Of a stretch of 64,000 nucleotides of DNA, positions 1 through 64,000 are shown in pieces. The notes under the pieces were generated by a model. It made no database searches. It had not been told where the DNA came from and saw only the letters and a list, made by a program, of their open reading frames with translations. Both the position numbers and the translations under genes were made by a program. The stretch spans positions 32,001 to 96,000 of the IMG/VR virus record IMGVR_UViG_3300032309_001546; one strand, written 5' to 3'. This DNA is from a virus. Position 1 is the stretch's first letter, and each line of letters begins with the position of its first letter.

Positions 1-872
1 CTAGCTTGACCAGGAGTCAGACTTGAGCCACCTGCTGCCACAGTAGCCTTGAGACCATTATGGTAACAGGTAATCGTGCTGCTCTGACCCTCGAAAACAT
101 AGAGGGTATCAGCTCCTGACTTAATAGCTTGTTTTGCAATCTTATGATTGTAAAGCAAGTTGCTCTTATCAAAGATTGGAACAATGCCACTGGTATTTAC
201 CCACTTATCCTTGTCACCTTTTTGCCAGGTAATCTTACGAGCTGCAAAGCCAACAGTCCTACCTTTCTCGTCATAGAATGTAGTTACTAGCTTGTTCTGA
301 GGATCAGCAAACATACTTGTGTCATAGATGCCAAAGCCTTGGTCAGGCCGCTCTTCTCTTAGGTTATCTAGTACGGTAAGACCGTCACTAATCTCAACAT
401 AGCCAACACCCATCTCAAGCAGCTTATCTGCGTTCCATGAACGTTCTGCAATGTACTTATACAAATCTGGGTGAGCAGTATCAGTAATCTTTGCAAGAGA
501 TGAGGAGACCTCATGATATACTTGGAAATACTTTTGACGCTCAATTTCTTCTGGGCTTGGCTTACCAAAGTTATAGTCAATGCTGAATAAGTCCGCTACT
601 TCTTTGGCAATATCAACAAATTCATCACCAGCGAGTTGCCGGCCTGTTCTAATAGCATGGATGTTTAAGGAACTACCATAAAACCCACAGCTAAAACACT
701 TTACATAGCCACGGTCATCGTAGACATGCATACTAGGATTATGGTCGTCATGATCTGGGTTGACACAAACGACTTTCTTATTCTTTGTAACTTCAACACC
801 AATCTTCTCAAGGTATTGAGAAACTGGGATTCTATCAACTGTCTCTACTAACTCACTCAGATTTGTAATCAT
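1..872 (-). CDS. dnaG: DnaG-type DNA primase, truncated at window edge (not in ORF track)
   Basis: Manual translation MITNLSELVETVDRIP...CVNPDHDDHNPSMHVY...CFSCG (CHC2 zinc finger), FYDEKGRTVGFAAR, VFEG Toprim motif; AGGAG RBS at 876-880. Confidence 0.9.
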   Translation of the reverse strand, partial: MITNLSELVETVDRIPVSQYLEKIGVEVTKNKKVVCVNPDHDDHNPSMHVYDDRGYVKCFSCGFYGSSLNIHAIRTGRQLAGDEFVDIAKEVADLFSIDYNFGKPSPEEIERQKYFQVYHEVSSSLAKITDTAHPDLYKYIAERSWNADKLLEMGVGYVEISDGLTVLDNLREERPDQGFGIYDTSMFADPQNKLVTTFYDEKGRTVGFAARKITWQKGDKDKWVNTSGIVPIFDKSNLLYNHKIAKQAIKSGADTLYVFEGQSSTITCYHNGLKATVAAGGSSLTPGQA

Positions 873-880
873 ACACTCCT

Positions 881-1987
881 CTATTTTAGTATTTCATTAG
901 CGATTTTAGCTAACGCAGTTTTTCTAAATAAAACTGGCTGTTTAATCCCCATGGACTTTAGCCATTCTTTTAATTCAATAGGATTTTGCTCTTTATGATT
1001 GAGCAATCCATATCTCTTACAGATATACTCTTTTTCTAAAGGTAAAAGATTATCTAGTACCGAAAGAAAACTCAAGCAAAACGTAACATGATCCATGTTC
1101 ATATCTATTGCTTGGAGATGTTCATCTTTCTTCTCACGATCTACGATGTCAGTCATAGGATCTTCAATCAACGCATGTTCATTATTGTACATTGCTATTT
1201 GATTGTATGGAGTATAGCTATAGATAAAACTAAAAGCATGAGAGACGTTGCTTTCTTTCATCTTAGTTAATTTAGCTAGTTCACTAACTGTCTTATGAGA
1301 GTAGGGAACATTGTGTCTTCTAATTGCTCCTAGGACTTTAGTTATATCAATTGTCAGGTGGACTGGCAAGCGAATTAATCTAGCCTTGTTACTTAAGGCG
1401 CGGGTAATCTTTTGCTTCACCCACCAAGTAGCGTAGGTTCCTAGCTTAACATTCTTGTTAGGATCATAACGGTCGATGGCATATAGAAATCCAAATACTC
1501 CCTCTTGGATAAGGTCATCCACAGACAGGCCTTTACCAGCATAACTGTTAGCAATCTTAAGGATAAGGCGAAGGTTATGAGCAATAAGAGTTTCTTGTAG
1601 TTCTTTGAATATGTCGTCATAGGGCATAATTCCTATAAGGTAATTAAGTTCTTCTTTCTCCGCGACAAGAAGACCATGAGTAATGTCATCATTATCTTTT
1701 GCTAATTTTTCATCAACAATAGACAATCGATCTTTCATGTTTGAGAATTGTTGCTTCAGATAGAAGTACTTGCAAGCAAGACGATGCATTTCTGCATCTT
1801 TCATTCTGGGATGGTTTTTGATATATTCGCTAAGATAAGCAATGCTATCTTTTTCCATGCCATATATAACTGAAGTGGATTCATTCTTAACATGATGATC
1901 GTATGTTAGACTTGTTTTCTTTCTTCGATCAGGAATTATAATATCTATCTTAACTTTGGGAGTTACGCTATTCGGATTCTTGTTCAT
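881..1987 (-). CDS. sigma70-family RNA polymerase sigma factor
   Basis: HNLRLILKIA, DDLIQEG, DRYDP, TYATWWVKQ, RLIRLPVH = regions 2.1-3.0; region 4 divergent. Confidence 0.9.
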   Translation of the reverse strand: MNKNPNSVTPKVKIDIIIPDRRKKTSLTYDHHVKNESTSVIYGMEKDSIAYLSEYIKNHPRMKDAEMHRLACKYFYLKQQFSNMKDRLSIVDEKLAKDNDDITHGLLVAEKEELNYLIGIMPYDDIFKELQETLIAHNLRLILKIANSYAGKGLSVDDLIQEGVFGFLYAIDRYDPNKNVKLGTYATWWVKQKITRALSNKARLIRLPVHLTIDITKVLGAIRRHNVPYSHKTVSELAKLTKMKESNVSHAFSFIYSYTPYNQIAMYNNEHALIEDPMTDIVDREKKDEHLQAIDMNMDHVTFCLSFLSVLDNLLPLEKEYICKRYGLLNHKEQNPIELKEWLKSMGIKQPVLFRKTALAKIANEILK

Positions 1988-3155
1988 CGCTTGATTCTCC
2001 TACAAGTGAAATTCGCTCAATGTCAGTGACATCTAATTTTGTTAAGTCTCTGGGAGTACCATTTGTCTCATAGCATATATTCTTGAATGGACAATAGCTA
2101 CAATTCCAATCGCCTTTCTTAACTTTCTTGCCTTTACTGAAAAGCTCCATGTCAACTTTTGATAGCTCTTTGCGACCAGCTAGTAAAGCAATCTTAGTCT
2201 GGTCATAGAATAATTCAAAGTCTCTTACTGGCAATGTTTCATTCTCTAAGTGAGTATGAAGTTCTTGATAGCGTTGGAGTATATGCTCAGCATATAAATC
2301 ATACTTGTAAGGTTGTCTATCTACATAGACTCTATGTAAGTACTTGCCACTGGCAATCTTTTCTTTAACAAGATCAATGTCGAACTCTTTACGTTCTCCA
2401 TTTTCACGATTGATATAGGCAAGCTTCCAGTAACGATATTCTTTTTTCAATATACAGAAGTACATATGATAAAGAATAGACTGAAGTAAATGCTCTGGCT
2501 TTGGCTCAGGAATGCTTAACCAATGGCCTTTCTTGCTCTTTACTCCAAAGACTTGTCTTGGTCCTTTGTATCCTGAGATACTCTTAATCTCAATGCCTAC
2601 AATGTTATCTGTTTTAATTTCTTTTGGATCTATAGATGGATTGCCGTCTCTATCAAATGTAGGAAGAGTGTAGTCTTCTTTGTTTGGTATTGCAACTGCA
2701 AGATCTAATTCACCACTGATAACAGGCTTTAATGCTTTATATGGGAAAGGAAGTTCCCATTTAAATCTAAGGCTATTTGTTTCATATACACAAGCTCTTT
2801 TGCTTTCATCCGTAATAGCTATTTCTGCATACTTACTTAATGAAAACTTCCAAAGCTCTTTAGGTGTGAAAGGCTCAGCCGCAAGAACATGATCAAGATT
2901 AGGCTTGACATTGGTTGCCTCCATTCTTTGAATCATAGCTCTAAACCATGACTTGCGAAGGCATCCTCCAATAATAAGATCCTCATCGTGTTCGTTTTTA
3001 ATCTTTGCGCTAGCTTCACTGGGATATAAATTTATATCTGGTCGAAGACGGCTTGGTTGATTACCAATACTTCGATCTAAAGTTTGCCAAAAAGAAAAAG
3101 GGTACTGCTCACTAGCCAGCACCACTTCTTTCTTCTTGCTAGTTTTCTTTGCCAT
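1968..3155 (-). CDS. Cas4-like/PD-(D/E)XK exonuclease with Fe-S staple cysteines
   Basis: PSEA..GGCLRKSW, SGELD, GIEIKS, QxxxY, C-terminal CSYCPFKNIC; start moved to MAKK (RBS AGAGG). Confidence 0.7.
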   Translation of the reverse strand: MAKKTSKKKEVVLASEQYPFSFWQTLDRSIGNQPSRLRPDINLYPSEASAKIKNEHDEDLIIGGCLRKSWFRAMIQRMEATNVKPNLDHVLAAEPFTPKELWKFSLSKYAEIAITDESKRACVYETNSLRFKWELPFPYKALKPVISGELDLAVAIPNKEDYTLPTFDRDGNPSIDPKEIKTDNIVGIEIKSISGYKGPRQVFGVKSKKGHWLSIPEPKPEHLLQSILYHMYFCILKKEYRYWKLAYINRENGERKEFDIDLVKEKIASGKYLHRVYVDRQPYKYDLYAEHILQRYQELHTHLENETLPVRDFELFYDQTKIALLAGRKELSKVDMELFSKGKKVKKGDWNCSYCPFKNICYETNGTPRDLTKLDVTDIERISLVGESSDEQESE

Positions 3156-3195
3156 ACTAGCCTCTGTACGAATATAAGAGAATATTTTAATCAAG

Positions 3196-3268
3196 CTCTG
3201 GCTATAGGATTTGAACCTATGACCTAGAAATTAACAGTTTCCCGCTTCTACCACTGAGCTAAGCCAGA
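3196..3268 (-). tRNA. tRNA-Asn(GTT)
   Basis: Cloverleaf TCTGGCT/AGCCAGA acceptor, GGAAA-CTGTTAA-TTTCT anticodon arm, ATAGG-TTCAAAT-CCTAT, discriminator G. Confidence 0.9.
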
Positions 3269-3317
3269 TCATGATTAATATTTTTATATTAACTTCTTTA
3301 ATACTTTTGTCAAGGGA

Positions 3318-3683
3318 TTAAAGAACAGAGATATCTACTTCCTTGCTAGCAACAGGCTGAGCTCCAGCGGCTGGGGCAGCAGCCTTATCAGCATGAGCTT
3401 GCATTTCCTTCATCTTCTCTTCAGCGTCTTTGATAATCTTTGTATTATGTTCCGCAAAGCGCTTAGTGAACTCTTCAATGCCAATAGAGCTTCCCATTTC
3501 TTTTAGGAAGTCAACAATTGTTGCAGACAGTGCCGCAACAGTGTAGCCTTGGAAGACGCCAAAGTTATTATTGATCATCATGAATAGATTATTCATGTAC
3601 TTGTTTACTTCATCTCGGGTAGGATTACCGGCCATGAAATCTTCGTTTACGCTATCTGGCTCAGTCTTAATCTCTTCGTTCAT
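3318..3683 (-). CDS. hypothetical protein
   Basis: ORF with GAGG RBS, in operon context. Confidence 0.7.
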   Translation of the reverse strand: MNEEIKTEPDSVNEDFMAGNPTRDEVNKYMNNLFMMINNNFGVFQGYTVAALSATIVDFLKEMGSSIGIEEFTKRFAEHNTKIIKDAEEKMKEMQAHADKAAAPAAGAQPVASKEVDISVL

Positions 3684-3693
3684 TCTGTACCTC

Positions 3694-4854
3694 TTACTTT
3701 AAGTAATTTAATGTTCCGCAATACTTAACGTCAGTCTCGTTAAATAATGTATTGCCATCTTCGTCTTGGTAAATGACTGCATATCCTAATGTAACTGCTT
3801 CCTTTGTAAACTTAGCACTGCGCTGATAGTCCATCAACTTAACCAAACAACCTTGTTCCATTACAAGTTTACCCTTGTAGACAAGCTTACCTAGCTTATG
3901 TGTATGTCCCATGACAACGCAATCGTAACTATCCCATTCTAGGAAGTTTTGTAAATAATCGCAAGCTTTAACTACAGTGCCTAGAGGAGCGCTGAGATAG
4001 GTGCTTGGGTGCAAGAATACGGTTTTATTTAGTTGGAGAATCCAAGGGTTACCCTGTGGATTGTATATTACGTTTGGTAGTTCTACAGTGCCAACATGTG
4101 CACCATCTTCATCTAAGATATAACCCTTTGCTAGATAGTATAGAGTGTCTTTACATGCAAACATTTGCATGGTGGGATCAATCTTATTAGCAAAGTATTT
4201 TTCAAGTCTATGCTCGTGGTTGCCACGCACGATATAAACTTGAGGAAAGATTCCAGCAACTTTACGAACAAACTCTAAAGCCATTGTATACTCTAGATGC
4301 ATTGGAATATTCTTATCCTTGGCAAAGCTACTAGCGGCATAGCCATCGAGTAGGTCGCCATTAAGAACAAGAATGTCTGCATCCTTATGTAGCTCAATAA
4401 CTTCGTCAATTAGTTCTTGGTTTTGGAATGGAAAATGAATATCACTTAAACTAAGAATCTTAATTGCTGCTTCTGCAGTGCTAGCCTTCTTAGTCAGATA
4501 AACCTTATCCTTGGCGTCTTTAACAGCTTCAAGATAGGCTTGTATACTACCTGCCTTCTCAACATCCTTAGTAACGTCCTTGGGGTCTTCTGCGCTTGCT
4601 AAAGCCTGGATAACAGTTGGCTTAGTCGGGCCAATCTTCTTAGTCTTGATATTCTTACTACTAGGAATCTTATAGTAATTAATAATCTTATTCAGGGTAG
4701 AAGTGGCTTTAGGATTCTCACCCTTCTGTACTTCTATTGCGCCTCTCTTGGCAAGGCGCTCTAGCGTGTGTCTAGATATATTGTACTTAATACATAGTAA
4801 AGTACCAGGAATCCAAGTATCAAGATCTTCTTTCTGCCAAATAACTGTATTCAT
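3694..4854 (-). CDS. metallophosphoesterase with N-terminal HTH-like region
   Basis: SDIH, NGDLLD, GNHE, GHTH motifs. Confidence 0.85.
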   Translation of the reverse strand: MNTVIWQKEDLDTWIPGTLLCIKYNISRHTLERLAKRGAIEVQKGENPKATSTLNKIINYYKIPSSKNIKTKKIGPTKPTVIQALASAEDPKDVTKDVEKAGSIQAYLEAVKDAKDKVYLTKKASTAEAAIKILSLSDIHFPFQNQELIDEVIELHKDADILVLNGDLLDGYAASSFAKDKNIPMHLEYTMALEFVRKVAGIFPQVYIVRGNHEHRLEKYFANKIDPTMQMFACKDTLYYLAKGYILDEDGAHVGTVELPNVIYNPQGNPWILQLNKTVFLHPSTYLSAPLGTVVKACDYLQNFLEWDSYDCVVMGHTHKLGKLVYKGKLVMEQGCLVKLMDYQRSAKFTKEAVTLGYAVIYQDEDGNTLFNETDVKYCGTLNYLK

Positions 4855-4863
4855 ATATGGACC

Positions 4864-7278
4864 TTACTTTATTAAGGTAATTTTTCCGACTGGGCGAATC
4901 CTTAAGAAATCATCTTTCTTAGTTGCTTTGTAGGAGAAAAATAATAGGGAACAATAGTCAAGCTTTTCTTTCAGTTCTTCGTATTGATCTGAGAACAGCG
5001 TGACTTCTGATATAGAAGATAAATCTTCGATTGTCAATGTTGCCATTAATTTTCCTTTTGATTTACCGCTTTTGATTTGCTGTTCTTTAATATGAGATAC
5101 CGCGACGAGCAGATTGCCTTCGTTGCTATTTGTCTCATCAATATCTTCTATCTGATTAATTAAGATTCCGGGTGGAGTCTTAGTAATATAAGATAGTGGA
5201 TGGCGACTAATAAAGAACTTACAATACTCTGATTCCCACTTAACAATTTGCAGTGGGACTTTATAGTCAGACGTTTTCTTGATAGATTCTAGGTCAGGGA
5301 AAGTAGGCTGATCAGGAACTTTAAGAACTAATGGCTTCTTAGGTCTTGGTTCTGAATACACTTTCTTACCATCTGAGTCTATACTTAAACTAATTACGCC
5401 TGCCTTTAATCTTGCAGACCAATCGTCGAGCAAGGCGGGATAAGCATCTACTTCCTTGTTACGCTCAAAGGCTTGAACTATTCTTGTTTGATAGTTTTCA
5501 ACCTTTGTATAGTAATCAAAGATATCAGAAAGCTTATCTACAAGCTTGACTCTGTCGTAGCCAAAGCTATCGAATGCGCCGACCTTTGCAAGTATACTAA
5601 CAACACCAGAATTAATCTTTGTGCGATTGATTCTAGTAAAGAAGTCAGCCATGCTTGTAAAAGACTTGCGACCGCGTGCCTTAAGTATAAGGTCACTAGC
5701 TTTGTTACCGATGCCATTGATCATGCCAAGGCCAAACAAGATAGTATTGTCATCCAACTTAGTAAAACCAATATCACTATTGTTAATACTAGGTGGAAGA
5801 ATGTTGTAACCCATCTGGCGATACTCGTTGATATATCTGACTAGCTTCTCAGGCTTACCACTTCTGACAGTCATTAGCGTAAGCATAAAGTCTGTAGGAT
5901 AGTAAGTCTTAAGATAAGCATTGAAGTAAGTAATGAAGGCATAAGCAAGAGCATGACTCTTATTAAAACCATACTCAGCAAATGCTGCAATGACATTCCA
6001 AATACGAGTTGCCTCTCCCATATCAATCTTATGAAGACGAGCACAGCCATCTACAAAAAGTGTGCGATATTCTGCCATCAATGTAGCATCTTTCTTGCCC
6101 ATTGCTTTTCTAATCTTATCAGCCTCTTGGAGTGTTACTCCTGCAAGTATCTGACAAGCGGCCATAATCTGTTCCTGATAAATAAGAACACCGCCGGTCT
6201 CAGCAAGTACATCATCAAGTAATGGATGTAACTTATTCTGAGTCTGACGAGTCTTCTTATAGTCAATGTAGTCCTGAAGCAGACCTGAGTCACGAGGACC
6301 AGGACGATTAAGAGCTGAGAAAACTGCAAGATCCTGGACACTCTGTGGCTTGAGATCGGCTACAAGTTTTAGTAGATAAGTCTCTTCCATCTGGAATAAG
6401 CCAGCTGTGAATCCTTTATTGATTAATTCAAACACATTGGGATCATCAGTAGGAACTTCTTCCTCTAGCCACTTGAGTGACTTACCAATACGCTTACAAG
6501 TAAGATCGTTAATTGTAAGGCAATCGATTCTAAGAATGTCGAACTTAATAAAGTTCATTTTCTCTAGAGTTGGACCTTCCCATTGGGTAAGATTGAACCA
6601 GTCTGCGCCTTCAGTCTTGCTCTTCCGGATTGGAATCATCTGATCTACTGGACTTGTGCCAATAAGAACTGCACTAGCATGAACGCTAACTTCCTTTGCT
6701 TGTCCATCTACTGGTCCGCAAAGGCTAAAGATATCTTGATTAGCTTCTACAATCTTTTTGATGTGTTCGCTATTGTCTTCGATTAGTTCTTTATAAGTTA
6801 CATACTTGCCACGGTGACTTTCAGGCAAGCTGTCAGCTAACCGTTCCGCATCGGCAATAGTTCTATATGTGCCATCTGCATGCTTAAGTAACTTAGTGAA
6901 AGCTTTAACGCTTGTCTTAAGAGACCAAGGCTTATAGGTAGATACACGAAGAACACGATCATGACCATACTTAGTTTGCAGTGCCTTGATTAGATCATCA
7001 GCACGAACATTACAAAAGTCAGTATCGATATCCGGGCCTTCGCCATCAACATGATAAGTAACACGCTCATCCGGATTATAAGTGTCAGACAAGCCAAGCG
7101 CATATAGTAATGCAGAGTTACTTTTATTAGCAAGTTTTGCTTTAGACTCAAAGGCCTTGTTGATAAAAGCTAGAGTTTCATCGGTAAGATACCTGACCTC
7201 AAAGTCCAAGTAGTCTTTGCTTATTACATTTAATCTATCATCTGAATAGAATTTATTAAGGTTTTTCTTGTTGATCAT
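4864..7278 (-). CDS. dnaE: DNA polymerase III alpha, C-terminal part (palm Asp, fingers, HhH, OB)
   Basis: PDIDTDF, SVHASAV, KFDIL, GLFQME, ALNRPGP, YQEQIM, YGFNKSHA, C-terminal OB fold. Confidence 0.93.
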   Translation of the reverse strand: MINKKNLNKFYSDDRLNVISKDYLDFEVRYLTDETLAFINKAFESKAKLANKSNSALLYALGLSDTYNPDERVTYHVDGEGPDIDTDFCNVRADDLIKALQTKYGHDRVLRVSTYKPWSLKTSVKAFTKLLKHADGTYRTIADAERLADSLPESHRGKYVTYKELIEDNSEHIKKIVEANQDIFSLCGPVDGQAKEVSVHASAVLIGTSPVDQMIPIRKSKTEGADWFNLTQWEGPTLEKMNFIKFDILRIDCLTINDLTCKRIGKSLKWLEEEVPTDDPNVFELINKGFTAGLFQMEETYLLKLVADLKPQSVQDLAVFSALNRPGPRDSGLLQDYIDYKKTRQTQNKLHPLLDDVLAETGGVLIYQEQIMAACQILAGVTLQEADKIRKAMGKKDATLMAEYRTLFVDGCARLHKIDMGEATRIWNVIAAFAEYGFNKSHALAYAFITYFNAYLKTYYPTDFMLTLMTVRSGKPEKLVRYINEYRQMGYNILPPSINNSDIGFTKLDDNTILFGLGMINGIGNKASDLILKARGRKSFTSMADFFTRINRTKINSGVVSILAKVGAFDSFGYDRVKLVDKLSDIFDYYTKVENYQTRIVQAFERNKEVDAYPALLDDWSARLKAGVISLSIDSDGKKVYSEPRPKKPLVLKVPDQPTFPDLESIKKTSDYKVPLQIVKWESEYCKFFISRHPLSYITKTPPGILINQIEDIDETNSNEGNLLVAVSHIKEQQIKSGKSKGKLMATLTIEDLSSISEVTLFSDQYEELKEKLDYCSLLFFSYKATKKDDFLRIRPVGKITLIK

Positions 7279-7576
7279 AATCGTCCAATAAACAATGTTT
7301 AAGAAATACTTGTCTGAAAAGATTTAAAGTTTCCTTTTTCTTCTCAGAGTCACTTGTCCAGTAATGACGAAAAAATAAATACAAAAAAGTAAAGAATGGA
7401 ACTTTATAGATCCAACCTAATTTTTCATGCCAAGTTTGAGTATGGTCTAGCGTAAAACTTTTTACTGGAGAAAAAGTCTCAGTTTCTTTGTTCCAAGTAT
7501 ACTTCTCTTTAAAAACTTTTCTGTAAGATAACTTCTCAGGTGTATATACTATAGACTTTTCATTAGACATTTTCAA
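7256..7576 (-). CDS. hypothetical protein between the two dnaE halves; one hydrophobic segment
   Basis: ORF overlaps stop of dnaE-N and start of dnaE-C; WIYKVPFFTFLYLFF. Confidence 0.6.
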   Translation of the reverse strand: MKMSNEKSIVYTPEKLSYRKVFKEKYTWNKETETFSPVKSFTLDHTQTWHEKLGWIYKVPFFTFLYLFFRHYWTSDSEKKKETLNLFRQVFLKHCLLDDYDQQEKP

Positions 7577-8846
7577 GCTCTTTAATATCTTCTGAGTAGT
7601 CTAAAGTAATTCGGACTCGACCAGGATTGAGAAAGCGCTCGAACAGCAGACCATGTTTAACAGGATCAAGATGCTTAGCTGTGATTCCTAGTGACCATGA
7701 GATCAAAGATCCACCACCAGAACCACGCGCTGGGCCAACAGGTATACCCATATCCTTAGCTAGGCTAACATAGTCTTGAACGACAAGGAAATAGGAACTA
7801 TACCGTGCCTCGTCAATGACTTGGAACTCATATCTAATTCTATCCTTGTAGGCTTTAGGGACATCAGCCCAGCTCTTTACGCCAAGCCGAGATATAAGAC
7901 CAGCCTTAGCCTTCTTAAGAAGCATTAGGCTTGTCCCCTCAGGCGTCATTCCTTCAAGCTGAAGATTCGGTGCCTTAGTTACTCGCTCAAAGTATGAGCC
8001 ATCTACAAGATCTGCTACATGCTGAGTATTAGTGATTGCTTCATGTGGTAACTGCCAGTCATCACAAAGAGTCTTTGCGAACTCTGCATCATACATCCAA
8101 GCATTATGATCTTGAACTTCATATGGCATTGTGTCTGGAGTCTTATGCATGCTCACACACATAACATAGCTACGCAACTTGTACTGATCTTGGTTCTGAT
8201 GATGAGCATCAGCTGTAAGTACAAGAGGAATATTCTTGCGTTTGCTTAGATCAATTAGATATTGATTGTAACCATACTGCTTTTCAACATTATTATGCTG
8301 AAGCTCTAAGAAGAAGCTGTCGTCGCCGACCGCCTCCTTAACTTCATCACACCATCTATCTATCTTTGCATGTTCACCCCAGTGCCAATACTTAAAGCAC
8401 TGACTACTGATACAAGTACTAGTAGCAATTAAGCCTTTAGCGTGTTGCTTAAAAGTATCTAGATCGATACGAGGATAGCGATAAAAGCCATCTTCATATG
8501 AATACTTAGTAAGCTTCATTAAGTTCTTATAACCTTCTTCGTTCTTAGCAAGTAATAGGAAGTGGCCATTGTTAACTGCTTTCTCGGCTACGCCATTCTC
8601 TGGCATAAAATCAGACTTAGTCTTGGCATCGCCAAAAGCAAGATATGTTTCATTACCAATGATAGGCTTTACGTTAGCAGCACGACAGCCCTTTACAAAT
8701 TCTGGGATGCCACCCATATATCCATGATCTGTCAATGCAACTGCATTCATTCCTCTGGCAGCAACAGTCTTACCCATTTCATCGGCTGGCTGTAAGCCAT
8801 CAAGCAATGAGTAGTAGCTATGCGCATGGAGATGTACCATTCCCAT
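7563..8846 (-). CDS. dnaE: DNA polymerase III alpha, N-terminal part (PHP domain and start of palm)
   Basis: HLHAHSYYSLLDG, ALTDHG, LLAKN, TADAH, GPARGSGGGS, LLFERFLNPGR. Confidence 0.93.
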   Translation of the reverse strand: MGMVHLHAHSYYSLLDGLQPADEMGKTVAARGMNAVALTDHGYMGGIPEFVKGCRAANVKPIIGNETYLAFGDAKTKSDFMPENGVAEKAVNNGHFLLLAKNEEGYKNLMKLTKYSYEDGFYRYPRIDLDTFKQHAKGLIATSTCISSQCFKYWHWGEHAKIDRWCDEVKEAVGDDSFFLELQHNNVEKQYGYNQYLIDLSKRKNIPLVLTADAHHQNQDQYKLRSYVMCVSMHKTPDTMPYEVQDHNAWMYDAEFAKTLCDDWQLPHEAITNTQHVADLVDGSYFERVTKAPNLQLEGMTPEGTSLMLLKKAKAGLISRLGVKSWADVPKAYKDRIRYEFQVIDEARYSSYFLVVQDYVSLAKDMGIPVGPARGSGGGSLISWSLGITAKHLDPVKHGLLFERFLNPGRVRITLDYSEDIKELENV

Positions 8847-8902
8847 ATTATTCTCTCGTTTAAGTTTAAAGATTAATAAAACACCAATAGGCGACAAGGC
8901 TA

Positions 8903-8931
8903 AATATAGCCCGCCGCCACATGGTTTGCAA
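8903..8931 (-). promoter_or_regulatory. sigma70-type promoter upstream of dnaE-N
   Basis: TTGCAA-17 nt-TATATT on minus strand. Confidence 0.5.
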
Positions 8932-8943
8932 TAGCAAAAAGTA

Positions 8944-9846
8944 CTAGTCTACTAGTTTCTTGCAGATTTGTATTCCGAGCTCAGCTAATGGGCTGCGCTC
9001 AATCTCGATAAGCTCAATAAAGCTAGTAAGAGGACTTTGCTGATAGATGTCAAGTCCAATTGTCTGAAGCACTGGGCAAGGTTTGCCCTTGCGATTTTCC
9101 TTTTCATCAATCTGATCTGTGTCAGCCATAAGTATTAACTTACTCTTCTCACCTAGGCGAGTGATTAGAGTCTTGAACTGATGGATTTCAACGTTCTGTG
9201 CTTCATCGCAAATGACTAATGCATTTGTAAAGTCTTCACCGCGCATGTATTCCAAAGGAATGCACTCAATCTTTCCTTCCTCAAGCTTCTGCTCAAAGAT
9301 CTTTAGGTAGGTTTTACCCCAGATCTTAGCAAGAGCACGCTCATAGGAGCTGAAGACCGGTCTCATCTTGTCTATAATCGTACCTGGAACATCGCCAATT
9401 CTACCGCCACTGCTGGTGGTAGCCTGGGCTCTGCTCTTTGTCAAGATAATCTTGTCATATTTCTTTTCGTCAAGCATATTAATCGCCGCAACCATTGTCA
9501 CATAAGTCTTGCCAGAGCCAGCTCCACCAAAGACTGTAAGCATTGGAATGCTTTGATCATACAAAGATGAAAGTAAATATTTTTGCTCTAGATTCTTAGG
9601 AGCAAACTTCTTAACTGTAGGTAAATTAATATTGACTAATGCTTCGCCGTTCCATCTCTTAAGAGCGCTATAGCTACCATGTCTAAAGCACCAATAGCTA
9701 TTAACTGGTGGTGCAGACATCTCGAACCAAGGATCAAAATCAAGTTCATCAATAGTAACAGGGTCATCCGTGAACAGTGGACCTAGATCTGCAGAATATT
9801 CTACATCAATTATGGTCGGATGAAATACTTCCTTTGGTTCTTGCAT
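8944..9846 (-). CDS. phoH: PhoH-family ATPase
   Basis: GGAGSGKT, EYMRG, CDEAQN, TRLGE, DTDQID. Confidence 0.9.
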   Translation of the reverse strand: MQEPKEVFHPTIIDVEYSADLGPLFTDDPVTIDELDFDPWFEMSAPPVNSYWCFRHGSYSALKRWNGEALVNINLPTVKKFAPKNLEQKYLLSSLYDQSIPMLTVFGGAGSGKTYVTMVAAINMLDEKKYDKIILTKSRAQATTSSGGRIGDVPGTIIDKMRPVFSSYERALAKIWGKTYLKIFEQKLEEGKIECIPLEYMRGEDFTNALVICDEAQNVEIHQFKTLITRLGEKSKLILMADTDQIDEKENRKGKPCPVLQTIGLDIYQQSPLTSFIELIEIERSPLAELGIQICKKLVD

Positions 9847-9854
9847 TGGCTTCC

Positions 9855-11291
9855 TTACAAAAGTAGTTTGTTGTACCTCTCAAGAAACTCAGATTTAGCA
9901 AATTTTTTGTAATCACTAGGCAGTATTAGATAGAAGTTTTCAGGAATAAGTTCTTTTTGTATTTCAGGAATTATGCCGTCCGTAAAGCAAAGCACTGCAT
10001 CATATTTATATCTTCCGTTGTATTGGCCAATTATTTTTAACGCCGGATTCAAATCTGTGCAGCCACCGCCTTTCCATTCAATCGTCTCTGCAAAGTTCTT
10101 ATTTCTTGCCTTCTCTATGTCTCCTCTCACCTCGCTATCATTCATAACATAATGAACACTAGCATAACTTGCTAGCTTCCTTAAATAAGATACAAACTTT
10201 TCAGCAAGCTGAGTATCAATACTTCCAGAAGTGTCGAAAATACAAGCAATTAGAGGCTTGTCTGATTTCTTAGGACCAGGTAGGATTCCAGGCAAAACTA
10301 CGTTATAGCTTGCCCATGAGACACCTGTCTTGTATCTTTTGCCAGGTCGGTTTAGAGTCTTTAGAAAAAGAACAGCATCTCCTTCGTAAGGTTTTACCTC
10401 AATATTTTTACTGTCAAATTTATCTAATTTCTCGAATGAAAGAAACGGAGTAGTATTAATTTCAACAATTTTTGCAATTTGTTTTTCAATTGAACTAATT
10501 CTTTCATTTTGTTCTTCCTCGGAGATATCACTATCATCAAGGACCATGTCCATACTTAACTGATTTATTTCTTTTTGTTCTTGCTTTTCTATAAAGTCTT
10601 GATAATCGGGACTATTTTTTAGCCAGTTAAAGATTTCTTTAGCTGTAACATTATAGATTCCTTTTCTTAATCCATATTCTGCATGGAACAACTTACTGTT
10701 AGGATGTAAATAGTAAGCAGATAAATCAGGATGAGCAAAAGCAGCTTGCTCATCAATGCGGAAAGCATTGAAGAAAAACTTACCTTGTGCATTCTGCAAA
10801 GGATAATTTACAAAATCACTTGGATCATCTAGTTGAGTAAAAGATTCTACATATTCATAAAGTAACTCAGTATTAATTTTCATGTCCTGAGCAACATTCA
10901 TAAGATAGCGATCTTCAGCTGGGACCTTAAACATAGAAACAGGATGAGCATAAACAAAATGCTTTAGCTCATGTAGCAAGATAAAATAGAAAGTCTTATC
11001 ACTTAATCTGCTAATGTTATCTATGTTAAAGTATAAAGCATATTCTTTAGTACTAGGAGTCCAGGCGATACAAGCTATAAACTCAGGATTAAAACCTTGA
11101 CCTGTAGCTTCTTCTTTGGTTAAGAAGTATCTGTCTAGACAAATCAAGTACTCAGATAGATTAATAAATGTATAAGCAATTGCATATGGGATGTAATCAG
11201 TAATAGGACTGTCTTTGCCCTCCTTGATAGCAATCAAAGAGCGACAAAGATCAGTAATCTTATTAGCGTAAATCTTTTTTAAAGCATCCAT
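9855..11291 (-). CDS. HExxH metallopeptidase-like + VWA protein (DUF2201-like), copy 1
   Basis: LLHELKH, NVAQD..IN, DTSGS MIDAS, GGGCTD, FTDG. Confidence 0.8.
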   Translation of the reverse strand: MDALKKIYANKITDLCRSLIAIKEGKDSPITDYIPYAIAYTFINLSEYLICLDRYFLTKEEATGQGFNPEFIACIAWTPSTKEYALYFNIDNISRLSDKTFYFILLHELKHFVYAHPVSMFKVPAEDRYLMNVAQDMKINTELLYEYVESFTQLDDPSDFVNYPLQNAQGKFFFNAFRIDEQAAFAHPDLSAYYLHPNSKLFHAEYGLRKGIYNVTAKEIFNWLKNSPDYQDFIEKQEQKEINQLSMDMVLDDSDISEEEQNERISSIEKQIAKIVEINTTPFLSFEKLDKFDSKNIEVKPYEGDAVLFLKTLNRPGKRYKTGVSWASYNVVLPGILPGPKKSDKPLIACIFDTSGSIDTQLAEKFVSYLRKLASYASVHYVMNDSEVRGDIEKARNKNFAETIEWKGGGCTDLNPALKIIGQYNGRYKYDAVLCFTDGIIPEIQKELIPENFYLILPSDYKKFAKSEFLERYNKLLL

Positions 11292-12379
11292 TATTTCTTT
11301 ATATGAAGGCTAATCATTTCATAGAACTCGGGCACAAACTTCTTAGCATAATCTCTTAGATACTTAGTCTGATCAAGTTGTTCCTGTGACATATTAGGAA
11401 TTAGATTTCTATATGTAAAGTAGATGCCAACTAGCTCTGATCTAGAAACATCTGGAGTCTTTAGCCAAGCTTCAAGTTTACCATTATAGAAACTTGCATC
11501 TGCTAGCCAGTCTCTTCCATTTAGAATCTGGAACCATTTAAAGGCAAGATTTGCTTTAACTAATCCGGTAGCTAAGGCAATAATTGCTTCTCTTAGGTCG
11601 CCTGTGATGTTCTGATTATTATTATTAATCTTCCACCACATACACCAAGCAGCAAGCCTAGCAAGTATCTCTATGGTACGAGGACATGGGCTAACTTCCT
11701 TATCAACAGACCAGGTTCCGGTTAGTTGATTATTCTGAAATCCCTCTATTAGATCAGTACTATTATTAAGTATAAAGCTAAAAGCAGGATCTATATGACC
11801 TAACCTTGACTCAAGGAAGGAGTTGGTATCTAGTGCGTAGTGCACATGACTCCATCTAGCTTTCATTGCTTTATCAAGCGTGTCTGTATTGAATTCTCCA
11901 GTAGGTGGGTTACAAGCAGATAGTAAACGACTGACAGGAGGTAGTTTATACTCTCCAAGGCGACGTTCTGCGGTAATACTCATCATTGCATTTATACCTT
12001 CTTGCGTGCCGCGATTTAACTCGTCAGCAAACAGGACATATATACCACTGAGGCTAGCAGGAATCCAAGATGGCCTGGTCTTAGTATGAGTCATATACTG
12101 ATGATCAACAACTGGGATACCCCAGTCAGCTGTGTCAGTATGCGCAAGACGAAGATCATAAAAGGTCTGAGGACCTAACTTATTAATCTTAACACTAGCA
12201 AACTCACTATTACAGAACATAGGAACATCTGCTTTTATATCAGCAAAAAAGCTCCTAGTAGTCTGTTCAATGATTGTACTTTTACCAATACCACTGGCTC
12301 CCCAGACGCAGACAGGAATATCTGCGTCCAGGGAGATTCTAATAGCAAGCTCCAATTGCTTGTTATTAATTGTAGACAT
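11291..12379 (-). CDS. MoxR-like AAA+ ATPase, copy 1
   Basis: GASGIGKS, LFADELNR, ACNP, CPRT. Confidence 0.85.
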   Translation of the reverse strand: MSTINNKQLELAIRISLDADIPVCVWGASGIGKSTIIEQTTRSFFADIKADVPMFCNSEFASVKINKLGPQTFYDLRLAHTDTADWGIPVVDHQYMTHTKTRPSWIPASLSGIYVLFADELNRGTQEGINAMMSITAERRLGEYKLPPVSRLLSACNPPTGEFNTDTLDKAMKARWSHVHYALDTNSFLESRLGHIDPAFSFILNNSTDLIEGFQNNQLTGTWSVDKEVSPCPRTIEILARLAAWCMWWKINNNNQNITGDLREAIIALATGLVKANLAFKWFQILNGRDWLADASFYNGKLEAWLKTPDVSRSELVGIYFTYRNLIPNMSQEQLDQTKYLRDYAKKFVPEFYEMISLHIKK

Positions 12380-12381
12380 TT

Positions 12382-13518
12382 TTACTCCTTGTCCGGTGCT
12401 TCCTCAGCGAAAGAAATCTTGCGCTTACGAGACAACGGATATCTGGCATCAAAATGCGCCACACCTAATAGATCACAAAGAGAAGCTCTTGCTCCTGCAT
12501 CGCTTCTAAGGTTTTCAGAAAGATTATTTCTACCTTGAACCTTAAGGCCAATTGCAGGAATCTGTAGCCATGCACCAGCAGCAACGATATGCTTCTGAGC
12601 TAGACCCATAGTAATAAGCGAGTCAACTCGGTCAAGGCCGATACCCCACTTAATGCTAATCTCTACCTCATCCTCAGCACGAGCTGCGCCCTGAGCCTTA
12701 ACAATCTGGACCTTTCTAAGATTCTCTTTGCCATCACCAGGGATAGGAAGAATCTTAAGACGAAGTCTAGCATAATAGCGAATAGCACGACCACCTGTAG
12801 TGATAGTACCACGCGCACCCATTGGAGTAATATTAACTCTCATCTGGTTACTCGTAATAAACGTACAGTCATAGGCCTTATAAGCAGTAGCAAGACGGCC
12901 TAGGACCTTCGAGCTAAGCAAAGCATGCCAACCGATTGCACCATCACCAGCTTCTGCATTAGTATCAGCACTAGCAGGAGGACTAATAGCAGCCCAGCTA
13001 TCTAGAGCAACACATGAAAACATGCCACTGCGAACAAGCTGATCTAGTAACGTAAGAGCTTGCTTGCCATTTTGAGGAAGACTATAAACAAAGCGCTCTT
13101 CGTCTACAGGAACACCAAGGTGTCTTGCATACTCTGAGTCAAAGTTACCTTCCATATCAATGAAAGCAATGCCACGGTCAGGAAAAGTTCTAGCAAAACT
13201 AGCTAGAGCTTCGTACATTAACGTAGTCTTACCAGATGATTCCTCACCAGCAATCTCAATAAAAGTACCACGTGGCCAGCCGGCATTATCACCAAAGCCA
13301 CCAAGTAGACTGTCTAAACAGGGATCACCTGTTGCAACAAAGCTAAATACAGGAAGACTATCTTTGCCAGTGACAAGGATAAGATCTTCGCCGTATTGCT
13401 TTAGCTTACTCATCTTGAATGCATTAAATGTCTTTGCATTCCATGTGCTGGCTCCAGGAGTACTAAAGTTATCTTCATGCTCCCAGTCGCCGTTCACTCC
13501 ATTCATTTCTTCTGACAT
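12382..13518 (-). CDS. recA: RecA/UvsX recombinase
   Basis: GEESSGKTT, FIDME, LDS, NQMR, TTGGRAIRYYA. Confidence 0.92.
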   Translation of the reverse strand: MSEEMNGVNGDWEHEDNFSTPGASTWNAKTFNAFKMSKLKQYGEDLILVTGKDSLPVFSFVATGDPCLDSLLGGFGDNAGWPRGTFIEIAGEESSGKTTLMYEALASFARTFPDRGIAFIDMEGNFDSEYARHLGVPVDEERFVYSLPQNGKQALTLLDQLVRSGMFSCVALDSWAAISPPASADTNAEAGDGAIGWHALLSSKVLGRLATAYKAYDCTFITSNQMRVNITPMGARGTITTGGRAIRYYARLRLKILPIPGDGKENLRKVQIVKAQGAARAEDEVEISIKWGIGLDRVDSLITMGLAQKHIVAAGAWLQIPAIGLKVQGRNNLSENLRSDAGARASLCDLLGVAHFDARYPLSRKRKISFAEEAPDKE

Positions 13519-13544
13519 ATAAACCTCATAGTTGTATTGTTTAA

Positions 13545-13743
13545 TTAGCCCTGCGAATAGAACAAGTCCTTCAGGTCTTCTTTGGTATACTTACGACCGT
13601 TCAAGGAAAGACTTCCTTTCCCGGCCATAAATAGTTTAAGCTTTTCTTCTTGAGGAGCAGTAAGTTCTAGTGCAAAGATATCTTTAAGAAGTCTTAAGAG
13701 ATCTTGCGAATCTGTCTTAACTTTAGGATCTGAATTTTCCATA
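13545..13743 (-). CDS. hypothetical protein
   Basis: Start MENSDPK with AAGGA RBS immediately after nrdJ stop. Confidence 0.6.
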
Positions 13744-13749
13744 GGTTCC

Positions 13750-15681
13750 TTATTTAACAGGACAGAATCCGCCTTCACAATCACTAGAGTCAACACTCGC
13801 ATCAAATGAAATACCATTGATTAGCTTAGTTGTTCTAACCAGTTCATTATAGACATCTTCTGTGATTTCTTCAAGAGGAGCTTGCTTGAAACCATGTTCA
13901 GAATGCAATAAGAATGAAAGGCTTTTGTGGTTTAAGGTATAGTTCTCACGAAGGTATTCCTTAACCTGCTCAAGCTCTTCCTTTCTATAATAAATAGTGC
14001 AAGATACACTATTGTCAGACCAGTCTTCCTGAAGTCTCTTGACTACAGCAAGCTGATCAAGGGCTGTCATATCCTTAGCTAGAAGTGTTCCTTCAGGATA
14101 GGCAAATGGAAACTCAGCTACCATAGTTGAATAGTCAAGGCTACCATCAAAGTTTTCTTGATACTCAATCTTATAGTTGTGTGAACGTACCACTTCAATC
14201 AGTGGATGATTAGCAGCAATACGAATACGACGAATAAGATGTCTAGCATATGCAGGATGTGCACCCGGTGTAACACCAGGAAGCAAACTAAGTGTACCGC
14301 TAGGCTTTACGGTAGTAAGTTTAACGCTAACAGGGAATCCCTTTGCAGCGCTATACTCAACATCGTAAGCACGAAGCTCACCATAGACATCTTTAAGCCA
14401 AGACTTTTGTTCATCTGTGGCTTGCAGATAACCAGTTATACCAATACCCATACGCATATGCTTATTGACAATCTCTTCGGTCTCCGAATGATGGCAATGT
14501 AAAGCCAAGCTATGCTTATTAATACGGTAAAGTAGTTTACATACATCAGCCAATTCGGCCGCACTTGTTATATTGGGAAGGAATACTTCTGCAAGACAGC
14601 AAGTCTCAAAGTTAGCAAGGCTCTGTTCTGCACAAGGGTTGTAACCCATGACAGCAGGATCAGGATACTCTGTCTCGCCAAGGCGACCCATAGCACGTGA
14701 AAGCTTAAGGTTGATTAGACCATAAGGCTCTCCTTTGCCTTCGTAACCATCCCAGAACATATCAGGAAGATCATTGATATCGTCACAAGCTACACTATTA
14801 TTGGACATTGCACGCCAGCTGGGAATTGTCCCAAGGTCCCAACGCTTAGCAAGTAGGAACTCAATATCGTCACAGTCTCCAATGGCGATCTGTGCGCTAC
14901 GTCGTACGTTACCAGCTACTACGATGCTGCCAATAATGTTCATGATATCTAGACAATCAACACTGCGTAATTGCTTACCAGCGCGCTTCTCTAGGACCTT
15001 ACCAATATTAGCTATACCTTCACATAGAATCTCAGGACCGCTAGCTACGCCACCAAAGCCTTTGATTGGCGCGCCCTTACCACGGATTAGCTGAGTGCTA
15101 AATGTAAATGTATTCTTCTTGTCTGCAAGGAATGCAGCCTTAAGAGTCTTAGCTAATAGTGCAACCCAACCTTCTCTTGTATCGGACACAATAAAGTCAG
15201 AGTCCCCCTGGTCTCTGCGGGTTGGGCTCTTAAAGTTCTTACGAACCTTAGGAATCTTGTTAATATGCTCACGCTGAATATTGTAGCCAACGCCACAACC
15301 AAGCATAAGCATATCCATTGTCCAAGTAAATGGACGAACGGGATTATCAACAACGGTAAAAGCACAGTTCTGAAGACTTGGAAGACCCAAGTCCTTAACA
15401 GTCCTAGTGCCTAGCTGCCACAGAAAGCGGCCAGCAACGGTACCCTTAAGCTCAAGCATATACTGCCTAAGTCGGGCACGCTCATCAGGCGTAAAGCCTA
15501 CCTTAAGCTGCTTATCACTGGCATTAAGAACACGTTCTACAGTGTCAGTCCATTCCTCGGTCGGACCATTAAGATCAGACTCACTAAGTCGTCTTGCATA
15601 GGTTCTCTTATAGGTAAGATAGCCTACAGTACTCCAGGGCGTTACTACATCTTGTAGCGAAAAATTATTAATATCTGTCAT
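13750..15681 (-). CDS. nrdJ: class II (adenosylcobalamin) ribonucleotide reductase
   Basis: RTYAR, AGRFLW, NCAF, GNVRRSA, NPCAEQ, TTVKPSGT, C-terminal CEGGFCP. Confidence 0.93.
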   Translation of the reverse strand: MTDINNFSLQDVVTPWSTVGYLTYKRTYARRLSESDLNGPTEEWTDTVERVLNASDKQLKVGFTPDERARLRQYMLELKGTVAGRFLWQLGTRTVKDLGLPSLQNCAFTVVDNPVRPFTWTMDMLMLGCGVGYNIQREHINKIPKVRKNFKSPTRRDQGDSDFIVSDTREGWVALLAKTLKAAFLADKKNTFTFSTQLIRGKGAPIKGFGGVASGPEILCEGIANIGKVLEKRAGKQLRSVDCLDIMNIIGSIVVAGNVRRSAQIAIGDCDDIEFLLAKRWDLGTIPSWRAMSNNSVACDDINDLPDMFWDGYEGKGEPYGLINLKLSRAMGRLGETEYPDPAVMGYNPCAEQSLANFETCCLAEVFLPNITSAAELADVCKLLYRINKHSLALHCHHSETEEIVNKHMRMGIGITGYLQATDEQKSWLKDVYGELRAYDVEYSAAKGFPVSVKLTTVKPSGTLSLLPGVTPGAHPAYARHLIRRIRIAANHPLIEVVRSHNYKIEYQENFDGSLDYSTMVAEFPFAYPEGTLLAKDMTALDQLAVVKRLQEDWSDNSVSCTIYYRKEELEQVKEYLRENYTLNHKSLSFLLHSEHGFKQAPLEEITEDVYNELVRTTKLINGISFDASVDSSDCEGGFCPVK

Positions 15682-15732
15682 TTTAAACTCTCTTAAAATA
15701 ATAAGAAATAGAAAGGGGTAAGGAATATCTTA

Positions 15733-16248
15733 TCACTGAGTTTCAAAACCCTCAGAACCTTTTCCAAATGCTTTTAACTCGCTATTAACAGAGTAAGCAA
15801 CACTTTCTAGAACTCGTCTCATACCTATAAGTTGACCCTGAATTCTTTCAAAAAAATCTACTAGGAATGTATGTAATACTTCCTTTGTATTATCATCATC
15901 GAACTCTACATCAAGACTCGCCTGTAGTTGATCTACAGTAAACTTAGGATTGTCTTTCTTAAGTTCTAAAAGCTTTGCAGCTTTACGAGACTTGATTGCA
16001 GAGTGATGAAGATCTCTGGCCAGAACGGCTTGACTGTGCTTGTGATTTACATCACTAAGTAAGTCTGCAATACGTCTAAATTGCTTATAGACGTCCTTAA
16101 CAGTCATATCATCGGGCAAACTTACCCGATAATACTCAGCCCATTCTGTCAGAGTCTTCTTGTTGAAAGAAATAGTATTGACTAGGTTGATATCAGTTAC
16201 GCAGCTTTTCTTTGCAGACTCAACTTTATCTTTATCTATTTCCATCAT
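15733..16248 (-). CDS. hypothetical helical protein (possibly UvsY-like mediator)
   Basis: Coiled-coil character and context only. Confidence 0.55.
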   Translation of the reverse strand: MMEIDKDKVESAKKSCVTDINLVNTISFNKKTLTEWAEYYRVSLPDDMTVKDVYKQFRRIADLLSDVNHKHSQAVLARDLHHSAIKSRKAAKLLELKKDNPKFTVDQLQASLDVEFDDDNTKEVLHTFLVDFFERIQGQLIGMRRVLESVAYSVNSELKAFGKGSEGFETQ

Positions 16249-16255
16249 CTACTCC

Positions 16256-16675
16256 TTAGTCAGTTTCCCACTCGTCTGAGGTGCTAGCCTTGGGCGCAAC
16301 CTTACCAGGTGCGGGCTTCTTCGCAAGATATGCGTCAGGAACACTGCTCTTCGTAGCTGGCTTACCTGCAGCAGGCTTAGCAGCTGACGATGGCGAGCGA
16401 GTCGAACCGCCCGTCTGGCTCTCATACTCATCGACAAGCGCCTGCTTGATGTCAGCAAGGAATTGACCGCTCTCCTTAGGAGCAATAATCGTATCTTCAT
16501 ATGCCTCACCGCGCTTAGCGCTTGGAGCACCAGCAAATAAGCCGTTCTTTCCGTTGACTACCTTCCATCCCTTAAGGATAAGTTCGCCATCATCAGTTAC
16601 AAGGGTTACGTCACCCATAGCGACAACAGGACCAGTAGGATTACTAAGGGGGTTTACACGAACTCTAATTTCCAT
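16256..16675 (-). CDS. spoVG: SpoVG-family nucleic-acid-binding protein with Ala/Lys/Pro linker and acidic tail
   Basis: VAMGDVTL..LKGWKVVNGKNGLFAGAPS..YEDTIIAP. Confidence 0.8.
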   Translation of the reverse strand: MEIRVRVNPLSNPTGPVVAMGDVTLVTDDGELILKGWKVVNGKNGLFAGAPSAKRGEAYEDTIIAPKESGQFLADIKQALVDEYESQTGGSTRSPSSAAKPAAGKPATKSSVPDAYLAKKPAPGKVAPKASTSDEWETD

Positions 16676-16817
16676 AATTTACCTCTTTGGTTTTGCCAAG
16701 CTTTCGTTCATTGTGCCTGGCGAGCAAGTTAAGGCCAATCTCAAAAATGATTGGCGCTACAATTGAAATAGTTTTTTTAATAGTGTATTGATTTCTTATT
16801 AAATAAGAATACATGTG

Positions 16818-17195
16818 TTACTGTACAGGCTCTTCAGCACTTGTGTTTTTGAACGGCATAGTAATTTCGACTGTGTCGTCCGGACCTGGCTCTGCAAATG
16901 CAAGATCCTTAGCTCCAAAATTATAACCAAGCTGAAATGTAACAAAAAGTAGAATGCCTAATGCATTGACTGACTTCTCATTGCCTAGCGTTGCGAGAGC
17001 TGTAATGAAAGGATCTTCCTTGTCCATTAGAATATCTAAGAACTCTGATATGACAAGTTTGCCTTTTGAATTCTCAATCATATTCTCTTCAGTGATAAGC
17101 TTAAGAAGCTTGTCTATTACATTCTGAAGATTTGTTTCATCTCCGGCTTTATCGAGTAGTTTGAGGCCAGGATTCTTTTCGGGTTGTTGCTGCAT
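16818..17195 (-). CDS. hypothetical protein
   Basis: ORF in co-oriented operon. Confidence 0.7.
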   Translation of the reverse strand: MQQQPEKNPGLKLLDKAGDETNLQNVIDKLLKLITEENMIENSKGKLVISEFLDILMDKEDPFITALATLGNEKSVNALGILLFVTFQLGYNFGAKDLAFAEPGPDDTVEITMPFKNTSAEEPVQ

Positions 17196-17197
17196 TG

Positions 17198-17746
17198 CTA
17201 TCCTTCGGGTAAATAAGTTATAAATAAGTTGCCATTAGAATGGTTAAAATTATAAGGAATGCCATGTTGGTCCACAGGTTTCATCCCCATTGCTTGAAAG
17301 AAATAGGGATTGTAACCATATGGATCTTTGAATCTACTTAAGTGGTTGCGAAGCTCTCCAGCTACATATGGACTGTTAGTATAGATCCTAAGTTTTGTTC
17401 CTGTCATTAAGCTATTGAATCCTAAGCCCCTAGTATACTGTTTAAGTGCAAGACTTGCAAGTAAAAAAGTAGTCTTAGTGTAAATGTCATAGCCCTCAGG
17501 AAGCAACTCTTCATATTTATAGACAAAGAAATCTGTTTTGTCCATATCTATATTTGGACCTTCGGTGGATCCATATCTATAAATAACCATCTTCTCTGTG
17601 TCATCAAAGAATAGGCCAATATGAGTCCACAAGCCAGATCTATATGGGAAGCCAGGTATCGGATTGAAGCCATATCCAAAAGAAAAGGCTATAGTCCAGA
17701 TATAAGTTCGAATTTTATCTAATACTTTATAATAAAAATTCTTCAT
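17198..17746 (-). CDS. hypothetical protein
   Basis: ORF in co-oriented operon. Confidence 0.65.
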   Translation of the reverse strand: MKNFYYKVLDKIRTYIWTIAFSFGYGFNPIPGFPYRSGLWTHIGLFFDDTEKMVIYRYGSTEGPNIDMDKTDFFVYKYEELLPEGYDIYTKTTFLLASLALKQYTRGLGFNSLMTGTKLRIYTNSPYVAGELRNHLSRFKDPYGYNPYFFQAMGMKPVDQHGIPYNFNHSNGNLFITYLPEG

Positions 17747-17754
17747 AGTAGATC

Positions 17755-18282
17755 TTACTTCTTAGGATCTCTTTCGCGCTGTAGATCAAGATGTAGGCCA
17801 GTCATATAGATGCTAGCAGTCCGGCATAGATTGATAAAGATATCCATCTCTCCTGATGTCATTGACGTAGAGATACTATCACCAGCCTCATTGCGCATCG
17901 TAAGCATGTAAGTACCTAGATACTTATCTACGCCACTCTGGAATGTAAGCTTCTTGACATTATCCTCGCTTGCGCCAGGCGGAACGTGAATAAGGTTTAG
18001 AGTTTGACGTTGTGATGTGTCAACCCAGCCATTCATTACACCGTTGTAAAAGCTAAGGATCTGGTAGATATCGTTAATGCCTACGGCAAAAACAATCTTA
18101 TTACCCCAATCAAAGGTGTTATGGCCACCTTCGTTCTTGCCACCAGTTGCACGGGCAAACTGGAGATACACTGCGCCTTCCTTTTCTACTTGCTTACCGT
18201 AGTCACTATCTTTAGTGGTTACTGGAATGTAAGAGATCTGGAGTGCGCTACTTTTCTTGACAATCTGAAATTGCTTTGACAT
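17755..18282 (-). CDS. Whirly-like ssDNA-binding protein
   Basis: KKSSAL, EGAVYLQFA, FDWGNKIVF, LIHVP, SGEM..YMTGL follow plant Whirly motifs in order. Confidence 0.7.
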   Translation of the reverse strand: MSKQFQIVKKSSALQISYIPVTTKDSDYGKQVEKEGAVYLQFARATGGKNEGGHNTFDWGNKIVFAVGINDIYQILSFYNGVMNGWVDTSQRQTLNLIHVPPGASEDNVKKLTFQSGVDKYLGTYMLTMRNEAGDSISTSMTSGEMDIFINLCRTASIYMTGLHLDLQRERDPKK

Positions 18283-18316
18283 TTTTCCTCTTTTGTTCTA
18301 ATTATTTCCTACAATA

Positions 18317-18784
18317 TTAAATAATAAAATCTTCCCAGATATCAAAACCTGGTTCTTGGACTTGCAACTTCCAATTAAATTTCTCGACCAAACGACTAAG
18401 ATAAAAACAAACAGTATTTTCATCTTCAAACAGATCTACTGATCTAAGAGTGATTTGCTCAGTATAAACTAGATCTTTGTCTTTTGCAAGAGGATCGCTT
18501 TTATAAGTCACACTAAACAACTCCTTATTCAAAGTAGTATTGAATATAGAGTACGGTTGTAGATCAATCAAAGTTTTAAAATCTTCAGACAGAACATTAA
18601 AAACTCCTTTGTTGTAACAAGAAAGTTTGAATGTATCTTTATCTAATCGATCCCAAACAAGACTAAATCCAACGCCCTTATAATCGTCTTCTTCTTTGAT
18701 GACGAAGGGCTTTGGATGGTCTTGCATTACTCTTATGCTATTTAATTCAAAAGACTCTTTTGAAGCGGCAAATCTTTGAGGCAT
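18317..18784 (-). CDS. hypothetical protein
   Basis: ORF in co-oriented operon. Confidence 0.65.
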   Translation of the reverse strand: MPQRFAASKESFELNSIRVMQDHPKPFVIKEEDDYKGVGFSLVWDRLDKDTFKLSCYNKGVFNVLSEDFKTLIDLQPYSIFNTTLNKELFSVTYKSDPLAKDKDLVYTEQITLRSVDLFEDENTVCFYLSRLVEKFNWKLQVQEPGFDIWEDFII

Positions 18785-19212
18785 TTAATTTTCCGGGGTT
18801 TAGGTGGTAATCTTTTGCTCTTTGGGACAAGAGCTTCAGGGTTAAGCAAGTTAATATTTTTACCAGAAATTAATGTATAAAAATTATTAATATTCTCTTT
18901 ATAAACAACATGGGCAAGCCATAGTCTCATCATGTCTGGTTCTTCTGCTATTACTTGCAAAGCATCTTCTTCACTATTTAGTTCATTGATCATGTCAGTT
19001 ATGAATACAAGTTTAGGATCAAGTTGTCTAATCATGTATTTGTTTTCTTCAATTTGCTCTTCGACGGAAAGTTTCTCGCCTTGGGGCATAGTAAATTCAG
19101 GAATCTTAGTCTGAGACTCAGGATTTACAATTGCAAGTTCCCGGGTCTCAGGTTGTATAAGCTCTTCAGTCTTATTAAAGAATTTATTAAAAGTTCTACT
19201 AATGATCCCCAT
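18742..19212 (-). CDS. hypothetical protein
   Basis: Probable start MGIISR overlapping thyX stop. Confidence 0.65.
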   Translation of the reverse strand: MGIISRTFNKFFNKTEELIQPETRELAIVNPESQTKIPEFTMPQGEKLSVEEQIEENKYMIRQLDPKLVFITDMINELNSEEDALQVIAEEPDMMRLWLAHVVYKENINNFYTLISGKNINLLNPEALVPKSKRLPPKPRKIKCLKDLPLQKSLLN

Positions 19213-20086
19213 TAGCAATCCTATTAAATTTTTCTTCAAACTCTAGCAACTCGCCTTTGCTAAAGTTAGTCCCTTGAATAGCTGCATTGAAAGCTTCTTT
19301 GCCAGTAAAGGGAATGAGATAGCGTAAAGCGTCTAGCTCTACCTTACTGAAAGTAACTCCACCTTGCCAGTAGTCTTCGAATGCTTCCCAGGTCCAAGGA
19401 CAATGTAGTTTTACAAACTCTGCAATTGCTTCTGCAAATACGCGGATCTCATACTGAGCATGAGGATCTAGACGAAGTCTAAGCATCTTGAGAAGATTAA
19501 GCAAGTCGCACTTCCATACAACACGTGTATATAGATTGACAGGAAGTACCATGCGGGCCTGTTCACGACTAACACCAACCTGAATCAACTGTTGATAAAG
19601 CTTATAGGCTTCATCAGTCTGATGATTCATAACTGCTGTTGCTGTTTCCTTGGGACCAATAAAGGGATTAAAGTCACCTTCAGCGCTTCCTTGCTTATTG
19701 GTAGTGCTTTGAGCTCTAAGAGTATCAGGTTCATAGAATACATCTTCCATTACACTGTAACGTGCGCTCTCCTCGTTAAGACTAGCAGTTCTGTGACGAA
19801 CTAGCTGGCGCATAACAAAGATAGGTAAACGCATCTCAAACTTAAACTCTACCATTTCAAGAGGACTAGTATGCCAGTGACGCATAAGATAACGTAGCAA
19901 TTGCTTATCTGACTGCTTGCGCGTCGTACCCGACTGGTAACTAACTCTAGCAGCATCAATAATTGCATAGTCAGCAATGTTAGTATTAAATGAAAGATCC
20001 TCTGCATCAGCATGAGGCATAACATCAATTAACTTAACATAACCATGATCAAGACATGGAATTAAATCATTAGTTCTTTCCAGCAT
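19199..20086 (-). CDS. thyX: FAD-dependent thymidylate synthase
   Basis: AARVSY, HTSPLE, RHRTASLNEESARY, REQARMVLP, HAQYEIR. Confidence 0.95.
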   Translation of the reverse strand: MLERTNDLIPCLDHGYVKLIDVMPHADAEDLSFNTNIADYAIIDAARVSYQSGTTRKQSDKQLLRYLMRHWHTSPLEMVEFKFEMRLPIFVMRQLVRHRTASLNEESARYSVMEDVFYEPDTLRAQSTTNKQGSAEGDFNPFIGPKETATAVMNHQTDEAYKLYQQLIQVGVSREQARMVLPVNLYTRVVWKCDLLNLLKMLRLRLDPHAQYEIRVFAEAIAEFVKLHCPWTWEAFEDYWQGGVTFSKVELDALRYLIPFTGKEAFNAAIQGTNFSKGELLEFEEKFNRIANGDH

Positions 20087-20801
20087 CCTTCTTCTCCGAC
20101 AAATGTGTAACATTCATTACTGGGACTCTATTTGATAAATCATTATAAGCTTGTCCAATATTAAAAGCAGTAGTCAGCTCACTTATGAGTTGTCCATTCT
20201 CTTTATTGGCGACCTTCTTATAAACCATATAATGTGTTCTATAAGAAAGATTAGACTTGTTGTCAATCACTCGCTTAACAAAAGCAGAGTAATTATCAGC
20301 AGATGAAATAAAGATTTCCTTATCTTCGTCCAAGTCCCATAGGCTATACTTTGTATATATGTTATAGGTATCAACACCATTCATTACGCTAGGAAAATCA
20401 AATTTCTTAGGACCCTTGAATAGTTCTAGCTCGTCTGGATCGTCATTGTACTCTTCTTCAGCATTCTGAAGAGCACCAATAACATTTCTATAACCTAAAA
20501 AGATGTCAACAATTCCTGCTAGCAGGCTTGCATAGGGAACATAAGCAGTCTCATTCTCGCTAGCGGCGAATTGAAATCTTTCATGTAGATCGTCAACTTC
20601 AATATCTTTTGAGAGAGTCTCGCTAGTTAATGCTTCATTAGGAAATTGAATATGAATTTCCTTAGGATTGATATGATCAACAAAGGTAATCTCACGTTCC
20701 CAATAGTAAATTGTTTTGATTATTCTATTGAGACTAGATAGAAGAGTATATGTTAGTCCAGCAACACCTAGTAATGCAATTATTAGTGTTAAGGAAGCCA
20801 T
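20070..20801 (-). CDS. membrane-anchored hypothetical protein
   Basis: N-terminal hydrophobic helix. Confidence 0.65.
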   Translation of the reverse strand: MASLTLIIALLGVAGLTYTLLSSLNRIIKTIYYWEREITFVDHINPKEIHIQFPNEALTSETLSKDIEVDDLHERFQFAASENETAYVPYASLLAGIVDIFLGYRNVIGALQNAEEEYNDDPDELELFKGPKKFDFPSVMNGVDTYNIYTKYSLWDLDEDKEIFISSADNYSAFVKRVIDNKSNLSYRTHYMVYKKVANKENGQLISELTTAFNIGQAYNDLSNRVPVMNVTHLSEKKDAGKN

Positions 20802-21337
20802 TACTTCTTCACATGCTCAAAGTACCCAGAGCCATTACAGATGTAACAAACAACAGAAGCTTCAGGAGGAGCATTAGGATCAATGCCATCTCCATAGCAA
20901 GCATGGCATACATTGTTATACTTACGGTATAAGAAGGCACATTCTGCAGCAGCAGGAGTCTTCTTTACAGTATTGTAAACAAACTGCCAAAGCTGAAGAC
21001 CCCATTCCCATGCCATATAAGCATGATCAGATTCTTCTCTGGTTTCATATGTTCCCTTCTCAAAGACTTTGCTAGAGAATGGAATAACTGCGACTACGAT
21101 ACGATCAGGATCATTAGGGTTAGCTAATGACATGCGCATTGTAAAGTCAGGAAAAGAAAGAAGACGGTCTTCTTCCCACTCTGCTACAACTGGCATAGAG
21201 ACTAGATGTGGTTCCTCTGCTGTTACAATCGTTTCGTTCTGATAATGCCAATGGTTAGTTTCTGCCTCGACAAAAACAGACTTGGCATCCAGCTTTAGTT
21301 CAAAATTTTCAAATAATTCTTCTAACGTATACTTCAT
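20801..21337 (-). CDS. hypothetical protein with two CxxCxGxG zinc motifs
   Basis: CHACYGDG and CYICNGSG. Confidence 0.7.
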   Translation of the reverse strand: MKYTLEELFENFELKLDAKSVFVEAETNHWHYQNETIVTAEEPHLVSMPVVAEWEEDRLLSFPDFTMRMSLANPNDPDRIVVAVIPFSSKVFEKGTYETREESDHAYMAWEWGLQLWQFVYNTVKKTPAAAECAFLYRKYNNVCHACYGDGIDPNAPPEASVVCYICNGSGYFEHVKK

Positions 21338-21361
21338 ATAACACCGTGGTTATAGGTTAAT

Positions 21362-21385
21362 AAAATAAAACCCCAGATTGGGGTT
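21362..21385 (-). terminator. intrinsic terminator
   Basis: AACCCC-AATCT-GGGGTT then TTATTTT. Confidence 0.6.
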
Positions 21386-21400
21386 CTAATAATAATCATA

Positions 21401-23374
21401 TTAGCAATTTAATTTTTCAATTGCAAGTTTAATTGCTGTTGGACTAGCTGCAAACTTATTTACAAATCGAAAAACATCACTAGGCTCTGTAAAGTCATAT
21501 TCATAATGTAGCTTAATAGCAAGATAGCTTTGTGATCTTAATTCTTCCGGGCTAATTAGCCCAGCATTATAAAGAGCATTCTTGCTTTTCTCATTACTAG
21601 GTACAGGAAGACTTTCTACTTTATAGACGAAACTAGTTGTGCCCGAGTTTGTAAGTTGCTCTAGCGCTACAACTGGAACACGATCAGCCAAAATGTCTTG
21701 CTCTAGAACAGTTCTTAGTCTAGAGAAAATTTGACGAATAACAGGGACCTGTTGTTGAGCAGATACAATTGCTCTACCGTAAGCCTCAAGACAGTCGCTT
21801 AGGATATCTAACTGCTTGCGAGTAAAAGGTAGCTCATTAAGAAGCCAACCATATTGTCTCATAGTCCGGCTACTGACAGTTTTAACCCGGCGATTACTAT
21901 TGTAAAGCTTGATTATGTTCTGAATTGAATCTCTGTTACGTCTAGATTTTGGGCTATTCAAGTACTTAAATGCTGTTTCTTTCCATGCAATATACTCTGC
22001 ACTTTCATAACCATACATCTCGACTGTCTTGGTAAGGTAGCCAAGCTTATCTTGTAGCTTCTTAGGCAGCATAAAGTAGATGGCATCCTCTGCATTACCA
22101 GTCTTGAATATATCCGCGGCTTCCTTGCTTGATGTAACTGCTAGGGTTGTATTCTTACCAACAGTAAGAACATAGTAATTAGTATTAATTCTTTCTAGGA
22201 TACTAGACTTAAGAGTTAAGTAGTTGTCAATTAGCTCACTTAATCCCTCATGTCCAATGGCTTGCAAGCAAGGAGCAGGCTTTTTATTATTATAAAGATC
22301 TGCGCTCCAATCCATCACATCTCTATAGGACCTATCAGAGATAAGATGTTGTTTTAACTTATCCCAGTATAGATCTTCTGTAAGCTCTCGGATATGGCCT
22401 ACAATAAAAGCAGTAATGGCGTTGTCTTCATTGATTGCATTAGCAAGATAAGAGTAATTTTTCTTAGCTTCTGCTAGATTGTCCGGAGTAACTGGAAGAT
22501 GATCAATTGAGTCAAGCTCTCCATCTTGATTATAGATGGGAAGAATTCCACTAGCAGAGAGAAGCTTGTGCATTTCTTCAATTCTAAATGCTGTTGAGCT
22601 TGGTTGGAAAGAGTTAGGGCTCTTATATAATTTCAGAGCACTAATCCCTGGACCATAAGGTCCAAAGACTTTCTTGCCATTTCTTAAAGCAAATCCGAAC
22701 TGACGAGTGCCTTCGGCCAATTTAATTTCATACTCATCATGAATGTCATGAATAACTTTGACAGACTGAACATCTGCATAAGGTACGCTTGAGATTACAC
22801 GACCAGCATTAGCTCCACTGGCAGTGAACTCTTCAACTAGTCGAGTAGCATCAGCATCATAAGCATGTTCCTGTGCGTAGATGATGGCATCCATTGCCCA
22901 CGAGGGAGCATGAATAAAGCCTTCCTCTTCGACTTGGCGAGCTTCATAGCCACGGATCTCTGCTACCATACTAGCAAGGCTGTTGTAACGATCTGAGTCT
23001 ACTTCACCTTTGGCTTCAAGCTTACTCATCTCAGCCAAGGTCCACTCAAGAGCAGGATCACTTTCAATCATACGATTGACTGGTCCGAGGTCTGACTGGT
23101 CTGCGTCTGGATGCTCCCAAGGATACTGGATAAAACTTAAAGTTCTACTACCAGGATAAAGAGCTTCAAGAGCTTCGTCTCCAAAAGGCAACCGTCTGGC
23201 CTCACGCCAGTCTGGATCGCCAACATCTCCGATACTTAGGAAATTAGCAGTAGCGTATTGAGCCTCTGCATTTCCATATGCACCAGTATAACCTAAAGCA
23301 GCTGGAGTCCAGTGCTGTAAGCTATATTCATTCTCATCGAAAATACTGAAATCAATATTCATTCTCTTGCTCAT
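21401..23374 (-). CDS. large hypothetical protein (657 aa)
   Basis: Long ORF, GGAG RBS, no recognised motif. Confidence 0.8.
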   Translation of the reverse strand: MSKRMNIDFSIFDENEYSLQHWTPAALGYTGAYGNAEAQYATANFLSIGDVGDPDWREARRLPFGDEALEALYPGSRTLSFIQYPWEHPDADQSDLGPVNRMIESDPALEWTLAEMSKLEAKGEVDSDRYNSLASMVAEIRGYEARQVEEEGFIHAPSWAMDAIIYAQEHAYDADATRLVEEFTASGANAGRVISSVPYADVQSVKVIHDIHDEYEIKLAEGTRQFGFALRNGKKVFGPYGPGISALKLYKSPNSFQPSSTAFRIEEMHKLLSASGILPIYNQDGELDSIDHLPVTPDNLAEAKKNYSYLANAINEDNAITAFIVGHIRELTEDLYWDKLKQHLISDRSYRDVMDWSADLYNNKKPAPCLQAIGHEGLSELIDNYLTLKSSILERINTNYYVLTVGKNTTLAVTSSKEAADIFKTGNAEDAIYFMLPKKLQDKLGYLTKTVEMYGYESAEYIAWKETAFKYLNSPKSRRNRDSIQNIIKLYNSNRRVKTVSSRTMRQYGWLLNELPFTRKQLDILSDCLEAYGRAIVSAQQQVPVIRQIFSRLRTVLEQDILADRVPVVALEQLTNSGTTSFVYKVESLPVPSNEKSKNALYNAGLISPEELRSQSYLAIKLHYEYDFTEPSDVFRFVNKFAASPTAIKLAIEKLNC

Positions 23375-23415
23375 ATTTTCTCCATTGCTTAGTGCAAATA
23401 CAAACTACAAAACAA

Positions 23416-23432
23416 GGCCGGCGCAGCCGGCC
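23416..23432. repeat. GGCCGGC-GCA-GCCGGCC hairpin, copy 1 of 3
   Basis: Identical 17-mer at 23416, 47173, 55938, all intergenic. Confidence 0.9.
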
Positions 23433-23447
23433 CATTCTAAGTCTATT

Positions 23448-24104
23448 TTAAATATTAGCAGTATCGATATAAGATTTAGCTTTCAAGAATTTCTCATTGT
23501 AATTAGATTCAAAAACTTGCCATTCTCCTTCATCTAGAAAATTCTTCTGACGAAGATAGTAGCTAGGATGATAAATAGGAACGACTGGATAAACCTTAGA
23601 GCCAAGGCCAAAAGTATAAGTACGAGAAGCGTTGTTATACTCAATGTACTTAGAACTAAAAGTTCCTGTTAACTGTAGTCCGGAGATTGCACTCTTACCC
23701 AAGGTTATAATTACACTTGGATTTAATTCTTCAATCTGTCTTACAAGATAATGAGAGCAATTCTTAATCTCATCTTCAGTTGGCGTCCTGTTCTTGTCTG
23801 GTCTACATTTAACTATGTTTGTAACATAACTATAATGTTGAAGCTCATGTAGGTTTAGATACTTGTCTAGGACTTTACCACTAACGCCCATGAAAGGCAT
23901 TCCTACTTGATCTTCAGTTTCGCCAGGGGCCTCACCAATAATCATAATAGGTAGAGCTTTGTCTTGCCAAGGAGCAGCAGTTGTCTTGGTATACTTATCA
24001 ATTACAACTTGTGTTCGTGAAGCACATAGAGCAGTACATTTCTTACATTTCTTAATTTCTTCTTTGCGAATTGCTAAATTAAAAAGTTCTTTATTAAAGA
24101 TCAT
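23448..24104 (-). CDS. uracil-DNA glycosylase family 4 (Fe-S)
   Basis: CKKC..C, GEAPG, PFMG, TNIVKCRP, HPSY. Confidence 0.9.
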   Translation of the reverse strand: MIFNKELFNLAIRKEEIKKCKKCTALCASRTQVVIDKYTKTTAAPWQDKALPIMIIGEAPGETEDQVGMPFMGVSGKVLDKYLNLHELQHYSYVTNIVKCRPDKNRTPTEDEIKNCSHYLVRQIEELNPSVIITLGKSAISGLQLTGTFSSKYIEYNNASRTYTFGLGSKVYPVVPIYHPSYYLRQKNFLDEGEWQVFESNYNEKFLKAKSYIDTANI

Positions 24105-24637
24105 TCGATACCCGAAAGTAAAAGGTTTCCTTCTTTAATAATGCCTAATGCATTATCAGTTTGATAAGCAACAGCAGTTTTAATATCTTTTTTAAGCGTA
24201 TCTAAAGATAAGATTTGAAAACTAGGATTAACTCTAGCCTTTTTATTAGAAAATGAAAGCCAAAAGAAAATAAAATGCTGAGACTCTTTATCAAAAAGAA
24301 CAAGAAATCTTTGCTTTTTATTTTTATCTCTTAGCTCTGCAAGTTTATCTCTCCATACATAGTGGCAAACCATAGGCAAATAACAAAGTTCATAAATGCC
24401 CAAGACACCAAAGTCATTCATTGTTTTATGAACAGACTTAATATCATTTTGAGTAACTGCAAAAGACCCAGTAGGAAAACTAGTACCTACTGTAGATATT
24501 AGACTATGAAGATAAGCAAAACAATAATAGCCGACTAAGCTCATAGGCTTGTCAGCTAAAATATTGTATTTGATTTTCTCTTCTATATCAGTGCCAAACT
24601 TATCTTTAAACTTAAATAAGCTAAAGATATTGGTCAT
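24101..24637 (-). CDS. hypothetical protein
   Basis: ORF, ATGA overlap. Confidence 0.65.
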   Translation of the reverse strand: MTNIFSLFKFKDKFGTDIEEKIKYNILADKPMSLVGYYCFAYLHSLISTVGTSFPTGSFAVTQNDIKSVHKTMNDFGVLGIYELCYLPMVCHYVWRDKLAELRDKNKKQRFLVLFDKESQHFIFFWLSFSNKKARVNPSFQILSLDTLKKDIKTAVAYQTDNALGIIKEGNLLLSGIE

Positions 24638-25095
24638 TACAAGACTCGATTAATTAGACTTGAGTAGATCTTACGATCATTTCTTTCCCTTGAATTCTTA
24701 AGCGAATCAAACTGCACAATCTTTGTCTGGTTATAAGACCATTCAGATAGATCAGCAATTTCTAAGTACAAATTAACCTTATTGCAATGCTTCTTGCCAC
24801 CATCAGTATAGTAATCAAACCAAGTACTAACGTAAGATAAGGTCTCTTTGTCAGTGCTATTAGTAGGATAGATGGCAATTGCGGCATCTCTAGTGACAGA
24901 GTCTTCTGTTAGATGAACAGCAGCTACAAGATCTAGAGTAGCATTATGTAGTTCTTCATGCTCATACTTACCAAGATCCTCATTCTCTTCGTCGCTTTCC
25001 ACCTTGAGCTCATCTGGGATAAAGATAGTTAAAGTATCAAGATCCTCATCAGAATGGTCGTCAATAAAAGCATTGATATCGAAATCTTCTTCCAT
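24637..25095 (-). CDS. acidic hypothetical protein
   Basis: ORF in operon. Confidence 0.65.
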   Translation of the reverse strand: MEEDFDINAFIDDHSDEDLDTLTIFIPDELKVESDEENEDLGKYEHEELHNATLDLVAAVHLTEDSVTRDAAIAIYPTNSTDKETLSYVSTWFDYYTDGGKKHCNKVNLYLEIADLSEWSYNQTKIVQFDSLKNSRERNDRKIYSSLINRVL

Positions 25096-25097
25096 GT

Positions 25098-26171
25098 TTA
25101 TCTCACTAGTGAAGTGTTATTTTCAGATGTAATACTAGGTGAACAAATAAGCTTTGTTGCACTTTGAAATTCAGCAAGTGTATGGCTATTAGTATAGCTC
25201 ATAGCACTACGTAGGTTACCTTCAATGCCCTTGAGCAAGTCAACAACAGGTTCGGTCATAGGTATAAGGCCAGCTTGCCCTTCAATACTACTCTTATTGT
25301 TATAAGAGCTGCTTGCAAGACCTGCATATTCCTTGTACCAGACTCCAGTGCTTTCATTAAGTACGGCAGTAGCTGCACTTTCTGGAGTAGCGGCCAACAT
25401 CTTACCCAACATAACAAGATCTGCACCAGATGCAAGAGCTTTGCAAATGTCACCATTGGTACGAATACCACCATCAGCAACAATATAAGCAGGAGCTGCT
25501 ACGTCTTTTGGATAGGTATAAAGCAAACGCTTACGCTCTGCGCTGCAGCGAGCAAGGGTTGTGATATTACCTGCACCTACTCCAGTATTAATGCGAGTAG
25601 TGCATGCGCTGCCACCGCCAATGCCAACACGAACATAATCGCATAGACTAGCAATACGGCTATAAGCAAGTTCGTTTGTTACATTGCCTGCCCAGATGAA
25701 GACACCTTCGTCAAAGCGAAGATCTTGTAGCTTGATTAGATAGTCATAAAGGCTATCAAGATTACCATTAGCAATGTCAACTAGGACATGTGCAATTTCA
25801 TACTCGCTTACTTTATGAAGCAACTTATCAAGTGGATAGTCAAGGCCAATGCTAATGCCACAGCCTCGCATATACATCTCATCTAGCTCATGCTCAGGCC
25901 TGAATCTATCAGCAAAGATAGCAAATGGCCTATAAGTGGAGTCAGTGATTGCATCCATAAAGGCGTGACTAGCAATGCTTGGCATAGGACTAGCAACAAT
26001 TGGCAAAGCATCAAAAGGTTTCTGATAGTAACCATTCTCATTCCTATGATATGGATTAATATTAGCTCCATATCGGCTATTAATATCGGATACTGGCGCT
26101 TGATTAAGCAAAACGTCATCATAGGTAAGCTGATAATTAGCAGCTACCGCATCCTCAAACTTAAAAAACAT
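25098..26171 (-). CDS. IMP dehydrogenase/GMP reductase family (no CBS domains)
   Basis: LTYDDVLL, DIANG, AGNV, VGIGGGSACTTR, ADGGI, KALASGAD, SAMSY. Confidence 0.9.
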   Translation of the reverse strand: MFFKFEDAVAANYQLTYDDVLLNQAPVSDINSRYGANINPYHRNENGYYQKPFDALPIVASPMPSIASHAFMDAITDSTYRPFAIFADRFRPEHELDEMYMRGCGISIGLDYPLDKLLHKVSEYEIAHVLVDIANGNLDSLYDYLIKLQDLRFDEGVFIWAGNVTNELAYSRIASLCDYVRVGIGGGSACTTRINTGVGAGNITTLARCSAERKRLLYTYPKDVAAPAYIVADGGIRTNGDICKALASGADLVMLGKMLAATPESAATAVLNESTGVWYKEYAGLASSSYNNKSSIEGQAGLIPMTEPVVDLLKGIEGNLRSAMSYTNSHTLAEFQSATKLICSPSITSENNTSLVR

Positions 26172-26173
26172 TT

Positions 26174-26689
26174 TTACTCCGCGAAACGAGACAGGTCCAA
26201 AGTTCTACGGACCATATGAACACTCTTCTCAATATCTTTTACACCAGGAAAGAACATCCTGTCAAATATTTCTTCAACAAGCTTTGCATCAAAGTCTTTG
26301 CATGAATAAACATCAGCCGTAACAAATCCTTGCTCGGGAAATGTATGAAAAGCAATGTGAGATTCTGCAATCATAGCAATAGTGCTATAGCCATAAGTTT
26401 GTTCAGCACGCTCCTTGAGAGCATTCGAAATAAACTGAGCAGTAGCAGAGTCAGCAAGACCCTCAGCGCCTAAACGCTGAAGGACTCGCTCAAGTTCGCA
26501 CTTGTTATGTGGGAATTCTATAGTAAGTGGAGGAACAATTAATGTCATATCAATTGCATCTACAAGGGCTGAAACAACTTTATGACCCATACTAGGATCA
26601 TTAAGAGGATTTAATCTATCAGTTGATGGGACTGACTTAGCGCCAGCATCATAAATTAAATGTAAACCATTGTATTTGTAGTTAGACAT
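26174..26689 (-). CDS. speD: S-adenosylmethionine decarboxylase proenzyme family
   Basis: GLHLIYD, IAESHIAFHTFPE (E-S cleavage site), DVYSC. Confidence 0.85.
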   Translation of the reverse strand: MSNYKYNGLHLIYDAGAKSVPSTDRLNPLNDPSMGHKVVSALVDAIDMTLIVPPLTIEFPHNKCELERVLQRLGAEGLADSATAQFISNALKERAEQTYGYSTIAMIAESHIAFHTFPEQGFVTADVYSCKDFDAKLVEEIFDRMFFPGVKDIEKSVHMVRRTLDLSRFAE

Positions 26690-26691
26690 AA

Positions 26692-27585
26692 TTAATCGGA
26701 TCCTTTCTTTTTCTTATCGGTTGTAGAATTCTTCTTTGACTTGCCCTTAGACTTCTTAGACGAAGCTAGCTTTGGAGTTGATTTTGTTTTAGGACTATGG
26801 ACTTTGCCATACTGGACAAATTGATCATCAGTGTCATATATGATTGACAGCTTGTGAGGGAAAGGCTTAGTGAAAATAGTGTCTACTTCACTATAGGTTT
26901 CCTTGACAACATAGATTGTCTCTTTCGTTTCAGTATTATATACTTGTTCAACCATACAGAATGGACCAGCTACTCCCATATGAATATCACAAACTGAATC
27001 CATAACGGTATCTAGTAGTTGCTCACCATCAAGATGGACTGAATCATCATCTGTAGGGTCAAGAAGACCAAGACGACGAGCTAGCGCGTAAGCACCAAGA
27101 GCTGTAGGCTGACCACTGCCTGTGGCCTGGAAAGGCTCAGCCAGTAGGGTAACACAAAGGAATGCGTCTACATGATAAAGATTACCACGATAGCCAACAA
27201 GTAGATTAAGATTGCTAGCTGGTAGTGGATCCATATCATCGGTGCCCCGACCCTTGCTAACCATCTTACTCTGCATACTGGCAGGAATAATCTCGTTAAG
27301 TACGTTGTGGATATAAGCAATATCGCTTACATCATCAGGGCGAACAAGCTCGTAATAAGTATGCTGGAAAAGCTGAGCGTCCTTAAGAACACCAGCGTAA
27401 CCAAACATAATATCATCACGAATAAAAATCTTAGGCTGCTTAAGCATAAAGCCGTAGTCTGCATAACTTACACGGCTATCTGCCTTAAGTAGAACTGACT
27501 TAAGCAATGGATCAAGATCCATATTAGTAGGCATACCAGTTGTTGTATCAATGCCCGTATTTGAATATCCTAGAATGCAAGTCAT
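26692..27585 (-). CDS. HslV/proteasome-type N-terminal Thr peptidase
   Basis: MTCILG, ADSRVS, PKIF, GYAG, ATGSG. Confidence 0.75.
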   Translation of the reverse strand: MTCILGYSNTGIDTTTGMPTNMDLDPLLKSVLLKADSRVSYADYGFMLKQPKIFIRDDIMFGYAGVLKDAQLFQHTYYELVRPDDVSDIAYIHNVLNEIIPASMQSKMVSKGRGTDDMDPLPASNLNLLVGYRGNLYHVDAFLCVTLLAEPFQATGSGQPTALGAYALARRLGLLDPTDDDSVHLDGEQLLDTVMDSVCDIHMGVAGPFCMVEQVYNTETKETIYVVKETYSEVDTIFTKPFPHKLSIIYDTDDQFVQYGKVHSPKTKSTPKLASSKKSKGKSKKNSTTDKKKKGSD

Positions 27586-27594
27586 TGGACCTCC

Positions 27595-27855
27595 TTATCG
27601 TTTAAAACACACAATAACTTGTCCTGAATCCTTATCATAAAGATATTCGGTAACAGAACACTCTAATAAATCTGCAAGTGATCTTAAAGTAAGATCAAGA
27701 TCCTTAGACCAGATAGAGCGACGGAAATAAAGAGTTGCCTCATTTACTCCATCGTCTATCCGGCTAAGAATAGGCCCATGTGCAATACAGATAGTTTGCA
27801 TCTCTACCACTGCACGCTGGGCTTTGGAATTACTAGCAATTAGTAATTTAGTCAT
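27595..27855 (-). CDS. hypothetical protein
   Basis: ORF in operon. Confidence 0.55.
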   Translation of the reverse strand: MTKLLIASNSKAQRAVVEMQTICIAHGPILSRIDDGVNEATLYFRRSIWSKDLDLTLRSLADLLECSVTEYLYDKDSGQVIVCFKR

Positions 27856-28060
27856 TTACTTCAATTTCTGTACTGCAGCTATAACATTTACTATTACGAG
27901 CTAAGTAAATATAAGTCAAAAACTTCTTACACCTAGGACAGGTTACTCCATCTTCTTCTGACAAAGTTATAAAGGTCTTAGAGTCTCTTGTGTTATTCCT
28001 CTGAGCATTAAAGGCACGGACCTCATGTTCAGTGTAATCATCTCTATAGCTTCTTCCCAT
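27848..28060 (-). CDS. small zinc-ribbon protein
   Basis: CPRC...CYSC. Confidence 0.55.
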   Translation of the reverse strand: MGRSYRDDYTEHEVRAFNAQRNNTRDSKTFITLSEEDGVTCPRCKKFLTYIYLARNSKCYSCSTEIEVND

Positions 28061-28187
28061 AACTGCTAGTAATCCTATATTCTATTGGTAATTAACAACA
28101 AAGAAATAAGTTTTCTTTGCAATAGTTTTCATCAATGCTCTTGCAAGCTCAATATCATTCATAATAATCCTAAAATAAGATAACAGG

Positions 28188-28490
28188 TTATTCTTGTTTA
28201 GCGCTGCTATAAGCAGTCATCAGTAAACCATAGCCAGCAATATCTTGCCATGGACTTTCGCCAAACGCATCTTTGCTATTTGCTATACGAAACAACTTAT
28301 CAACAATACGAACAGTCACCAAAAGGTCAACATATTGCTCTGGCCGGACGCCATCCGGGTACAAGACCCGAATGACATCACCAGCCTGAGAGAATGCATC
28401 ACCATATGCAGCATTCTTTTGTGAAACGAGGGTTCCTAAAGTCTGCGCTATTGTAAGGATAGTTTCTGAATTCAAGGAGTCGGCGCTCAT
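28188..28490 (-). CDS. nucleotide-modification-associated (Nmad1/DUF1599-like) protein
   Basis: KNAAYGDAF, RIVDKLFRI, ESPWQDIAGY; start MSADSL with GGAG RBS. Confidence 0.7.
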   Translation of the reverse strand: MSADSLNSETILTIAQTLGTLVSQKNAAYGDAFSQAGDVIRVLYPDGVRPEQYVDLLVTVRIVDKLFRIANSKDAFGESPWQDIAGYGLLMTAYSSAKQE

Positions 28491-29142
28491 AATCTCTCCA
28501 ACTAAAAAGGGAATGACTCCAAGGAACATCTCTAAGAGTACTAAGTGTCTGATAGATGATCTTGGTAATTGATCTTATATTGGGACACTCAGCTGTTCCA
28601 TAGGTAAGATCTGAAATCGGAAGAATGATTTCATCTAAATATCGAAGATTGTTTTCTGCACGTGAGTAGACCTTAACTGATCTATCAGTGTCAGTTTCCT
28701 TAATATCAACATGCCAACAAAACGACGAAAAAGGATCTCCTAGTCTAATTGCAGCAAGGTTTCTACCAAGATACTTATTGTATTGATCCTCAGGAGACGT
28801 AATAGCAATACCAAAGTCATAGGAATAAAGTCCTACTTCCTTATAGGCAATACTAATACATCTAGCGTCATAAGCCTCACTGGTAGAGAAACGCATATAG
28901 TTACCAAGAAGAGTGTCGATTAGCTCCAAGTCAGAGTCACTAAGATCTCTGTCGTAAAGGTCTTCGTTGGCAATTTTAAGCAAAGATAGAGCTCTCTGCT
29001 TATCACGTGCAAAAGCCGCCAGAGCCTTAATATGCTTCTCAACAGGCATATCAGCAAAGTCCTTGGGTTCAAGGACTGTAATGTTACGCTCTCTATCAAA
29101 CTCTCTAATAGCTAGCAAGCTAGCAAACTTAACGTCACTCAC
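28399..29142 (-). CDS. hypothetical protein
   Basis: GTG start with GGAG RBS; SPEDQYNKYLGRNLA phage-type motif. Confidence 0.65.
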   Translation of the reverse strand: MSDVKFASLLAIREFDRERNITVLEPKDFADMPVEKHIKALAAFARDKQRALSLLKIANEDLYDRDLSDSDLELIDTLLGNYMRFSTSEAYDARCISIAYKEVGLYSYDFGIAITSPEDQYNKYLGRNLAAIRLGDPFSSFCWHVDIKETDTDRSVKVYSRAENNLRYLDEIILPISDLTYGTAECPNIRSITKIIYQTLSTLRDVPWSHSLFSWRDYERRLLEFRNYPYNSADFRNPRFTKECCIW

Positions 29143-29184
29143 AGTAACTCTCCAAATTTAAGGTAATTATAATAGTTCGCTATT

Positions 29185-29457
29185 TTAGATTCCAATTGTC
29201 TTAGATTCTAACTGTCGCTTACGACGACCAAAGAGGCCTAAGCAAGTAAACTCGCTAATTACACCAGCTGCTACTGCCATAAACGACATAGATATATTAG
29301 TTATAAATAGTATGTTAAGAATAGTAACTGCCCCATCAAAGAACAATTCATGTTTAAAACAAAAAGCTTGAATCTTTGCTGGTAACTTAGTAAAAGTATG
29401 GTACGTTGAATAGCCTAATAGGCCTCCAAAAAATAAAGCGCCTAGAATAAGTCCCAT
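29185..29457 (-). CDS. small membrane protein
   Basis: Several hydrophobic segments. Confidence 0.6.
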   Translation of the reverse strand: MGLILGALFFGGLLGYSTYHTFTKLPAKIQAFCFKHELFFDGAVTILNILFITNISMSFMAVAAGVISEFTCLGLFGRRKRQLESKTIGI

Positions 29458-29473
29458 AAATTAAACCTTTAGT

Positions 29474-29989
29474 TTACTTTCCAGTAGTTGTAAATCGGAA
29501 AGTGGAAGAATTAATGCTAGAAAGATCAGTGAGAAAGGACTCGGCGTAACGACGAGAAATCTCCTTACGCTCATTCTGAGTCCAGACACTAGCAGTGCTA
29601 GGTGAGATACCAGCGAGTGCAGCAGCCACACGGGTTGAATACTTAGTAGACACAGCATGGACTAGTGAACGATGCATAGGATGCACCTTGCCAGTGCGAG
29701 TACGGTACTCACGGGCCTGTACAAGCGTCGTAATGATATTGTCAAAACGACCATCAGTCTTGTTGCGATTGCGAACTAGATTGGTAAGCGCGGTAGTTGA
29801 GATCTTGAGATCTCGGCTAACCTGAGTAGTTGAAATGCCACAGGAACGACCAATGTCTCTTGCACGAATTGCAAAAGTGCTGTTGTTAGTCGTATTGTAA
29901 GTGTCGATATTGCGCCAGTAAGCCGTAATATTGTACTCAGAAGTGGGACGAATATTAGACTGAGTATCTGAATTATTTGTATTTGACAT
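29474..29989 (-). CDS. basic protein with probable HTH repeats
   Basis: GISTTQVSRDLKISTTAL and AAALAGISPSTASVW. Confidence 0.6.
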   Translation of the reverse strand: MSNTNNSDTQSNIRPTSEYNITAYWRNIDTYNTTNNSTFAIRARDIGRSCGISTTQVSRDLKISTTALTNLVRNRNKTDGRFDNIITTLVQAREYRTRTGKVHPMHRSLVHAVSTKYSTRVAAALAGISPSTASVWTQNERKEISRRYAESFLTDLSSINSSTFRFTTTGK

Positions 29990-30003
29990 TTAACATCCTT
30001 GTG

Positions 30004-30639
30004 TTAAGTAGGTAAAGTAGCAATATTAGACAATAATTGCAATGATTCAAAATTTGTTTGCAAGTCAAACTTCTCAGCAGACTTCTTAAAACTAACCAAA
30101 ACGTCTTCGATATTCTCTTCAGCAAAGAATTCTGCGTTCCTTTTCCTATAAATGTAAGGAGTCAGAGGACTGTATTCGCTGAATACAAAAGAATAGTTGA
30201 ACATATTTTGATTAATAATGGTTTGATAATTGATAAATCTACCGTCAAGATAAAAAAGTTTACTATACCCAGTAGACTCAACTAAAAGTTTATTATCTGT
30301 AATAGCTTGTATCGTTATAAGATAGGTATAAAGATCTAAATCAACCAATTGATATTGCACTCTTGTGGAGAAAGTATCATCAGGTAACTGACAGTAACTT
30401 TCAGGACAAGCAAGAATTGCAAAATCTTTAGAGATAGATTGGCGAAAACGTTTATATGTCTGATTGACAACAGGAGTAAGCCCTATATCTTCTAGAGTAC
30501 CTGTCTCAAGGAACACAGTATCCGGAGGTCTAGGCTTTAAGCCAAATACGCCTAAAAAATTACCTGCTGGCCGCGCCTTATACATAACTTTGCCAATGTC
30601 AGACTTGCGAATAGCAGCAACAATCTTTTCAATTTGCAT
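30004..30639 (-). CDS. hypothetical protein
   Basis: ORF with GAGGA RBS. Confidence 0.65.
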   Translation of the reverse strand: MQIEKIVAAIRKSDIGKVMYKARPAGNFLGVFGLKPRPPDTVFLETGTLEDIGLTPVVNQTYKRFRQSISKDFAILACPESYCQLPDDTFSTRVQYQLVDLDLYTYLITIQAITDNKLLVESTGYSKLFYLDGRFINYQTIINQNMFNYSFVFSEYSPLTPYIYRKRNAEFFAEENIEDVLVSFKKSAEKFDLQTNFESLQLLSNIATLPT

Positions 30640-30640
30640 T

Positions 30641-31225
30641 TTATTCCTCTAAGTGTTTAGTCGCCTTATTCAATTCGTCTAAACTAGACAAATCAAAAAC
30701 AAAACGTTTAAACATTTTAGTCTTTTTAAAGTTTTTATCTAAAGTTAATATTTTATATTTGCATATGCTATGCTTTTTACTAAGATCAAGAACAATATTC
30801 CTTATAGAATCATAAGTTGCATCGTCTCCATATTTAATATAGTAGACGGTGTTTTCCTCCTCTATAAGGAATACGTTCTTTTTTCTAAAACTCTCGCTTG
30901 GATAAAAGACTATATTATGACCTAATTTAGCATGCAAATAAAAGAATATAGCTAATGTCATTATGGACCCCTCGCTTATGTGGGGACGCTCTGAGGGATT
31001 TTTTGTATATTCTTCTATAGCTGCATAACTATTTAAATCATAATAGTATTTATCTAAGTCTAAAGTATTTAGAGTTTCTGGAAAAGTAATATCTCTAGGA
31101 TCAACTAAAAGTGTATCACTGAAATAATCAGTAATATCTAATACTTGAGTATAGAACCATATTACTATTTGCCAGATAATCTGATCATTAGTCAAGCTGG
31201 GCGTATCTATCTTGCTGACGCTCAA
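30641..31225 (-). CDS. hypothetical protein
   Basis: ORF; start uncertain. Confidence 0.6.
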   Translation of the reverse strand: MSVSKIDTPSLTNDQIIWQIVIWFYTQVLDITDYFSDTLLVDPRDITFPETLNTLDLDKYYYDLNSYAAIEEYTKNPSERPHISEGSIMTLAIFFYLHAKLGHNIVFYPSESFRKKNVFLIEEENTVYYIKYGDDATYDSIRNIVLDLSKKHSICKYKILTLDKNFKKTKMFKRFVFDLSSLDELNKATKHLEE

Positions 31226-31733
31226 ACTGTCTCCTAAGTCTATAATGATTCTTCATATAAGCATATCCACGCTTACCACAATTAATGCCTTGATTATAAT
31301 GGCAAGGCCAGTCTTTATGATAACGCTTCTCTAGATGTCTATATGTATTTATAAACTCTTTAGTTCCACTATATGGATTCTTAAGAAGTTTACAAGTCTC
31401 ATCATATTCCATTTCACGCAATTCTTTATTAGGTAGCCATTTAGGTATCTGTTGATACAGACCGCATTCCCCAGAGTAGCCTATTGCCTCTTTAGTAAAT
31501 CTGCTTTCTTGGTATGCGACGGCTAGAACAATTGCTTTTTCTTCCTTGGATAATTCTTTCTCAATTGAAGTTTTTTCAATTGCATCCGAGATTAAGTATT
31601 TATCTGAATCAGAGATGTATTCATATTTATCCAAGATCCGATATGTGTCTGTTGCCTTTATTGCATCATACTCAATGAAATTTTTCATTGGTGTGATCCA
31701 AAATGACAGCAACATTAGTATTTTCGTAAGCAT
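31188..31733 (-). CDS. lytic transglycosylase (SLT) with signal anchor
   Basis: AVAYQESRF, GLYQ, HYNQG. Confidence 0.8.
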   Translation of the reverse strand: MLTKILMLLSFWITPMKNFIEYDAIKATDTYRILDKYEYISDSDKYLISDAIEKTSIEKELSKEEKAIVLAVAYQESRFTKEAIGYSGECGLYQQIPKWLPNKELREMEYDETCKLLKNPYSGTKEFINTYRHLEKRYHKDWPCHYNQGINCGKRGYAYMKNHYRLRRQFERQQDRYAQLD

Positions 31734-31745
31734 TTTCTCCTTGTA

Positions 31746-32141
31746 TTACAATGCGCTAAACAATCCTCCTCCGTTAGAATAGATTACCTTTTTCAAAGGG
31801 TACCAGCTAATGAGCTCTTCGCAGAGCGCACAAGGCTTACTATTCTTAAGTTCAAGAGTGTTAGGTTGAACCCTAACTACATACAGGCTAGCGCCACTAA
31901 GGTCGCTAGTAGGGAATCCATGTAAACATGTCATCTCAGCGTGCATTGTATCTCTTAAACTATTCGGGAAGTTATGCTTTAGGAAGGGTGAACCTTTGAC
32001 CGTGTTAAAACCGGTACTAATGATTGTACCACCCTTAATTAGAACTGCGCCATGGCAGAACCTCTCATAACTGGATCGTCTAGCTTGTTTAATAGCAACT
32101 CGAATATATCCTAGTTCTTTCTTACTCAGGTTATACTCCAT
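31746..32141 (-). CDS. zinc-dependent CMP/dCMP-type deaminase
   Basis: HGAVL, HAE, KPCALC. Confidence 0.85.
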   Translation of the reverse strand: MEYNLSKKELGYIRVAIKQARRSSYERFCHGAVLIKGGTIISTGFNTVKGSPFLKHNFPNSLRDTMHAEMTCLHGFPTSDLSGASLYVVRVQPNTLELKNSKPCALCEELISWYPLKKVIYSNGGGLFSAL

Positions 32142-32152
32142 AAATTATTTCC

Positions 32153-33301
32153 TTATTCGTAGTCTCTTAATGCTTTCGCATATGGAAACCTAGGTACCCC
32201 ATCAGGGGTTAGATTGAAATATTGAATAGTTACCTGCTTACCTATAAGTGAATCCTTGTTCTCCCATAGTCTTACAAGATACTCATGAGGGCCCATAATA
32301 TTACTATTAAAGTGGCGACCATCTGACATGACCAGGGTAAATGCCCCAGCCATGCCAGACTTGTTCCCCTCGCCCTCAACAACACCAACAATTTCATATT
32401 CGCTATCGATAAACTTCTTAAGCTTTAGAAGATTCTTACTTCGCTTATTTTCATAAGCAGTATTTCTTCTAAGCATAAGACCCTCATATCCTTCCTTAAG
32501 ATATGCAGTAAGCTTAGCCTGGACTTCTTCCTGGCTGTTTACAGTGTGCGTTTCAACTGTTGTGACATATTTCATGTCGATCAGTTTCATACCAAACGTA
32601 TTGTATTGCTTAAAAAACTTAAGACGATCAATGAAGTTACCATCTACCATGTTGTCGTAGCACCAGAACTGAATATACTTCTTGCTTTCAGCAAGTTGCG
32701 CATCATCAATCTTCTGGCGCTTAACAAGTTCTACAATCCTATTAAAGTTATCTTTAAATTCATGATTGTAAAGTTCACCATCTAGCTGGACATCCGGGCA
32801 CTTCTCAAAGAATGACTCAAGAGCTGAGTTAATATGAGGGCATGAAACAATCTTTTCATTGTTTCTAGTCCACATACCATCCTTATTGATCCTGCATCGA
32901 ATGCCATCGAGCTTAGGTTGAGTATAAGCGGGCCAAGTAATGTCATCTGCATAGTCATCGTAATTCTTAGCGAGCATTACCTGATAGGGTAAAGCCTCAT
33001 CTACATTATCGACAGTCTCAGTATAACCCTTCTTGATCTGTTTATCCCACTTAGCTTTTGCTTCCTTTGCAGCTTGGTCAGCTGCAGTAGTCGCATTCTT
33101 CTTGCCAACATTCATTGGCTCACAAACAGTAGGCTTACTGGTAGTCTTAACACCATCAATATGCCCACTGGTTGTATAAAATGAACCATTACCTAAAACG
33201 GCAATGGTCCATTCCTCAATCTTATTGCCATTTACTTTCTTATAAAGTGTAGGTAAAAAGTAATTAGTTACAACATCATCAACAGTTTCTAGCTCTGCCA
33301 T
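32153..33301 (-). CDS. ATP-dependent DNA ligase
   Basis: MLAK, QPKLDGIR, LDGELY, YEGLMLR, LLKLK, VPRFP. Confidence 0.92.
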   Translation of the reverse strand: MAELETVDDVVTNYFLPTLYKKVNGNKIEEWTIAVLGNGSFYTTSGHIDGVKTTSKPTVCEPMNVGKKNATTAADQAAKEAKAKWDKQIKKGYTETVDNVDEALPYQVMLAKNYDDYADDITWPAYTQPKLDGIRCRINKDGMWTRNNEKIVSCPHINSALESFFEKCPDVQLDGELYNHEFKDNFNRIVELVKRQKIDDAQLAESKKYIQFWCYDNMVDGNFIDRLKFFKQYNTFGMKLIDMKYVTTVETHTVNSQEEVQAKLTAYLKEGYEGLMLRRNTAYENKRSKNLLKLKKFIDSEYEIVGVVEGEGNKSGMAGAFTLVMSDGRHFNSNIMGPHEYLVRLWENKDSLIGKQVTIQYFNLTPDGVPRFPYAKALRDYE

Positions 33302-34350
33302 GCAAAGTAGTCCTCCCAATTAACAAATTCTGGATGATCAGAGAAAATAACATCTTCCTCAAGAAGATTAGAGCATTCGCCCTCGATGATCTCTGCAATA
33401 GTAGTCTGCATTTCTTTGAGTGTCTTGCATGTAACAAGCTCGTCGCGAAAGCGGAACTTAAATGGGTTACCTTCTTCTATCTTAGTTAGAATGTCACCTT
33501 TATTAAGTACAACGCAGGTGACGCCAGACAGGCGAATCGCAGCAATCATCTTATCAAGATTAAGATAATTAACAATTCTTTGACGTCCGGTTGTAATACC
33601 TTGTTCCTTGCCAATTCTGCCAATCTCAGCAAGAACTGGATCCTGCATTAAACTAACAGGAAACATAGGATCTGCCCCACTCTTAGTGTCGTACATCTTA
33701 CCAATGCCAATAATGCGAGTAATATCCATAGGCGAGAAGCCAAGTGAACAAGCATTATAAGGCAAAGTAGAACTACTAGTAACGTAAGGATAAGATCCAT
33801 GATCGATGTCTAGCCAGACACTCTGCGCGCCTTCTGCAAGGATAGAACCAAAAAGTTTCTCATCCCAGATCCACTTGGGATCAAGAACTTCAGCTGCACG
33901 AATTCCTTTACGCAACATCTTATCTGAGTAGCACGGAGCAATACCTTGCCCTGTAGTCCCAAGATGCGAAAGATAATTAGTGTCATAGCTAATGTGATCT
34001 TGAGTAATTACATGAGCCTTAGGTGAAACCTTAACAAGACTCGTATCAAATCTATTAACTTCTAGATAAGCAATCTCTGCCATGAACTTGCTAATATTGA
34101 TTACACAAGCAGGGCCGATAATGCTAGGAACACCGTGGAATACACCACTAGGGATAAGATGAGTCTTGTACTGCTTACCATCCAAGTAAACAGTATGACC
34201 TGCATTAGGGCCGCCGTTAAAGCGACAGACAAAGTCATAGTGTTGGTAATTAACCAATGAACTAACGACCTTGCCCTTGCCCTCGTCACCCCAAGCAAGC
34301 CCAACAACAACATCTACTGTATCAATCTCACGAGAATTAGCAAACTGCAT
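33289..34350 (-). CDS. purA: adenylosuccinate synthetase (short form)
   Basis: WGDEGKGK, GGPNAGHT, EGAQ, YPYVTSS, TTGRQR, NKGD. Confidence 0.9.
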   Translation of the reverse strand: MQFANSREIDTVDVVVGLAWGDEGKGKVVSSLVNYQHYDFVCRFNGGPNAGHTVYLDGKQYKTHLIPSGVFHGVPSIIGPACVINISKFMAEIAYLEVNRFDTSLVKVSPKAHVITQDHISYDTNYLSHLGTTGQGIAPCYSDKMLRKGIRAAEVLDPKWIWDEKLFGSILAEGAQSVWLDIDHGSYPYVTSSSTLPYNACSLGFSPMDITRIIGIGKMYDTKSGADPMFPVSLMQDPVLAEIGRIGKEQGITTGRQRIVNYLNLDKMIAAIRLSGVTCVVLNKGDILTKIEEGNPFKFRFRDELVTCKTLKEMQTTIAEIIEGECSNLLEEDVIFSDHPEFVNWEDYFAWQS

Positions 34351-34358
34351 AAATTTCC

Positions 34359-35417
34359 TTAAAAGGCATAGCGAACTTCACACCAGGGAATAAATTTCTT
34401 AATACCAGCAGAGAAAGCTTTAACATTGTCACCTTTAAGTCCATACTGATAGCATAGGACATCAGGCTTATTAGCTTTAGTTTGCTGGATTTCAGGAGTC
34501 CAAAGAAATTCTTCACCCTTAGGATTCCATTGCATGTTAATATCATGCAGATCAGTACTGTGAGTTAGAAAAATAACCTCAGATTTCATCTGAAGCTTGG
34601 CTCTGTCTGTTAGCTTACTATCCATAAGTTGCCATAGCTCAATCCAATCTTTCTTCCATTGCTTATCTCCATACATAATGACAGGAGAAAAGTTAGCATG
34701 AACCTCATAGCCTGCCTCAACAAGTTCGTTCATTGCATCAATACGATCTTCGATTGGAGAAGTTCTAATGTCAACATATTTAGACACTGCCTGAGGCATC
34801 AAACTGTAACGAATTCTAGTTCTGCTCTTAGGATTAAACTTTAAGAACGGATCAATATTAACAGTTTTAGTTGCAAAAGTCAACTTACCATGCTTAGTAC
34901 TCTTGATAGCTTCCATTAGTACAAATGGATTGTCACTAATCATTGCATCAATGCTGACGTCATTGTTATTGCCAATGTCATAGATCCAATATTCAGGATC
35001 ACACTGATTAGATTCGGGCTTAGGACCAAGCTCATTGCAGTGATCTACAATGCTTTCAGCAACCTTCTCACTATTAAGAAATACTGTCAAAGGATTACTG
35101 CCGCCCTTGCGCCGAGCAACATAGCAATACTGGCATGCACTTAAGCAGCCATTACTATGAGATGGAGCAATGAAGTCAGAGCTTCTACCGTTGACTGTAC
35201 TTGCAAGAATCTTAAGCTTACCAAGAACCAAGATGTGCTTCTTAGCCTTAATCCAATCAACAGGATCCATATCTACTAGATCTGGAATTTTCCAATGACT
35301 AGCAACTTTTTTAACCTGAGCATCAGGAAATCTATTTAGAATAGAATCAAGTCTGCTTTGCTCAGACTGTGAATAGTTATTATTCTCTACATAGATAGTC
35401 TTAAAGTCCAACTTCAA
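34359..35417 (-). CDS. spore photoproduct lyase-family radical SAM protein
   Basis: NGRSSDFIAPS..GCLSACQYCYVARRKG, FATK, RYSLMP, NFSPVI. Confidence 0.85.
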   Translation of the reverse strand: MKLDFKTIYVENNNYSQSEQSRLDSILNRFPDAQVKKVASHWKIPDLVDMDPVDWIKAKKHILVLGKLKILASTVNGRSSDFIAPSHSNGCLSACQYCYVARRKGGSNPLTVFLNSEKVAESIVDHCNELGPKPESNQCDPEYWIYDIGNNNDVSIDAMISDNPFVLMEAIKSTKHGKLTFATKTVNIDPFLKFNPKSRTRIRYSLMPQAVSKYVDIRTSPIEDRIDAMNELVEAGYEVHANFSPVIMYGDKQWKKDWIELWQLMDSKLTDRAKLQMKSEVIFLTHSTDLHDINMQWNPKGEEFLWTPEIQQTKANKPDVLCYQYGLKGDNVKAFSAGIKKFIPWCEVRYAF

Positions 35418-35420
35418 GGT

Positions 35421-36053
35421 TTACTCCACGGTTGTGAACTCTGTCATGTAATGATCGCTTGTCTGCATAGCACGCAGATCTTCGACGGAATAAATATTCA
35501 TGTCAATCAAATAGCCAGGGTTGTTACGAATTCGGTTGCTAACCCAAGCAGAATCAATCCAGATACAACGATTGTTTGGATAAGCAAAATAGTTGCCATC
35601 TCTTCCTGCGAAGAAATGAGCGCATTTATGCTCTGGAGTCTCTGAGAAGTTGACGTCTAGAGCGCCGGCTTTGTTCTCCCAAGACCAGTCTAAAGTAAAT
35701 AGGTACTTACCTGTACGTCTAATGCCAGTAGGGCCAACAAGCTCTGCTGAGAGTCCTGCTAGCCGTGCTCTAACCTGCACATCAATGTAGGGTGAGAAGC
35801 AATCCCAGTAAACATGCTCTGTCAAAGGCAAGATTGGTGCATCCTTCTTCCAGCAAAAAGCTGTAATAGGACGACGAGTCCAATTTACCCCATTGTCGAG
35901 AAAGGCTTCAAACAGCGGAACCCGCTTTTCAATAGAAGCTACTGAGTGCACGTCACAGGGAGTAAACTCTCCATGACCCTTAGTATGATTGAACAAGTAC
36001 TCATTTCGAATTAGACAAGTAACTGTAGGGATATTATGGTTTAGATAAGACAT
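35421..36053 (-). CDS. conserved phage hypothetical protein
   Basis: MSYLNHNIP, WDCFS, YLFTLDW, EHKCAH, YPNNR. Confidence 0.75.
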   Translation of the reverse strand: MSYLNHNIPTVTCLIRNEYLFNHTKGHGEFTPCDVHSVASIEKRVPLFEAFLDNGVNWTRRPITAFCWKKDAPILPLTEHVYWDCFSPYIDVQVRARLAGLSAELVGPTGIRRTGKYLFTLDWSWENKAGALDVNFSETPEHKCAHFFAGRDGNYFAYPNNRCIWIDSAWVSNRIRNNPGYLIDMNIYSVEDLRAMQTSDHYMTEFTTVE

Positions 36054-36061
36054 TTTAAACC

Positions 36062-36427
36062 TTAGGGAGCGCCTTCTAATGCATCAATAAGAGCTAATCC
36101 TTCAAGAGGATAGCCCCAAGCATTGCAAGCTCTACCCTTAACCTCCCATCTGGGAATCGCGTAAATATCTCCTGCTGCCTTGCCTTCAGCAAGACGAACA
36201 TAAATACTATCGTCATTGTAGGCTTTGCGAACAAGACTGAGTAGACATCCTACTGTTGCAGGATCGTTGAAGTCTGGAAGCCCACCAGGTAGATCTTCAT
36301 AGTCTCCGTCAGGAATACGAATATAAGATTTAGTCTCAGGGAAATAGACCCGCATACCTCCGGTCCATTTCCAGTGCTTAGACTCAATAGCTTTCTCAAG
36401 TAAACCTCGAACTGCAATTACATTCAT
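36062..36427 (-). CDS. hypothetical protein, PDxxDPATxGCLL family
   Basis: Paralog of 36598..36993. Confidence 0.75.
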   Translation of the reverse strand: MNVIAVRGLLEKAIESKHWKWTGGMRVYFPETKSYIRIPDGDYEDLPGGLPDFNDPATVGCLLSLVRKAYNDDSIYVRLAEGKAAGDIYAIPRWEVKGRACNAWGYPLEGLALIDALEGAP

Positions 36428-36597
36428 TAGTATTCCTCTCCATCACCAGAAGGTGGCTCAAGATCATAACAATCATTAACACCAGCAACACCATGAAGCA
36501 TTGCTGTTTCCCAATAAGTTTCACTCTCTTCTAGATCATAATGTTCCATAAAAGTCTCCAGTTATTATTTAGATCTTTAATACAGAGTAATAGATAT

Positions 36598-36993
36598 TTA
36601 TGGCGCGACCTCTAGTGCGGCAACAAGAGCTTCTGCTTCGCTGGGGCCAACCCATTCACTAGAAAACGAGACGCCCATGCAACGCCACTTGTCACGAAAA
36701 GGCGAGTAAGCCTCAACAAATATCCTAGGGTCACGATGCGCATCTCGCACGAGAGCTAGTAAGCAACCAAGCGTAGCAGGATCTGAAAGATCTGGAATTG
36801 TATCTTGAGTTACCTGTGTTAGATAATTAAGGTAGCTTTGATAACCTAGAACATATCCATCAGAATCAATGCGAATAACACGTTGATTACTACTAGTAGA
36901 CATGCCAATTTTCCATTGCCAATGTTTACAAGCAATAGCCCGCTGGCCTAACTTATCAAAATAATCTAAGAGTTCATTTAGTTCATCTTTCAT
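36598..36993 (-). CDS. hypothetical protein, PDxxDPATxGCLL family
   Basis: Start MKDELN; longer track ORF runs into tRNA-Tyr. Confidence 0.75.
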   Translation of the reverse strand: MKDELNELLDYFDKLGQRAIACKHWQWKIGMSTSSNQRVIRIDSDGYVLGYQSYLNYLTQVTQDTIPDLSDPATLGCLLALVRDAHRDPRIFVEAYSPFRDKWRCMGVSFSSEWVGPSEAEALVAALEVAP

Positions 36994-37030
36994 TCTAGTA
37001 GAATCTCCAGTGATAAAGTAAATAAATAAG

Positions 37031-37112
37031 TGGGAGTAGATGGACTCGAACCAACGTAGACCGAAGTCGGGGGATTTACAGTCCCCTGCAATTGCCACTA
37101 TGCGATACTCCC
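37031..37112 (-). tRNA. tRNA-Tyr(GTA)
   Basis: GGGAGTA/TACTCCC acceptor, GGGGA-CTGTAAA-TCCCC, long variable arm. Confidence 0.92.
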
Positions 37113-37264
37113 AATATAAGTGCTCAGGACGGGACTTGAACCCGTAATTCCAAGGAAGGCAGATTTTCTTACCACTATAGTTTTCACTACCAGCATATGC
37201 CGTTTGTGGTCTGGACTATACCTTTACCATAGTATTTCTACATTAGGTAACAACCGTCTAGTCT

Positions 37265-37702
37265 CTACACTTTCCTTAAATGGTTTGCTTTTCTCCAAGA
37301 GTCTGTCATAGAATGACAGTTTGGACAAAGCAACTGCAAGTTTTCTTCTACATTATTTGTCCTATCTCCATCAATGTGATGTATTTCCAATTTTATCTGT
37401 TCAGAAAGCCATTCTGAAAGATTACATTGTTCGCATTGATGAGTACGCTTTTTTATTAAATGAGGTTTTAGATTAGCAGCTTTAGAATAAGAACTCCAGT
37501 CTTTCAACTGTTGATCTTTATTCCAACCCTTGCCAGTAAAGTGAGAGGTGTCACACAATAGTCTTTGGATGTTCCGTTGGACATTTGCGTAATTACCTCC
37601 AGCTTGCTTTAGCCCAAGAACTTTAAGTACTTGGGAAATGCTTTTACTAGCCTTAACAGCATCTATTATTTGCTGATCTGTATAATCTTTATATTTTCTC
37701 AT
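37265..37702 (-). CDS. HNH homing endonuclease (intron-encoded)
   Basis: CEQC...LEIHHIDGDRTNN..NLQLLCPNCH. Confidence 0.9.
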   Translation of the reverse strand: MRKYKDYTDQQIIDAVKASKSISQVLKVLGLKQAGGNYANVQRNIQRLLCDTSHFTGKGWNKDQQLKDWSSYSKAANLKPHLIKKRTHQCEQCNLSEWLSEQIKLEIHHIDGDRTNNVEENLQLLCPNCHSMTDSWRKANHLRKV

Positions 37703-37708
37703 AGTAAT

Positions 37709-37717
37709 ATTATAGCA
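37709..37717 (-). promoter_or_regulatory. extended -10 promoter inside intron
   Basis: TGCTATAAT 6 nt upstream of HNH ATG, no RBS. Confidence 0.6.
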
Positions 37718-37897
37718 TAGGTAATGGAGAATAAACTGTGCGTTTGCCATTTAAGGCTTAGCTCGGTATTAGCATGCTAGTAAACTAGTTTAGCCTTCAC
37801 CGAATTTGATTGTGTTCACCTATAAGGTTTCCCCTATAGGGCTCAAATTTTCTATAAGTCTGCTGCGTATGCCGATTTCGCCACCTGAGCAAAGGCA

Positions 37898-39067
37898 TTA
37901 CGCCACAAGTTCTTTATACTTGTCACGCAATGCAAAATAAGCTAAGTCTTTAGCCTTAGCCTCGACCTCAAGATCGAGATCAAAAGGTGCATAAAGTAAA
38001 TTGTCAGAAATCTCATTTACATAATCATGATGAGATCTGTCATATTCATGATCTCGACCTTTTGAAATATGCAGTAATGGTTTGTATGCTTTAGAGCGCC
38101 ACCAATGAAAATCAAATGAACTTACAGGCTTAATAGACATTTGATAATTAGCATTATTAATTTCTGAAGGATGATCAATTACAAACTGAATATGCTTACT
38201 ATAATTAGTACGAGTTTTCCATGTTTCATGGCATGCTTCAAGCGCTTCAGTTAATGGCTCGCCTTCGTTATTAATTTTCCAATGATGCACATCTAGAGTG
38301 ATGGGCATACCAGGAAAATGTTTAATAAGTTCTTGCCATGTCCAGCAACCCTTGTCCTCGGTCTCAAAAACAATACGCTTAAAAGCATTAGGATAGTGCT
38401 TTAGTACCTGCAAAAGCATGACATTAACATTATTTGCAGTTATAGCTGGATTATCAGCGCCTCTACTAACGTGAATGTTAAGTGGACAAGAGTAATCAGC
38501 TGGGGCACCAATCCAGTCAAGAAACATTGCATGGGCAATAAGTTCTGCTCTAGATGAGTTCTGCACTACAGGTGATCCACCAAGACTAACAAACTCTGGA
38601 GGATGCATAGTCAAGCGACCACCTCCATCCAGATATTTCTGAACAGTCTTTCTTAGTTGAAGCTCAAGGCCATTAAAAGCTCCATCAAATCTACCTTTGA
38701 TCATAGAGTTAAAAACTTTACATGGTCTAATCCAATAATTAAAATTTTTATAGGTAAATTCTAGACTCTGTCCATAACTCCAGAATGGAAATAAATTACT
38801 GCTAATGCGATACAACTTGATATTGTTCTGAATGTTATAGTCTAGAACAGCAATCAATTCCTTAATATTATGAACATAGATATTAAAGAGAACTTTAGCG
38901 CCAATCTCCATATGGTCATAGTGCGCATACCAGTCATCAAGATGACGCCAACTGCCGTCAAATTGAACTGGCTCAAAGTTAAGAGTCTTGATCTTCTTAA
39001 GAGTAATAGTTTTAAAGTTAGTTTTATGTGTTCCTAGGCTATTACAACAGTAACCAAGTGTAATCAT
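37898..39067 (-). CDS. uvsE: UV damage endonuclease
   Basis: LGYCC, LYRISSNLFP, RLTMHP, NIHV, FETED, TLDVHH, LLHIS, HHDY, EAKAKD. Confidence 0.88.
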   Translation of the reverse strand: MITLGYCCNSLGTHKTNFKTITLKKIKTLNFEPVQFDGSWRHLDDWYAHYDHMEIGAKVLFNIYVHNIKELIAVLDYNIQNNIKLYRISSNLFPFWSYGQSLEFTYKNFNYWIRPCKVFNSMIKGRFDGAFNGLELQLRKTVQKYLDGGGRLTMHPPEFVSLGGSPVVQNSSRAELIAHAMFLDWIGAPADYSCPLNIHVSRGADNPAITANNVNVMLLQVLKHYPNAFKRIVFETEDKGCWTWQELIKHFPGMPITLDVHHWKINNEGEPLTEALEACHETWKTRTNYSKHIQFVIDHPSEINNANYQMSIKPVSSFDFHWWRSKAYKPLLHISKGRDHEYDRSHHDYVNEISDNLLYAPFDLDLEVEAKAKDLAYFALRDKYKELVA

Positions 39068-39378
39068 AGTTCCTTACTAGGCCAACTATCTACCATACCA
39101 GTAATTAGAAATTCACGATCTGTTGAGTCCAGTCTAGGAAATGCTTCCTGAATCATCTTTCCCTGATTCCAAGCAGACAGACACAACATAAATTCACTAC
39201 TACTCATCTCAGGATAGAGAACGTAGTAAGCCCTACTAAAGGGATCCTTGCGAATAAGTCTAATCTCATCAGTCTCATGAACAATATAAGCCGTAAGCGG
39301 ACCTCTTGGAGTCGTAAGGGTGTGGTATTCACCATCAAGACTAGGCATCCAAAAAGTATCAGTATGAGGATACAACAT
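39064..39378 (-). CDS. hypothetical protein
   Basis: IQEAFPRL..DREFLITG phage-type motif; AGGAG RBS. Confidence 0.7.
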   Translation of the reverse strand: MLYPHTDTFWMPSLDGEYHTLTTPRGPLTAYIVHETDEIRLIRKDPFSRAYYVLYPEMSSSEFMLCLSAWNQGKMIQEAFPRLDSTDREFLITGMVDSWPSKEL

Positions 39379-39426
39379 AATATATCTCCTTTGTTACAGA
39401 TTAATTTTCAAATAACTAATTATAAG

Positions 39427-39498
39427 TGCTTCAAGTAGGATTCGAACCTACGCAATCTAGTTTACAAAACTAGGGCTCTGCCACTGAGCTATTGAAGC
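39427..39498 (-). tRNA. tRNA-Thr(TGT)
   Basis: GCTTCAA/TTGAAGC, CTAGT-TTTGTAA-ACTAG. Confidence 0.92.
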
Positions 39499-39499
39499 A

Positions 39500-39574
39500 T
39501 GGTCGGGATGACAGGGATCGAACCTGCGACATCTTGCTCCCAAAGCAAGCGCGCTACCACTGCGCTACATCCCG
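39500..39574 (-). tRNA. tRNA-Pro(TGG), CCA encoded
   Basis: CGGGATG/CATCCCG, CTTGC-TTTGGGA-GCAAG. Confidence 0.95.
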
Positions 39575-39604
39575 ATTAACAATAAGATACCGTACGAGTA
39601 CCAG

Positions 39605-39677
39605 TGCGACGGGAGGGGCTCGAACCCTCGACTGACGGATTAAAAGTCCGCTACTCTACCAACTGAGTTACCGTCGC
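39605..39677 (-). tRNA. tRNA-Lys(TTT)
   Basis: GCGACGG/CCGTCGC, GCGGA-CTTTTAA-TCCGT. Confidence 0.95.
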
Positions 39678-39698
39678 AAAATAGCAAACAAAATAAAG

Positions 39699-39779
39699 TG
39701 GACCGGGTGGGGGTCGAACCCACATAGCTTGCGCGTTCCGTTATGAGCGAAATTCCGTAACCAATTCGGAGGCCAGTCC
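39699..39779 (-). tRNA. tRNA with CAT anticodon, probably Ile2; atypical (12-nt variable region, C8)
   Basis: GGACTGG/CCGGTCC, TCCG/CGGA D stem, TTTCG-CTCATAA-CGGAA, GTGGG-TTCGACC-CCCAC; directly downstream of tilS. Confidence 0.8.
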
Positions 39780-39838
39780 AAAAGAGGGGATATCCCATCC
39801 CCAAGAAAAGCAAATTGCACCATAGTACAATTACTTTT

Positions 39839-40513
39839 CTAAATGTATTCAAATAGTACTTTATTATTTGGTGGATAAAGAATCTTTTCCACTACAGTAT
39901 ATAAACCAGCATTTACGAATAGTGCGTGAGGCACAATGTTCTTCCTAATGTAAGATCTCATGTTTGAGCCATCAAAATTAGTTGGATCAACATAATAGCA
40001 AAGATTATTTTCTTTGCAATACATTAGTAGAGATTCTTTTTTGTTTCTAATGAAAGGTCTAACTACAAAGACATCTGAATCTTCTTTTAAACGACGACTG
40101 ACTGGCATAGTATAAGCTTTGCCATTCAACGTATTAAAAAGGTATGTTTCAACAGCATCATCTAAGTGATGAGCTGTAATAATTTTACAAGCGCTAAAAC
40201 TCGCTGCTACTTGACCAAAAAGTCTGTATCTCTCGTCGCGCCAGTACTCTTCTTGACTGGAAGCCATTGGTCTATCTGGCTTGATAGCCAAGGACTTAAA
40301 CTGCCAAGAGTGAGCCTTACAATAATCTCTAACAATCTTTTCAGAAAGATCAGAAGTTACTGTGCCATGATGGATAAATACCACCATACCATGCTGACTA
40401 TGCTTACCCTTTGTTAAGAAGTGCAAGCAAGCCATACTATCCGGCCCACCTGAGCAGGCAAAAATAAATGGTTTGTCTTTTGAGAGTAATCTTTTGTCGT
40501 ACTTAAGATACAT
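39839..40513 (-). CDS. tilS: tRNA(Ile)-lysidine synthetase, catalytic domain only
   Basis: SGGPDS, TAHHLDDAVET, VRPF, DPTN, RSYIR. Confidence 0.88.
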   Translation of the reverse strand: MYLKYDKRLLSKDKPFIFACSGGPDSMACLHFLTKGKHSQHGMVVFIHHGTVTSDLSEKIVRDYCKAHSWQFKSLAIKPDRPMASSQEEYWRDERYRLFGQVAASFSACKIITAHHLDDAVETYLFNTLNGKAYTMPVSRRLKEDSDVFVVRPFIRNKKESLLMYCKENNLCYYVDPTNFDGSNMRSYIRKNIVPHALFVNAGLYTVVEKILYPPNNKVLFEYI

Positions 40514-40521
40514 ACTTTCCT

Positions 40522-42789
40522 TTAAAGATTAGCGATATAGTAGTCAAATACGTCTAGAATTTCAGTAGACTGTACTGTAATATCAGGACGACCTTGAGTA
40601 ATGATATTCTTAGGAAATCCTAGAAGGAATGACTGATTAGCATAATCAGCAATTAACTCAGATCTATAGCCAGAAAGACTATGAATATACTTTACTCGAT
40701 AGTCTGTCTCGTTCTTGATTAGAATTTCCATATACTTAACAGGATTGGCAAGAGCCTTAGCCTTAGCTTGAATAAACTTCTTCTTATACTCACCAAAAAT
40801 TGAGTTCATAAGCTTAGCATCGGCAACAGCTGGGATATCGGCACCACATTTGACATTTAAGTCATAGCCAATATTATTGCTCTGACCAAGGTAGTATCTT
40901 GTAAATGTATACTCGACGTAATGTCTCATAAACAATTGAAGATATCCAAGATTAATCTTTTCCTCTTGGGTAAGACTGTCTTCCCTGCTAGTAAGATCCA
41001 CATACATTGCAGTGTATGCTTCAAAGGTCTTATTCTTTACAATAGAAGTTGTAAAAGCATTAAAGTATTTAGGCATATGCTTTGTCTGCTCCTCAAAGTA
41101 AGCAGGAACAAGTTCGTTAATAGCATGTACAATCTCGTGCCACTTAGCCCTATCATCATAGGGCATTGCTGGATGAGCATCTTTCTCATTAAATCCACAA
41201 AATGTACGCCTATAATTATTTACGCCATACTGATAAGGAGTCGATGCATATCCATGTCTGGTTCTAGTGCGACTATTGACCAGACCAGTAAGAGTCTGAC
41301 CAACCTTCTTTTGAACCCACTTGTTAAGACTTGCGCCTGTAACATTAGAGTTGGCCACAAGATCCATAGCCATATCAAGGGCATAAGATTTGGGCTCTAC
41401 AGAATTTTGCCAAATAGATCCATGATAGCTTTGATCTGGGGCAAGTTCAGGCAAGTCAAAAGACTGAAGCATTTTACTTGCAGTCTTTCTAGTGTTTAAA
41501 TCCTCGCTTCGGAGCATACCATACAAAGAATCATATGTTGCAAGATTCAAAGTAGGATTACTTTGCTTTAGTTGAGCAACAAAAGCACTTTCACTAACAA
41601 CCGTGATATCAGGATTCTCAGAAAGAAATCCAAACAAACGGTCTAGTGAATCAAAATGAGTTTCCAGTGCAATATATCTATCAGTATTTACAACTTCATA
41701 GTGATCAGTATCTAGAAGATCAATCTCTAGCTTTGCAGGAATAACTTCAGAAGAAAATGATCCGCTATTAAGACCATAGCTATTGCCATAGTATTGTCCA
41801 GCATTTTTTCTTTCCCACCTGGCTTGCCACTCATTCCATTGAGCCAAAGGCATTTCAAGCTTAGGGCCATTCTTAAGATCTAAGATGTCTGCGTCAGACA
41901 TAAAAGACATATAAAGCATGGGAACATTATATATATGTGCAAATCCAGTAGTAGACTTTGGGATATCTAGTCCTCTGAGGATGCGATTTTGCCATCCCCA
42001 GTCAAAGGTAAAATGAGGAGAGCTCAGTACACGGCCTCTGCCTGGGATTTCCTCTATCTTCAAATCAGAGTAAGGACTGCTATAAGCAGGGCCAAGATAA
42101 CCATACTTAATAGTTTCAAGTATTCCTTCGTAAGGACTATGTTGATAATTGCCGCGACTAACAGCAGTGCTAGAATCCATTGAACGAGTACCAACAAGTA
42201 ACTTAACAATGTTATCCTTAATTGCTGATTGATTGTCTAGAAAATGCCGCTCAAGAGCATTCTTAATAGCATGTGGTGTTGCAATAACTGCCTTAATAGG
42301 AGCAGCCTTCATCATACCCTGAGGATACTTTACAATATGATTAAGACAACGTTCTTCATCGCTAGACAAAACATAATACTGTGTCTTGCTAGGAGCCTTT
42401 GCAACGCTACAATCATACTTTAAGGCAAAAGCTTTTTGCTCGTCATTGGAGTAATAGCCAGAGCCAAAAGCAATTGTAGAGTCATTAGGAATTGGCTTGG
42501 TTGAGATATCAACATACTGCATTCCAAGACGACGCACTGCTTCTTCCTGAGTAACAACAAGATCACAAGATGAGCCTTCGTTGTAAAAAGGAATAGGCAA
42601 TCTGGTACGACCACTATAATGATGCCGGGTACCCTGGTTGGGGATACAACAAACTGTATCCCACTCGGACACCAAAATGTTATCTAGATTATACTTAATA
42701 TTATTAAGAAGATAAGTACTAGAATCATTTGGTTTAGTTGCAACAATATCGAGAACAATAGACTTTAAATTAGACTTTCTCCCAATCAT
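40522..42789 (-). CDS. large hypothetical protein (755 aa) downstream of AAA/VWA pair
   Basis: Long ORF with AGGA RBS. Confidence 0.8.
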   Translation of the reverse strand: MIGRKSNLKSIVLDIVATKPNDSSTYLLNNIKYNLDNILVSEWDTVCCIPNQGTRHHYSGRTRLPIPFYNEGSSCDLVVTQEEAVRRLGMQYVDISTKPIPNDSTIAFGSGYYSNDEQKAFALKYDCSVAKAPSKTQYYVLSSDEERCLNHIVKYPQGMMKAAPIKAVIATPHAIKNALERHFLDNQSAIKDNIVKLLVGTRSMDSSTAVSRGNYQHSPYEGILETIKYGYLGPAYSSPYSDLKIEEIPGRGRVLSSPHFTFDWGWQNRILRGLDIPKSTTGFAHIYNVPMLYMSFMSDADILDLKNGPKLEMPLAQWNEWQARWERKNAGQYYGNSYGLNSGSFSSEVIPAKLEIDLLDTDHYEVVNTDRYIALETHFDSLDRLFGFLSENPDITVVSESAFVAQLKQSNPTLNLATYDSLYGMLRSEDLNTRKTASKMLQSFDLPELAPDQSYHGSIWQNSVEPKSYALDMAMDLVANSNVTGASLNKWVQKKVGQTLTGLVNSRTRTRHGYASTPYQYGVNNYRRTFCGFNEKDAHPAMPYDDRAKWHEIVHAINELVPAYFEEQTKHMPKYFNAFTTSIVKNKTFEAYTAMYVDLTSREDSLTQEEKINLGYLQLFMRHYVEYTFTRYYLGQSNNIGYDLNVKCGADIPAVADAKLMNSIFGEYKKKFIQAKAKALANPVKYMEILIKNETDYRVKYIHSLSGYRSELIADYANQSFLLGFPKNIITQGRPDITVQSTEILDVFDYYIANL

Positions 42790-42803
42790 TGTTATCCTTA
42801 CCC

Positions 42804-43997
42804 TTACGCCCCAAGGACGTAGCTAGAAAACTCTTGCTGCATTGCAAGACTTGCGAACTTATCATTATTGGCAATAAGAGACTGACAAATATGACGGGTC
42901 AGATCTTCCATAAAGATCTTTTCCTTCACAATATGCGTAAGCCGATCCTTGGTTCCCTTATCAACAGGCTTCTTAGAGTGAAGCTGATTAAGGAAGATTA
43001 CAAGTCGAGTTGCAAGGATGCTTGCAATAGCGGCCTTATAGGTGCCGTCAGTATTCGTAGCGCTGCGAATCTGATTGCCAAGGAAATCAATATCCTTGTG
43101 GTCGTAAGCAGCACGAATATCAGGAAGCTTATCCAACTCATCGTTAATGAAGTTGATAAAGAGGCTGGTAGTCTCAGGACCACAGCTGGCATCACCAACA
43201 AGTCGAATGAACTTAAGCTGCTTCTTGAAGTCCTTGAAGTCGCTAATCTGATTAAAGAAATGCACGATTGAACGCGGATTAATCTTCTCAGGAGACATAA
43301 TCTCAGGATGCTTAAGAACAAAGTTGATACAACGCTGGTCTAGGGCATTCTGCTCTGCCCAGGTAGCCCAGGTCTCTGCATCAAAGCCATACTGAATCGT
43401 AATGAAACGAGTCTTCATAGCATTGTCGATCTCCTGAACCATGTAATTATCATTAGCAGGGTTACTAGTCAGGATAATCGTCCAGCCCTTCGGGAGCTTG
43501 AAGCTAATATACTCCTGACGGTCAATAAGCTCCATGACAGCCTGCATGTAGCGGGGGTCTGCACGAGTGTAGTCGTCCAAGAGAAGGATACCGCCCTTGT
43601 CAGTGCGGCCCTGAATCCATGAGGGAACGGCATAGCCCATACGAGCCTGACCAGTCAACGGATTGCTGTCAAGATGGTCACCAGTCAAAACACCTAGGTG
43701 GTCACTGGTAATCCAAGTACCATTTTCACGCTCGTACTCCTTAACGGGGAAACCTACGATATCGCCAAGCTCTTCGCACTGTGCAAGATTAATCTTGACC
43801 ATGTGAAGATCATTGCGCTGAGCAACCTGAAGAACAGTAGAAGTCTTGCCAAGACCAGCATGGCCCTCGATGTTAACAGCCGTAGGCATCATGCCACGGT
43901 CCTGAAGATTCCTATTGGTACGAATTACATGCTCGAGAAACGTAACAATTTCACGAGAGTTGAGAACGAGACTATCATCAATCTTAATCTGAGACAT
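42804..43997 (-). CDS. MoxR-like AAA+ ATPase, copy 2
   Basis: GHAGLGKT, LLLDDYTR, TSNP, NPRS. Confidence 0.87.
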   Translation of the reverse strand: MSQIKIDDSLVLNSREIVTFLEHVIRTNRNLQDRGMMPTAVNIEGHAGLGKTSTVLQVAQRNDLHMVKINLAQCEELGDIVGFPVKEYERENGTWITSDHLGVLTGDHLDSNPLTGQARMGYAVPSWIQGRTDKGGILLLDDYTRADPRYMQAVMELIDRQEYISFKLPKGWTIILTSNPANDNYMVQEIDNAMKTRFITIQYGFDAETWATWAEQNALDQRCINFVLKHPEIMSPEKINPRSIVHFFNQISDFKDFKKQLKFIRLVGDASCGPETTSLFINFINDELDKLPDIRAAYDHKDIDFLGNQIRSATNTDGTYKAAIASILATRLVIFLNQLHSKKPVDKGTKDRLTHIVKEKIFMEDLTRHICQSLIANNDKFASLAMQQEFSSYVLGA

Positions 43998-44082
43998 TTT
44001 ATTTATCCTTGGTTATAAGGTATTAGGATAAATACTAAAGAATACTTTAATCTTTTTTACTTTAATTAATAATCAAAAAGTT

Positions 44083-45462
44083 CTATAGAACTTCTTTCAT
44101 AATAACAACATCGCCAGGAAACTTTTGGTCTTTGTATTGCTCGCGCTCACCGCGAGTCATAACCCAAAGAATTGGCTTAGTTGTCTTAATAGACGGAGGA
44201 CTACATGCTCCGTCGCTGAAATAAACAAGACAAGTATACTTGCTCTTATTCCTATTCATATACTGAACAGGAGGATCAAAATCAGTACCACCACGGCCAT
44301 AGATTTTAACAGTACTCTTCTTAGAGTATTCTTCAACCTTAGCAATTGCAGCATCGCAATGAAGAAGCGTCATCTTTGCGCCAGTCTTAGAGATAAACTC
44401 TAGTTCTGCCATAAAGTTTGCCAACTCTTGATCGCTAACGCTCCCGCTAGTGTCAATTGCAATAAGCAACTTATGCTTAGGATTGAACTTGAGACCAGGC
44501 TGGCCAAGGAAACGAATAGATTCCTTACGCTTAGTCTTCTTTACAACTACACTAGTACTTGCAGCAATGAATCTCCTGAAGTAAGCTTTCCAGTTAGTAA
44601 CTGGATCCTTCTTTTCAAGAAGACGATCAATCTCTGAAAGTAGGTTACCAGGGATATAGCCGCGAGCAGTAGAACCAGACTGACGAATAGTCTCATGGTA
44701 AGCTCTACGGACCTGCTGACGACGAATCTCGTCTACAGCTTCCCAGTATCCAGTAGAATCTTCACCAGGCTCAAGGTCTGGCTTGTCCCACTGGCTATGG
44801 CTAGGATCGCCCTGGCCATACATATCCATTAGATTCTGATCTGCCTTGGATGGACCTTTGCCAGACTGACTCTCAGAGTCACCATCTTTATCTCCTGATG
44901 GACCAGGAGAAGATCCTTCTTGCCCATCCTGACCGCCATCAGGACTATCACCAGGATTCTTAGGGCCCTGATCTGGTCCATCACCAGGACAGGGATCTCC
45001 ATAGAATTCCTCAGGATACTCTCCCTTTAGATCTTCAATCTTCTGCTTTAGAAAATCATAGTAGAAGACAGTACCTGCCTTTTCAGGCAAGTTGTAATCT
45101 GGGAAGGTATCCATCTGGATACAACCTTCAGGAAGTTCTGATCTATCAATATACTGATTGATCTCAAGATCAGCAGCAATATTAAAGATCTTATGATCTG
45201 GGCAACGGTTACGATAGTAAGGACTCAAGTGGCCAAGTGAGATATGAAGAATCTCATGCTTTAGTACACCAACCTGATGCTCAGGGGGCATATCAAGATA
45301 CGCACCTTTTCTAAGCAACAACTTAAAGTTGTATCCTTCCATCGCAACTGCTGCAATAGGAATCGAATGATCGATCTCATACTTATTGACACCCAATAGA
45401 TACAATCCGAAGAAAGGATTGTCGTTCATCAATAGCCGAAACGGCTTAGTATATTGTTGCAT
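44083..45462 (-). CDS. HExxH metallopeptidase-like + VWA protein (DUF2201-like), copy 2
   Basis: LKHEILH, NIAADLEIN, G/D/P-rich linker, IDTSGS, GRGGTDF, FSDG. Confidence 0.87.
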   Translation of the reverse strand: MQQYTKPFRLLMNDNPFFGLYLLGVNKYEIDHSIPIAAVAMEGYNFKLLLRKGAYLDMPPEHQVGVLKHEILHISLGHLSPYYRNRCPDHKIFNIAADLEINQYIDRSELPEGCIQMDTFPDYNLPEKAGTVFYYDFLKQKIEDLKGEYPEEFYGDPCPGDGPDQGPKNPGDSPDGGQDGQEGSSPGPSGDKDGDSESQSGKGPSKADQNLMDMYGQGDPSHSQWDKPDLEPGEDSTGYWEAVDEIRRQQVRRAYHETIRQSGSTARGYIPGNLLSEIDRLLEKKDPVTNWKAYFRRFIAASTSVVVKKTKRKESIRFLGQPGLKFNPKHKLLIAIDTSGSVSDQELANFMAELEFISKTGAKMTLLHCDAAIAKVEEYSKKSTVKIYGRGGTDFDPPVQYMNRNKSKYTCLVYFSDGACSPPSIKTTKPILWVMTRGEREQYKDQKFPGDVVIMKEVL

Positions 45463-45485
45463 TCTTACCTTATTTTATATTTAAC

Positions 45486-46151
45486 TTATCGGCGGAATCC
45501 TTTGAATACCGTCTCAAGTTCTCTCGTCAACTTTTCAATATCATTAATATCGCCATCAAACGAATAGCCTACACCAAAAGGTAGCTTATAGGATGTAACA
45601 CCCTTAAGTTTCTGATTACCCCAGATGTTCTTGTCAGTAATCTTGGAATCATCGCCATCGTAGTCTGAAGATCCCTTAGGCCAAACAGGAGGACGCACAG
45701 CAGGCTTATTAAGATCAGTCTTAGGCTTATCTCGACGAGCCCCTTCAAGGGTCCAAAAATACTTGTCAGCTGTCATAAACGCAGAAATAATCTTTGCTGT
45801 AAGCTCAGTGTACTGAGGAGTACGCTTCTCGTCGGCGGCCAGGGTAAGCTCTCTGCGGACTTCATGACAAGCAGTCTCAAGAAGAGCAATACCACTAGTA
45901 ATTAGCGCATGCTTACTGGCATCGCGAAAATTGAGAAGACGATCAGCCTTGGAGTCATAGATCAAAGACGGATCCTTCTCATAAACAAAGTGATATTCTG
46001 GGAATAGCGAAGAAAGCTCTCTTAGAACAGTGGCAAAATGCTGACCACTGACTGTCATGGGACGATCAGTGTTAGGCAATTGCACAATGTAGCAGCCCTT
46101 AGTAGGCGCATCAAAAATGACAATCTGGGGACGAGTAGTATTAACTTCCAT
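45486..46151 (-). CDS. hypothetical protein
   Basis: Start MEVNTT with AAGGAG RBS. Confidence 0.7.
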   Translation of the reverse strand: MEVNTTRPQIVIFDAPTKGCYIVQLPNTDRPMTVSGQHFATVLRELSSLFPEYHFVYEKDPSLIYDSKADRLLNFRDASKHALITSGIALLETACHEVRRELTLAADEKRTPQYTELTAKIISAFMTADKYFWTLEGARRDKPKTDLNKPAVRPPVWPKGSSDYDGDDSKITDKNIWGNQKLKGVTSYKLPFGVGYSFDGDINDIEKLTRELETVFKGFRR

Positions 46152-46260
46152 TTTATTCTCCTTCAAAAACAAGTAGTTACAAGAACAACAACAGGAAATA
46201 AACAAAATGTTCCTGCGTTATTTGAATATTTAGACACAATTATATTTGTGTCAAGTAATT

Positions 46261-46641
46261 TTATCCAAGCATTTTAACTGCGTCTTCAGTTTGACTAGCA
46301 GTAAACGTTTGAGTCTTAGCTGACTGATTCTGCAGACTAGGACAAATAATGTCTTCAACATGCACAATATGATTATAGGTTACACGGATAGGTTCAGTCT
46401 GTCCCTTTGGAACAAACGGCTTAGTAACATATGGTTCTCCTAGTCTGCAATTGTGCAATCCAATTACACTACCAGGAGGAACTCCCATAAGTTTATCAGT
46501 TAAAGTGCCCTTTTGAAGTCTAACCATAAAAGTTGTATACTTTTTATTTGCTTCTGAACTCGTTACTTTAATATACAAATAGTCAGAGCTATCTGCATTA
46601 TAATTACCAAGAACACCAGAAACATACATTGAATGGGACAT
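46261..46641 (-). CDS. hypothetical protein, possible OB fold/SSB-like
   Basis: MYVSGVLG..TFMVRL..PGSVIGL pattern. Confidence 0.55.
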   Translation of the reverse strand: MSHSMYVSGVLGNYNADSSDYLYIKVTSSEANKKYTTFMVRLQKGTLTDKLMGVPPGSVIGLHNCRLGEPYVTKPFVPKGQTEPIRVTYNHIVHVEDIICPSLQNQSAKTQTFTASQTEDAVKMLG

Positions 46642-46856
46642 TAATCCTCTATTGGTTTAACGTAAATTGTAGCTGCAGTATCTTTATCAAAAAGATAAAC
46701 TACATTATTAATACGAATTCTAATACCAAGAGCATTGTTAGCAATCAGATAAAAAACTTTATCTAAGGTAAATCCTAATTCTACTAAACGAGAAGACCAT
46801 GGTTGAATGGTAGCTATCTTATAGTTGCCAGGCTTACAAAGACTTATTTTAATCAT
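46641..46856 (-). CDS. FeoA-like (SH3-fold) protein
   Basis: SRLVELGF...IRIRINN..LFDKDTAATIYV. Confidence 0.6.
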   Translation of the reverse strand: MIKISLCKPGNYKIATIQPWSSRLVELGFTLDKVFYLIANNALGIRIRINNVVYLFDKDTAATIYVKPIED

Positions 46857-47119
46857 TAGATGGGATTGTCTCTATTTAGCCATGATGACTTGAAATTATC
46901 AATACCAACAGCTAAATCAACTTCAAATGCAGTAATAGTAGAGGTTCCAGATTCTCCGCTAACACACCAGACCATAGACCCATCAGATGTTTCGGCCTCA
47001 TAAATACTGACAGAGCCAACAGTGCCGGCTAAGCTTGCTGTGTTTCCAACAACAGTATCAGGTGATACCTCAAAACACCAAGTATAAAGTTCAACGAGTA
47101 TTGATTCAGAGTATTCCAT
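46856..47119 (-). CDS. hypothetical protein
   Basis: Start MEYSES with AAGGA RBS. Confidence 0.6.
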   Translation of the reverse strand: MEYSESILVELYTWCFEVSPDTVVGNTASLAGTVGSVSIYEAETSDGSMVWCVSGESGTSTITAFEVDLAVGIDNFKSSWLNRDNPI

Positions 47120-47172
47120 GATAATCCTTATATTGTTCATTAGATATATTAATATTTTAACGCAATAAGAAA

Positions 47173-47189
47173 GGCCGGCGCAGCCGGCC
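47173..47189. repeat. GGCCGGC-GCA-GCCGGCC hairpin, copy 2 of 3
   Basis: Exact 17-mer. Confidence 0.9.
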
Positions 47190-47197
47190 ATGCTTAC

Positions 47198-47476
47198 TTA
47201 ATTTTCTGTTCCATCGATTGCATACTCAATCTTAAATTGATGAATAGCCTTAAGAAGTGAAACAAATGCATTCAGAATGCAAAGACAAGAAGTGTCGTTA
47301 ACTTGCTCTGCCATCTGATTAGACAAATACCACATTGTTGATAGTAGGTGTCCAGGAAGCTGGCCATTCAAGTCATGAATAATCATGTCATATAATTCGC
47401 TCTTGCTAATTTGATCAGTCTGTTGAAGTCTATAAACTTGAAAAATAAGATCTGAATTAATTGAGGGACCAGTCAT
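47198..47476 (-). CDS. hypothetical protein
   Basis: AAGGAG RBS. Confidence 0.65.
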   Translation of the reverse strand: MTGPSINSDLIFQVYRLQQTDQISKSELYDMIIHDLNGQLPGHLLSTMWYLSNQMAEQVNDTSCLCILNAFVSLLKAIHQFKIEYAIDGTEN

Positions 47477-47486
47477 TGTTAACTCC

Positions 47487-48191
47487 TTAGGCTAAAGCTT
47501 TTTCCATTTGGTTACCATGTGCAATAAATGCAATAATAGGTGCAGCTTTCTTGCTACCATTACAAAGCCTACACTGATTACAAGTAATACTGCTTTTGGT
47601 TTGCGCTGGACAGACAACTACTTTATTACCAGCTGGACTAGTAAATGCATGAGGACTATCTTCACCTACAATTGTTGTAGCTCTCCATCCCTGAGCAACT
47701 GCAAGATCTGCGTCATTAATTTTTTCGCAGCTTGCCATAAGAGAACCACGCCAATTCTTAGCTACTTTCTCTTCTCTCCAGTGATGGGTATACCCTACTA
47801 ATTCAAGTTTTGTTTTGCTAATAGTTTCTTTGATCTCAGATGCTTGCGTTGCTGAGCATCTTCCGATGTCACCAATGGCGGATACACGAACCATTCTAGC
47901 GGCCTTGTGTCTATTCTTAAGAGCGTAAGATAAGGTCTTATCAGCGCCTTTTGCATAGGCACGCCTAGTTGAACTAGATCCAATATTGACGCTACCACTC
48001 CACGCATAACAGCCGTTACCTCTGAGCTTACATCCATCGCAACTCTCCCATGCTTCTTGCTTAGTATAGCCAATATATAGAGTAGGAACATTGCCAGTCT
48101 TTACGTTAACAGCCTGAGCATTCCAAATAAGGTTAAAGTCTACTTCTTGTGAAGAGGACTGTAGTGATTCTAAAATATTATCGTAATTCAT
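47487..48191 (-). CDS. Cys-rich phage protein (Gp88-like, possible Fe-S)
   Basis: NVKTG, SCDGC..GCYA, YTHH, CPAQ, TCNQCRLC, HG. Confidence 0.65.
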   Translation of the reverse strand: MNYDNILESLQSSSQEVDFNLIWNAQAVNVKTGNVPTLYIGYTKQEAWESCDGCKLRGNGCYAWSGSVNIGSSSTRRAYAKGADKTLSYALKNRHKAARMVRVSAIGDIGRCSATQASEIKETISKTKLELVGYTHHWREEKVAKNWRGSLMASCEKINDADLAVAQGWRATTIVGEDSPHAFTSPAGNKVVVCPAQTKSSITCNQCRLCNGSKKAAPIIAFIAHGNQMEKALA

Positions 48192-48317
48192 ATAAATATC
48201 CTAATATGAATAATTAAAAATCAAATATCAAAGAATACATTGTAAACAAATACAGATAAACAAAAAGTCCCAAGTATTTCTACTTGGAACTTATTTATTA
48301 CTTACATTTGAATATTA

Positions 48318-48761
48318 CTATTCTAAAGTTTTCTTAGCTATTTTCTTTGGAGCATAGCTAACTTTATGTAAACCATTTTTAATACCAAAATCTTTACCAA
48401 AAGTAGAAACTGCCTGATAGACATACCAAGCTCTAATAGCCCACATTCCATCTTCTTTGCACATTTGCTGAAGAAGACGGTCTGCTTTGTCTCTATAAGA
48501 CAAAGGAAGATGCTTTTCTATAATAAGCTGATAAAGAACATCATGGACTAAAGATCCACGCATGAAATCCTTACTGTCAACAGCTGGACCTGAAGCTCCA
48601 TCCCATGCATAGCCATGACGAATTGTCAATGTGCCATCACCAAGAAATTCTATATATTCGGTTTTGATATTCAAGGGAGGAATTATATTTATTTTACAAG
48701 TATAATCCTCTTTTAATTGATATTTCCAACCATCTGTATATGTAATGTAACCTTCAGTCAT
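48318..48761 (-). CDS. DUF1353-like protein
   Basis: GYAWDGAS, SLVHDVLY, AD, YQAV..FG. Confidence 0.75.
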   Translation of the reverse strand: MTEGYITYTDGWKYQLKEDYTCKINIIPPLNIKTEYIEFLGDGTLTIRHGYAWDGASGPAVDSKDFMRGSLVHDVLYQLIIEKHLPLSYRDKADRLLQQMCKEDGMWAIRAWYVYQAVSTFGKDFGIKNGLHKVSYAPKKIAKKTLE

Positions 48762-48770
48762 GATATTCCT

Positions 48771-49415
48771 TTAAGTGTGAGTTACTGCAGCTAATGCCAT
48801 CTTGGTACCATGACCATCATACCAAGCTCTATTCATCTTACCAAAGGCAGCAACAGTTTCCTGCTGCTTAATTGGATCAGGTCCGGCCTTAAATAACCTC
48901 TTAGCGCCAGTTTCTGTACAGTGAGACTGTGAAGTTATAGTAAGAGCTTGAAGCTCACTAAAGCCTGCAGCAAGACATGCCAGATAAATCTGGCGATATC
49001 TAGCCAAAGTTAAAGTGATCTCTTGAGTTGAAGTCATACTCCAAGGCTTTGAATCCTTAGGAATAGTAGCTTCTGTCTCAGGCTTATAGCCAGGTACCCA
49101 GTTAAGCCTTCGTCTAAGATCCTGATAAGCAGGGTTATTAAATTGATAACAACCCCAAGCAGTAACCATTGCCTTACCATTCCTTTGTTCCTTAGGAAGG
49201 AAATTAAAGGTATTAGCAGGTAAAGAAAGAGTAGCTGAACTCTCGTGCTTGGCAAGTAGAATTGCCCATCTCTGGAATTCCACAGAATCATTTGCAGTTA
49301 CAGATTGAATTAACTCAATCGCATCTCCCATTTCAACTACTGTCTTAGCAGTAGCTGGCATACCAGGAGGAACTTTATTCTTCCAATACCTACCGTAGTA
49401 AGGTAAGGTGTCCAT
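48771..49415 (-). CDS. possible lysozyme-fold muralytic protein
   Basis: LAKHESS...AWGCYQF. Confidence 0.55.
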   Translation of the reverse strand: MDTLPYYGRYWKNKVPPGMPATAKTVVEMGDAIELIQSVTANDSVEFQRWAILLAKHESSATLSLPANTFNFLPKEQRNGKAMVTAWGCYQFNNPAYQDLRRRLNWVPGYKPETEATIPKDSKPWSMTSTQEITLTLARYRQIYLACLAAGFSELQALTITSQSHCTETGAKRLFKAGPDPIKQQETVAAFGKMNRAWYDGHGTKMALAAVTHT

Positions 49416-49846
49416 TACTGAGCATCAACCTCAGCAGCAGTGGCTGCATCAGCAGGATGAGCAGGATGTGTATCGAAAGGCACACCTAGAACAGCCTCAG
49501 CCGCCACGGTCTTGGCATCATAAGGAAGTGCTCTAGGAGCAGCCTCAGTAGCTGCACTGCCACTAGCAGCAGGTGCAGGGGTAGCTGCACTACCCGATCC
49601 AGAGCCAACACCTGAACCAGCTGGAGCCTCAACGGCAGCAGGAGCAGTAGTAGCACGACCAGTCACAAAACCGACAACACCACCTAGAAGGGGAAGCACC
49701 AACGCTAGAACTGCAGCAGCTACACGAGAAAGGAACCAGCCACTCTGCTTAACTACCGCAGGAGCCGCAGCAGCAAGGGCTGCCTCAGCCATAACCTTCA
49801 TACCATCACCAGTAATCTTTGAAAGATCAGTACCATCAACACTCAT
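49415..49846 (-). CDS. Ala-rich membrane protein
   Basis: One TM segment, low-complexity tail; AGGAG RBS. Confidence 0.7.
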   Translation of the reverse strand: MSVDGTDLSKITGDGMKVMAEAALAAAAPAVVKQSGWFLSRVAAAVLALVLPLLGGVVGFVTGRATTAPAAVEAPAGSGVGSGSGSAATPAPAASGSAATEAAPRALPYDAKTVAAEAVLGVPFDTHPAHPADAATAAEVDAQ

Positions 49847-50093
49847 AATTATCTCCTTTGTCAAAATTAGAGGCCTGAGCCACCTCTGTTAAAATTGTTA
49901 TAATCTCAGCGTAAACAGTATAAGCATCGCAGTCATCTAGATTGTAACCTTTAGCTACAAATCTAGCATTAAGCATTTGCGCAATTGAACTAATTGCTTG
50001 AATATCTGGATAGAAGCCAGCGCCTCTGCTCATAAGCAAAGCGAATTGACCTTCTGTCGTGTTAATATCAAATCCAGTATTAAGATTATCCAT
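49836..50093 (-). CDS. hypothetical protein
   Basis: ORF with GGAG RBS. Confidence 0.6.
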   Translation of the reverse strand: MDNLNTGFDINTTEGQFALLMSRGAGFYPDIQAISSIAQMLNARFVAKGYNLDDCDAYTVYAEIITILTEVAQASNFDKGDNYEC

Positions 50094-50101
50094 TAGATCT
50101 C

Positions 50102-50443
50102 CTAGATAGATTCATGGCTCTTAAGTTTAAACTTAAGGTCTTTGCTTTCTGGTTGAGGAACATCACTAGCAATACTATGAAATTTTTCCAATGCAAGAGC
50201 AAACGAAGTTACAGGATGTAAACTATAAGCTGTGCCAAGTAAAGTGCCACGGTCATCTGCATGCATAAAGCATGTAGCCCATCTACCTTCACTATTTAAC
50301 CACATCTCAAATCTAAATCTGCCAAATCTACAATACCAAACACCATCTTTAGCTTTATCAAAAAGTATTTTATATGTAGCTTCTAGATGTTGTCGATAAG
50401 TAAGAAATTCTTGATCTGCTTTATTTATATTTAATATTGTCAT
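50102..50443 (-). CDS. hypothetical protein
   Basis: ORF. Confidence 0.6.
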   Translation of the reverse strand: MTILNINKADQEFLTYRQHLEATYKILFDKAKDGVWYCRFGRFRFEMWLNSEGRWATCFMHADDRGTLLGTAYSLHPVTSFALALEKFHSIASDVPQPESKDLKFKLKSHESI

Positions 50444-50464
50444 AGTATCACTTGTTATAAAATA

Positions 50465-50704
50465 TTATGTATTATGGCTTTCAACTAGTAAGTCTTGTTC
50501 TTCAACAATTAGAACAGTCTTAAAGACTTTAGTTTCTCCATAAATGGGAATCAAAGATTTACGCATTGCAAAAACAAGAGGCTTAGACTCAGAAGCATTC
50601 ATGTAATAGACTGGCTGAAAATTTTTATCTAAAAAAACATATATTTCATAGGTCTTAAGCCAACCAGCAGGAGTCTCTCCATGCTCATAAATTGCCTTCG
50701 TCAT
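50465..50704 (-). CDS. hypothetical protein
   Basis: ORF with GAGGA RBS. Confidence 0.6.
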   Translation of the reverse strand: MTKAIYEHGETPAGWLKTYEIYVFLDKNFQPVYYMNASESKPLVFAMRKSLIPIYGETKVFKTVLIVEEQDLLVESHNT

Positions 50705-50835
50705 TAGTTATCCTCTCTCTGCATACTTAGCAGATGTTGAATATCTTCACGGATATCTTCAACTTTTGTAATTAGCTCCTCAACTTGTCTTTCAAGCTGA
50801 GTAATCTTAAATTCTAGATCGTATTCATCAGGCAT
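50704..50835 (-). CDS. small coiled-coil protein
   Basis: Start MPDEYD after GGAGGA. Confidence 0.55.
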   Translation of the reverse strand: MPDEYDLEFKITQLERQVEELITKVEDIREDIQHLLSMQREDN

Positions 50836-51112
50836 TGTCGTCTTCCTCCTCCTCCTCAAGGTCTGCAAAGTCTTCCAGGACAAGAACAGGCTTGCTAAGA
50901 GCATCTCGCATCTGATTAAGCGTTTTCTGTAGTTCATCAAAAGACTCTGCACTTACAAAAGGCTCACAGTAAGTAGAAACAAGTCCATTTCTATACTGAA
51001 CTTCTACGATGCGAAAATCCTCATAAACAGATCCCTCAATCTCACTAGTAGTCTTAAGGACTCTATGATTCCATGTAAAGCTATAGTCAAGGTCGTATTG
51101 ATAATCACTCAT
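50828..51112 (-). CDS. hypothetical protein
   Basis: TWNHRV..IVEVQY..ALSKPVL phage-type motif. Confidence 0.7.
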   Translation of the reverse strand: MSDYQYDLDYSFTWNHRVLKTTSEIEGSVYEDFRIVEVQYRNGLVSTYCEPFVSAESFDELQKTLNQMRDALSKPVLVLEDFADLEEEEEDDNA

Positions 51113-51180
51113 CCCAATTCCTGTAAAGTAGTATTGCTGTATACGTAAATAAAGTAATCATAAATAGACAGAGTAAAACA

Positions 51181-51651
51181 TTACTCAGCATCTGGCTTAT
51201 CTTCCTCTTCTTCGTCCTCATAATCAAGCTCTACAAGCTTATTACCAGTTTCTGCAATATACTCATCACTATGAGTCTTGCATAGGGTCGTCCACCATCC
51301 TCTGTAGGAACCACAGTGTCCGGGCTCACCACAGACCTCACAAGTCTTAGCACTAAGAGCTCTGGCTTCTGAGATAAACTTGTCAATAGTAGGACAACTA
51401 TAGTCTAGATAAAAGGACAAAGTTCCAAACTTTTCTTTAACCTGAACAGCCTCAATAGTGTACCTAGGGTACGTAAGCTTAGTCTCATCAACATAAGCCT
51501 TAATCTTAGCACAAAGATCGTCAAGTAGCTGATACCATCCATCACCAGTATCAATGCCCCAACACATACATGTCTGAGTCATTGGAAGATGCCGCTGACA
51601 AAAGATATCAGGATATTTCTCAAAAAGCTGGTCTTGTAGTTCTTGTTTCAT
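51181..51651 (-). CDS. conserved phage protein with zinc motif
   Basis: GDGW, QVKEKFGTLSFY, CEVCG, TLC. Confidence 0.8.
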   Translation of the reverse strand: MKQELQDQLFEKYPDIFCQRHLPMTQTCMCWGIDTGDGWYQLLDDLCAKIKAYVDETKLTYPRYTIEAVQVKEKFGTLSFYLDYSCPTIDKFISEARALSAKTCEVCGEPGHCGSYRGWWTTLCKTHSDEYIAETGNKLVELDYEDEEEEDKPDAE

Positions 51652-51791
51652 TATTCATCCTCTTCTGTGAAAAGATAGTCGTCTTCAACAAACCAAGATT
51701 CTTCATCTTCTAGGTATTGACCTGAAGACTCGTCAGCAAGCTTATTAAGCTCATCAATAGCAAGGTCTTTCATTCTTCCCATGTTAATCTC

Positions 51792-52190
51792 CTACCACCA
51801 ACAGATATAGTAAACTTTCTTTCCAAGAGCAACTTCTATATAGGCTCTGCAAAAAATTTCAATATCTTCTCTAAGCCTATCTTCATTACAAAAGTCACCA
51901 GTATGAAATGGTCCATTTGCAGGCGGAAGATTACTAGCAAGAAGATCCTCAAAAAGTGCTTTAAGATCTTCTAAGTCTAGATAGACTTTCTCAACATTAA
52001 ATGCGCTAATATCAAAGTAATCATCACCAAATCTAACCGTACGCATAGTAACTTCTGGCTTATACTTTTTAAGCCAAAGTTTTTCAAACCAGGCATTAAG
52101 ATCGCCATGTTTACGCCAAGATCCAATTTCTTCGTCATTTTCATCAGAATTCTCAGGATCTTCAATCCTAAGATACATATCAAGTCCCAT
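51792..52190 (-). CDS. MGLDMY-family phage protein, copy 1
   Basis: MGLDMY..WRKH..VYYICWW. Confidence 0.8.
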   Translation of the reverse strand: MGLDMYLRIEDPENSDENDEEIGSWRKHGDLNAWFEKLWLKKYKPEVTMRTVRFGDDYFDISAFNVEKVYLDLEDLKALFEDLLASNLPPANGPFHTGDFCNEDRLREDIEIFCRAYIEVALGKKVYYICWW

Positions 52191-52199
52191 ATTATTCTC

Positions 52200-52592
52200 C
52201 TACCAGGAACTGGTATAAAAGACTTTCTTACCAATAGCAAGTTCAATAGCAGCTTTTCCAAGCAATTCTAGATCTATTTCTAGTTGTTCTTCAGTCTTCT
52301 CACTTCCTGCACTAAAAGGCACGTCTGTGTTAGGAAGCCTATCATTGATAATTGCATCTTGCAATTGAGTAAGAAGGGCCATATCCACGTAGACTGATAC
52401 TCCATTAAAGCAACTAAGAATAAAAGTGTCTTCTCCAAAGGACACATTTACACTGACTTTGTCTGGCTTATGATTTTCAATCCAAAAGTTTTCCATCCAA
52501 CCATGAAGGTTAGAATGATTACGCCAGTATGCAATCTTCTCAACGTCTCCTGTATTAGGATCCTCAGAAACAAAGTACATATCAAGACCCAT
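52200..52592 (-). CDS. MGLDMY-family phage protein, copy 2
   Basis: MGLDMY..WRNH..VFYTSSW. Confidence 0.8.
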   Translation of the reverse strand: MGLDMYFVSEDPNTGDVEKIAYWRNHSNLHGWMENFWIENHKPDKVSVNVSFGEDTFILSCFNGVSVYVDMALLTQLQDAIINDRLPNTDVPFSAGSEKTEEQLEIDLELLGKAAIELAIGKKVFYTSSW

Positions 52593-52942
52593 TTTATCAC
52601 CTGTTATTAAGTGTTGCTTAATAGGTAAAAAATACTATTTAAACTGTAAATTTAAATTATTAGTTGTTGCATAATCTGCAAGCTCTTGTCCATCACTAAA
52701 GCTTTTAAACTTTGAAAGATCAGGACCAAAAAGTAAATATTGTTTTGTTCCATCCTTTATAAAAGTATAAACAATACAATGATTTAGCTTTGTTGTTTCA
52801 TACCACTGTGACATTAACTCTCAGGTTCTTGTGGAGTTACTGGCTTGTCTTTGTCGATTGGAGCCTGATTAGCTAGCTTTGCAGCAAGTACAATCTCTTT
52901 TAGACGATTAGATAACATTGCAAATCTATCCATTTTAAATCC

Positions 52943-53203
52943 TTAGTCAACATAATTTTTAAAATTTGAATAATTAATTAGACTATTACCAAGTTTAGTA
53001 AGAACTCCGTCTTTCCAAGCAATTGAGCTATCCATAAGATCTCTTACTTCTTGCTCTGAAAGATTAGAAGTATCTTCACCTTCTTCGCTGTCATCAGTCA
53101 AGTAGATAATCCCATTACCTTTTGAGATTGCAATAGCGTCAAGAATATCTTCAGACTCAACAACTTCACAAGTTTTATTCTTGGGATTAGCATAAACGTA
53201 CAT
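52943..53203 (-). CDS. hypothetical protein
   Basis: AAGGAG RBS. Confidence 0.65.
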   Translation of the reverse strand: MYVYANPKNKTCEVVESEDILDAIAISKGNGIIYLTDDSEEGEDTSNLSEQEVRDLMDSSIAWKDGVLTKLGNSLINYSNFKNYVD

Positions 53204-53265
53204 ATATTATCTCCTTATTATTAATTACCAATAATAACTAATAATAAGAAATAATCAAAAAGTAC

Positions 53266-53844
53266 TTAGATTATATGGAAAGCTGTCTTATAAAGCTCAG
53301 AGTCTTCTATATACTCTTGTTCTTTATAATAAAATCCAGTATCTTTATCTTGTATTTGTTGTTGTTGCACCGCTTTTATTACTTCATTCTTAAATAAGCT
53401 TGCAAAACCAAGTGTCAAACCACCAAAAAGTAAACCAATTATTGTTCTAACTATAGTTCTAGTTAGCCATTCACGGTTTTCTGACTCTTTTTTCTCTTTT
53501 TCTGTCCGAATATCAACTTTTACACGCTCAATTTCTTTAGCTATACGGTCATTTTGATCAATCGTAAATCGCGTAAGTAATTTCTCATTTTCACTTCTAT
53601 TTAACTCTATAGTCTTATTAATCGCTTCTATCTGCTGACGCTGAAGCTCAGCAAGCGAATCAAGATCTTTCTCTACGTCTCTGAGACGCATATTTATTCC
53701 GGGATTTCCGTCATAAGATCCAAGGACTATTGTCTTTAGATCATCAATTGCTTTATCATGTTTTTCATGACTTTTCTTTAAATCATCAAGCTTAGTGTTG
53801 ATGGAGTCAAGTAAAGAATTAGGGCAATCGGTTGAGTTTGACAT
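53266..53844 (-). CDS. coiled-coil protein with C-proximal TM helix
   Basis: Heptad pattern; IIGLLFGGLTLGFASLF. Confidence 0.7.
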   Translation of the reverse strand: MSNSTDCPNSLLDSINTKLDDLKKSHEKHDKAIDDLKTIVLGSYDGNPGINMRLRDVEKDLDSLAELQRQQIEAINKTIELNRSENEKLLTRFTIDQNDRIAKEIERVKVDIRTEKEKKESENREWLTRTIVRTIIGLLFGGLTLGFASLFKNEVIKAVQQQQIQDKDTGFYYKEQEYIEDSELYKTAFHII

Positions 53845-53988
53845 TGGGAAATCCTCTATAAATAAATAGTATTGTTAAAACATTTTCACCACCTGTATAG
53901 AGGAAACTAGACAATTCTATCTAGCCCTAAATCATAGTGTAATTATACTAGAGTTTACAGTATCTTATACTTTTGATGTATTTTTGAT

Positions 53989-54097
53989 AAAGAAAAAACC
54001 CTAGGTTTTACGCCACTTTTTCAACCATCTATTTTACTTATAAGTAGCAAAATAAAAATAGTTAAAATTAGCATAAAACCTAAGGTTTTCTTTCTTT
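53989..54097 (-). repeat. about 110-nt imperfect inverted repeat
   Basis: AAAGAAAAAACCCTAGGTTTTACGC ... GCATAAAACCTAAGGTTTTCTTT. Confidence 0.7.
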
Positions 54098-54171
54098 TTA
54101 GCCTAAAGCGGCAAGCAAATTAAAATAAAAGCAATGACTAGAAATATGATAGCAGCTGCTTGAATTTCCAT

Positions 54172-54393
54172 TTAATATCCAGAACGAGTTATGTTTGCAA
54201 TCTCGTAGTGATCTTTATCATAAAGACGCCAAGAATTCCAATCATCTCCAGGATCACTAAAAGAACTATGAACTAGATGAAATGTTTCAGCTTGCTGAAG
54301 TACAACTTCATTAAAGTTCAACTTAATACGCTCACTTTTAAGATACTCGCGAATATTCTTATTACCATTAATGGTAGCTCCAATGTAAGGCAT
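54172..54393 (-). CDS. hypothetical protein
   Basis: GAGGAG RBS. Confidence 0.65.
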   Translation of the reverse strand: MPYIGATINGNKNIREYLKSERIKLNFNEVVLQQAETFHLVHSSFSDPGDDWNSWRLYDKDHYEIANITRSGY

Positions 54394-54406
54394 TTAGTTC
54401 TCCTCT

Positions 54407-55873
54407 TTAGTAAGGTGCATCAATCATTTCATAACCATATGCAGGAATTCCGTAAGGATATCCAGGAATAGCAAATTTAACTTTCTTTGGGGCAGGAGCA
54501 GGATACTCTAACTTAGCCTTCTTAATCTCAGCCTCGAGATAAGAAGAAAAGCTCTTACTAGCTGGTGTACTCTTATTGTTCCGGTCAAAACACTGAATAA
54601 TATGACCATTAGTCATGCTGACCATAGCACATACGTTTCCTTTACGGAAAAACATATGGCTATTATCATTGTAGTAACTACCAATACAGTGTGCACAGTC
54701 ACTGCCCGCGACTCTCATCTCATTAGAAGTCTTAATACGGATCTTTTCAAGATGCTCCGGCAAAGCAAGAGTAGGCATATCACGATCAGGAACATTAACA
54801 TCATACTTAAGCAGTGCAAGACGATTCTGTTCCGCCGCGATTCTATGATTATTAACACTAGCATTAATCATTTCAAGAACACTCATAGTCTCGTAATCAA
54901 TAGCACTAAGACGCTCATCTCTGGCTCGAAGACCAGGAAGGCCCATACGGTAACCATCCTTAATGAACTTTTCCACAGCCTCTGCAAGACCAGTACCAAC
55001 ATTAACAGGATGAAGATCCTTCATAGCCTTTACCCAGCCATCAAGAATCTTAACATCATTAACTTTGCTCATCTTCGTATAAAGAGTAGCCTGGTTCTTA
55101 TCAATATCAGCCAGTAGCTTAGGGATACCATTGCCACTCATCTCTTCATTATGATTAATAGGAATCAACTGAACATACTCACAAGCAAGACCAGAATGGA
55201 ACCAACTAAGCCGCCGATTACTAAAGGTACGGTACTTGTAGCTCTGAATGAATTCCGCATTAATAGGATGATTTTGCATTAGAGACTTTGTCTCTGGAGC
55301 TTCATCTCTAGTCATAGAAATTTTTCTAGGAGTCCAATTGCCACGAGGAGCATTGCCATTAGGCCAGATCTTAACAGAATCCCAAGCTTTCATAGTACGA
55401 ATAGACTGAGGAATCTTATTAAGCAGTACCCGTCTATCAGTATACTTCAAAGACGAGTAACCATGGTTAAAAGCGCGCTTTACAGTGAACTTTTCCCAAG
55501 GGGTACGGGCATTATGAAGATCCTTAAGAGCCCAAGTAAGATCAACAAGATCATTAGACTCTCTAGGGAAGGAACTAGGATCCTTACTTCTCTCAGTAGT
55601 CTGATGACAAGCAGAGATAAGAGTTATCGCAGCATCAAGCTTATCATGCATATCCTTATGCCAGTAAGCAAGGCCGGCAACCAAGTTAATAATAGTCTTG
55701 TGCCGAGACATCATAGGCTTAATATAGTGCCATCTAGCACTTACTTTATAAGCACCATTCTTACTCTTATTACTGTAGTGCCGCGGCATATTCTTCATCT
55801 TAATATCAAGACGATCATTCATATTCTTCCACAAGTAATTCTTATCCTCAACAAACGCATTAAAGTCATACAT
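54407..55873 (-). CDS. protein with C-terminal PcfJ-like domain
   Basis: EMRVAGSDCAHCIGSY, IIQCFDRNNK; start MYDFNA with AGGAG RBS. Confidence 0.65.
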   Translation of the reverse strand: MYDFNAFVEDKNYLWKNMNDRLDIKMKNMPRHYSNKSKNGAYKVSARWHYIKPMMSRHKTIINLVAGLAYWHKDMHDKLDAAITLISACHQTTERSKDPSSFPRESNDLVDLTWALKDLHNARTPWEKFTVKRAFNHGYSSLKYTDRRVLLNKIPQSIRTMKAWDSVKIWPNGNAPRGNWTPRKISMTRDEAPETKSLMQNHPINAEFIQSYKYRTFSNRRLSWFHSGLACEYVQLIPINHNEEMSGNGIPKLLADIDKNQATLYTKMSKVNDVKILDGWVKAMKDLHPVNVGTGLAEAVEKFIKDGYRMGLPGLRARDERLSAIDYETMSVLEMINASVNNHRIAAEQNRLALLKYDVNVPDRDMPTLALPEHLEKIRIKTSNEMRVAGSDCAHCIGSYYNDNSHMFFRKGNVCAMVSMTNGHIIQCFDRNNKSTPASKSFSSYLEAEIKKAKLEYPAPAPKKVKFAIPGYPYGIPAYGYEMIDAPY

Positions 55874-55937
55874 TAGTAAGTCTCCTAAGTAGATTAGATC
55901 ATTGTTTAGCCAAGAGATAAAAAAGAGCACTGTAAGA

Positions 55938-55954
55938 GGCCGGCGCAGCCGGCC
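55938..55954. repeat. GGCCGGC-GCA-GCCGGCC hairpin, copy 3 of 3
   Basis: Exact 17-mer. Confidence 0.9.
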
Positions 55955-56080
55955 CATAAATAAAGTACATTGAAGACTATATACTAGTAAAGAGAGATAG
56001 ACAGAGTAATAGGATATACAGAAGAGATTAAGGTCTAGACAGTAAGGAGTATACATGTAGCATGACAAGTCATGTCCTGC

Positions 56081-56425
56081 TATACCCTGCGTTATACCTT
56101 GCTATACCCTGCAAATACCCTGCAGATCCCCTTAAAATACCTTGCTATACCTACCCCGCTCCTACAAACTATACCAATATACCTTGTCCTCGCGTAAGCC
56201 CGTCTTATACCTCTATATACCCCTATATGCCAAAAGCATACAAGGCTATTCTCTGGACTCTTTTTGAACAAGTTCTTATACCCCTATATAGTAAACTTAT
56301 ATACTTGTATGTATACTTGTATACCCCTATGGGGCAAAAGCTGCCTTCATGAAACTCTGGATATCCATCGTAAAACTCTGGACTCTTTTTGGATCTTAAA
56401 AATGACTCTTATCTCTGGACTCTTT
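56081..56425. repeat. iterated WATACC and CTCTGGA(CTCTTT) motifs
   Basis: About a dozen WATACC in 56081-56325; CTCTGGA at 56251, 56355, 56376, 56413. Confidence 0.8.
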
Positions 56426-56488
56426 ATGGTCTCAGAATCCTGGCCCGGTTGCTTGCATGTATAGCCCTTTATAGCTATATCCTCCTTG

Positions 56489-56518
56489 AAAAGAAAAACC
56501 CTGCTGTTAGGCAGGGTT
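56489..56518 (-). terminator. intrinsic terminator
   Basis: AACCCTGC-loop-GCAGGGTT then TTTCTTTT. Confidence 0.75.
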
Positions 56519-56531
56519 CTCTTCCTTGAGA

Positions 56532-56921
56532 TTAGATCTCTTGGGCATGAGAGTGACGAGTCTCTCGATTAGGACTGTTAGCAGCACGGCGGCGCTTGAT
56601 AGCCTCCAACTTTGCAGCTAGTTCATTTTCCTCACGTTCAGCATTCAAAGCATCCAACTTACGCTGGTACTCACGCTGAGCACGGGTCGTCTTTACTTCC
56701 TCAACAGGCTTACTAGTAGATTGAGATGCTGCGGGTCTAATACCCTCAACCTTCTCAGTTACCATATTACTACCCTTCTTGAGGATAGGACCAAACAACC
56801 CCATGAAGATAGCAGGGATTACTAGAAGAACAGTACCGAAGATACCCCAAAGGGCACCTGCTGCACCTGCTGCTCCTGCTTTGGCAAGAAATGTTCCGCC
56901 TTCTGCGCCTACATCAGCCAT
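56532..56921 (-). CDS. membrane protein
   Basis: N-terminal TM, C-terminal coiled coil; GGAGG RBS. Confidence 0.7.
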   Translation of the reverse strand: MADVGAEGGTFLAKAGAAGAAGALWGIFGTVLLVIPAIFMGLFGPILKKGSNMVTEKVEGIRPAASQSTSKPVEEVKTTRAQREYQRKLDALNAEREENELAAKLEAIKRRRAANSPNRETRHSHAQEI

Positions 56922-56923
56922 GA

Positions 56924-57238
56924 TTAGCCCTCCACTCGATAGAATGCACCTGCATTAGGTGCGTGAATCTGAATAGCGCGATAACCTGGATGAAGCGGCT
57001 TACCCGTTGCATCCTTCTTGTGTCGCTTTAGAAATAGAGGAAGGTTCTTGAAGCCCAAGGTGAATCCCTCGGCACCAATCTCCCCATTGCTCCATACCTC
57101 GATATCATCACCACCCATCTTGCAACGAGTAACGACGAAGCTACCAGCCTCTGTACGAACTCGTGCTACAGTAGGAACTGCAGGGTTAGATGAACCAACT
57201 CGAATCACACCACTCGCGGTCAAAACATCACTCATCAT
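56924..57238 (-). CDS. hypothetical protein
   Basis: Start MMSDVL with GAGG RBS; track ORF extends through tRNA. Confidence 0.7.
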   Translation of the reverse strand: MMSDVLTASGVIRVGSSNPAVPTVARVRTEAGSFVVTRCKMGGDDIEVWSNGEIGAEGFTLGFKNLPLFLKRHKKDATGKPLHPGYRAIQIHAPNAGAFYRVEG

Positions 57239-57283
57239 ATACCTCTCATGTTGTACTCTAGAATATAGAGCGTTTGGGGAAAG

Positions 57284-57358
57284 TGTGCCCGACTGGACTT
57301 GAACCAGTGACCTACGGCTTAGAAGGCCGTTGCAACTATCCAACTGTGCTACGGGCAC
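57284..57358 (-). tRNA. tRNA-Arg(TCT)
   Basis: GTGCCCG/CGGGCAC, ACGGC-CTTCTAA-GCCGT. Confidence 0.92.
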
Positions 57359-57386
57359 GCAGCCTAGGTTTTACCCTAGTAGTTGT

Positions 57387-57881
57387 TTAGAAGCCGTCTC
57401 CATCCTCGAAGACAAAGTTGTCAGCAGGATTTCCGGCAGTCTGACGACGACGCACAGTAGTACGAGCCACAGCACGGACTGCAGGAGTTGCCACAGGACC
57501 AGCCGCCTTCATCTGCTGAGGAGCTGGAGTAGAAGCAGGTGCTGCTTCCTTGGTTGGCCGGCGACCATAGTTGATCTCATTCGCGACAACTTCAGTGATG
57601 TAGCGGGTCTCACCCTTGCTCTCATACTGACGAGTCTTGATTCGACCCTCGATCTCGGCCTCACTACCCTTTGACAGGTACTTGGCAGCATTCTCTGCAG
57701 CCTTACCCCACACAACAACACGATGCCACTCCGGCTCACTGACCGTCTCTCCCGCCTTATTTACGTACTCGTAATTAGTGCAGATAGACAAAGTAGCCCG
57801 GCTACGGCCAGTTTCAGTCGTAGACAACTTGGGATCATCACCAAGGAAACCACGAAGCTCAACACGATTCTTATTACGCAT
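57387..57881 (-). CDS. ssb: single-stranded DNA-binding protein
   Basis: NRVELRGFLGDDP, EWHRVVVWGK, YLSKG, EGRIKTR, TEVVA, acidic tail. Confidence 0.93.
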   Translation of the reverse strand: MRNKNRVELRGFLGDDPKLSTTETGRSRATLSICTNYEYVNKAGETVSEPEWHRVVVWGKAAENAAKYLSKGSEAEIEGRIKTRQYESKGETRYITEVVANEINYGRRPTKEAAPASTPAPQQMKAAGPVATPAVRAVARTTVRRRQTAGNPADNFVFEDGDGF

Positions 57882-57952
57882 CTCTCATCTCAACTTACCC
57901 ATCCACTGATGGTAATGTTTATTTCAATAAAGCATAATACTCACGATAAAAA

Positions 57953-57968
57953 GCGAGCGCAGCGAAGC
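57953..57968 (+). repeat. GC-GA-GC-GCA-GC-GAA-GC hairpin motif upstream of ssb
   Basis: Member of the GCGCAGC family. Confidence 0.8.
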
Positions 57969-58327
57969 TAATGTATGCCAAGTACAAAGATCTGAAACAT
58001 TGTACTAACAATGCTCAAAAATGTAATGGCAAAGTATAAAACGAAGATCCCACTGATAATGTCCCACAGTGTAGATTTCTTCATGCTAGGAAAAACACTA
58101 TCTCTGAAAGCACATTTGTGAAGAGTACCTTCAGTATCCAAGCTATTCCAATCAACGTAATGATTCTTTGCATTATTACCTCGTAGCTAGAGCCAAGATA
58201 GCAATAGCAGGCCAGATCAGACTAGCCGCAGTATAAGCAAACACAAACCAGACAGGAACCACAACGCTTGCAGTTCCATTGATGTGGCTCATAGTGAAGG
58301 ATACAGTACTCATAAGAATTGACTTCA

Positions 58328-58534
58328 TTAGATCCCCTTTCTGGTTTCGGCGTCTCCGATGTTGACGAACTTTGCTCCCTTGAATTTGCGGTACGAGGCG
58401 ATGAGAAGGCCTGGGACTCTCTGTACCCAGATGCCACCTTGTGCTTTGATTCGCTTTGCGATCCGCCTTGCAGCGTATCGATTAGGCGTTTCATGCACGG
58501 AAAGACATCCACTAGCAACAAGTACACTGTACAT
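58328..58534 (-). CDS. small basic protein
   Basis: AGGAG RBS, TAATG coupling. Confidence 0.6.
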   Translation of the reverse strand: MYSVLVASGCLSVHETPNRYAARRIAKRIKAQGGIWVQRVPGLLIASYRKFKGAKFVNIGDAETRKGI

Positions 58535-58731
58535 TAGATCTCCTGGTTGCGGATGATTTCAATTTCTTGACTGATCCGGATATCCCGGACAGCAAGCATC
58601 AAAGTACTGATACGGTCAACTCCCCAGACTGCTTCCAGCATTGCAATCAAGTATGCAATGTTCTCTGCATTTCGGTAGTTGATGTCAAAAAGACGGTTAT
58701 CGACTTTATCCATAGGATCTACGTTTTCCAT
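58534..58731 (-). CDS. hypothetical protein
   Basis: GGAG RBS. Confidence 0.6.
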   Translation of the reverse strand: MENVDPMDKVDNRLFDINYRNAENIAYLIAMLEAVWGVDRISTLMLAVRDIRISQEIEIIRNQEI

Positions 58732-58740
58732 GTTCTTCTC

Positions 58741-59022
58741 CTACTTGATGTCTTCAGCGCGGGCGATTGCCTCTGCTGCGAGAATGATGCATTCAAGGTT
58801 CTCGAAGTTCTTTTCAAGATACTCGATGCGGTTACGGGCCTTACGAGATCCTTCCTTGATTGCGAAGTCTTCATTCCACAGAGGAGCGGTGTCCTGAAGT
58901 AGATTGAATGCACAACGGTACTCTTGGAGCTGGGCCTTTCGACTTTCACGGGTATTAGCCGTAAGGTTGATGTAAGTCAGGTGATGAAAAGTATCGGTAA
59001 TCAGACTCTTTGTCTCGTACAT
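58741..59022 (-). CDS. hypothetical protein
   Basis: GGAGG RBS. Confidence 0.65.
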   Translation of the reverse strand: MYETKSLITDTFHHLTYINLTANTRESRKAQLQEYRCAFNLLQDTAPLWNEDFAIKEGSRKARNRIEYLEKNFENLECIILAAEAIARAEDIK

Positions 59023-59500
59023 TTATTCCTCCGAGGAATTGTTGTTGAACTTGAACTTGCGGCATCCATTCTTAGATTCCTCCTTCCGGGGGTCTCCATG
59101 GTTGCCGTTCTTGAAACCACCGTAAGCAAGCGTCATTGCGGCGCTATCACGACGAGGGACAAACTTATCTTTCTTTACAGTCTTTGACATTGTAACCTAC
59201 AGGTATAAGTAGCTAGAATCAAAGAACATCACTGCTGCGATGATCCAGAAAGCAACGCCGCCATAAAAACTGGCGACGAGAAGGGTTGTTTCAGCAAGGT
59301 TGAAGGTGTGCTCTTCAAACCGCTCCTTGTCAATGTTGAATGTAATCTTCATGACCAGTAACTCCAGCGAAGGATGTCAATGAGGACCATGAATGCGCAA
59401 GCAGCGAATCCAAGTCCACTAAGACAGAAAAAGAACAACGTGCAGAATTGCCAATTGTTCACAGTAACAGCATACTTACCAACTTGAATCTTGTGCATTC

Positions 59501-59647
59501 TTATTCTCCTTCAGGAAACAAACGAAAGAACTTATCCTCTGCCCAGTCTTCAAATGAGAAGTCCAGTTCTCGGTCAAGACCAAGTTCCGCAGCTTCAATC
59601 AACAAGTTATCCTCATTCTTGTCAAACCACTCTTCAAAGTCAATCAT
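59501..59647 (-). CDS. small acidic protein
   Basis: Start MIDFEE with GGAGG RBS. Confidence 0.6.
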   Translation of the reverse strand: MIDFEEWFDKNEDNLLIEAAELGLDRELDFSFEDWAEDKFFRLFPEGE

Positions 59648-59672
59648 GGTGTCCTCCTTAGGACATAAGGGT

Positions 59673-59858
59673 TTAGAATTGTTCGAATGCCTTCTCAGCG
59701 TGAGCAAGCGCAAGGACAAGGCTATCTCTGTAGCCCTCAAGCTCTGGATGGGTTGGTAGTACACCATTTGCCCGCGTAACCAAACTCTTGAGAGTAGATA
59801 CCATGCCTTTCAGCGCATCGTAATCTATTCCACTATGACCAGCATACATCTTCATCAT
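59673..59858 (-). CDS. hypothetical protein
   Basis: GGAG RBS. Confidence 0.6.
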   Translation of the reverse strand: MMKMYAGHSGIDYDALKGMVSTLKSLVTRANGVLPTHPELEGYRDSLVLALAHAEKAFEQF

Positions 59859-59861
59859 GAC

Positions 59862-60068
59862 TTACTCCTCCAAACCAGAGTGATTGAGGAAGTCCCCGAT
59901 AACGGCATGGATAGCGCTGACCTTGTCACCAGCATATCCGTTCCAGTCATGGACTTCCATGCTATTGTCAGCGCGGACATCAAGGCCAAGGATCATGACA
60001 TCTCCCTGGTAGATCTTGATAAACGCAGATCCAGTCTCTATGTTCTTCAAAAAGTCTACAGTCAGCAT
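59862..60068 (-). CDS. hypothetical protein
   Basis: Start MLTVDF with GGAGG RBS. Confidence 0.6.
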   Translation of the reverse strand: MLTVDFLKNIETGSAFIKIYQGDVMILGLDVRADNSMEVHDWNGYAGDKVSAIHAVIGDFLNHSGLEE

Positions 60069-60097
60069 GTTGTCCTCCAAGGACATAAGGGGGAAAG

Positions 60098-60165
60098 TCT
60101 TCCTGATAGGATTCGAACCTATCTGCTAGACCCGCAGAAGGCGGGTTTGCAATACCATAAGGAAG
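60098..60165 (-). ncRNA. tRNA-like element lacking a D arm
   Basis: CTTCCT/AGGAAG stem, ATAGG-TTCGAAT-CCTAT T arm, ACCCGC/GCGGGT hairpin. Confidence 0.45.
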
Positions 60166-60252
60166 TGATTCAGCCTTTGTGGCTACTGGACATGACACCC
60201 AATAGGTTATCCTACCAACGGGCAGGTTACAGGCTGTTGACCTATTGGACTA

Positions 60253-60816
60253 CTAGTTCTCTGGGAAGATGTTTCCCAGCAGAAACTCTTGACATTCCAG
60301 TCGGGAGCTGGGCTCGTAGTAAGGAGCGAGTTCAGGATCACGGGCGTTGACCTTGGCTCTCTTGGCCTTGATCTGTTCCCTGAAATCCTGAAGTTCCTTG
60401 CTGCCCTTCTCCATGCGCATGATAGAGTCTGTCTCGTTAGTGAGGACTTCTCCCCACAACTTCAGACCCTTCTTCAACGTCTCAAGGAACACGGGAGTCA
60501 TGGATACCAGGTGAGCAATCTGGTAGAAGCAATTCTCGTGGACACTGTTCTCCAAAGAGATGCCGACATCTCTCCAGCCAGTGCCATGGTCCCAGTACAG
60601 ACCCTGGAACTCCAAGTCAACTACCTGGATGGTGTTCGGAAAACTGACCTTGAAGGTCGTATCTTCCCACCTCTTGCTCCAGGGGTCCTGTTCCTTAGCG
60701 GAGTAGAAGTTCTTCGTGCTCTTCTGGACAACCTCGATGTTCCAATCATGCTCTTCACAGATACTCTCCAGAGTCTTCTGGATGATAAAGTCAAGGACAA
60801 TGTCTTTCATGTTCAT
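60253..60816 (-). CDS. hypothetical protein
   Basis: Start MNMKDI with GGAG RBS. Confidence 0.7.
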   Translation of the reverse strand: MNMKDIVLDFIIQKTLESICEEHDWNIEVVQKSTKNFYSAKEQDPWSKRWEDTTFKVSFPNTIQVVDLEFQGLYWDHGTGWRDVGISLENSVHENCFYQIAHLVSMTPVFLETLKKGLKLWGEVLTNETDSIMRMEKGSKELQDFREQIKAKRAKVNARDPELAPYYEPSSRLECQEFLLGNIFPEN

Positions 60817-61061
60817 TCTCCAGTAAAGAGGTAACATTACCTCTGAGGTTATAAAAAGTGCTCCAGTTTACAGACATGGAGCAAGGTCACGGGACACCAT
60901 TATTTGTGCTCCCCTATACTAGGCTGTTTCTCACCTAGTAATTCAATCATATGGGAATCGAACCCATAACTAGATATCCATAATGGTATATCTAGCGTCA
61001 CCAGACTAATCAAAAGGGTACGGGTCGTCTTATTTGCTAGCGTGCGAACCCCTTCCCAGTC

Positions 61062-61266
61062 GTTACTAGCGAACTAGTAACCACCCCATGTCTATATAAC
61101 TACTAGGGCAGGGGTCCCTAATAATTAGCCCATGTTTACTCTCATTACTCGCGGCAGGGCTCCGCCAGTAATAAACCCTATGTTTATCTCGTTACTAGAA
61201 GCAAGGGACTAACTAGTAACCACCCCGTGTTCATCTTGTCCATTAGTGGCTGAGGCCCACTAACAG
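61062..61266 (-). ncRNA. tandem array of four H-type pseudoknots plus terminal UUCG hairpin
   Basis: 44-49 nt period, covarying P1 and P2, G-U pairs on minus strand. Confidence 0.7.
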
Positions 61267-61470
61267 CCAGCCTATCTTTATAGCCAGGTTTGCAACCCTG
61301 ACACCCCTAGGTTTCCATGAACGGTAGGCGCGTTCATGTGTTTCTAGAAGGATTAGAAGGTGACGTCTTGCAGTACGAACAATAGGGTTTACATCCCCTA
61401 CTATTCGCAATGTAACCTGCGTGACGCCGTAAACTTGTGAGCATTTTATAGACCTACTCAGGTCTGAGGA

Positions 61471-61677
61471 TTACACGAAGAAGCGACGAGCCACGTGAAC
61501 GGCCTCAATGAGAGACTCAGAACCAGTGCTGGCATCTTCCTCGTATTCCTCGAAATCGACAAACTCTTCAGGACTGTCCGGGCGATGGCTCCAGTCGATG
61601 CGGTCAATGACCTCATCTTCGCTACCGACAGGAATGTTGAAGCAATCCTCAAAAGACACGAACTCAACAGGGACCAT
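61471..61677 (-). CDS. small very acidic protein (possible DNA mimic)
   Basis: GGAG RBS; D/E-rich. Confidence 0.6.
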   Translation of the reverse strand: MVPVEFVSFEDCFNIPVGSEDEVIDRIDWSHRPDSPEEFVDFEEYEEDASTGSESLIEAVHVARRFFV

Positions 61678-61726
61678 GACAGACTCCGTTTGTTACGAAG
61701 ACACACATAATGTCTTCACCATGAAA

Positions 61727-61743
61727 GGCGAGCGCAGCGAGCC
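61727..61743 (+). repeat. GGC-GA-GC-GCA-GC-GA-GCC hairpin motif
   Basis: Same as 62195..62211; flanks CATG(A/T)(A/G)A and TAATA shared. Confidence 0.85.
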
Positions 61744-61762
61744 TAATACTGTGTAGCGGAGT

Positions 61763-61800
61763 AAAAATAAAACCCCAACACATCCTACTGTGCTGGGGTT
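61763..61800 (-). terminator. intrinsic terminator
   Basis: AACCCCAGCACA..TGTGTTGGGGTT then TTATTTTT. Confidence 0.75.
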
Positions 61801-62190
61801 CTATCTCTCTATCTCGCATTAGGACACTAGCAGGGTCACTACTAGTTACGAGTCTATCAGCCCAAGAGGAGGCTTATCCAAATCGTAATGCGGAATTGGC
61901 AACCGCACCTGTCTACTTACACTAGAACCCGACAGGCCCTTTCTAGTGCTTTGATACCCGACAACTACTGGTGTGGTATCTACTGGAGTCTTGAGCCCAG
62001 TCTACTCTCCTCCTGGGTACGCCTAACTAGGCTCACCATGCTCCCCCGAGGTTGGGAACATGGGTACGGGGCGCGTAACTGCCCCTTCCCAGTTTTTATG
62101 TTAAGCGGACTGGGAACCGCCCCTGTCTGATACATACCAGAAGCCGACAGGCCTCATCTGGTACGAGTAGCGGTAGCTACTATCCGCCAT
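61801..62190 (-). ncRNA. candidate structured ncRNA with duplicated double-pseudoknot module
   Basis: No minus-strand ORF; many hairpins; two modules with covarying stems. Confidence 0.6.
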
Positions 62191-62194
62191 GTGA

Positions 62195-62211
62195 GGCGAG
62201 CGCAGCGAGCC
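62195..62211 (+). repeat. GGC-GA-GC-GCA-GC-GA-GCC hairpin motif
   Basis: Exact copy of 61727..61743. Confidence 0.85.
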
Positions 62212-62364
62212 TAATAGAATCCTATTACCTGGACTCTGTCTGGCCATACTAGTAATGCAACTATTTTTGGCCGACCCTAGTAAAGGGGTTTCCCCCCGAG
62301 TAGGGGGGTTTCGTGGGGGTAAAAAAGTTCCCCTCCCACACTGTAAGTGTGAGAGGGGGGTTCT

Positions 62365-62844
62365 CTAGTCCCAGTCGCCAGCAACAGGGGCGGACTTGCG
62401 GGCGGCAGGCTTGGCGGCGGGCTTGGCAGGCCTCGCGGGAGCCTTGGCAGCGGGCTTGGCGGGTGCCTTGGCGGGCTCCTCGACAACACCGTGACGACGC
62501 ATAAGCGCCTTCTCGGTGGCCAAGAGACGAATCTGGGCCTTGCTGTACACGATGAGCCTGGTGGCGTTGTGCCAGGCCTTGTCATCGCTCTGCCAGGACT
62601 CCGTCTCGAGGCCTGCCCCGTCGATGTGCACGAAATTGTACCCGCTCTCGTCCGCCTTTGCGACGAACCAGTTCACGAGCTCCTGGCCGACCAGACGCAC
62701 CCGCGTCCAGTTGGTGTCCTCCGTCCCGTAGGACGAACTGACCGAGAAGTCCGCGTACTTTCCGCTGGCCCCGATCACGGGCTGCTTGCCCATGTAGCCG
62801 AAGCCCGAGACCTTGAGGGTGAGAAACTTGCGATTCTGTTCCAT
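62365..62844 (-). CDS. SSB-like OB-fold protein with PAK-rich linker and acidic tail
   Basis: GYMGKQP, FSVSSS, TNWTRVRLVG, LETESW; start MEQNRK with GGAG RBS. Confidence 0.7.
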   Translation of the reverse strand: MEQNRKFLTLKVSGFGYMGKQPVIGASGKYADFSVSSSYGTEDTNWTRVRLVGQELVNWFVAKADESGYNFVHIDGAGLETESWQSDDKAWHNATRLIVYSKAQIRLLATEKALMRRHGVVEEPAKAPAKPAAKAPARPAKPAAKPAARKSAPVAGDWD

Positions 62845-62889
62845 TGACGTTCTCCGTGGTAAGTGAGCCAAAGGCGGCTCATCATGAAA

Positions 62890-63088
62890 GGCGAGCGCAG
62901 CGATGCCTGTGCTGCGGCGTTGTTGCTGTTGCCTGCGTAGCGCAGCGGAGCAGGCTGTGTTGCTACCTGCGGAGCGCAGCGAAGCAGGGTAACCACGTAG
63001 CGCAGCGGAGTGGTGTGTCCTGTGGTTCTGATGAGCGTAGCGCAGCGGAGTGAATCAGAGGCGAGGACTCGGCGCAGCCCAGCGGAGT
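62890..63088 (+). repeat. cluster of six GC-GCA-GC capped hairpins
   Basis: Units at 62890, 62931, 62966, 62992, 63028, 63071. Confidence 0.9.
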
Positions 63089-63169
63089 ATCTGGACTTTT
63101 TTACGACTATTTGTACTATTTTTGTATTATAGAAAGAATAGCCCATTGCTGGGCTACTCAATCTAATGG

Positions 63170-63940
63170 CTACTTCTTACCCGTGATACGGTTAAGACGT
63201 GCCGCGACACCGGCCTTCTTCTCCGAGGGAGCAGGGGCGGGCTTCTCTTCAGCCTCAACCTCGGCGTCGAAGTCATTGGGATCGATGAAGATAATCTTCA
63301 GGCCCGACTCTTCAGCGTAATCAACCGCATTCTTTGTACCGCCAGTGCTGCCATCCCAGACAGCAATGACGATATCGGCGCAGTCAATCATCTGCATGTT
63401 ACGGCGCTGCATGCAGAACTTGTCTTCGCCATAGGTCTTCTCGCTGACCTGGACGACTTCGCTGGCAACTTCCAGCATGTTCCAGTAGCGCTGCTTGGCT
63501 TCGCGGGGCCACATAGCCTCCTGCTCTACACAGGGGATCATGACCGTGAACGGGATACCCATCTCGTGCGCAATCTCTGCCGCATCCTGGTCAACGCCAA
63601 GGGCACCGCCAGTGATTAGCCAGAGCTTCTCACCGTGCTTGGCAAGACCACGCTCAAGCTGAGCCGCAATCTGTTCACGTACCCAGATGCGCTTCTCCGC
63701 ATTGGGATTGTATCCGCCGATCTTGTCGGGACGGTGACCAGTGAAGGCCACAAAGAAGTACTCCGTCTCTTCGGCTTCAACTTCCTCAGTTGCAGCCGCG
63801 ATCTTAACCTTGAAGGGATCGACATACAGCATACCGGGCTTGTAGTCTGCATACCCTTCGGGGCGGTTGTTGTGGGTAGACTTCGCGCCCGCAGGAGGAT
63901 TCGGCAGAGTGCTGACATCCCGCTTCTGGATGTAAAGCAT
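63170..63940 (-). CDS. SLOG-superfamily protein (YspA/DUF1273-like)
   Basis: AFTGHRP, TGGALGVDQ, RRNMQMID, AVWDGSTGGT. Confidence 0.85.
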   Translation of the reverse strand: MLYIQKRDVSTLPNPPAGAKSTHNNRPEGYADYKPGMLYVDPFKVKIAAATEEVEAEETEYFFVAFTGHRPDKIGGYNPNAEKRIWVREQIAAQLERGLAKHGEKLWLITGGALGVDQDAAEIAHEMGIPFTVMIPCVEQEAMWPREAKQRYWNMLEVASEVVQVSEKTYGEDKFCMQRRNMQMIDCADIVIAVWDGSTGGTKNAVDYAEESGLKIIFIDPNDFDAEVEAEEKPAPAPSEKKAGVAARLNRITGKK

Positions 63941-64000
63941 TACTCCATCAAGTCGGGCTTCGTCATACCAGGCTTGAGGGCCCTTCTGGCGGATCTGCCA

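What the first reader, a model, noticed from the sequence alone, without database searches (positions are those of the whole stretch)
61801..62190. Self-contained ncRNA unit of about 400 nt with a duplicated double-pseudoknot module
Lies between a GCA hairpin motif (62195) and a terminator (61763-61800). Module 1 (62086-62163): UACCAGA[GGCCUGUCGG]UCUGGUA..AGACAGG-GCGG[UUCCCAGU]CCGC..ACUGGGAA. Module 2 (61874-61948): CACUAGAA[GGCCUGUCGG]UUCUAGUG..AGACAGG-GCGG[UUGCCAAUU]CCGC..UUGG. Outer stems covary and CCUGUC/GACAGG is invariant. I do not recognise it as a known riboswitch or ribozyme.
Basis: partly seen in the sequence, partly recalled or inferred. Interest (0 to 1): 0.78.

Follow-up and report, generated by a model that had tools for sequence, protein, structure and literature searches.

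The report
Phage early RNA with pseudoknot modules
An uncultured freshwater phage carries a gene, with its own terminator, for a roughly 430-base non-coding RNA built around two copies of a double-pseudoknot module; the RNA fits no catalogued family, turns up in lake RNA libraries, and its function is unknown.

Summary
On the minus strand, window 61763-62214 is an ORF-poor unit with a 19-nt hairpin motif at its 5' end and a strong intrinsic terminator at its 3' end. It contains two paralogous modules, M1 (62163-62086) and M2 (61948-61874). Each module is a hairpin whose loop pairs with a downstream tail, followed by a second hairpin that does the same.

- **Pairing:** homologues in three other IMG/VR phage records and three lake metagenome contigs keep every helix through compensatory changes. 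A third paralogue (M0) changes both sides of the otherwise invariant CCUGUC/GACAGG pairing.
- **Specificity:** a scan of the 146-kb genome finds this composite motif only at M1 and M2, and in none of 20 shuffles.
- **Known families and ORFs:** there is no Rfam match. No ORF is conserved; the 80-aa plus-strand frame is broken in relatives.
- **Transcription:** short contigs from four lake metatranscriptome studies cover the M2 half, and one covers M1.
- **Origin:** the window's RNA is a fusion of two units that are separate genes, each with its own hairpin motif and terminator, in a relative.
- **Distribution:** the cassette is flanked by 30-nt direct repeats and is absent from a complete related genome, so it is accessory.

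Function is unknown. My best guess, held weakly, is a trans-acting protein-binding or decoy RNA of early infection. This scan noted the same stretch twice more in overlapping windows and found comparable orphan phage RNA cassettes on other DNA.

The parts
62187..62216 (-). Copy 1 of a 30-nt direct repeat. It holds the hairpin motif AGGCUCGCUGCGCUCGCCU (62194-62214), a candidate promoter or 5' element of the unit.
   Evidence: Variants of the same motif precede every RNA unit and several protein genes in relatives. Its function is inferred.
62166..62181 (-). P0 5' hairpin: AGUAGC-UACC-GCUACU.
   Evidence: L005 and L006 have GGUGGC-UGCC-GCUACC, which is one compensatory pair and one wobble.
62086..62163 (-). 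Module M1: S1 hairpin, PK1 (CCUGUC/GACAGG), S2 hairpin and PK2 (UUCCCAGU/ACUGGGAA).
   Evidence: One RNA-library contig covers 62090-62159 (run X16).
62068..62085 (-). B1 hairpin GGGGC-AGUUACGC-GCCCC. It is the first hairpin of unit B and marks the A/B fusion point.
   Evidence: The stem covaries with GAGGU/ACCUC in L005 while the loop AGUUNCGC is kept.
62036..62064 (-). B2 hairpin CAUGUUCCC-AACCUCG-GGGGAGCAUG.
   Evidence: One search shows a compensatory pair. The hairpin is also conserved in L006 around 8938-8975.
61953..62036 (-). Central domain: the 5' strand of a predicted long-range helix (62036-62004), then two hairpins (62001-61982 and 61980-61953).
   Evidence: RNAalifold on 3 sequences. 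One compensatory pair lies in the GAUACC/GGUAUC hairpin. The long-range helix is a prediction only.
61874..61948 (-). Module M2: S1, PK1 (CCUGUC/GACAGG), S2 and a weak PK2 (CCAA/UUGG).
   Evidence: It lies inside the RNA-library contigs that cover 61848-62086.
61856..61873 (-). 3' strand of the predicted long-range helix (GCCUCCUCUUGGGCUGAU). It would pair with 62036-62004 and enclose M2.
   Evidence: Prediction only, with little covariation.
61813..61852 (-). 3' hairpin with the conserved loop UGACC.
   Evidence: The loose ends of the RNA contigs show a relative whose stem is fully changed but still complementary (CUUAUGG/CCAUAGG), with the same loop (table 7).
61763..61800 (-). Intrinsic terminator: AACCCCAGCACA-GUAGGA-UGUGUUGGGGUU followed by UUAUUUUU.
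   Evidence: The same terminator ends units A and B in relatives.
61719..61748 (-). Copy 2 of the 30-nt direct repeat, 468 nt from copy 1, upstream of the 68-aa gene.

Best explanation
SHOWN:
- Window 61763-62214 (minus strand) is a stand-alone gene for a structured non-coding RNA of about 430 nt, in the early region of an uncultured freshwater phage of about 175 kb.
- The RNA is a chain of hairpins organised around two paralogous double-pseudoknot modules. In each module the helices S1, PK1, S2 and PK2 follow one another with 0-1 nt between PK1 and S2.
- The RNA is a fusion of two older RNA genes, units A and B.
- Modules are gained and lost: one to three PK1-type modules occur per RNA.
- The cassette is flanked by repeats of the hairpin motif and is missing from a complete relative.

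INFERRED:
- In each module the four helices could stack into one rod of about 26 bp.
- It is transcribed early from the upstream hairpin motif, probably by the phage's own giant RNA polymerase, and ends at the terminator.
- It accumulates as a stable RNA and acts in trans.
- The rigid pseudoknot rods and their invariant unpaired bases (UCGG in the S1 loop, UGUA after S1) serve as binding surfaces that titrate or scaffold a protein.
- Because the cassette is accessory, shuffled and sits among small early genes, a host-takeover or anti-defence decoy role is the most likely.

The confidence of 0.4 applies to this whole chain. I put the statement that it is a genuine, uncatalogued structured RNA gene at about 0.9.
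For: - No Rfam match.
- No conserved ORF on either strand.
- The unit folds with z = -5.9.
- Compensatory changes occur in S1, S2, PK2 and, through M0, in PK1.
- G-U pairs are valid only on the minus-strand RNA.
- The composite motif is unique to M1 and M2 in the genome and absent from shuffles.
- In L005, L006 and L018 the homologous units end in the same terminator; in L005 and L006 each also starts behind its own hairpin motif.
- Short contigs of 151-419 nt, at word depth 3-117, from RNA libraries of four studies cover 61848-62086 (61936-62086 in run X18). One contig covers M1.
- The covariance model finds the module in G000, G001 and G002 but not in the complete relative G003.
- 30-nt direct repeats flank the cassette.
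- The module pattern gave only chance hits in 185,579 bacterial and archaeal genomes.
Against: - No binding partner or target has been identified.
- Logan contigs cannot show the strand, ends or level of an RNA, and RNA libraries can contain DNA.
- The family is small and its members closely related, so the covariation rests on few independent events.
- In L017 modules M0 and M1 lack a terminator and lie in the 5' leader of a Pfam SSB gene, which fits a cis role.
- The promoter function of the hairpin motif is not shown, and no sigma-70-like promoter was found.
Confidence: 0.4

Rival explanations
1. It is a cis-acting leader or operator for SSB-type early genes, in the manner of the phage T4 gene 32 mRNA pseudoknot. 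The pseudoknots would nucleate binding of the phage single-strand-binding protein, or stabilise the neighbouring mRNA, and so set SSB dosage.
For: - In L017, M0 and M1 run without a terminator into an ORF that passes Pfam SSB.
- In the window and in L019 the cassette lies directly behind the 168-aa gene at the SSB position. That identity is only a lead.
- Established knowledge: T4 gp32 represses its own mRNA through a 5' pseudoknot.
Against: - In the window and in L005, L006, L018 and L019 the RNA ends in a strong terminator; in the window, L005, L006 and L019 a new hairpin motif follows it.
- There is no unstructured A/U-rich tract over a ribosome-binding site.
- G003 and G004 have an SSB gene but lack the cassette.
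- The window's 168-aa protein has no Pfam SSB hit and no BLASTP similarity to the L007 SSB.
Confidence: 0.15
2. It is a mimic of a type III antitoxin. The pseudoknot modules would imitate ToxI/CptI-like RNAs and neutralise a host abortive-infection endoribonuclease.
For: - The RNA is pseudoknotted, expressed early, accessory and has no toxin gene beside it.
- Established knowledge: phage phiTE escapes ToxIN with a pseudo-ToxI RNA.
- A neighbouring array of tandem pseudoknots lies at 61062-61266.
Against: - There are only two module copies, 215 nt apart and about 78% alike over the S1 hairpin, not a tandem array of identical 34-45-nt repeats.
- No ToxI-type Rfam hit was found.
- The host and its toxins are unknown.
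Confidence: 0.1
3. It is a ligand-sensing or catalytic RNA: a tandem riboswitch-like aptamer, since PK2 resembles a preQ1-I pseudoknot, or a self-cleaving ribozyme.
For: - PK2 has a 5-bp stem, an A-rich tail and 3' pairing to its loop, read directly.
- Bases are invariant in loops and linkers.
Against: - No preQ1, pistol, twister, hatchet, HDV or other match at E <= 10.
- PK2 has 5-8 bp in the M1 copies (only 4 in M2) and no L2 loop to form a binding pocket.
- There is no downstream gene within the same unit.
Confidence: 0.07
4. It is not a functional RNA. It would be a DNA-level element such as an origin or recombination scar, or a small protein gene.
For: The region is a hot spot of cassette shuffling flanked by repeats. 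An 80-aa plus-strand frame exists in the window.
Against: - The frame is broken in L019 and L005.
- Minus-strand G-U pairs and compensatory changes in pseudoknots fit RNA, not DNA or protein.
- Contigs from RNA libraries cover the unit.
Confidence: 0.05

Closest known systems
Orphan structured RNAs of phages (GOLLD RF01998, ROOL RF03087, T4 RNA C/D)
   Same: A phage-borne, stand-alone, intricately folded non-coding RNA of a few hundred nucleotides with unknown function. It lies in a genome rich in tRNA genes.
   Different: There is no sequence or structure match. It is smaller, at about 430 nt. It is built from repeated double-pseudoknot modules and restricted to one small clade of freshwater phages.
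Strings of H-type pseudoknots in tmRNA (PK2-PK4) and in the upstream pseudoknot domain of tobamovirus 3' UTRs
   Same: Consecutive H-type pseudoknots separated by 0-1 nt that could stack into a rod.
   Different: This unit has no tRNA-like domain and no tag ORF. ARAGORN and Rfam find no tmRNA. The tRNA-like element lies in the neighbouring RNA, not in this one.
Phage T4 gene 32 mRNA operator pseudoknot
   Same: An H-type pseudoknot in a phage early region next to SSB-type genes. In L017 the modules sit in an SSB leader.
   Different: The window's RNA has its own terminator and lies downstream of the putative ssb gene. There is no A/U-rich operator tract and no sequence similarity.
Type III antitoxin RNAs (ToxI, CptI, TenpI) and phage pseudo-ToxI
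   Same: Small pseudoknotted RNA units, with a precedent for phage-encoded mimics.
   Different: They are not tandem identical repeats. There is no toxin gene and no Rfam hit.
preQ1-I riboswitch aptamer (RF00522)
   Same: PK2 has the same H-type topology with an A-rich third loop.
   Different: No CM match. The second helix has 5-8 bp in the M1 copies (4 in M2). There is no ligand-specifying loop and no regulated gene.
PeSL promoter-terminator cassettes of T4-type phages (PMC2839356, PMC4122927)
   Same: Repeated promoter/terminator motifs flank small early units and go with insertion, deletion and fusion of units between close relatives.
   Different: The motif sequences differ: a hairpin with UC/UC mismatches and a triloop, plus ACTCCGCT after terminators. 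Here the cargo is an RNA gene.

Membership tests
Any Rfam 15 family | Covariance-model score at or above the gathering threshold | tested here: not met
   Only tRNAs elsewhere in the window reach threshold. At E <= 10 on 61600-62400 only the terminator gives sub-threshold chance hits.
Type III antitoxin RNA (ToxI-like) | Tandem array of near-identical 34-45-nt repeats | tested here: not met
   Two module copies lie 215 nt apart and are 78% alike over 27 nt.
Type III antitoxin RNA (ToxI-like) | Adjacent ToxN/AbiQ-type endoribonuclease gene | tested here: inconclusive
   Flanking ORFs have no PHROG or Pfam toxin match. PF13958 is absent from G000-G002, but the control genomes were also silent. 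A mimic would need no toxin gene.
T4 gene 32-type translational operator | Pseudoknot in the 5' leader of the ssb gene, followed by an unstructured A/U-rich tract over the RBS | tested here: not met
   The window unit lies behind the upstream gene's terminator and has its own terminator. The L017 leader is structured and G+C-rich up to the RBS.
preQ1-I riboswitch | Match to RF00522, and an L2 loop carrying the ligand-pairing C | tested here: not met
   No hit at E <= 10. Only 0-1 nt separates the PK2 5' strand from the S2 3' strand.
tmRNA | tRNA-like acceptor and T-arm plus a tag reading frame | tested here: not met
   ARAGORN at default settings finds none. Hits at relaxed thresholds are inconsistent. 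No Rfam tmRNA hit.
Stand-alone bacterial/phage sRNA gene | Intrinsic terminator at the 3' end | tested here: met
   12-bp G+C-rich stem plus UUAUUUUU at 61800-61763, conserved in all units.
Stand-alone bacterial/phage sRNA gene | Own promoter and a defined 5' end | tested here: inconclusive
   A conserved hairpin motif precedes every unit. No sigma-70-like site was found. Contigs cannot show RNA starts.
Stand-alone bacterial/phage sRNA gene | Transcribed | tested here: met
   Contigs from metatranscriptome libraries of four studies cover 61848-62086, and one covers 62090-62159. The evidence is of weak to moderate strength because these are contigs, not reads.

The most novel reading that the evidence does not exclude
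The early region of this phage clade encodes a toolkit of swappable pseudoknot 'aptamer' modules, assembled into abundant RNAs that act as RNA-based anti-defence decoys. They might, for example, block a host nuclease, reverse transcriptase or toxin by occupying its nucleic-acid cleft. That would be a new class of RNA counter-defence beyond pseudo-ToxI and RNA anti-CRISPRs.
Probability: 0.15. Interest if true: 0.85.

Novelty: new variant of a known kind. Interest (0 to 1): 0.55.

Why it matters
- Structured phage RNAs of several hundred nucleotides with no known function are few, and each new family may point to unknown RNA biology.
- This one has a simple repeated building block, a double pseudoknot that could stack into a rod, and the block is duplicated, lost and fused between close relatives. 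That gives a natural series of variants for structure-function work.
- It appears in lake metatranscriptomes from several studies, so it may be an abundant environmental RNA.
- It sits in an early region that seems to use N4-like hairpin motifs and a giant phage RNA polymerase. Working out its role would also shed light on how this uncultured phage clade takes over its host.

Tried and rejected
- **Cultured-phage DNA:** blastn of the unit against 50,697 phage records gave no match.
- **Protein-anchored search:** a locus search with the 168-aa neighbour found no relatives.
- **Second DNA pattern:** a pattern from unit B only found L005 again.
- **Bacterial genomes:** the module pattern gave only chance hits inside coding regions.
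- **ARAGORN at relaxed thresholds:** it called M2 a 'tRNA-Asp (GUC)' and proposed several permuted tmRNAs. I rejected these as spurious because M1 cannot form the anticodon stem and the calls disagree with each other.
- **Known pseudoknot topologies:** I compared preQ1-I, pistol, twister and HDV-like folds by eye and rejected them. Rfam supports none.
- **ToxN search:** negative, but its controls were also silent.
- **IMG/VR structured-RNA survey (PMC10690425):** no supplementary files are held, so I could not check whether the motif is listed there.
- **Uncovered parts:** parts of the laid stretch without RNA contigs (the coding genes, 62160-62400 and the terminator) support no inference.
- **Trans target:** no 9-of-10 complement to the S1 loop exists on transcripts in the window.
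- **Single modules:** folded without pseudoknots, they are not more stable than shuffles.
- **Neighbouring cassettes:** an Rfam search of the cassettes in L006 gave only sub-threshold terminator-like hits such as NsiR1 at 26 bits against a threshold of 39.

Full report
**What is there**

Read on the minus strand, the stretch between the terminator of the upstream 168-aa gene (62358-62330) and the 68-aa gene (61677-61471) has no credible ORF. It contains, in order:

- a 19-nt hairpin motif (62213-62195);
- a short 5' hairpin, P0;
- module M1 (62163-62086);
- about ten further helices;
- module M2 (61948-61874);
- a 3' hairpin with the loop UGACC;
- a strong intrinsic terminator (61800-61763).

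Both modules have the same order of parts. A 7-8-bp hairpin (S1) has a loop holding CCUGUC, which pairs with GACAGG 6-7 nt after the hairpin (PK1). One nucleotote later comes a 5-bp hairpin (S2), whose loop pairs with a tail 7-10 nt downstream (PK2). PK2 has 8 bp in M1 but only 4 bp in M2. The whole unit folds far better than shuffles (z = -5.9).

**More than chance**

- Pattern scans found true homologues in three other IMG/VR records (L004/L006 and L005).
- They also found homologues in lake metagenome contigs L017, L018 and L019.
- In an alignment of nine module copies, 92% of pair cells are standard pairs, against about 40% when the 3' partners are slid by 1-3 columns. S1 has five pairs changed on both sides, S2 has one and PK2 has two.
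- PK1 is invariant in M1 and M2. A third paralogue, M0, sits just before M1 in L017-L019 and reads CCCAUC/GAUGGG. That makes two compensatory double changes in a 6-bp helix that is 100% paired in all nine copies.
- G-U pairs occur only in the minus-strand sense.
- A structural scan of the whole 146-kb genome for 'hairpin with loop-tail pairing, followed by a second such hairpin' finds only M1 and M2, and nothing in 20 shuffles. The single-pseudoknot pattern alone is common by chance.
- Single modules folded without pseudoknots are not exceptional, so the case rests on comparison, not on energy.

- No Rfam family matches at gathering thresholds or at E <= 10.
- The 80-aa plus-strand frame and the short minus-strand frames are frame-shifted, split or stopped in L019, L005 and L017 (and direct reading).
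- Logan contigs from metatranscriptome libraries of four different studies cover 61848-62086 (61936-62086 in run X18). They are 151-419 nt long, at word depth 3-117, with one or two differences. One contig covers 62090-62159, which is M1.
- Two runs share identical flanking letters that differ from the window, so the same relative's RNA is present in different studies.
- Those flanks also reveal a 3' hairpin whose stem is completely changed yet still complementary, with the loop UGACC kept.
- Contigs cannot give strand, ends or level, and RNA libraries can contain DNA. I therefore rate this as weak to moderate evidence of transcription.

**Origin and distribution**

- In L005 the two halves are separate genes. 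Unit A is hairpin motif, P0, M1, three hairpins and terminator. Unit B is hairpin motif, B1, B2, central domain, M2, 3' hairpin and the same terminator.
- In the window and in L019, M1 runs straight into hairpin B1. Unit A's 3' part, its terminator and unit B's hairpin motif are missing. L019 is an independent contig, so the fusion is real.
- The cassette is flanked by 30-nt direct repeats containing the hairpin motif, 468 nt apart.
- A covariance model of the module finds it in G000, G001 and G002. It does not find it in the complete relative G003 or in G004. There the SSB gene is followed directly by the homologue of the 68-aa acidic protein.
- In L006 the RNA units lie elsewhere in the early region, among other ORF-free units that each have a hairpin motif and a terminator.
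- The module pattern gave only chance hits in 185,579 prokaryotic genomes. No cultured phage is close.
- This is an accessory, shuffled RNA cassette of a small clade of uncultured freshwater phages. The organisation recalls the PeSL promoter-terminator cassettes of T4-type phages (PMC2839356, PMC4122927).

**How it probably works**

Shown: it is a conserved, structured, non-coding unit bounded by a terminator and built from modules. Everything beyond that is inference.

PK1 and S2 are separated by one nucleotide, and S1/PK1 and S2/PK2 are H-type pairs. Each module could therefore stack into a rod of about 26 bp. Invariant unpaired bases (UCGG in the S1 loop, UGUA after S1) point to tertiary or protein contacts. 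Unit B may close M2 inside a long-range helix, but that is predicted from three sequences only.

Three observations favour a trans-acting RNA: its own terminator, the apparent abundance of short RNA contigs, and its accessory distribution among small early genes. I think it most likely binds or titrates a protein during host takeover or counter-defence. I give that whole chain 0.4, and about 0.9 that it is a real, uncatalogued RNA gene.

**Rivals**

- *Gene 32-type operator for SSB genes (0.15).* In L017, M0 and M1 lead without a terminator into a Pfam SSB gene. Elsewhere the RNA ends in a terminator, and relatives with SSB lack the cassette. The window's 168-aa neighbour is SSB-like only as a lead.
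- *Type III antitoxin mimic (0.1).* The topology and the lack of a toxin gene fit. The copies are neither tandem nor identical, and nothing matches ToxI-type models.
- *Riboswitch or ribozyme (0.07).* PK2 resembles preQ1-I but has no binding-pocket loop and no model match.
- *Non-RNA element or small protein (0.05).* The covariation and the broken frames contradict this.

**Comparison with known systems and novelty**

It is not a member of any catalogued family. In kind it belongs with orphan structured phage RNAs (GOLLD, ROOL, T4 RNA C/D) and with the pseudoknot strings of tmRNA and plant-virus 3' UTRs. What is new is the repeated, shuffled double-pseudoknot module and the natural fused and unfused forms.

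This scan noted the same stretch twice more in overlapping windows, and it has found comparable orphan RNA cassettes in other phages. I therefore rate it a new variant of a known kind, with interest 0.55.

Noticed in passing
window 60850-61470 (minus strand): A second ORF-free RNA region holds about four tandem H-type pseudoknots (61266-61062). Unlike the target cassette it is conserved in all relatives, including G003. Contigs from RNA libraries cover it at word depth up to 501.
   Followed up: partly
window 60938-61016 (minus strand): A tRNA-like cloverleaf: a 7-bp acceptor stem with G-U pairs, a short D arm, a long anticodon arm and a T arm GGG-UUCGAUU-CCC (z = -3.3). ARAGORN finds it only at relaxed thresholds. 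YrlA (Y RNA-like) scores a sub-threshold 13.9 bits. A pseudoknot string followed by a tRNA-like end recalls tmRNA and viral tRNA-like structures.
   Followed up: partly
window 62194-62214, 61726-61746 and about 57952; L005, L006 and L018 at many sites: A hairpin motif has an outer stem GGC(C)/G(G)CC, a UC/UC mismatch, an inner 1-2 bp and a UNC triloop (GNA on the template strand). It precedes RNA units and protein genes alike. G003 uses a different hairpin, GGGGCUAUCGCCCC. This may be an N4-like hairpin promoter for the giant phage polymerase.
   Followed up: partly
window about 61755-61762; L004-L007, L017, L018: The octamer ACTCCGCT recurs a few nucleotides after the terminator U-tracts and 15-45 nt before the hairpin motifs. 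It could be a second promoter element or a recombination element.
   Followed up: no
L006:7740-7910, 8262-8440 and 8880-9170: Three further ORF-free units, each with a hairpin motif and a terminator. One shares hairpins B1 and B2 with unit B but lacks M2. No Rfam match. The early region is an array of RNA cassettes.
   Followed up: partly
window 56000-64000: G+C content rises from about 38% in the rest of the window to 47-58% in this early region. This includes the protein genes, not only the RNAs.
   Followed up: no
window 61471-61677 (minus strand): A very acidic 68-aa protein with a conserved C-terminal TGS(D/E)SLIEAVH..ARRFF, also present in L005, L006, L007 and L019. It has no Pfam or PHROG match. 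It could be a DNA-mimic-like early protein.
   Followed up: no
L017:3674-4293 (minus strand of the locus): Modules M0 and M1 lie in the 5' leader of an ORF that passes Pfam SSB, with no terminator in between.
   Followed up: partly
window 62275-62312 (minus strand): Two adjacent 18-nt repeats (GAAACCCC..UAC..GGG) form small hairpins between the upstream terminator and the hairpin motif. They are conserved in L019.
   Followed up: no

Follow-up and report, generated by a model that had tools for sequence, protein, structure and literature searches.

A spacer beside the predicted RNA polymerase gene of this phage contains a tandem cluster of DNA hairpins, and single members of the same family precede other genes. 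The structure, conservation and strand polarity of these hairpins are solid. We propose that they are template-strand DNA signals for transcription initiation, N4-like in their working but not of the N4 family, a tentative reading to which we give somewhat less than even credence. The activity of the DNA form, the promoter function and the identity of the reading polymerase are what we infer.

The window, that is the whole stretch of 64,000 nucleotides analysed, corresponds to bases 32001-96000 of a 145.9-kb IMG/VR viral contig with a completeness estimate of 84%. Its GC content is ~0.38 and reaches 0.58-0.62 from position 62000 onward; the jump from 0.38 to ~0.6 accompanies the polymerase and SSB-like genes (window coordinates 62000-70000). 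The hairpin family is common to both sides of this jump, which argues against a chimeric assembly.

A tandem hairpin cluster between an SSB-like gene and a polymerase gene

The cluster sits in a 298-nt spacer, and both bounding genes run leftward. An earlier reading made from the sequence alone (the sequence-only reading) had pointed to adjacent SSB genes; these are confirmed, along with the phage's own predicted RNA polymerase. The spacer and its borders contain the following features.

62330..62358, minus strand: intrinsic terminator, 3' of the SSB-like gene
62365..62844, minus strand: SSB-like gene, 159 aa, without Pfam match; 24% identity to canonical SSB over the OB region
62889..62908, plus strand: B-type hairpin, AGGC-GA-GCGCAGC-GAT-GCCT; 5' flank CATGAAA conserved; ends 38 nt before the SD-ATG of the SSB-like gene
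62931..62955, plus strand: C-type hairpin 1 (C1), GCCTGC-GTA-GCGCAGC-GGA-GCAGGC; kept with covariation in L126 and L127
62966..62988, plus strand: C-type hairpin 2 (C2), CCTGC-GGA-GCGCAGC-GAA-GCAGG
62992..63014, plus strand: C-type hairpin 3 (C3), ACCAC-GTA-GCGCAGC-GGA-GTGGT
63028..63058, plus strand: C-type hairpin 4 (C4), CTGAT-GA-GC-GTA-GCGCAGC-GGA-GT-GA-ATCAG
63081..63088, plus strand: AGCGGAGT box (gene-sense ACTCCGCT), adjoining the sixth GCGCAGC of the cluster at 63072
63103..63127, minus strand: boxA-like element (ATACAAAAATAGTA...), of the early promoter-like class, without canonical boxB
63136..63159, minus strand: intrinsic terminator of the polymerase gene, almost identical in L139
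63170..64000, minus strand: 3' end, within the window, of the 2265-aa gene (whole extent 63170-69967), with a predicted two-barrel RNA polymerase core, DUF4326 and a YpsA-type SLOG domain

The four-hairpin cluster that had been described at 62890-63088 reads as claimed. Its C-type hairpins, four tandem copies at 62931-63058 on the plus strand, have the layout stem-GNA-GC-GNA-GC-GNA-stem: a two-pair GC stem topped by a C-GNA-G triloop, an internal loop of 3x3 GNA/GNA with sheared G.A closing, and a free outer stem, to which C4 adds a tandem G.A and one G.T. The 13-nt core GNAGCGNAGCGNA occurs four times in the window, always on the plus strand (0.08 expected from shuffles; 0 of 100 shuffles reach 4). 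The kinship with the extra-stable DNA mini-hairpin GCGNAGC that had been suggested is borne out by the presence of the C-GNA-G triloop and the sheared G.A elements.

GCGCAGC itself is found 14 times against 4.2 expected. Twelve copies lie on the plus strand, in agreement with the common orientation noted before, and the two minus-strand copies (8992 and 12683) are without hairpin context. All but one of the plus-strand copies are in hairpins, which form three classes across the contig: A (3 copies), B (4) and C (4, tandem). The loop centre is C in all 11. The twelfth copy (63072), beside the conserved AGCGGAGT box, is not of this hairpin type. Folding energy of the whole region does not differ from that of shuffled sequence (z -0.96) and is not significant on either strand; the signal consists of local structure and conservation, not of bulk stability.

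Rfam 15 found only tRNAs in the window; the cluster was empty at E up to 10, as were 12 related loci. Other known elements were rejected individually: a tRNA-like reading of GTAGCGCAGCGG (ARAGORN gives no tRNA at the cluster), a hammerhead (C4 has CUGAUGA without the remainder of the core), a CsrA sponge (GGA is unconserved), a CRISPR-like array (the spacing is irregular), a REP/RAYT element (its GTAG sits outside the stem) and a T5-type nick site (without evidence). Separately, GCGCAGC in the B hairpin at 62889 has an alternative partner, GCTGCG at 62913-62920 (window 62895-62920); this pairing is kept in relatives and represents a possible structural switch.

Single hairpins precede leftward genes

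The A-type hairpins and the remaining B-type hairpins are single copies:

23416..23432, plus strand: A-type perfect hairpin, 16 nt past a stop codon and 34 nt before an SD-ATG
47173..47189, plus strand: A-type perfect hairpin, 46 nt before an SD-ATG; scored as a minus-strand terminator too
55938..55954, plus strand: A-type perfect hairpin, GGCCGGC-GCA-GCCGGCC, 57 nt before an SD-ATG
57387-57881, minus strand: canonical SSB gene (PF00436)
57952..57969, plus strand: B-type variant, AGC-GA-GCGCAGC-GAA-GCT, 63 nt before the ATG of the canonical SSB gene
61726..61744, plus strand: B-type hairpin, ~20 nt past a strong terminator (61765-61805, minus) and 42 nt before the ATG for a 68-aa acidic protein
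62194..62212, plus strand: B-type hairpin, AGGC-GA-GCGCAGC-GA-GCCT, preceding an ORF-poor stretch

All three A-type copies have the sequence GGCCGGC-GCA-GCCGGCC. The B-type copies (57952, 61726, 62194 and 62889) share the consensus AGGC-GA-GCGCAGC-GA-GCCT and a conserved CATGAAA flank, and the copy at 62889..62908 is almost invariant in relatives. Single copies are placed between intrinsic terminators and the RBS and ATG of leftward genes, which include those for the canonical SSB and the SSB-like protein; 34-63 nt separate the end of an A- or B-type hairpin from the SD-ATG. Of the functions listed in the sequence-only reading, a hairpin promoter fits this order (terminator, hairpin, ~40-60 nt, SD-ATG) best. 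Hairpin promoters had been among the roles considered in the sequence-only reading, and these positions speak for them, the function itself being what we infer; nothing supports the injection-stop or nicking site that had been listed next to them.

Intrinsic terminators and REP-like palindromes resemble these elements in being intergenic and GC-rich, and the A-type hairpins, followed by U-rich tracts in gene sense, do combine a GC-rich RNA stem with a direct U tract. The B-type hairpins do so weakly (UUUCAUG tail, mismatched stem) and the C-type do not. In contrast to terminators and REP elements, moreover, the B- and C-type hairpins have conserved purine mismatches, no U tract, and G.A features strictly on the antisense strand.

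The ORF-poor stretch of 1.5 kb (window 60840-62330) contains repeated hairpins (GTTACTAG...CTAGTAAC, then CACCCC), two B-type hairpins, the strong terminator at 61765-61805 and the 68-aa acidic ORF. Some of its elements may be non-coding RNAs.

The hairpins are conserved with compensatory stem changes

Public proteins 75-96% identical to the giant 2265-aa protein exist. In the corresponding contigs, L126, L127 and L128, the cluster is kept at the same place and on the same strand, and its stems covary. The outer stems vary and yet stay complementary, as had been claimed: the C2 stem CCTGC/GCAGG, for example, is replaced by CCCCGC/GTGGGG in L126, a compensatory change, and L127 has other hairpins of the same grammar at the C4 position, such as CTTAC-GCA-GCGCAGC-GGA-GTAAG. 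Among these close relatives each of the three GNA units keeps its G and A without exception; the middle base varies in the internal loops (T, G, A, C), and the triloop is GCA or GTA. In L126 and L127, B-type hairpins are found 40-48 nt before called genes.

Hairpins with GNA and GA elements are also present in phages whose polymerase is only ~30% identical. L142 (31%) has GGCC-GA-C-GAA-G-GA-GGCC hairpins with covarying stems, located 3' of terminators and ~35-45 nt before an SD-ATG. In L139 (28%), a C-type hairpin with GAA as its loop lies in the spacer from the YpsA/DUF4326 gene to the SSB gene, together with two of the five copies of AGCACGCC-GAA-GGCGGGCT, an element with one A.G mismatch; one hairpin of this phage lies ~52 nt before the canonical SSB gene. 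In L138 (32%), the syntenic 1.1-kb spacer has GG-GA-GC-GGA-GC-GA-CC units in tandem, along with perfect hairpins whose caps are GAA, GTA or GGA. The loop centre follows lineage, being C or T in L126 and L127 and A or G only in the distant L138, L139 and L142.

Complementarity was scored in 14 cores from close and more distant polymerase-bearing loci, for which stems were no selection criterion: all 14 have complementary flanks, and 60 of 70 stem positions are Watson-Crick. In an alignment of 30 copies, 88% of cells pair against 64% in shuffled sequence, double changes number 65 against 21, and sliding the register destroys the signal; these figures are descriptive, since the alignment includes copies picked for having stems. 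Blastn of the region against a phage database gave no relative, and a search of viral contigs for related loci with the SSB-like protein, the polymerase segment and alignment A2 gave nothing usable.

Only the template strand has the folding grammar

Under a strict grammar (outer stem of at least 4 pairs, symmetric GA or GNA loops and a C-GNA-G cap), this genome, L126, L127, L139 and L142 together have 16 hairpins on the template strand and none on the opposite strand, with at most 0.1 in shuffles. These strand statistics agree with the polarity noticed before. A loose census of C-GNA-G hairpins had too high a background to reveal a strand bias. The plus strand is the template strand of the leftward genes, and nearest-neighbour calculations give its B- and C-type hairpins 2-5.5 kcal/mol more stability than their complements. 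The invariant positions are structurally sensible on this strand only, where they form the C-GNA-G triloop and the sheared G.A pairs that close the 2x2 or 3x3 loops; their complement consists of U/C mismatches. Counts of G.T and A.C in stems (4 and 2) do not discriminate between strands.

This polarity bears on an alternative, which we regard as unlikely, in which the hairpins act in gene-sense RNA. They would then be a structured 5' leader on the SSB-like mRNA or, in transcripts that read through, attenuators, terminators or sites for protein binding. In that RNA the C-type hairpin would read stem-UNC-GC-UNC-GC-UNC-stem: the invariant positions become U and C, pyrimidine mismatches without a known stabilising role, and the weaker complement of C4 barely folds. 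The C-type hairpins have no U tracts, and the clear terminators of the phage carry RNA-type UUCG or GCAA loops on the sense strand, unlike the hairpins. B-type hairpins also lie right behind strong terminators; the 61726 copy is squeezed so closely between its terminator and the ATG that there is no room for another promoter. On the other side, the flanking genes are all leftward, the A-type hairpins have U-rich tails, one of them scored as a terminator, and a weak sigma70-like site is found upstream of the 57952 hairpin.

A second class of promoter-like elements

The possible role in RNA also gains from the elements that precede the cluster. About 15 early intergenic cassettes lie upstream of the polymerase gene (window coordinates 70220-77619, minus), with a terminator (UUCG or GCAA loop), a near-palindromic boxA ATACTTAAATAGTA, a variable spacer and boxB ATGGGCTAAAnTGTGG, in this order. 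Each has a small gene downstream, and one of them stands before the polymerase gene. They make up a second promoter-like class. The hairpin spacer opens with the same terminator and boxA-like element, ACTCCGCTGGGCT, of which ACTCCGCT is a part, replacing boxB, so the terminator, boxA-like element and ACTCCGCT box precede the cluster in the manner of these early promoter-like sites, and the cluster may merely be transcribed as a leader. If the ACTCCGCTGGGCT/boxA-like site is a working promoter, the cluster would be inside a leader of ~220 nt, which would keep a role at the RNA level alive. The AGCGGAGT/ACTCCGCT box is syntenic and on the template strand in L138, L139 and L142, and is near a gene start in L141. 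The ~15 boxA/boxB elements could themselves be the promoters of the two-barrel enzyme.

The neighbouring gene encodes a predicted two-barrel RNA polymerase

Pfam recognised only the C-terminus of the 2265-aa protein, as DUF4326 and a YpsA-type SLOG domain. Residues 560-1650, searched exhaustively with HMMER, gave 20 homologues, and their alignment revealed invariant RxP and GDxDD, with conserved RNPxGxTSG and GGDxDD in the central module. The AlphaFold model of residues 575-1255 (pLDDT 83, pTM 0.83) matched QDE-1 in Foldseek (E 3e-5, probability 1.0), as well as RDR2, crAss-like phi14:2 gp66, P23-45 gp96 and P32 gp64. The metal-binding Asp loop, DxDD / GDxDD, is one residue shorter than DxDGD. 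On the strength of this model, the protein contains a two-barrel (DPBB) RNA polymerase of the QDE-1 / crAss gp66 type. A feature search of the ESM Atlas with the polymerase segment gave no usable match.

The whole protein consists of hydrophobic N-terminal segments, Ala/Pro/Lys-rich repeats, the polymerase core, an acidic linker, DUF4326, zinc ribbons and the YpsA-type SLOG domain. Some homologues are instead fused to a PIF1 helicase or a HIRAN domain, which indicates a polyvalent-protein architecture; no PIF1 helicase was found in this contig. The phage also encodes a sigma factor (phrog_351; window 881-1987, minus), thus it combines its own polymerase with a redirected host polymerase.

Polymerases of the N4 or T7 type were not found: the contig, 84% complete by estimate, contains no match to phrog_2206, phrog_414 or PF00940, and BLASTP of the giant protein against N4 gp50 was not significant.

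A possible signal for transcription initiation

If the hairpins are template-strand initiation signals, they would work as follows. Supercoiling or unwinding would open the inverted repeat, and the purine-rich arm on the template strand would stay folded, probably with the help of phage SSB. The folded arm would then mark the start point for a polymerase, for which the obvious candidate is the phage's own two-barrel enzyme, encoded directly upstream. The tandem cluster would be a multi-site version of this signal ahead of the SSB-like gene.

The early promoters P1-P3 of phage N4 provide the closest likeness. There too, a GC-GNA-GC heptamer with inverted repeats, in which the C-G closing pair and the G and A of the loop are conserved, is located on the template strand tens of nt before start codons, and SSB is involved. 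In the N4 sequence (EF056009), which we read directly, TTGC-GAA-GCAA and GAAGC-GGA-GCTTC are on the template strand upstream of gp1 and gp2. An N4 promoter needs inverted repeats on both sides of a GC-rich heptamer. Extrusion requires the 5' G and the 3' A of the loop as well as the G:C pair that closes it, and recognition involves positions -11 (a purine), -10 and -8 (both G) and +1 (C). N4 transcripts begin at this fixed +1C, in a manner dependent on supercoiling and on SSB, which melts the non-template arm and stabilises the template-strand hairpin. The hairpins described here do have the heptamer GC-GNA-GC with a free N (GCA and GTA in this lineage; GAA, GGA and GTA in L138, L139 and L049).

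The differences are as clear. The polymerase is predicted to be two-barrel here and is T7-like in N4. The loop centre is C or T, with a purine (A/G) only in L138, L139 and L142, whereas N4 needs a purine. Of the three classes only the A-type matches the uninterrupted 5-7 bp stem of N4, the B and C stems being broken by GA/GA or GNA/GNA loops. Finally, copies occur here four or five in tandem, and sites extend over ~40 kb instead of being at one genome end. Given the pyrimidine centre, the broken stems, the tandem copies and the failure to find a T7-like enzyme, these signals would at best be N4-like in their working, outside the N4 family. To have called the region an undescribed early-infection system was thus too strong, because its logic matches that of N4 and the core is also found in contigs without a match to this polymerase; the interpretation given in the sequence-only reading is partly supported overall.

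What is known of two-barrel enzymes bears on the initiation reading in both directions. QDE-1, which requires RPA and a helicase, and gp66 both favour single-stranded DNA as template. The latter transcribes single-stranded and not double-stranded DNA, and its early transcripts have no common upstream motif. The phage polymerases P23-45 gp96/gp64 and crAss-like gp66 have the same polymerase fold as the one predicted here, and hairpins are unreported for this class. The two polymerases of P23-45, however, use linear motifs, AT-rich or GC-rich, which counts against hairpin promoters. Moreover, extrusion from duplex DNA should be poor for hairpins that contain 3x3 mismatches. A more specific scenario is that single-stranded hairpin promoters evolved for a two-barrel polymerase independently of N4, marked by sheared G.A pairs, assisted by SSB and multiplied in the cluster as a multi-site landing pad; we hold it to be rather doubtful.

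DNA-hairpin promoters have so far been found only in N4-like phages with a T7-like virion polymerase. The same grammar, with G.A internal loops in addition, is present here in an unrelated lineage, on the template strand and with compensatory changes. If the more specific scenario is true, it would point to what the undefined early promoters of the two-barrel class look like; the result offers a testable candidate for how these enzymes find start sites, and a possible reason why SSB genes travel with them. Should the role instead be in RNA or in replication, the hairpins would still be an unusually clear, conserved module of purine mismatches.

Conjugative plasmids have a different single-stranded promoter, Frpo, in their leading regions, ahead of ssb and anti-defence genes. 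Like the candidate signals it is a folded single strand before an ssb gene, but instead of a GNA mini-hairpin it forms a long hairpin, which imitates a -35/-10 duplex and so serves the host polymerase.

Replication signals, antisense RNA and coding sequence

Single-stranded DNA also figures in a quite unlikely alternative, in which the hairpins are replication signals, SSB-free landmarks for priming or an origin. GCGNAGC and CCGAAGG mini-hairpins are found at the priming sites of phage G4 oric and RSF1010 ssiA and bind SSB poorly. Heptamer grammar, strand specificity and the proposed folded landmark in SSB-coated ssDNA are common to those signals and the hairpins, the phage encodes a Toprim primase-helicase (genome 30323-32872) and two SSB-type genes, the cluster is in an ORF-poor region, and the mixed orientation seen in unrelated contigs fits replication polarity better than transcription. 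Priming would not predict the regular placement of single copies from terminator to SD-ATG in several lineages, however, and GC skew has no turning point in the window. Primases of the T7-gp4 type recognise short trinucleotides and not hairpins, which counts against priming. In addition, the known priming signals are one or two sites at the origins of single-stranded replicons, whereas those described here recur before genes of a 146-kb double-stranded phage.

Still less probable is a small plus-strand RNA, antisense to the leader of the SSB-like gene, that would contain the hairpins with their G.A motifs and end at the T-run 63097-63102. RNA of the plus strand would form the same hairpins, and the region does close with a hairpin and a T-run; in the unrelated L048 and L037, long hairpins are capped by the motif and flanked, on the motif strand, by promoter-like sequences and T-runs. 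Against this, no conserved plus-strand promoter was found, the T-run is not kept in L138 or L139, Rfam gives no match, and each of the seven dispersed single hairpins would require an antisense RNA of its own.

That the repeats are a by-product of a translated 128-aa ORF (62775..63161, minus), named in the sequence-only reading as one of two findings that would overturn it, can practically be discarded (the other, relatives that lose the pairing, is contradicted by the covarying stems): the frame is open in this window, but it starts with TTG and overlaps a terminator and the start of the SSB-like gene, coding cannot yield compensatory stem changes, and the ORF is not conserved, since relatives have spacer indels that would shift a reading frame (5 or 4 nt, for example, no multiples of three) and do not agree in their longest stop-free frame.

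The motif outside this lineage

An IMG/VR scan for GTAGCGCAGCGGAG gave at least 119 loci, most of them expected by chance. Stems of at least 4 pairs were present at ~17 of these loci against ~3 expected, some with 8-10 pairs, each of different sequence. The motif-bearing records that were searched had no match to this polymerase module or to the N4 vRNAP, which is weak evidence of absence, and tblastn of 160 ORFs of the phage against the 119 loci carrying the 14-mer found no shared neighbouring protein. In the motif-bearing contigs without a polymerase match, the motif occurs in both orientations relative to genes and its stems covary. The module is thus a more general stable cap that other systems use too, and the co-occurrence of hairpins and polymerase may reflect the common descent of these phages.

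One such case is a provirus lineage (L049, L018 and L105) with seven one-strand copies in a non-coding array, their loops being GAA, GCA, GGA and GTA. In L049 this array (2700-6100, minus) is 3.4 kb long, located upstream of the head-tail adaptor and portal genes, and built of repeated modules of strong hairpins and T-runs, with seven hairpins capped by GTA-GCGNAGC-GGA on one strand.

Two further observations concern genes elsewhere in the window. The DNA polymerase (phrog_405) is contained in two ORFs ~285 nt apart (4864-7278 and 7563-8897, minus), and HNH endonuclease genes are found near the split gene (9855-11291 and 44083-45462). An adenylosuccinate-synthetase homologue (33289-34350, minus) matches a PHROG family annotated as PurZ-type enzyme, and adenine may be replaced by 2-aminoadenine in the phage DNA; this would alter A:T pairing in the hairpin stems and leave the sheared G.A geometry unaltered.
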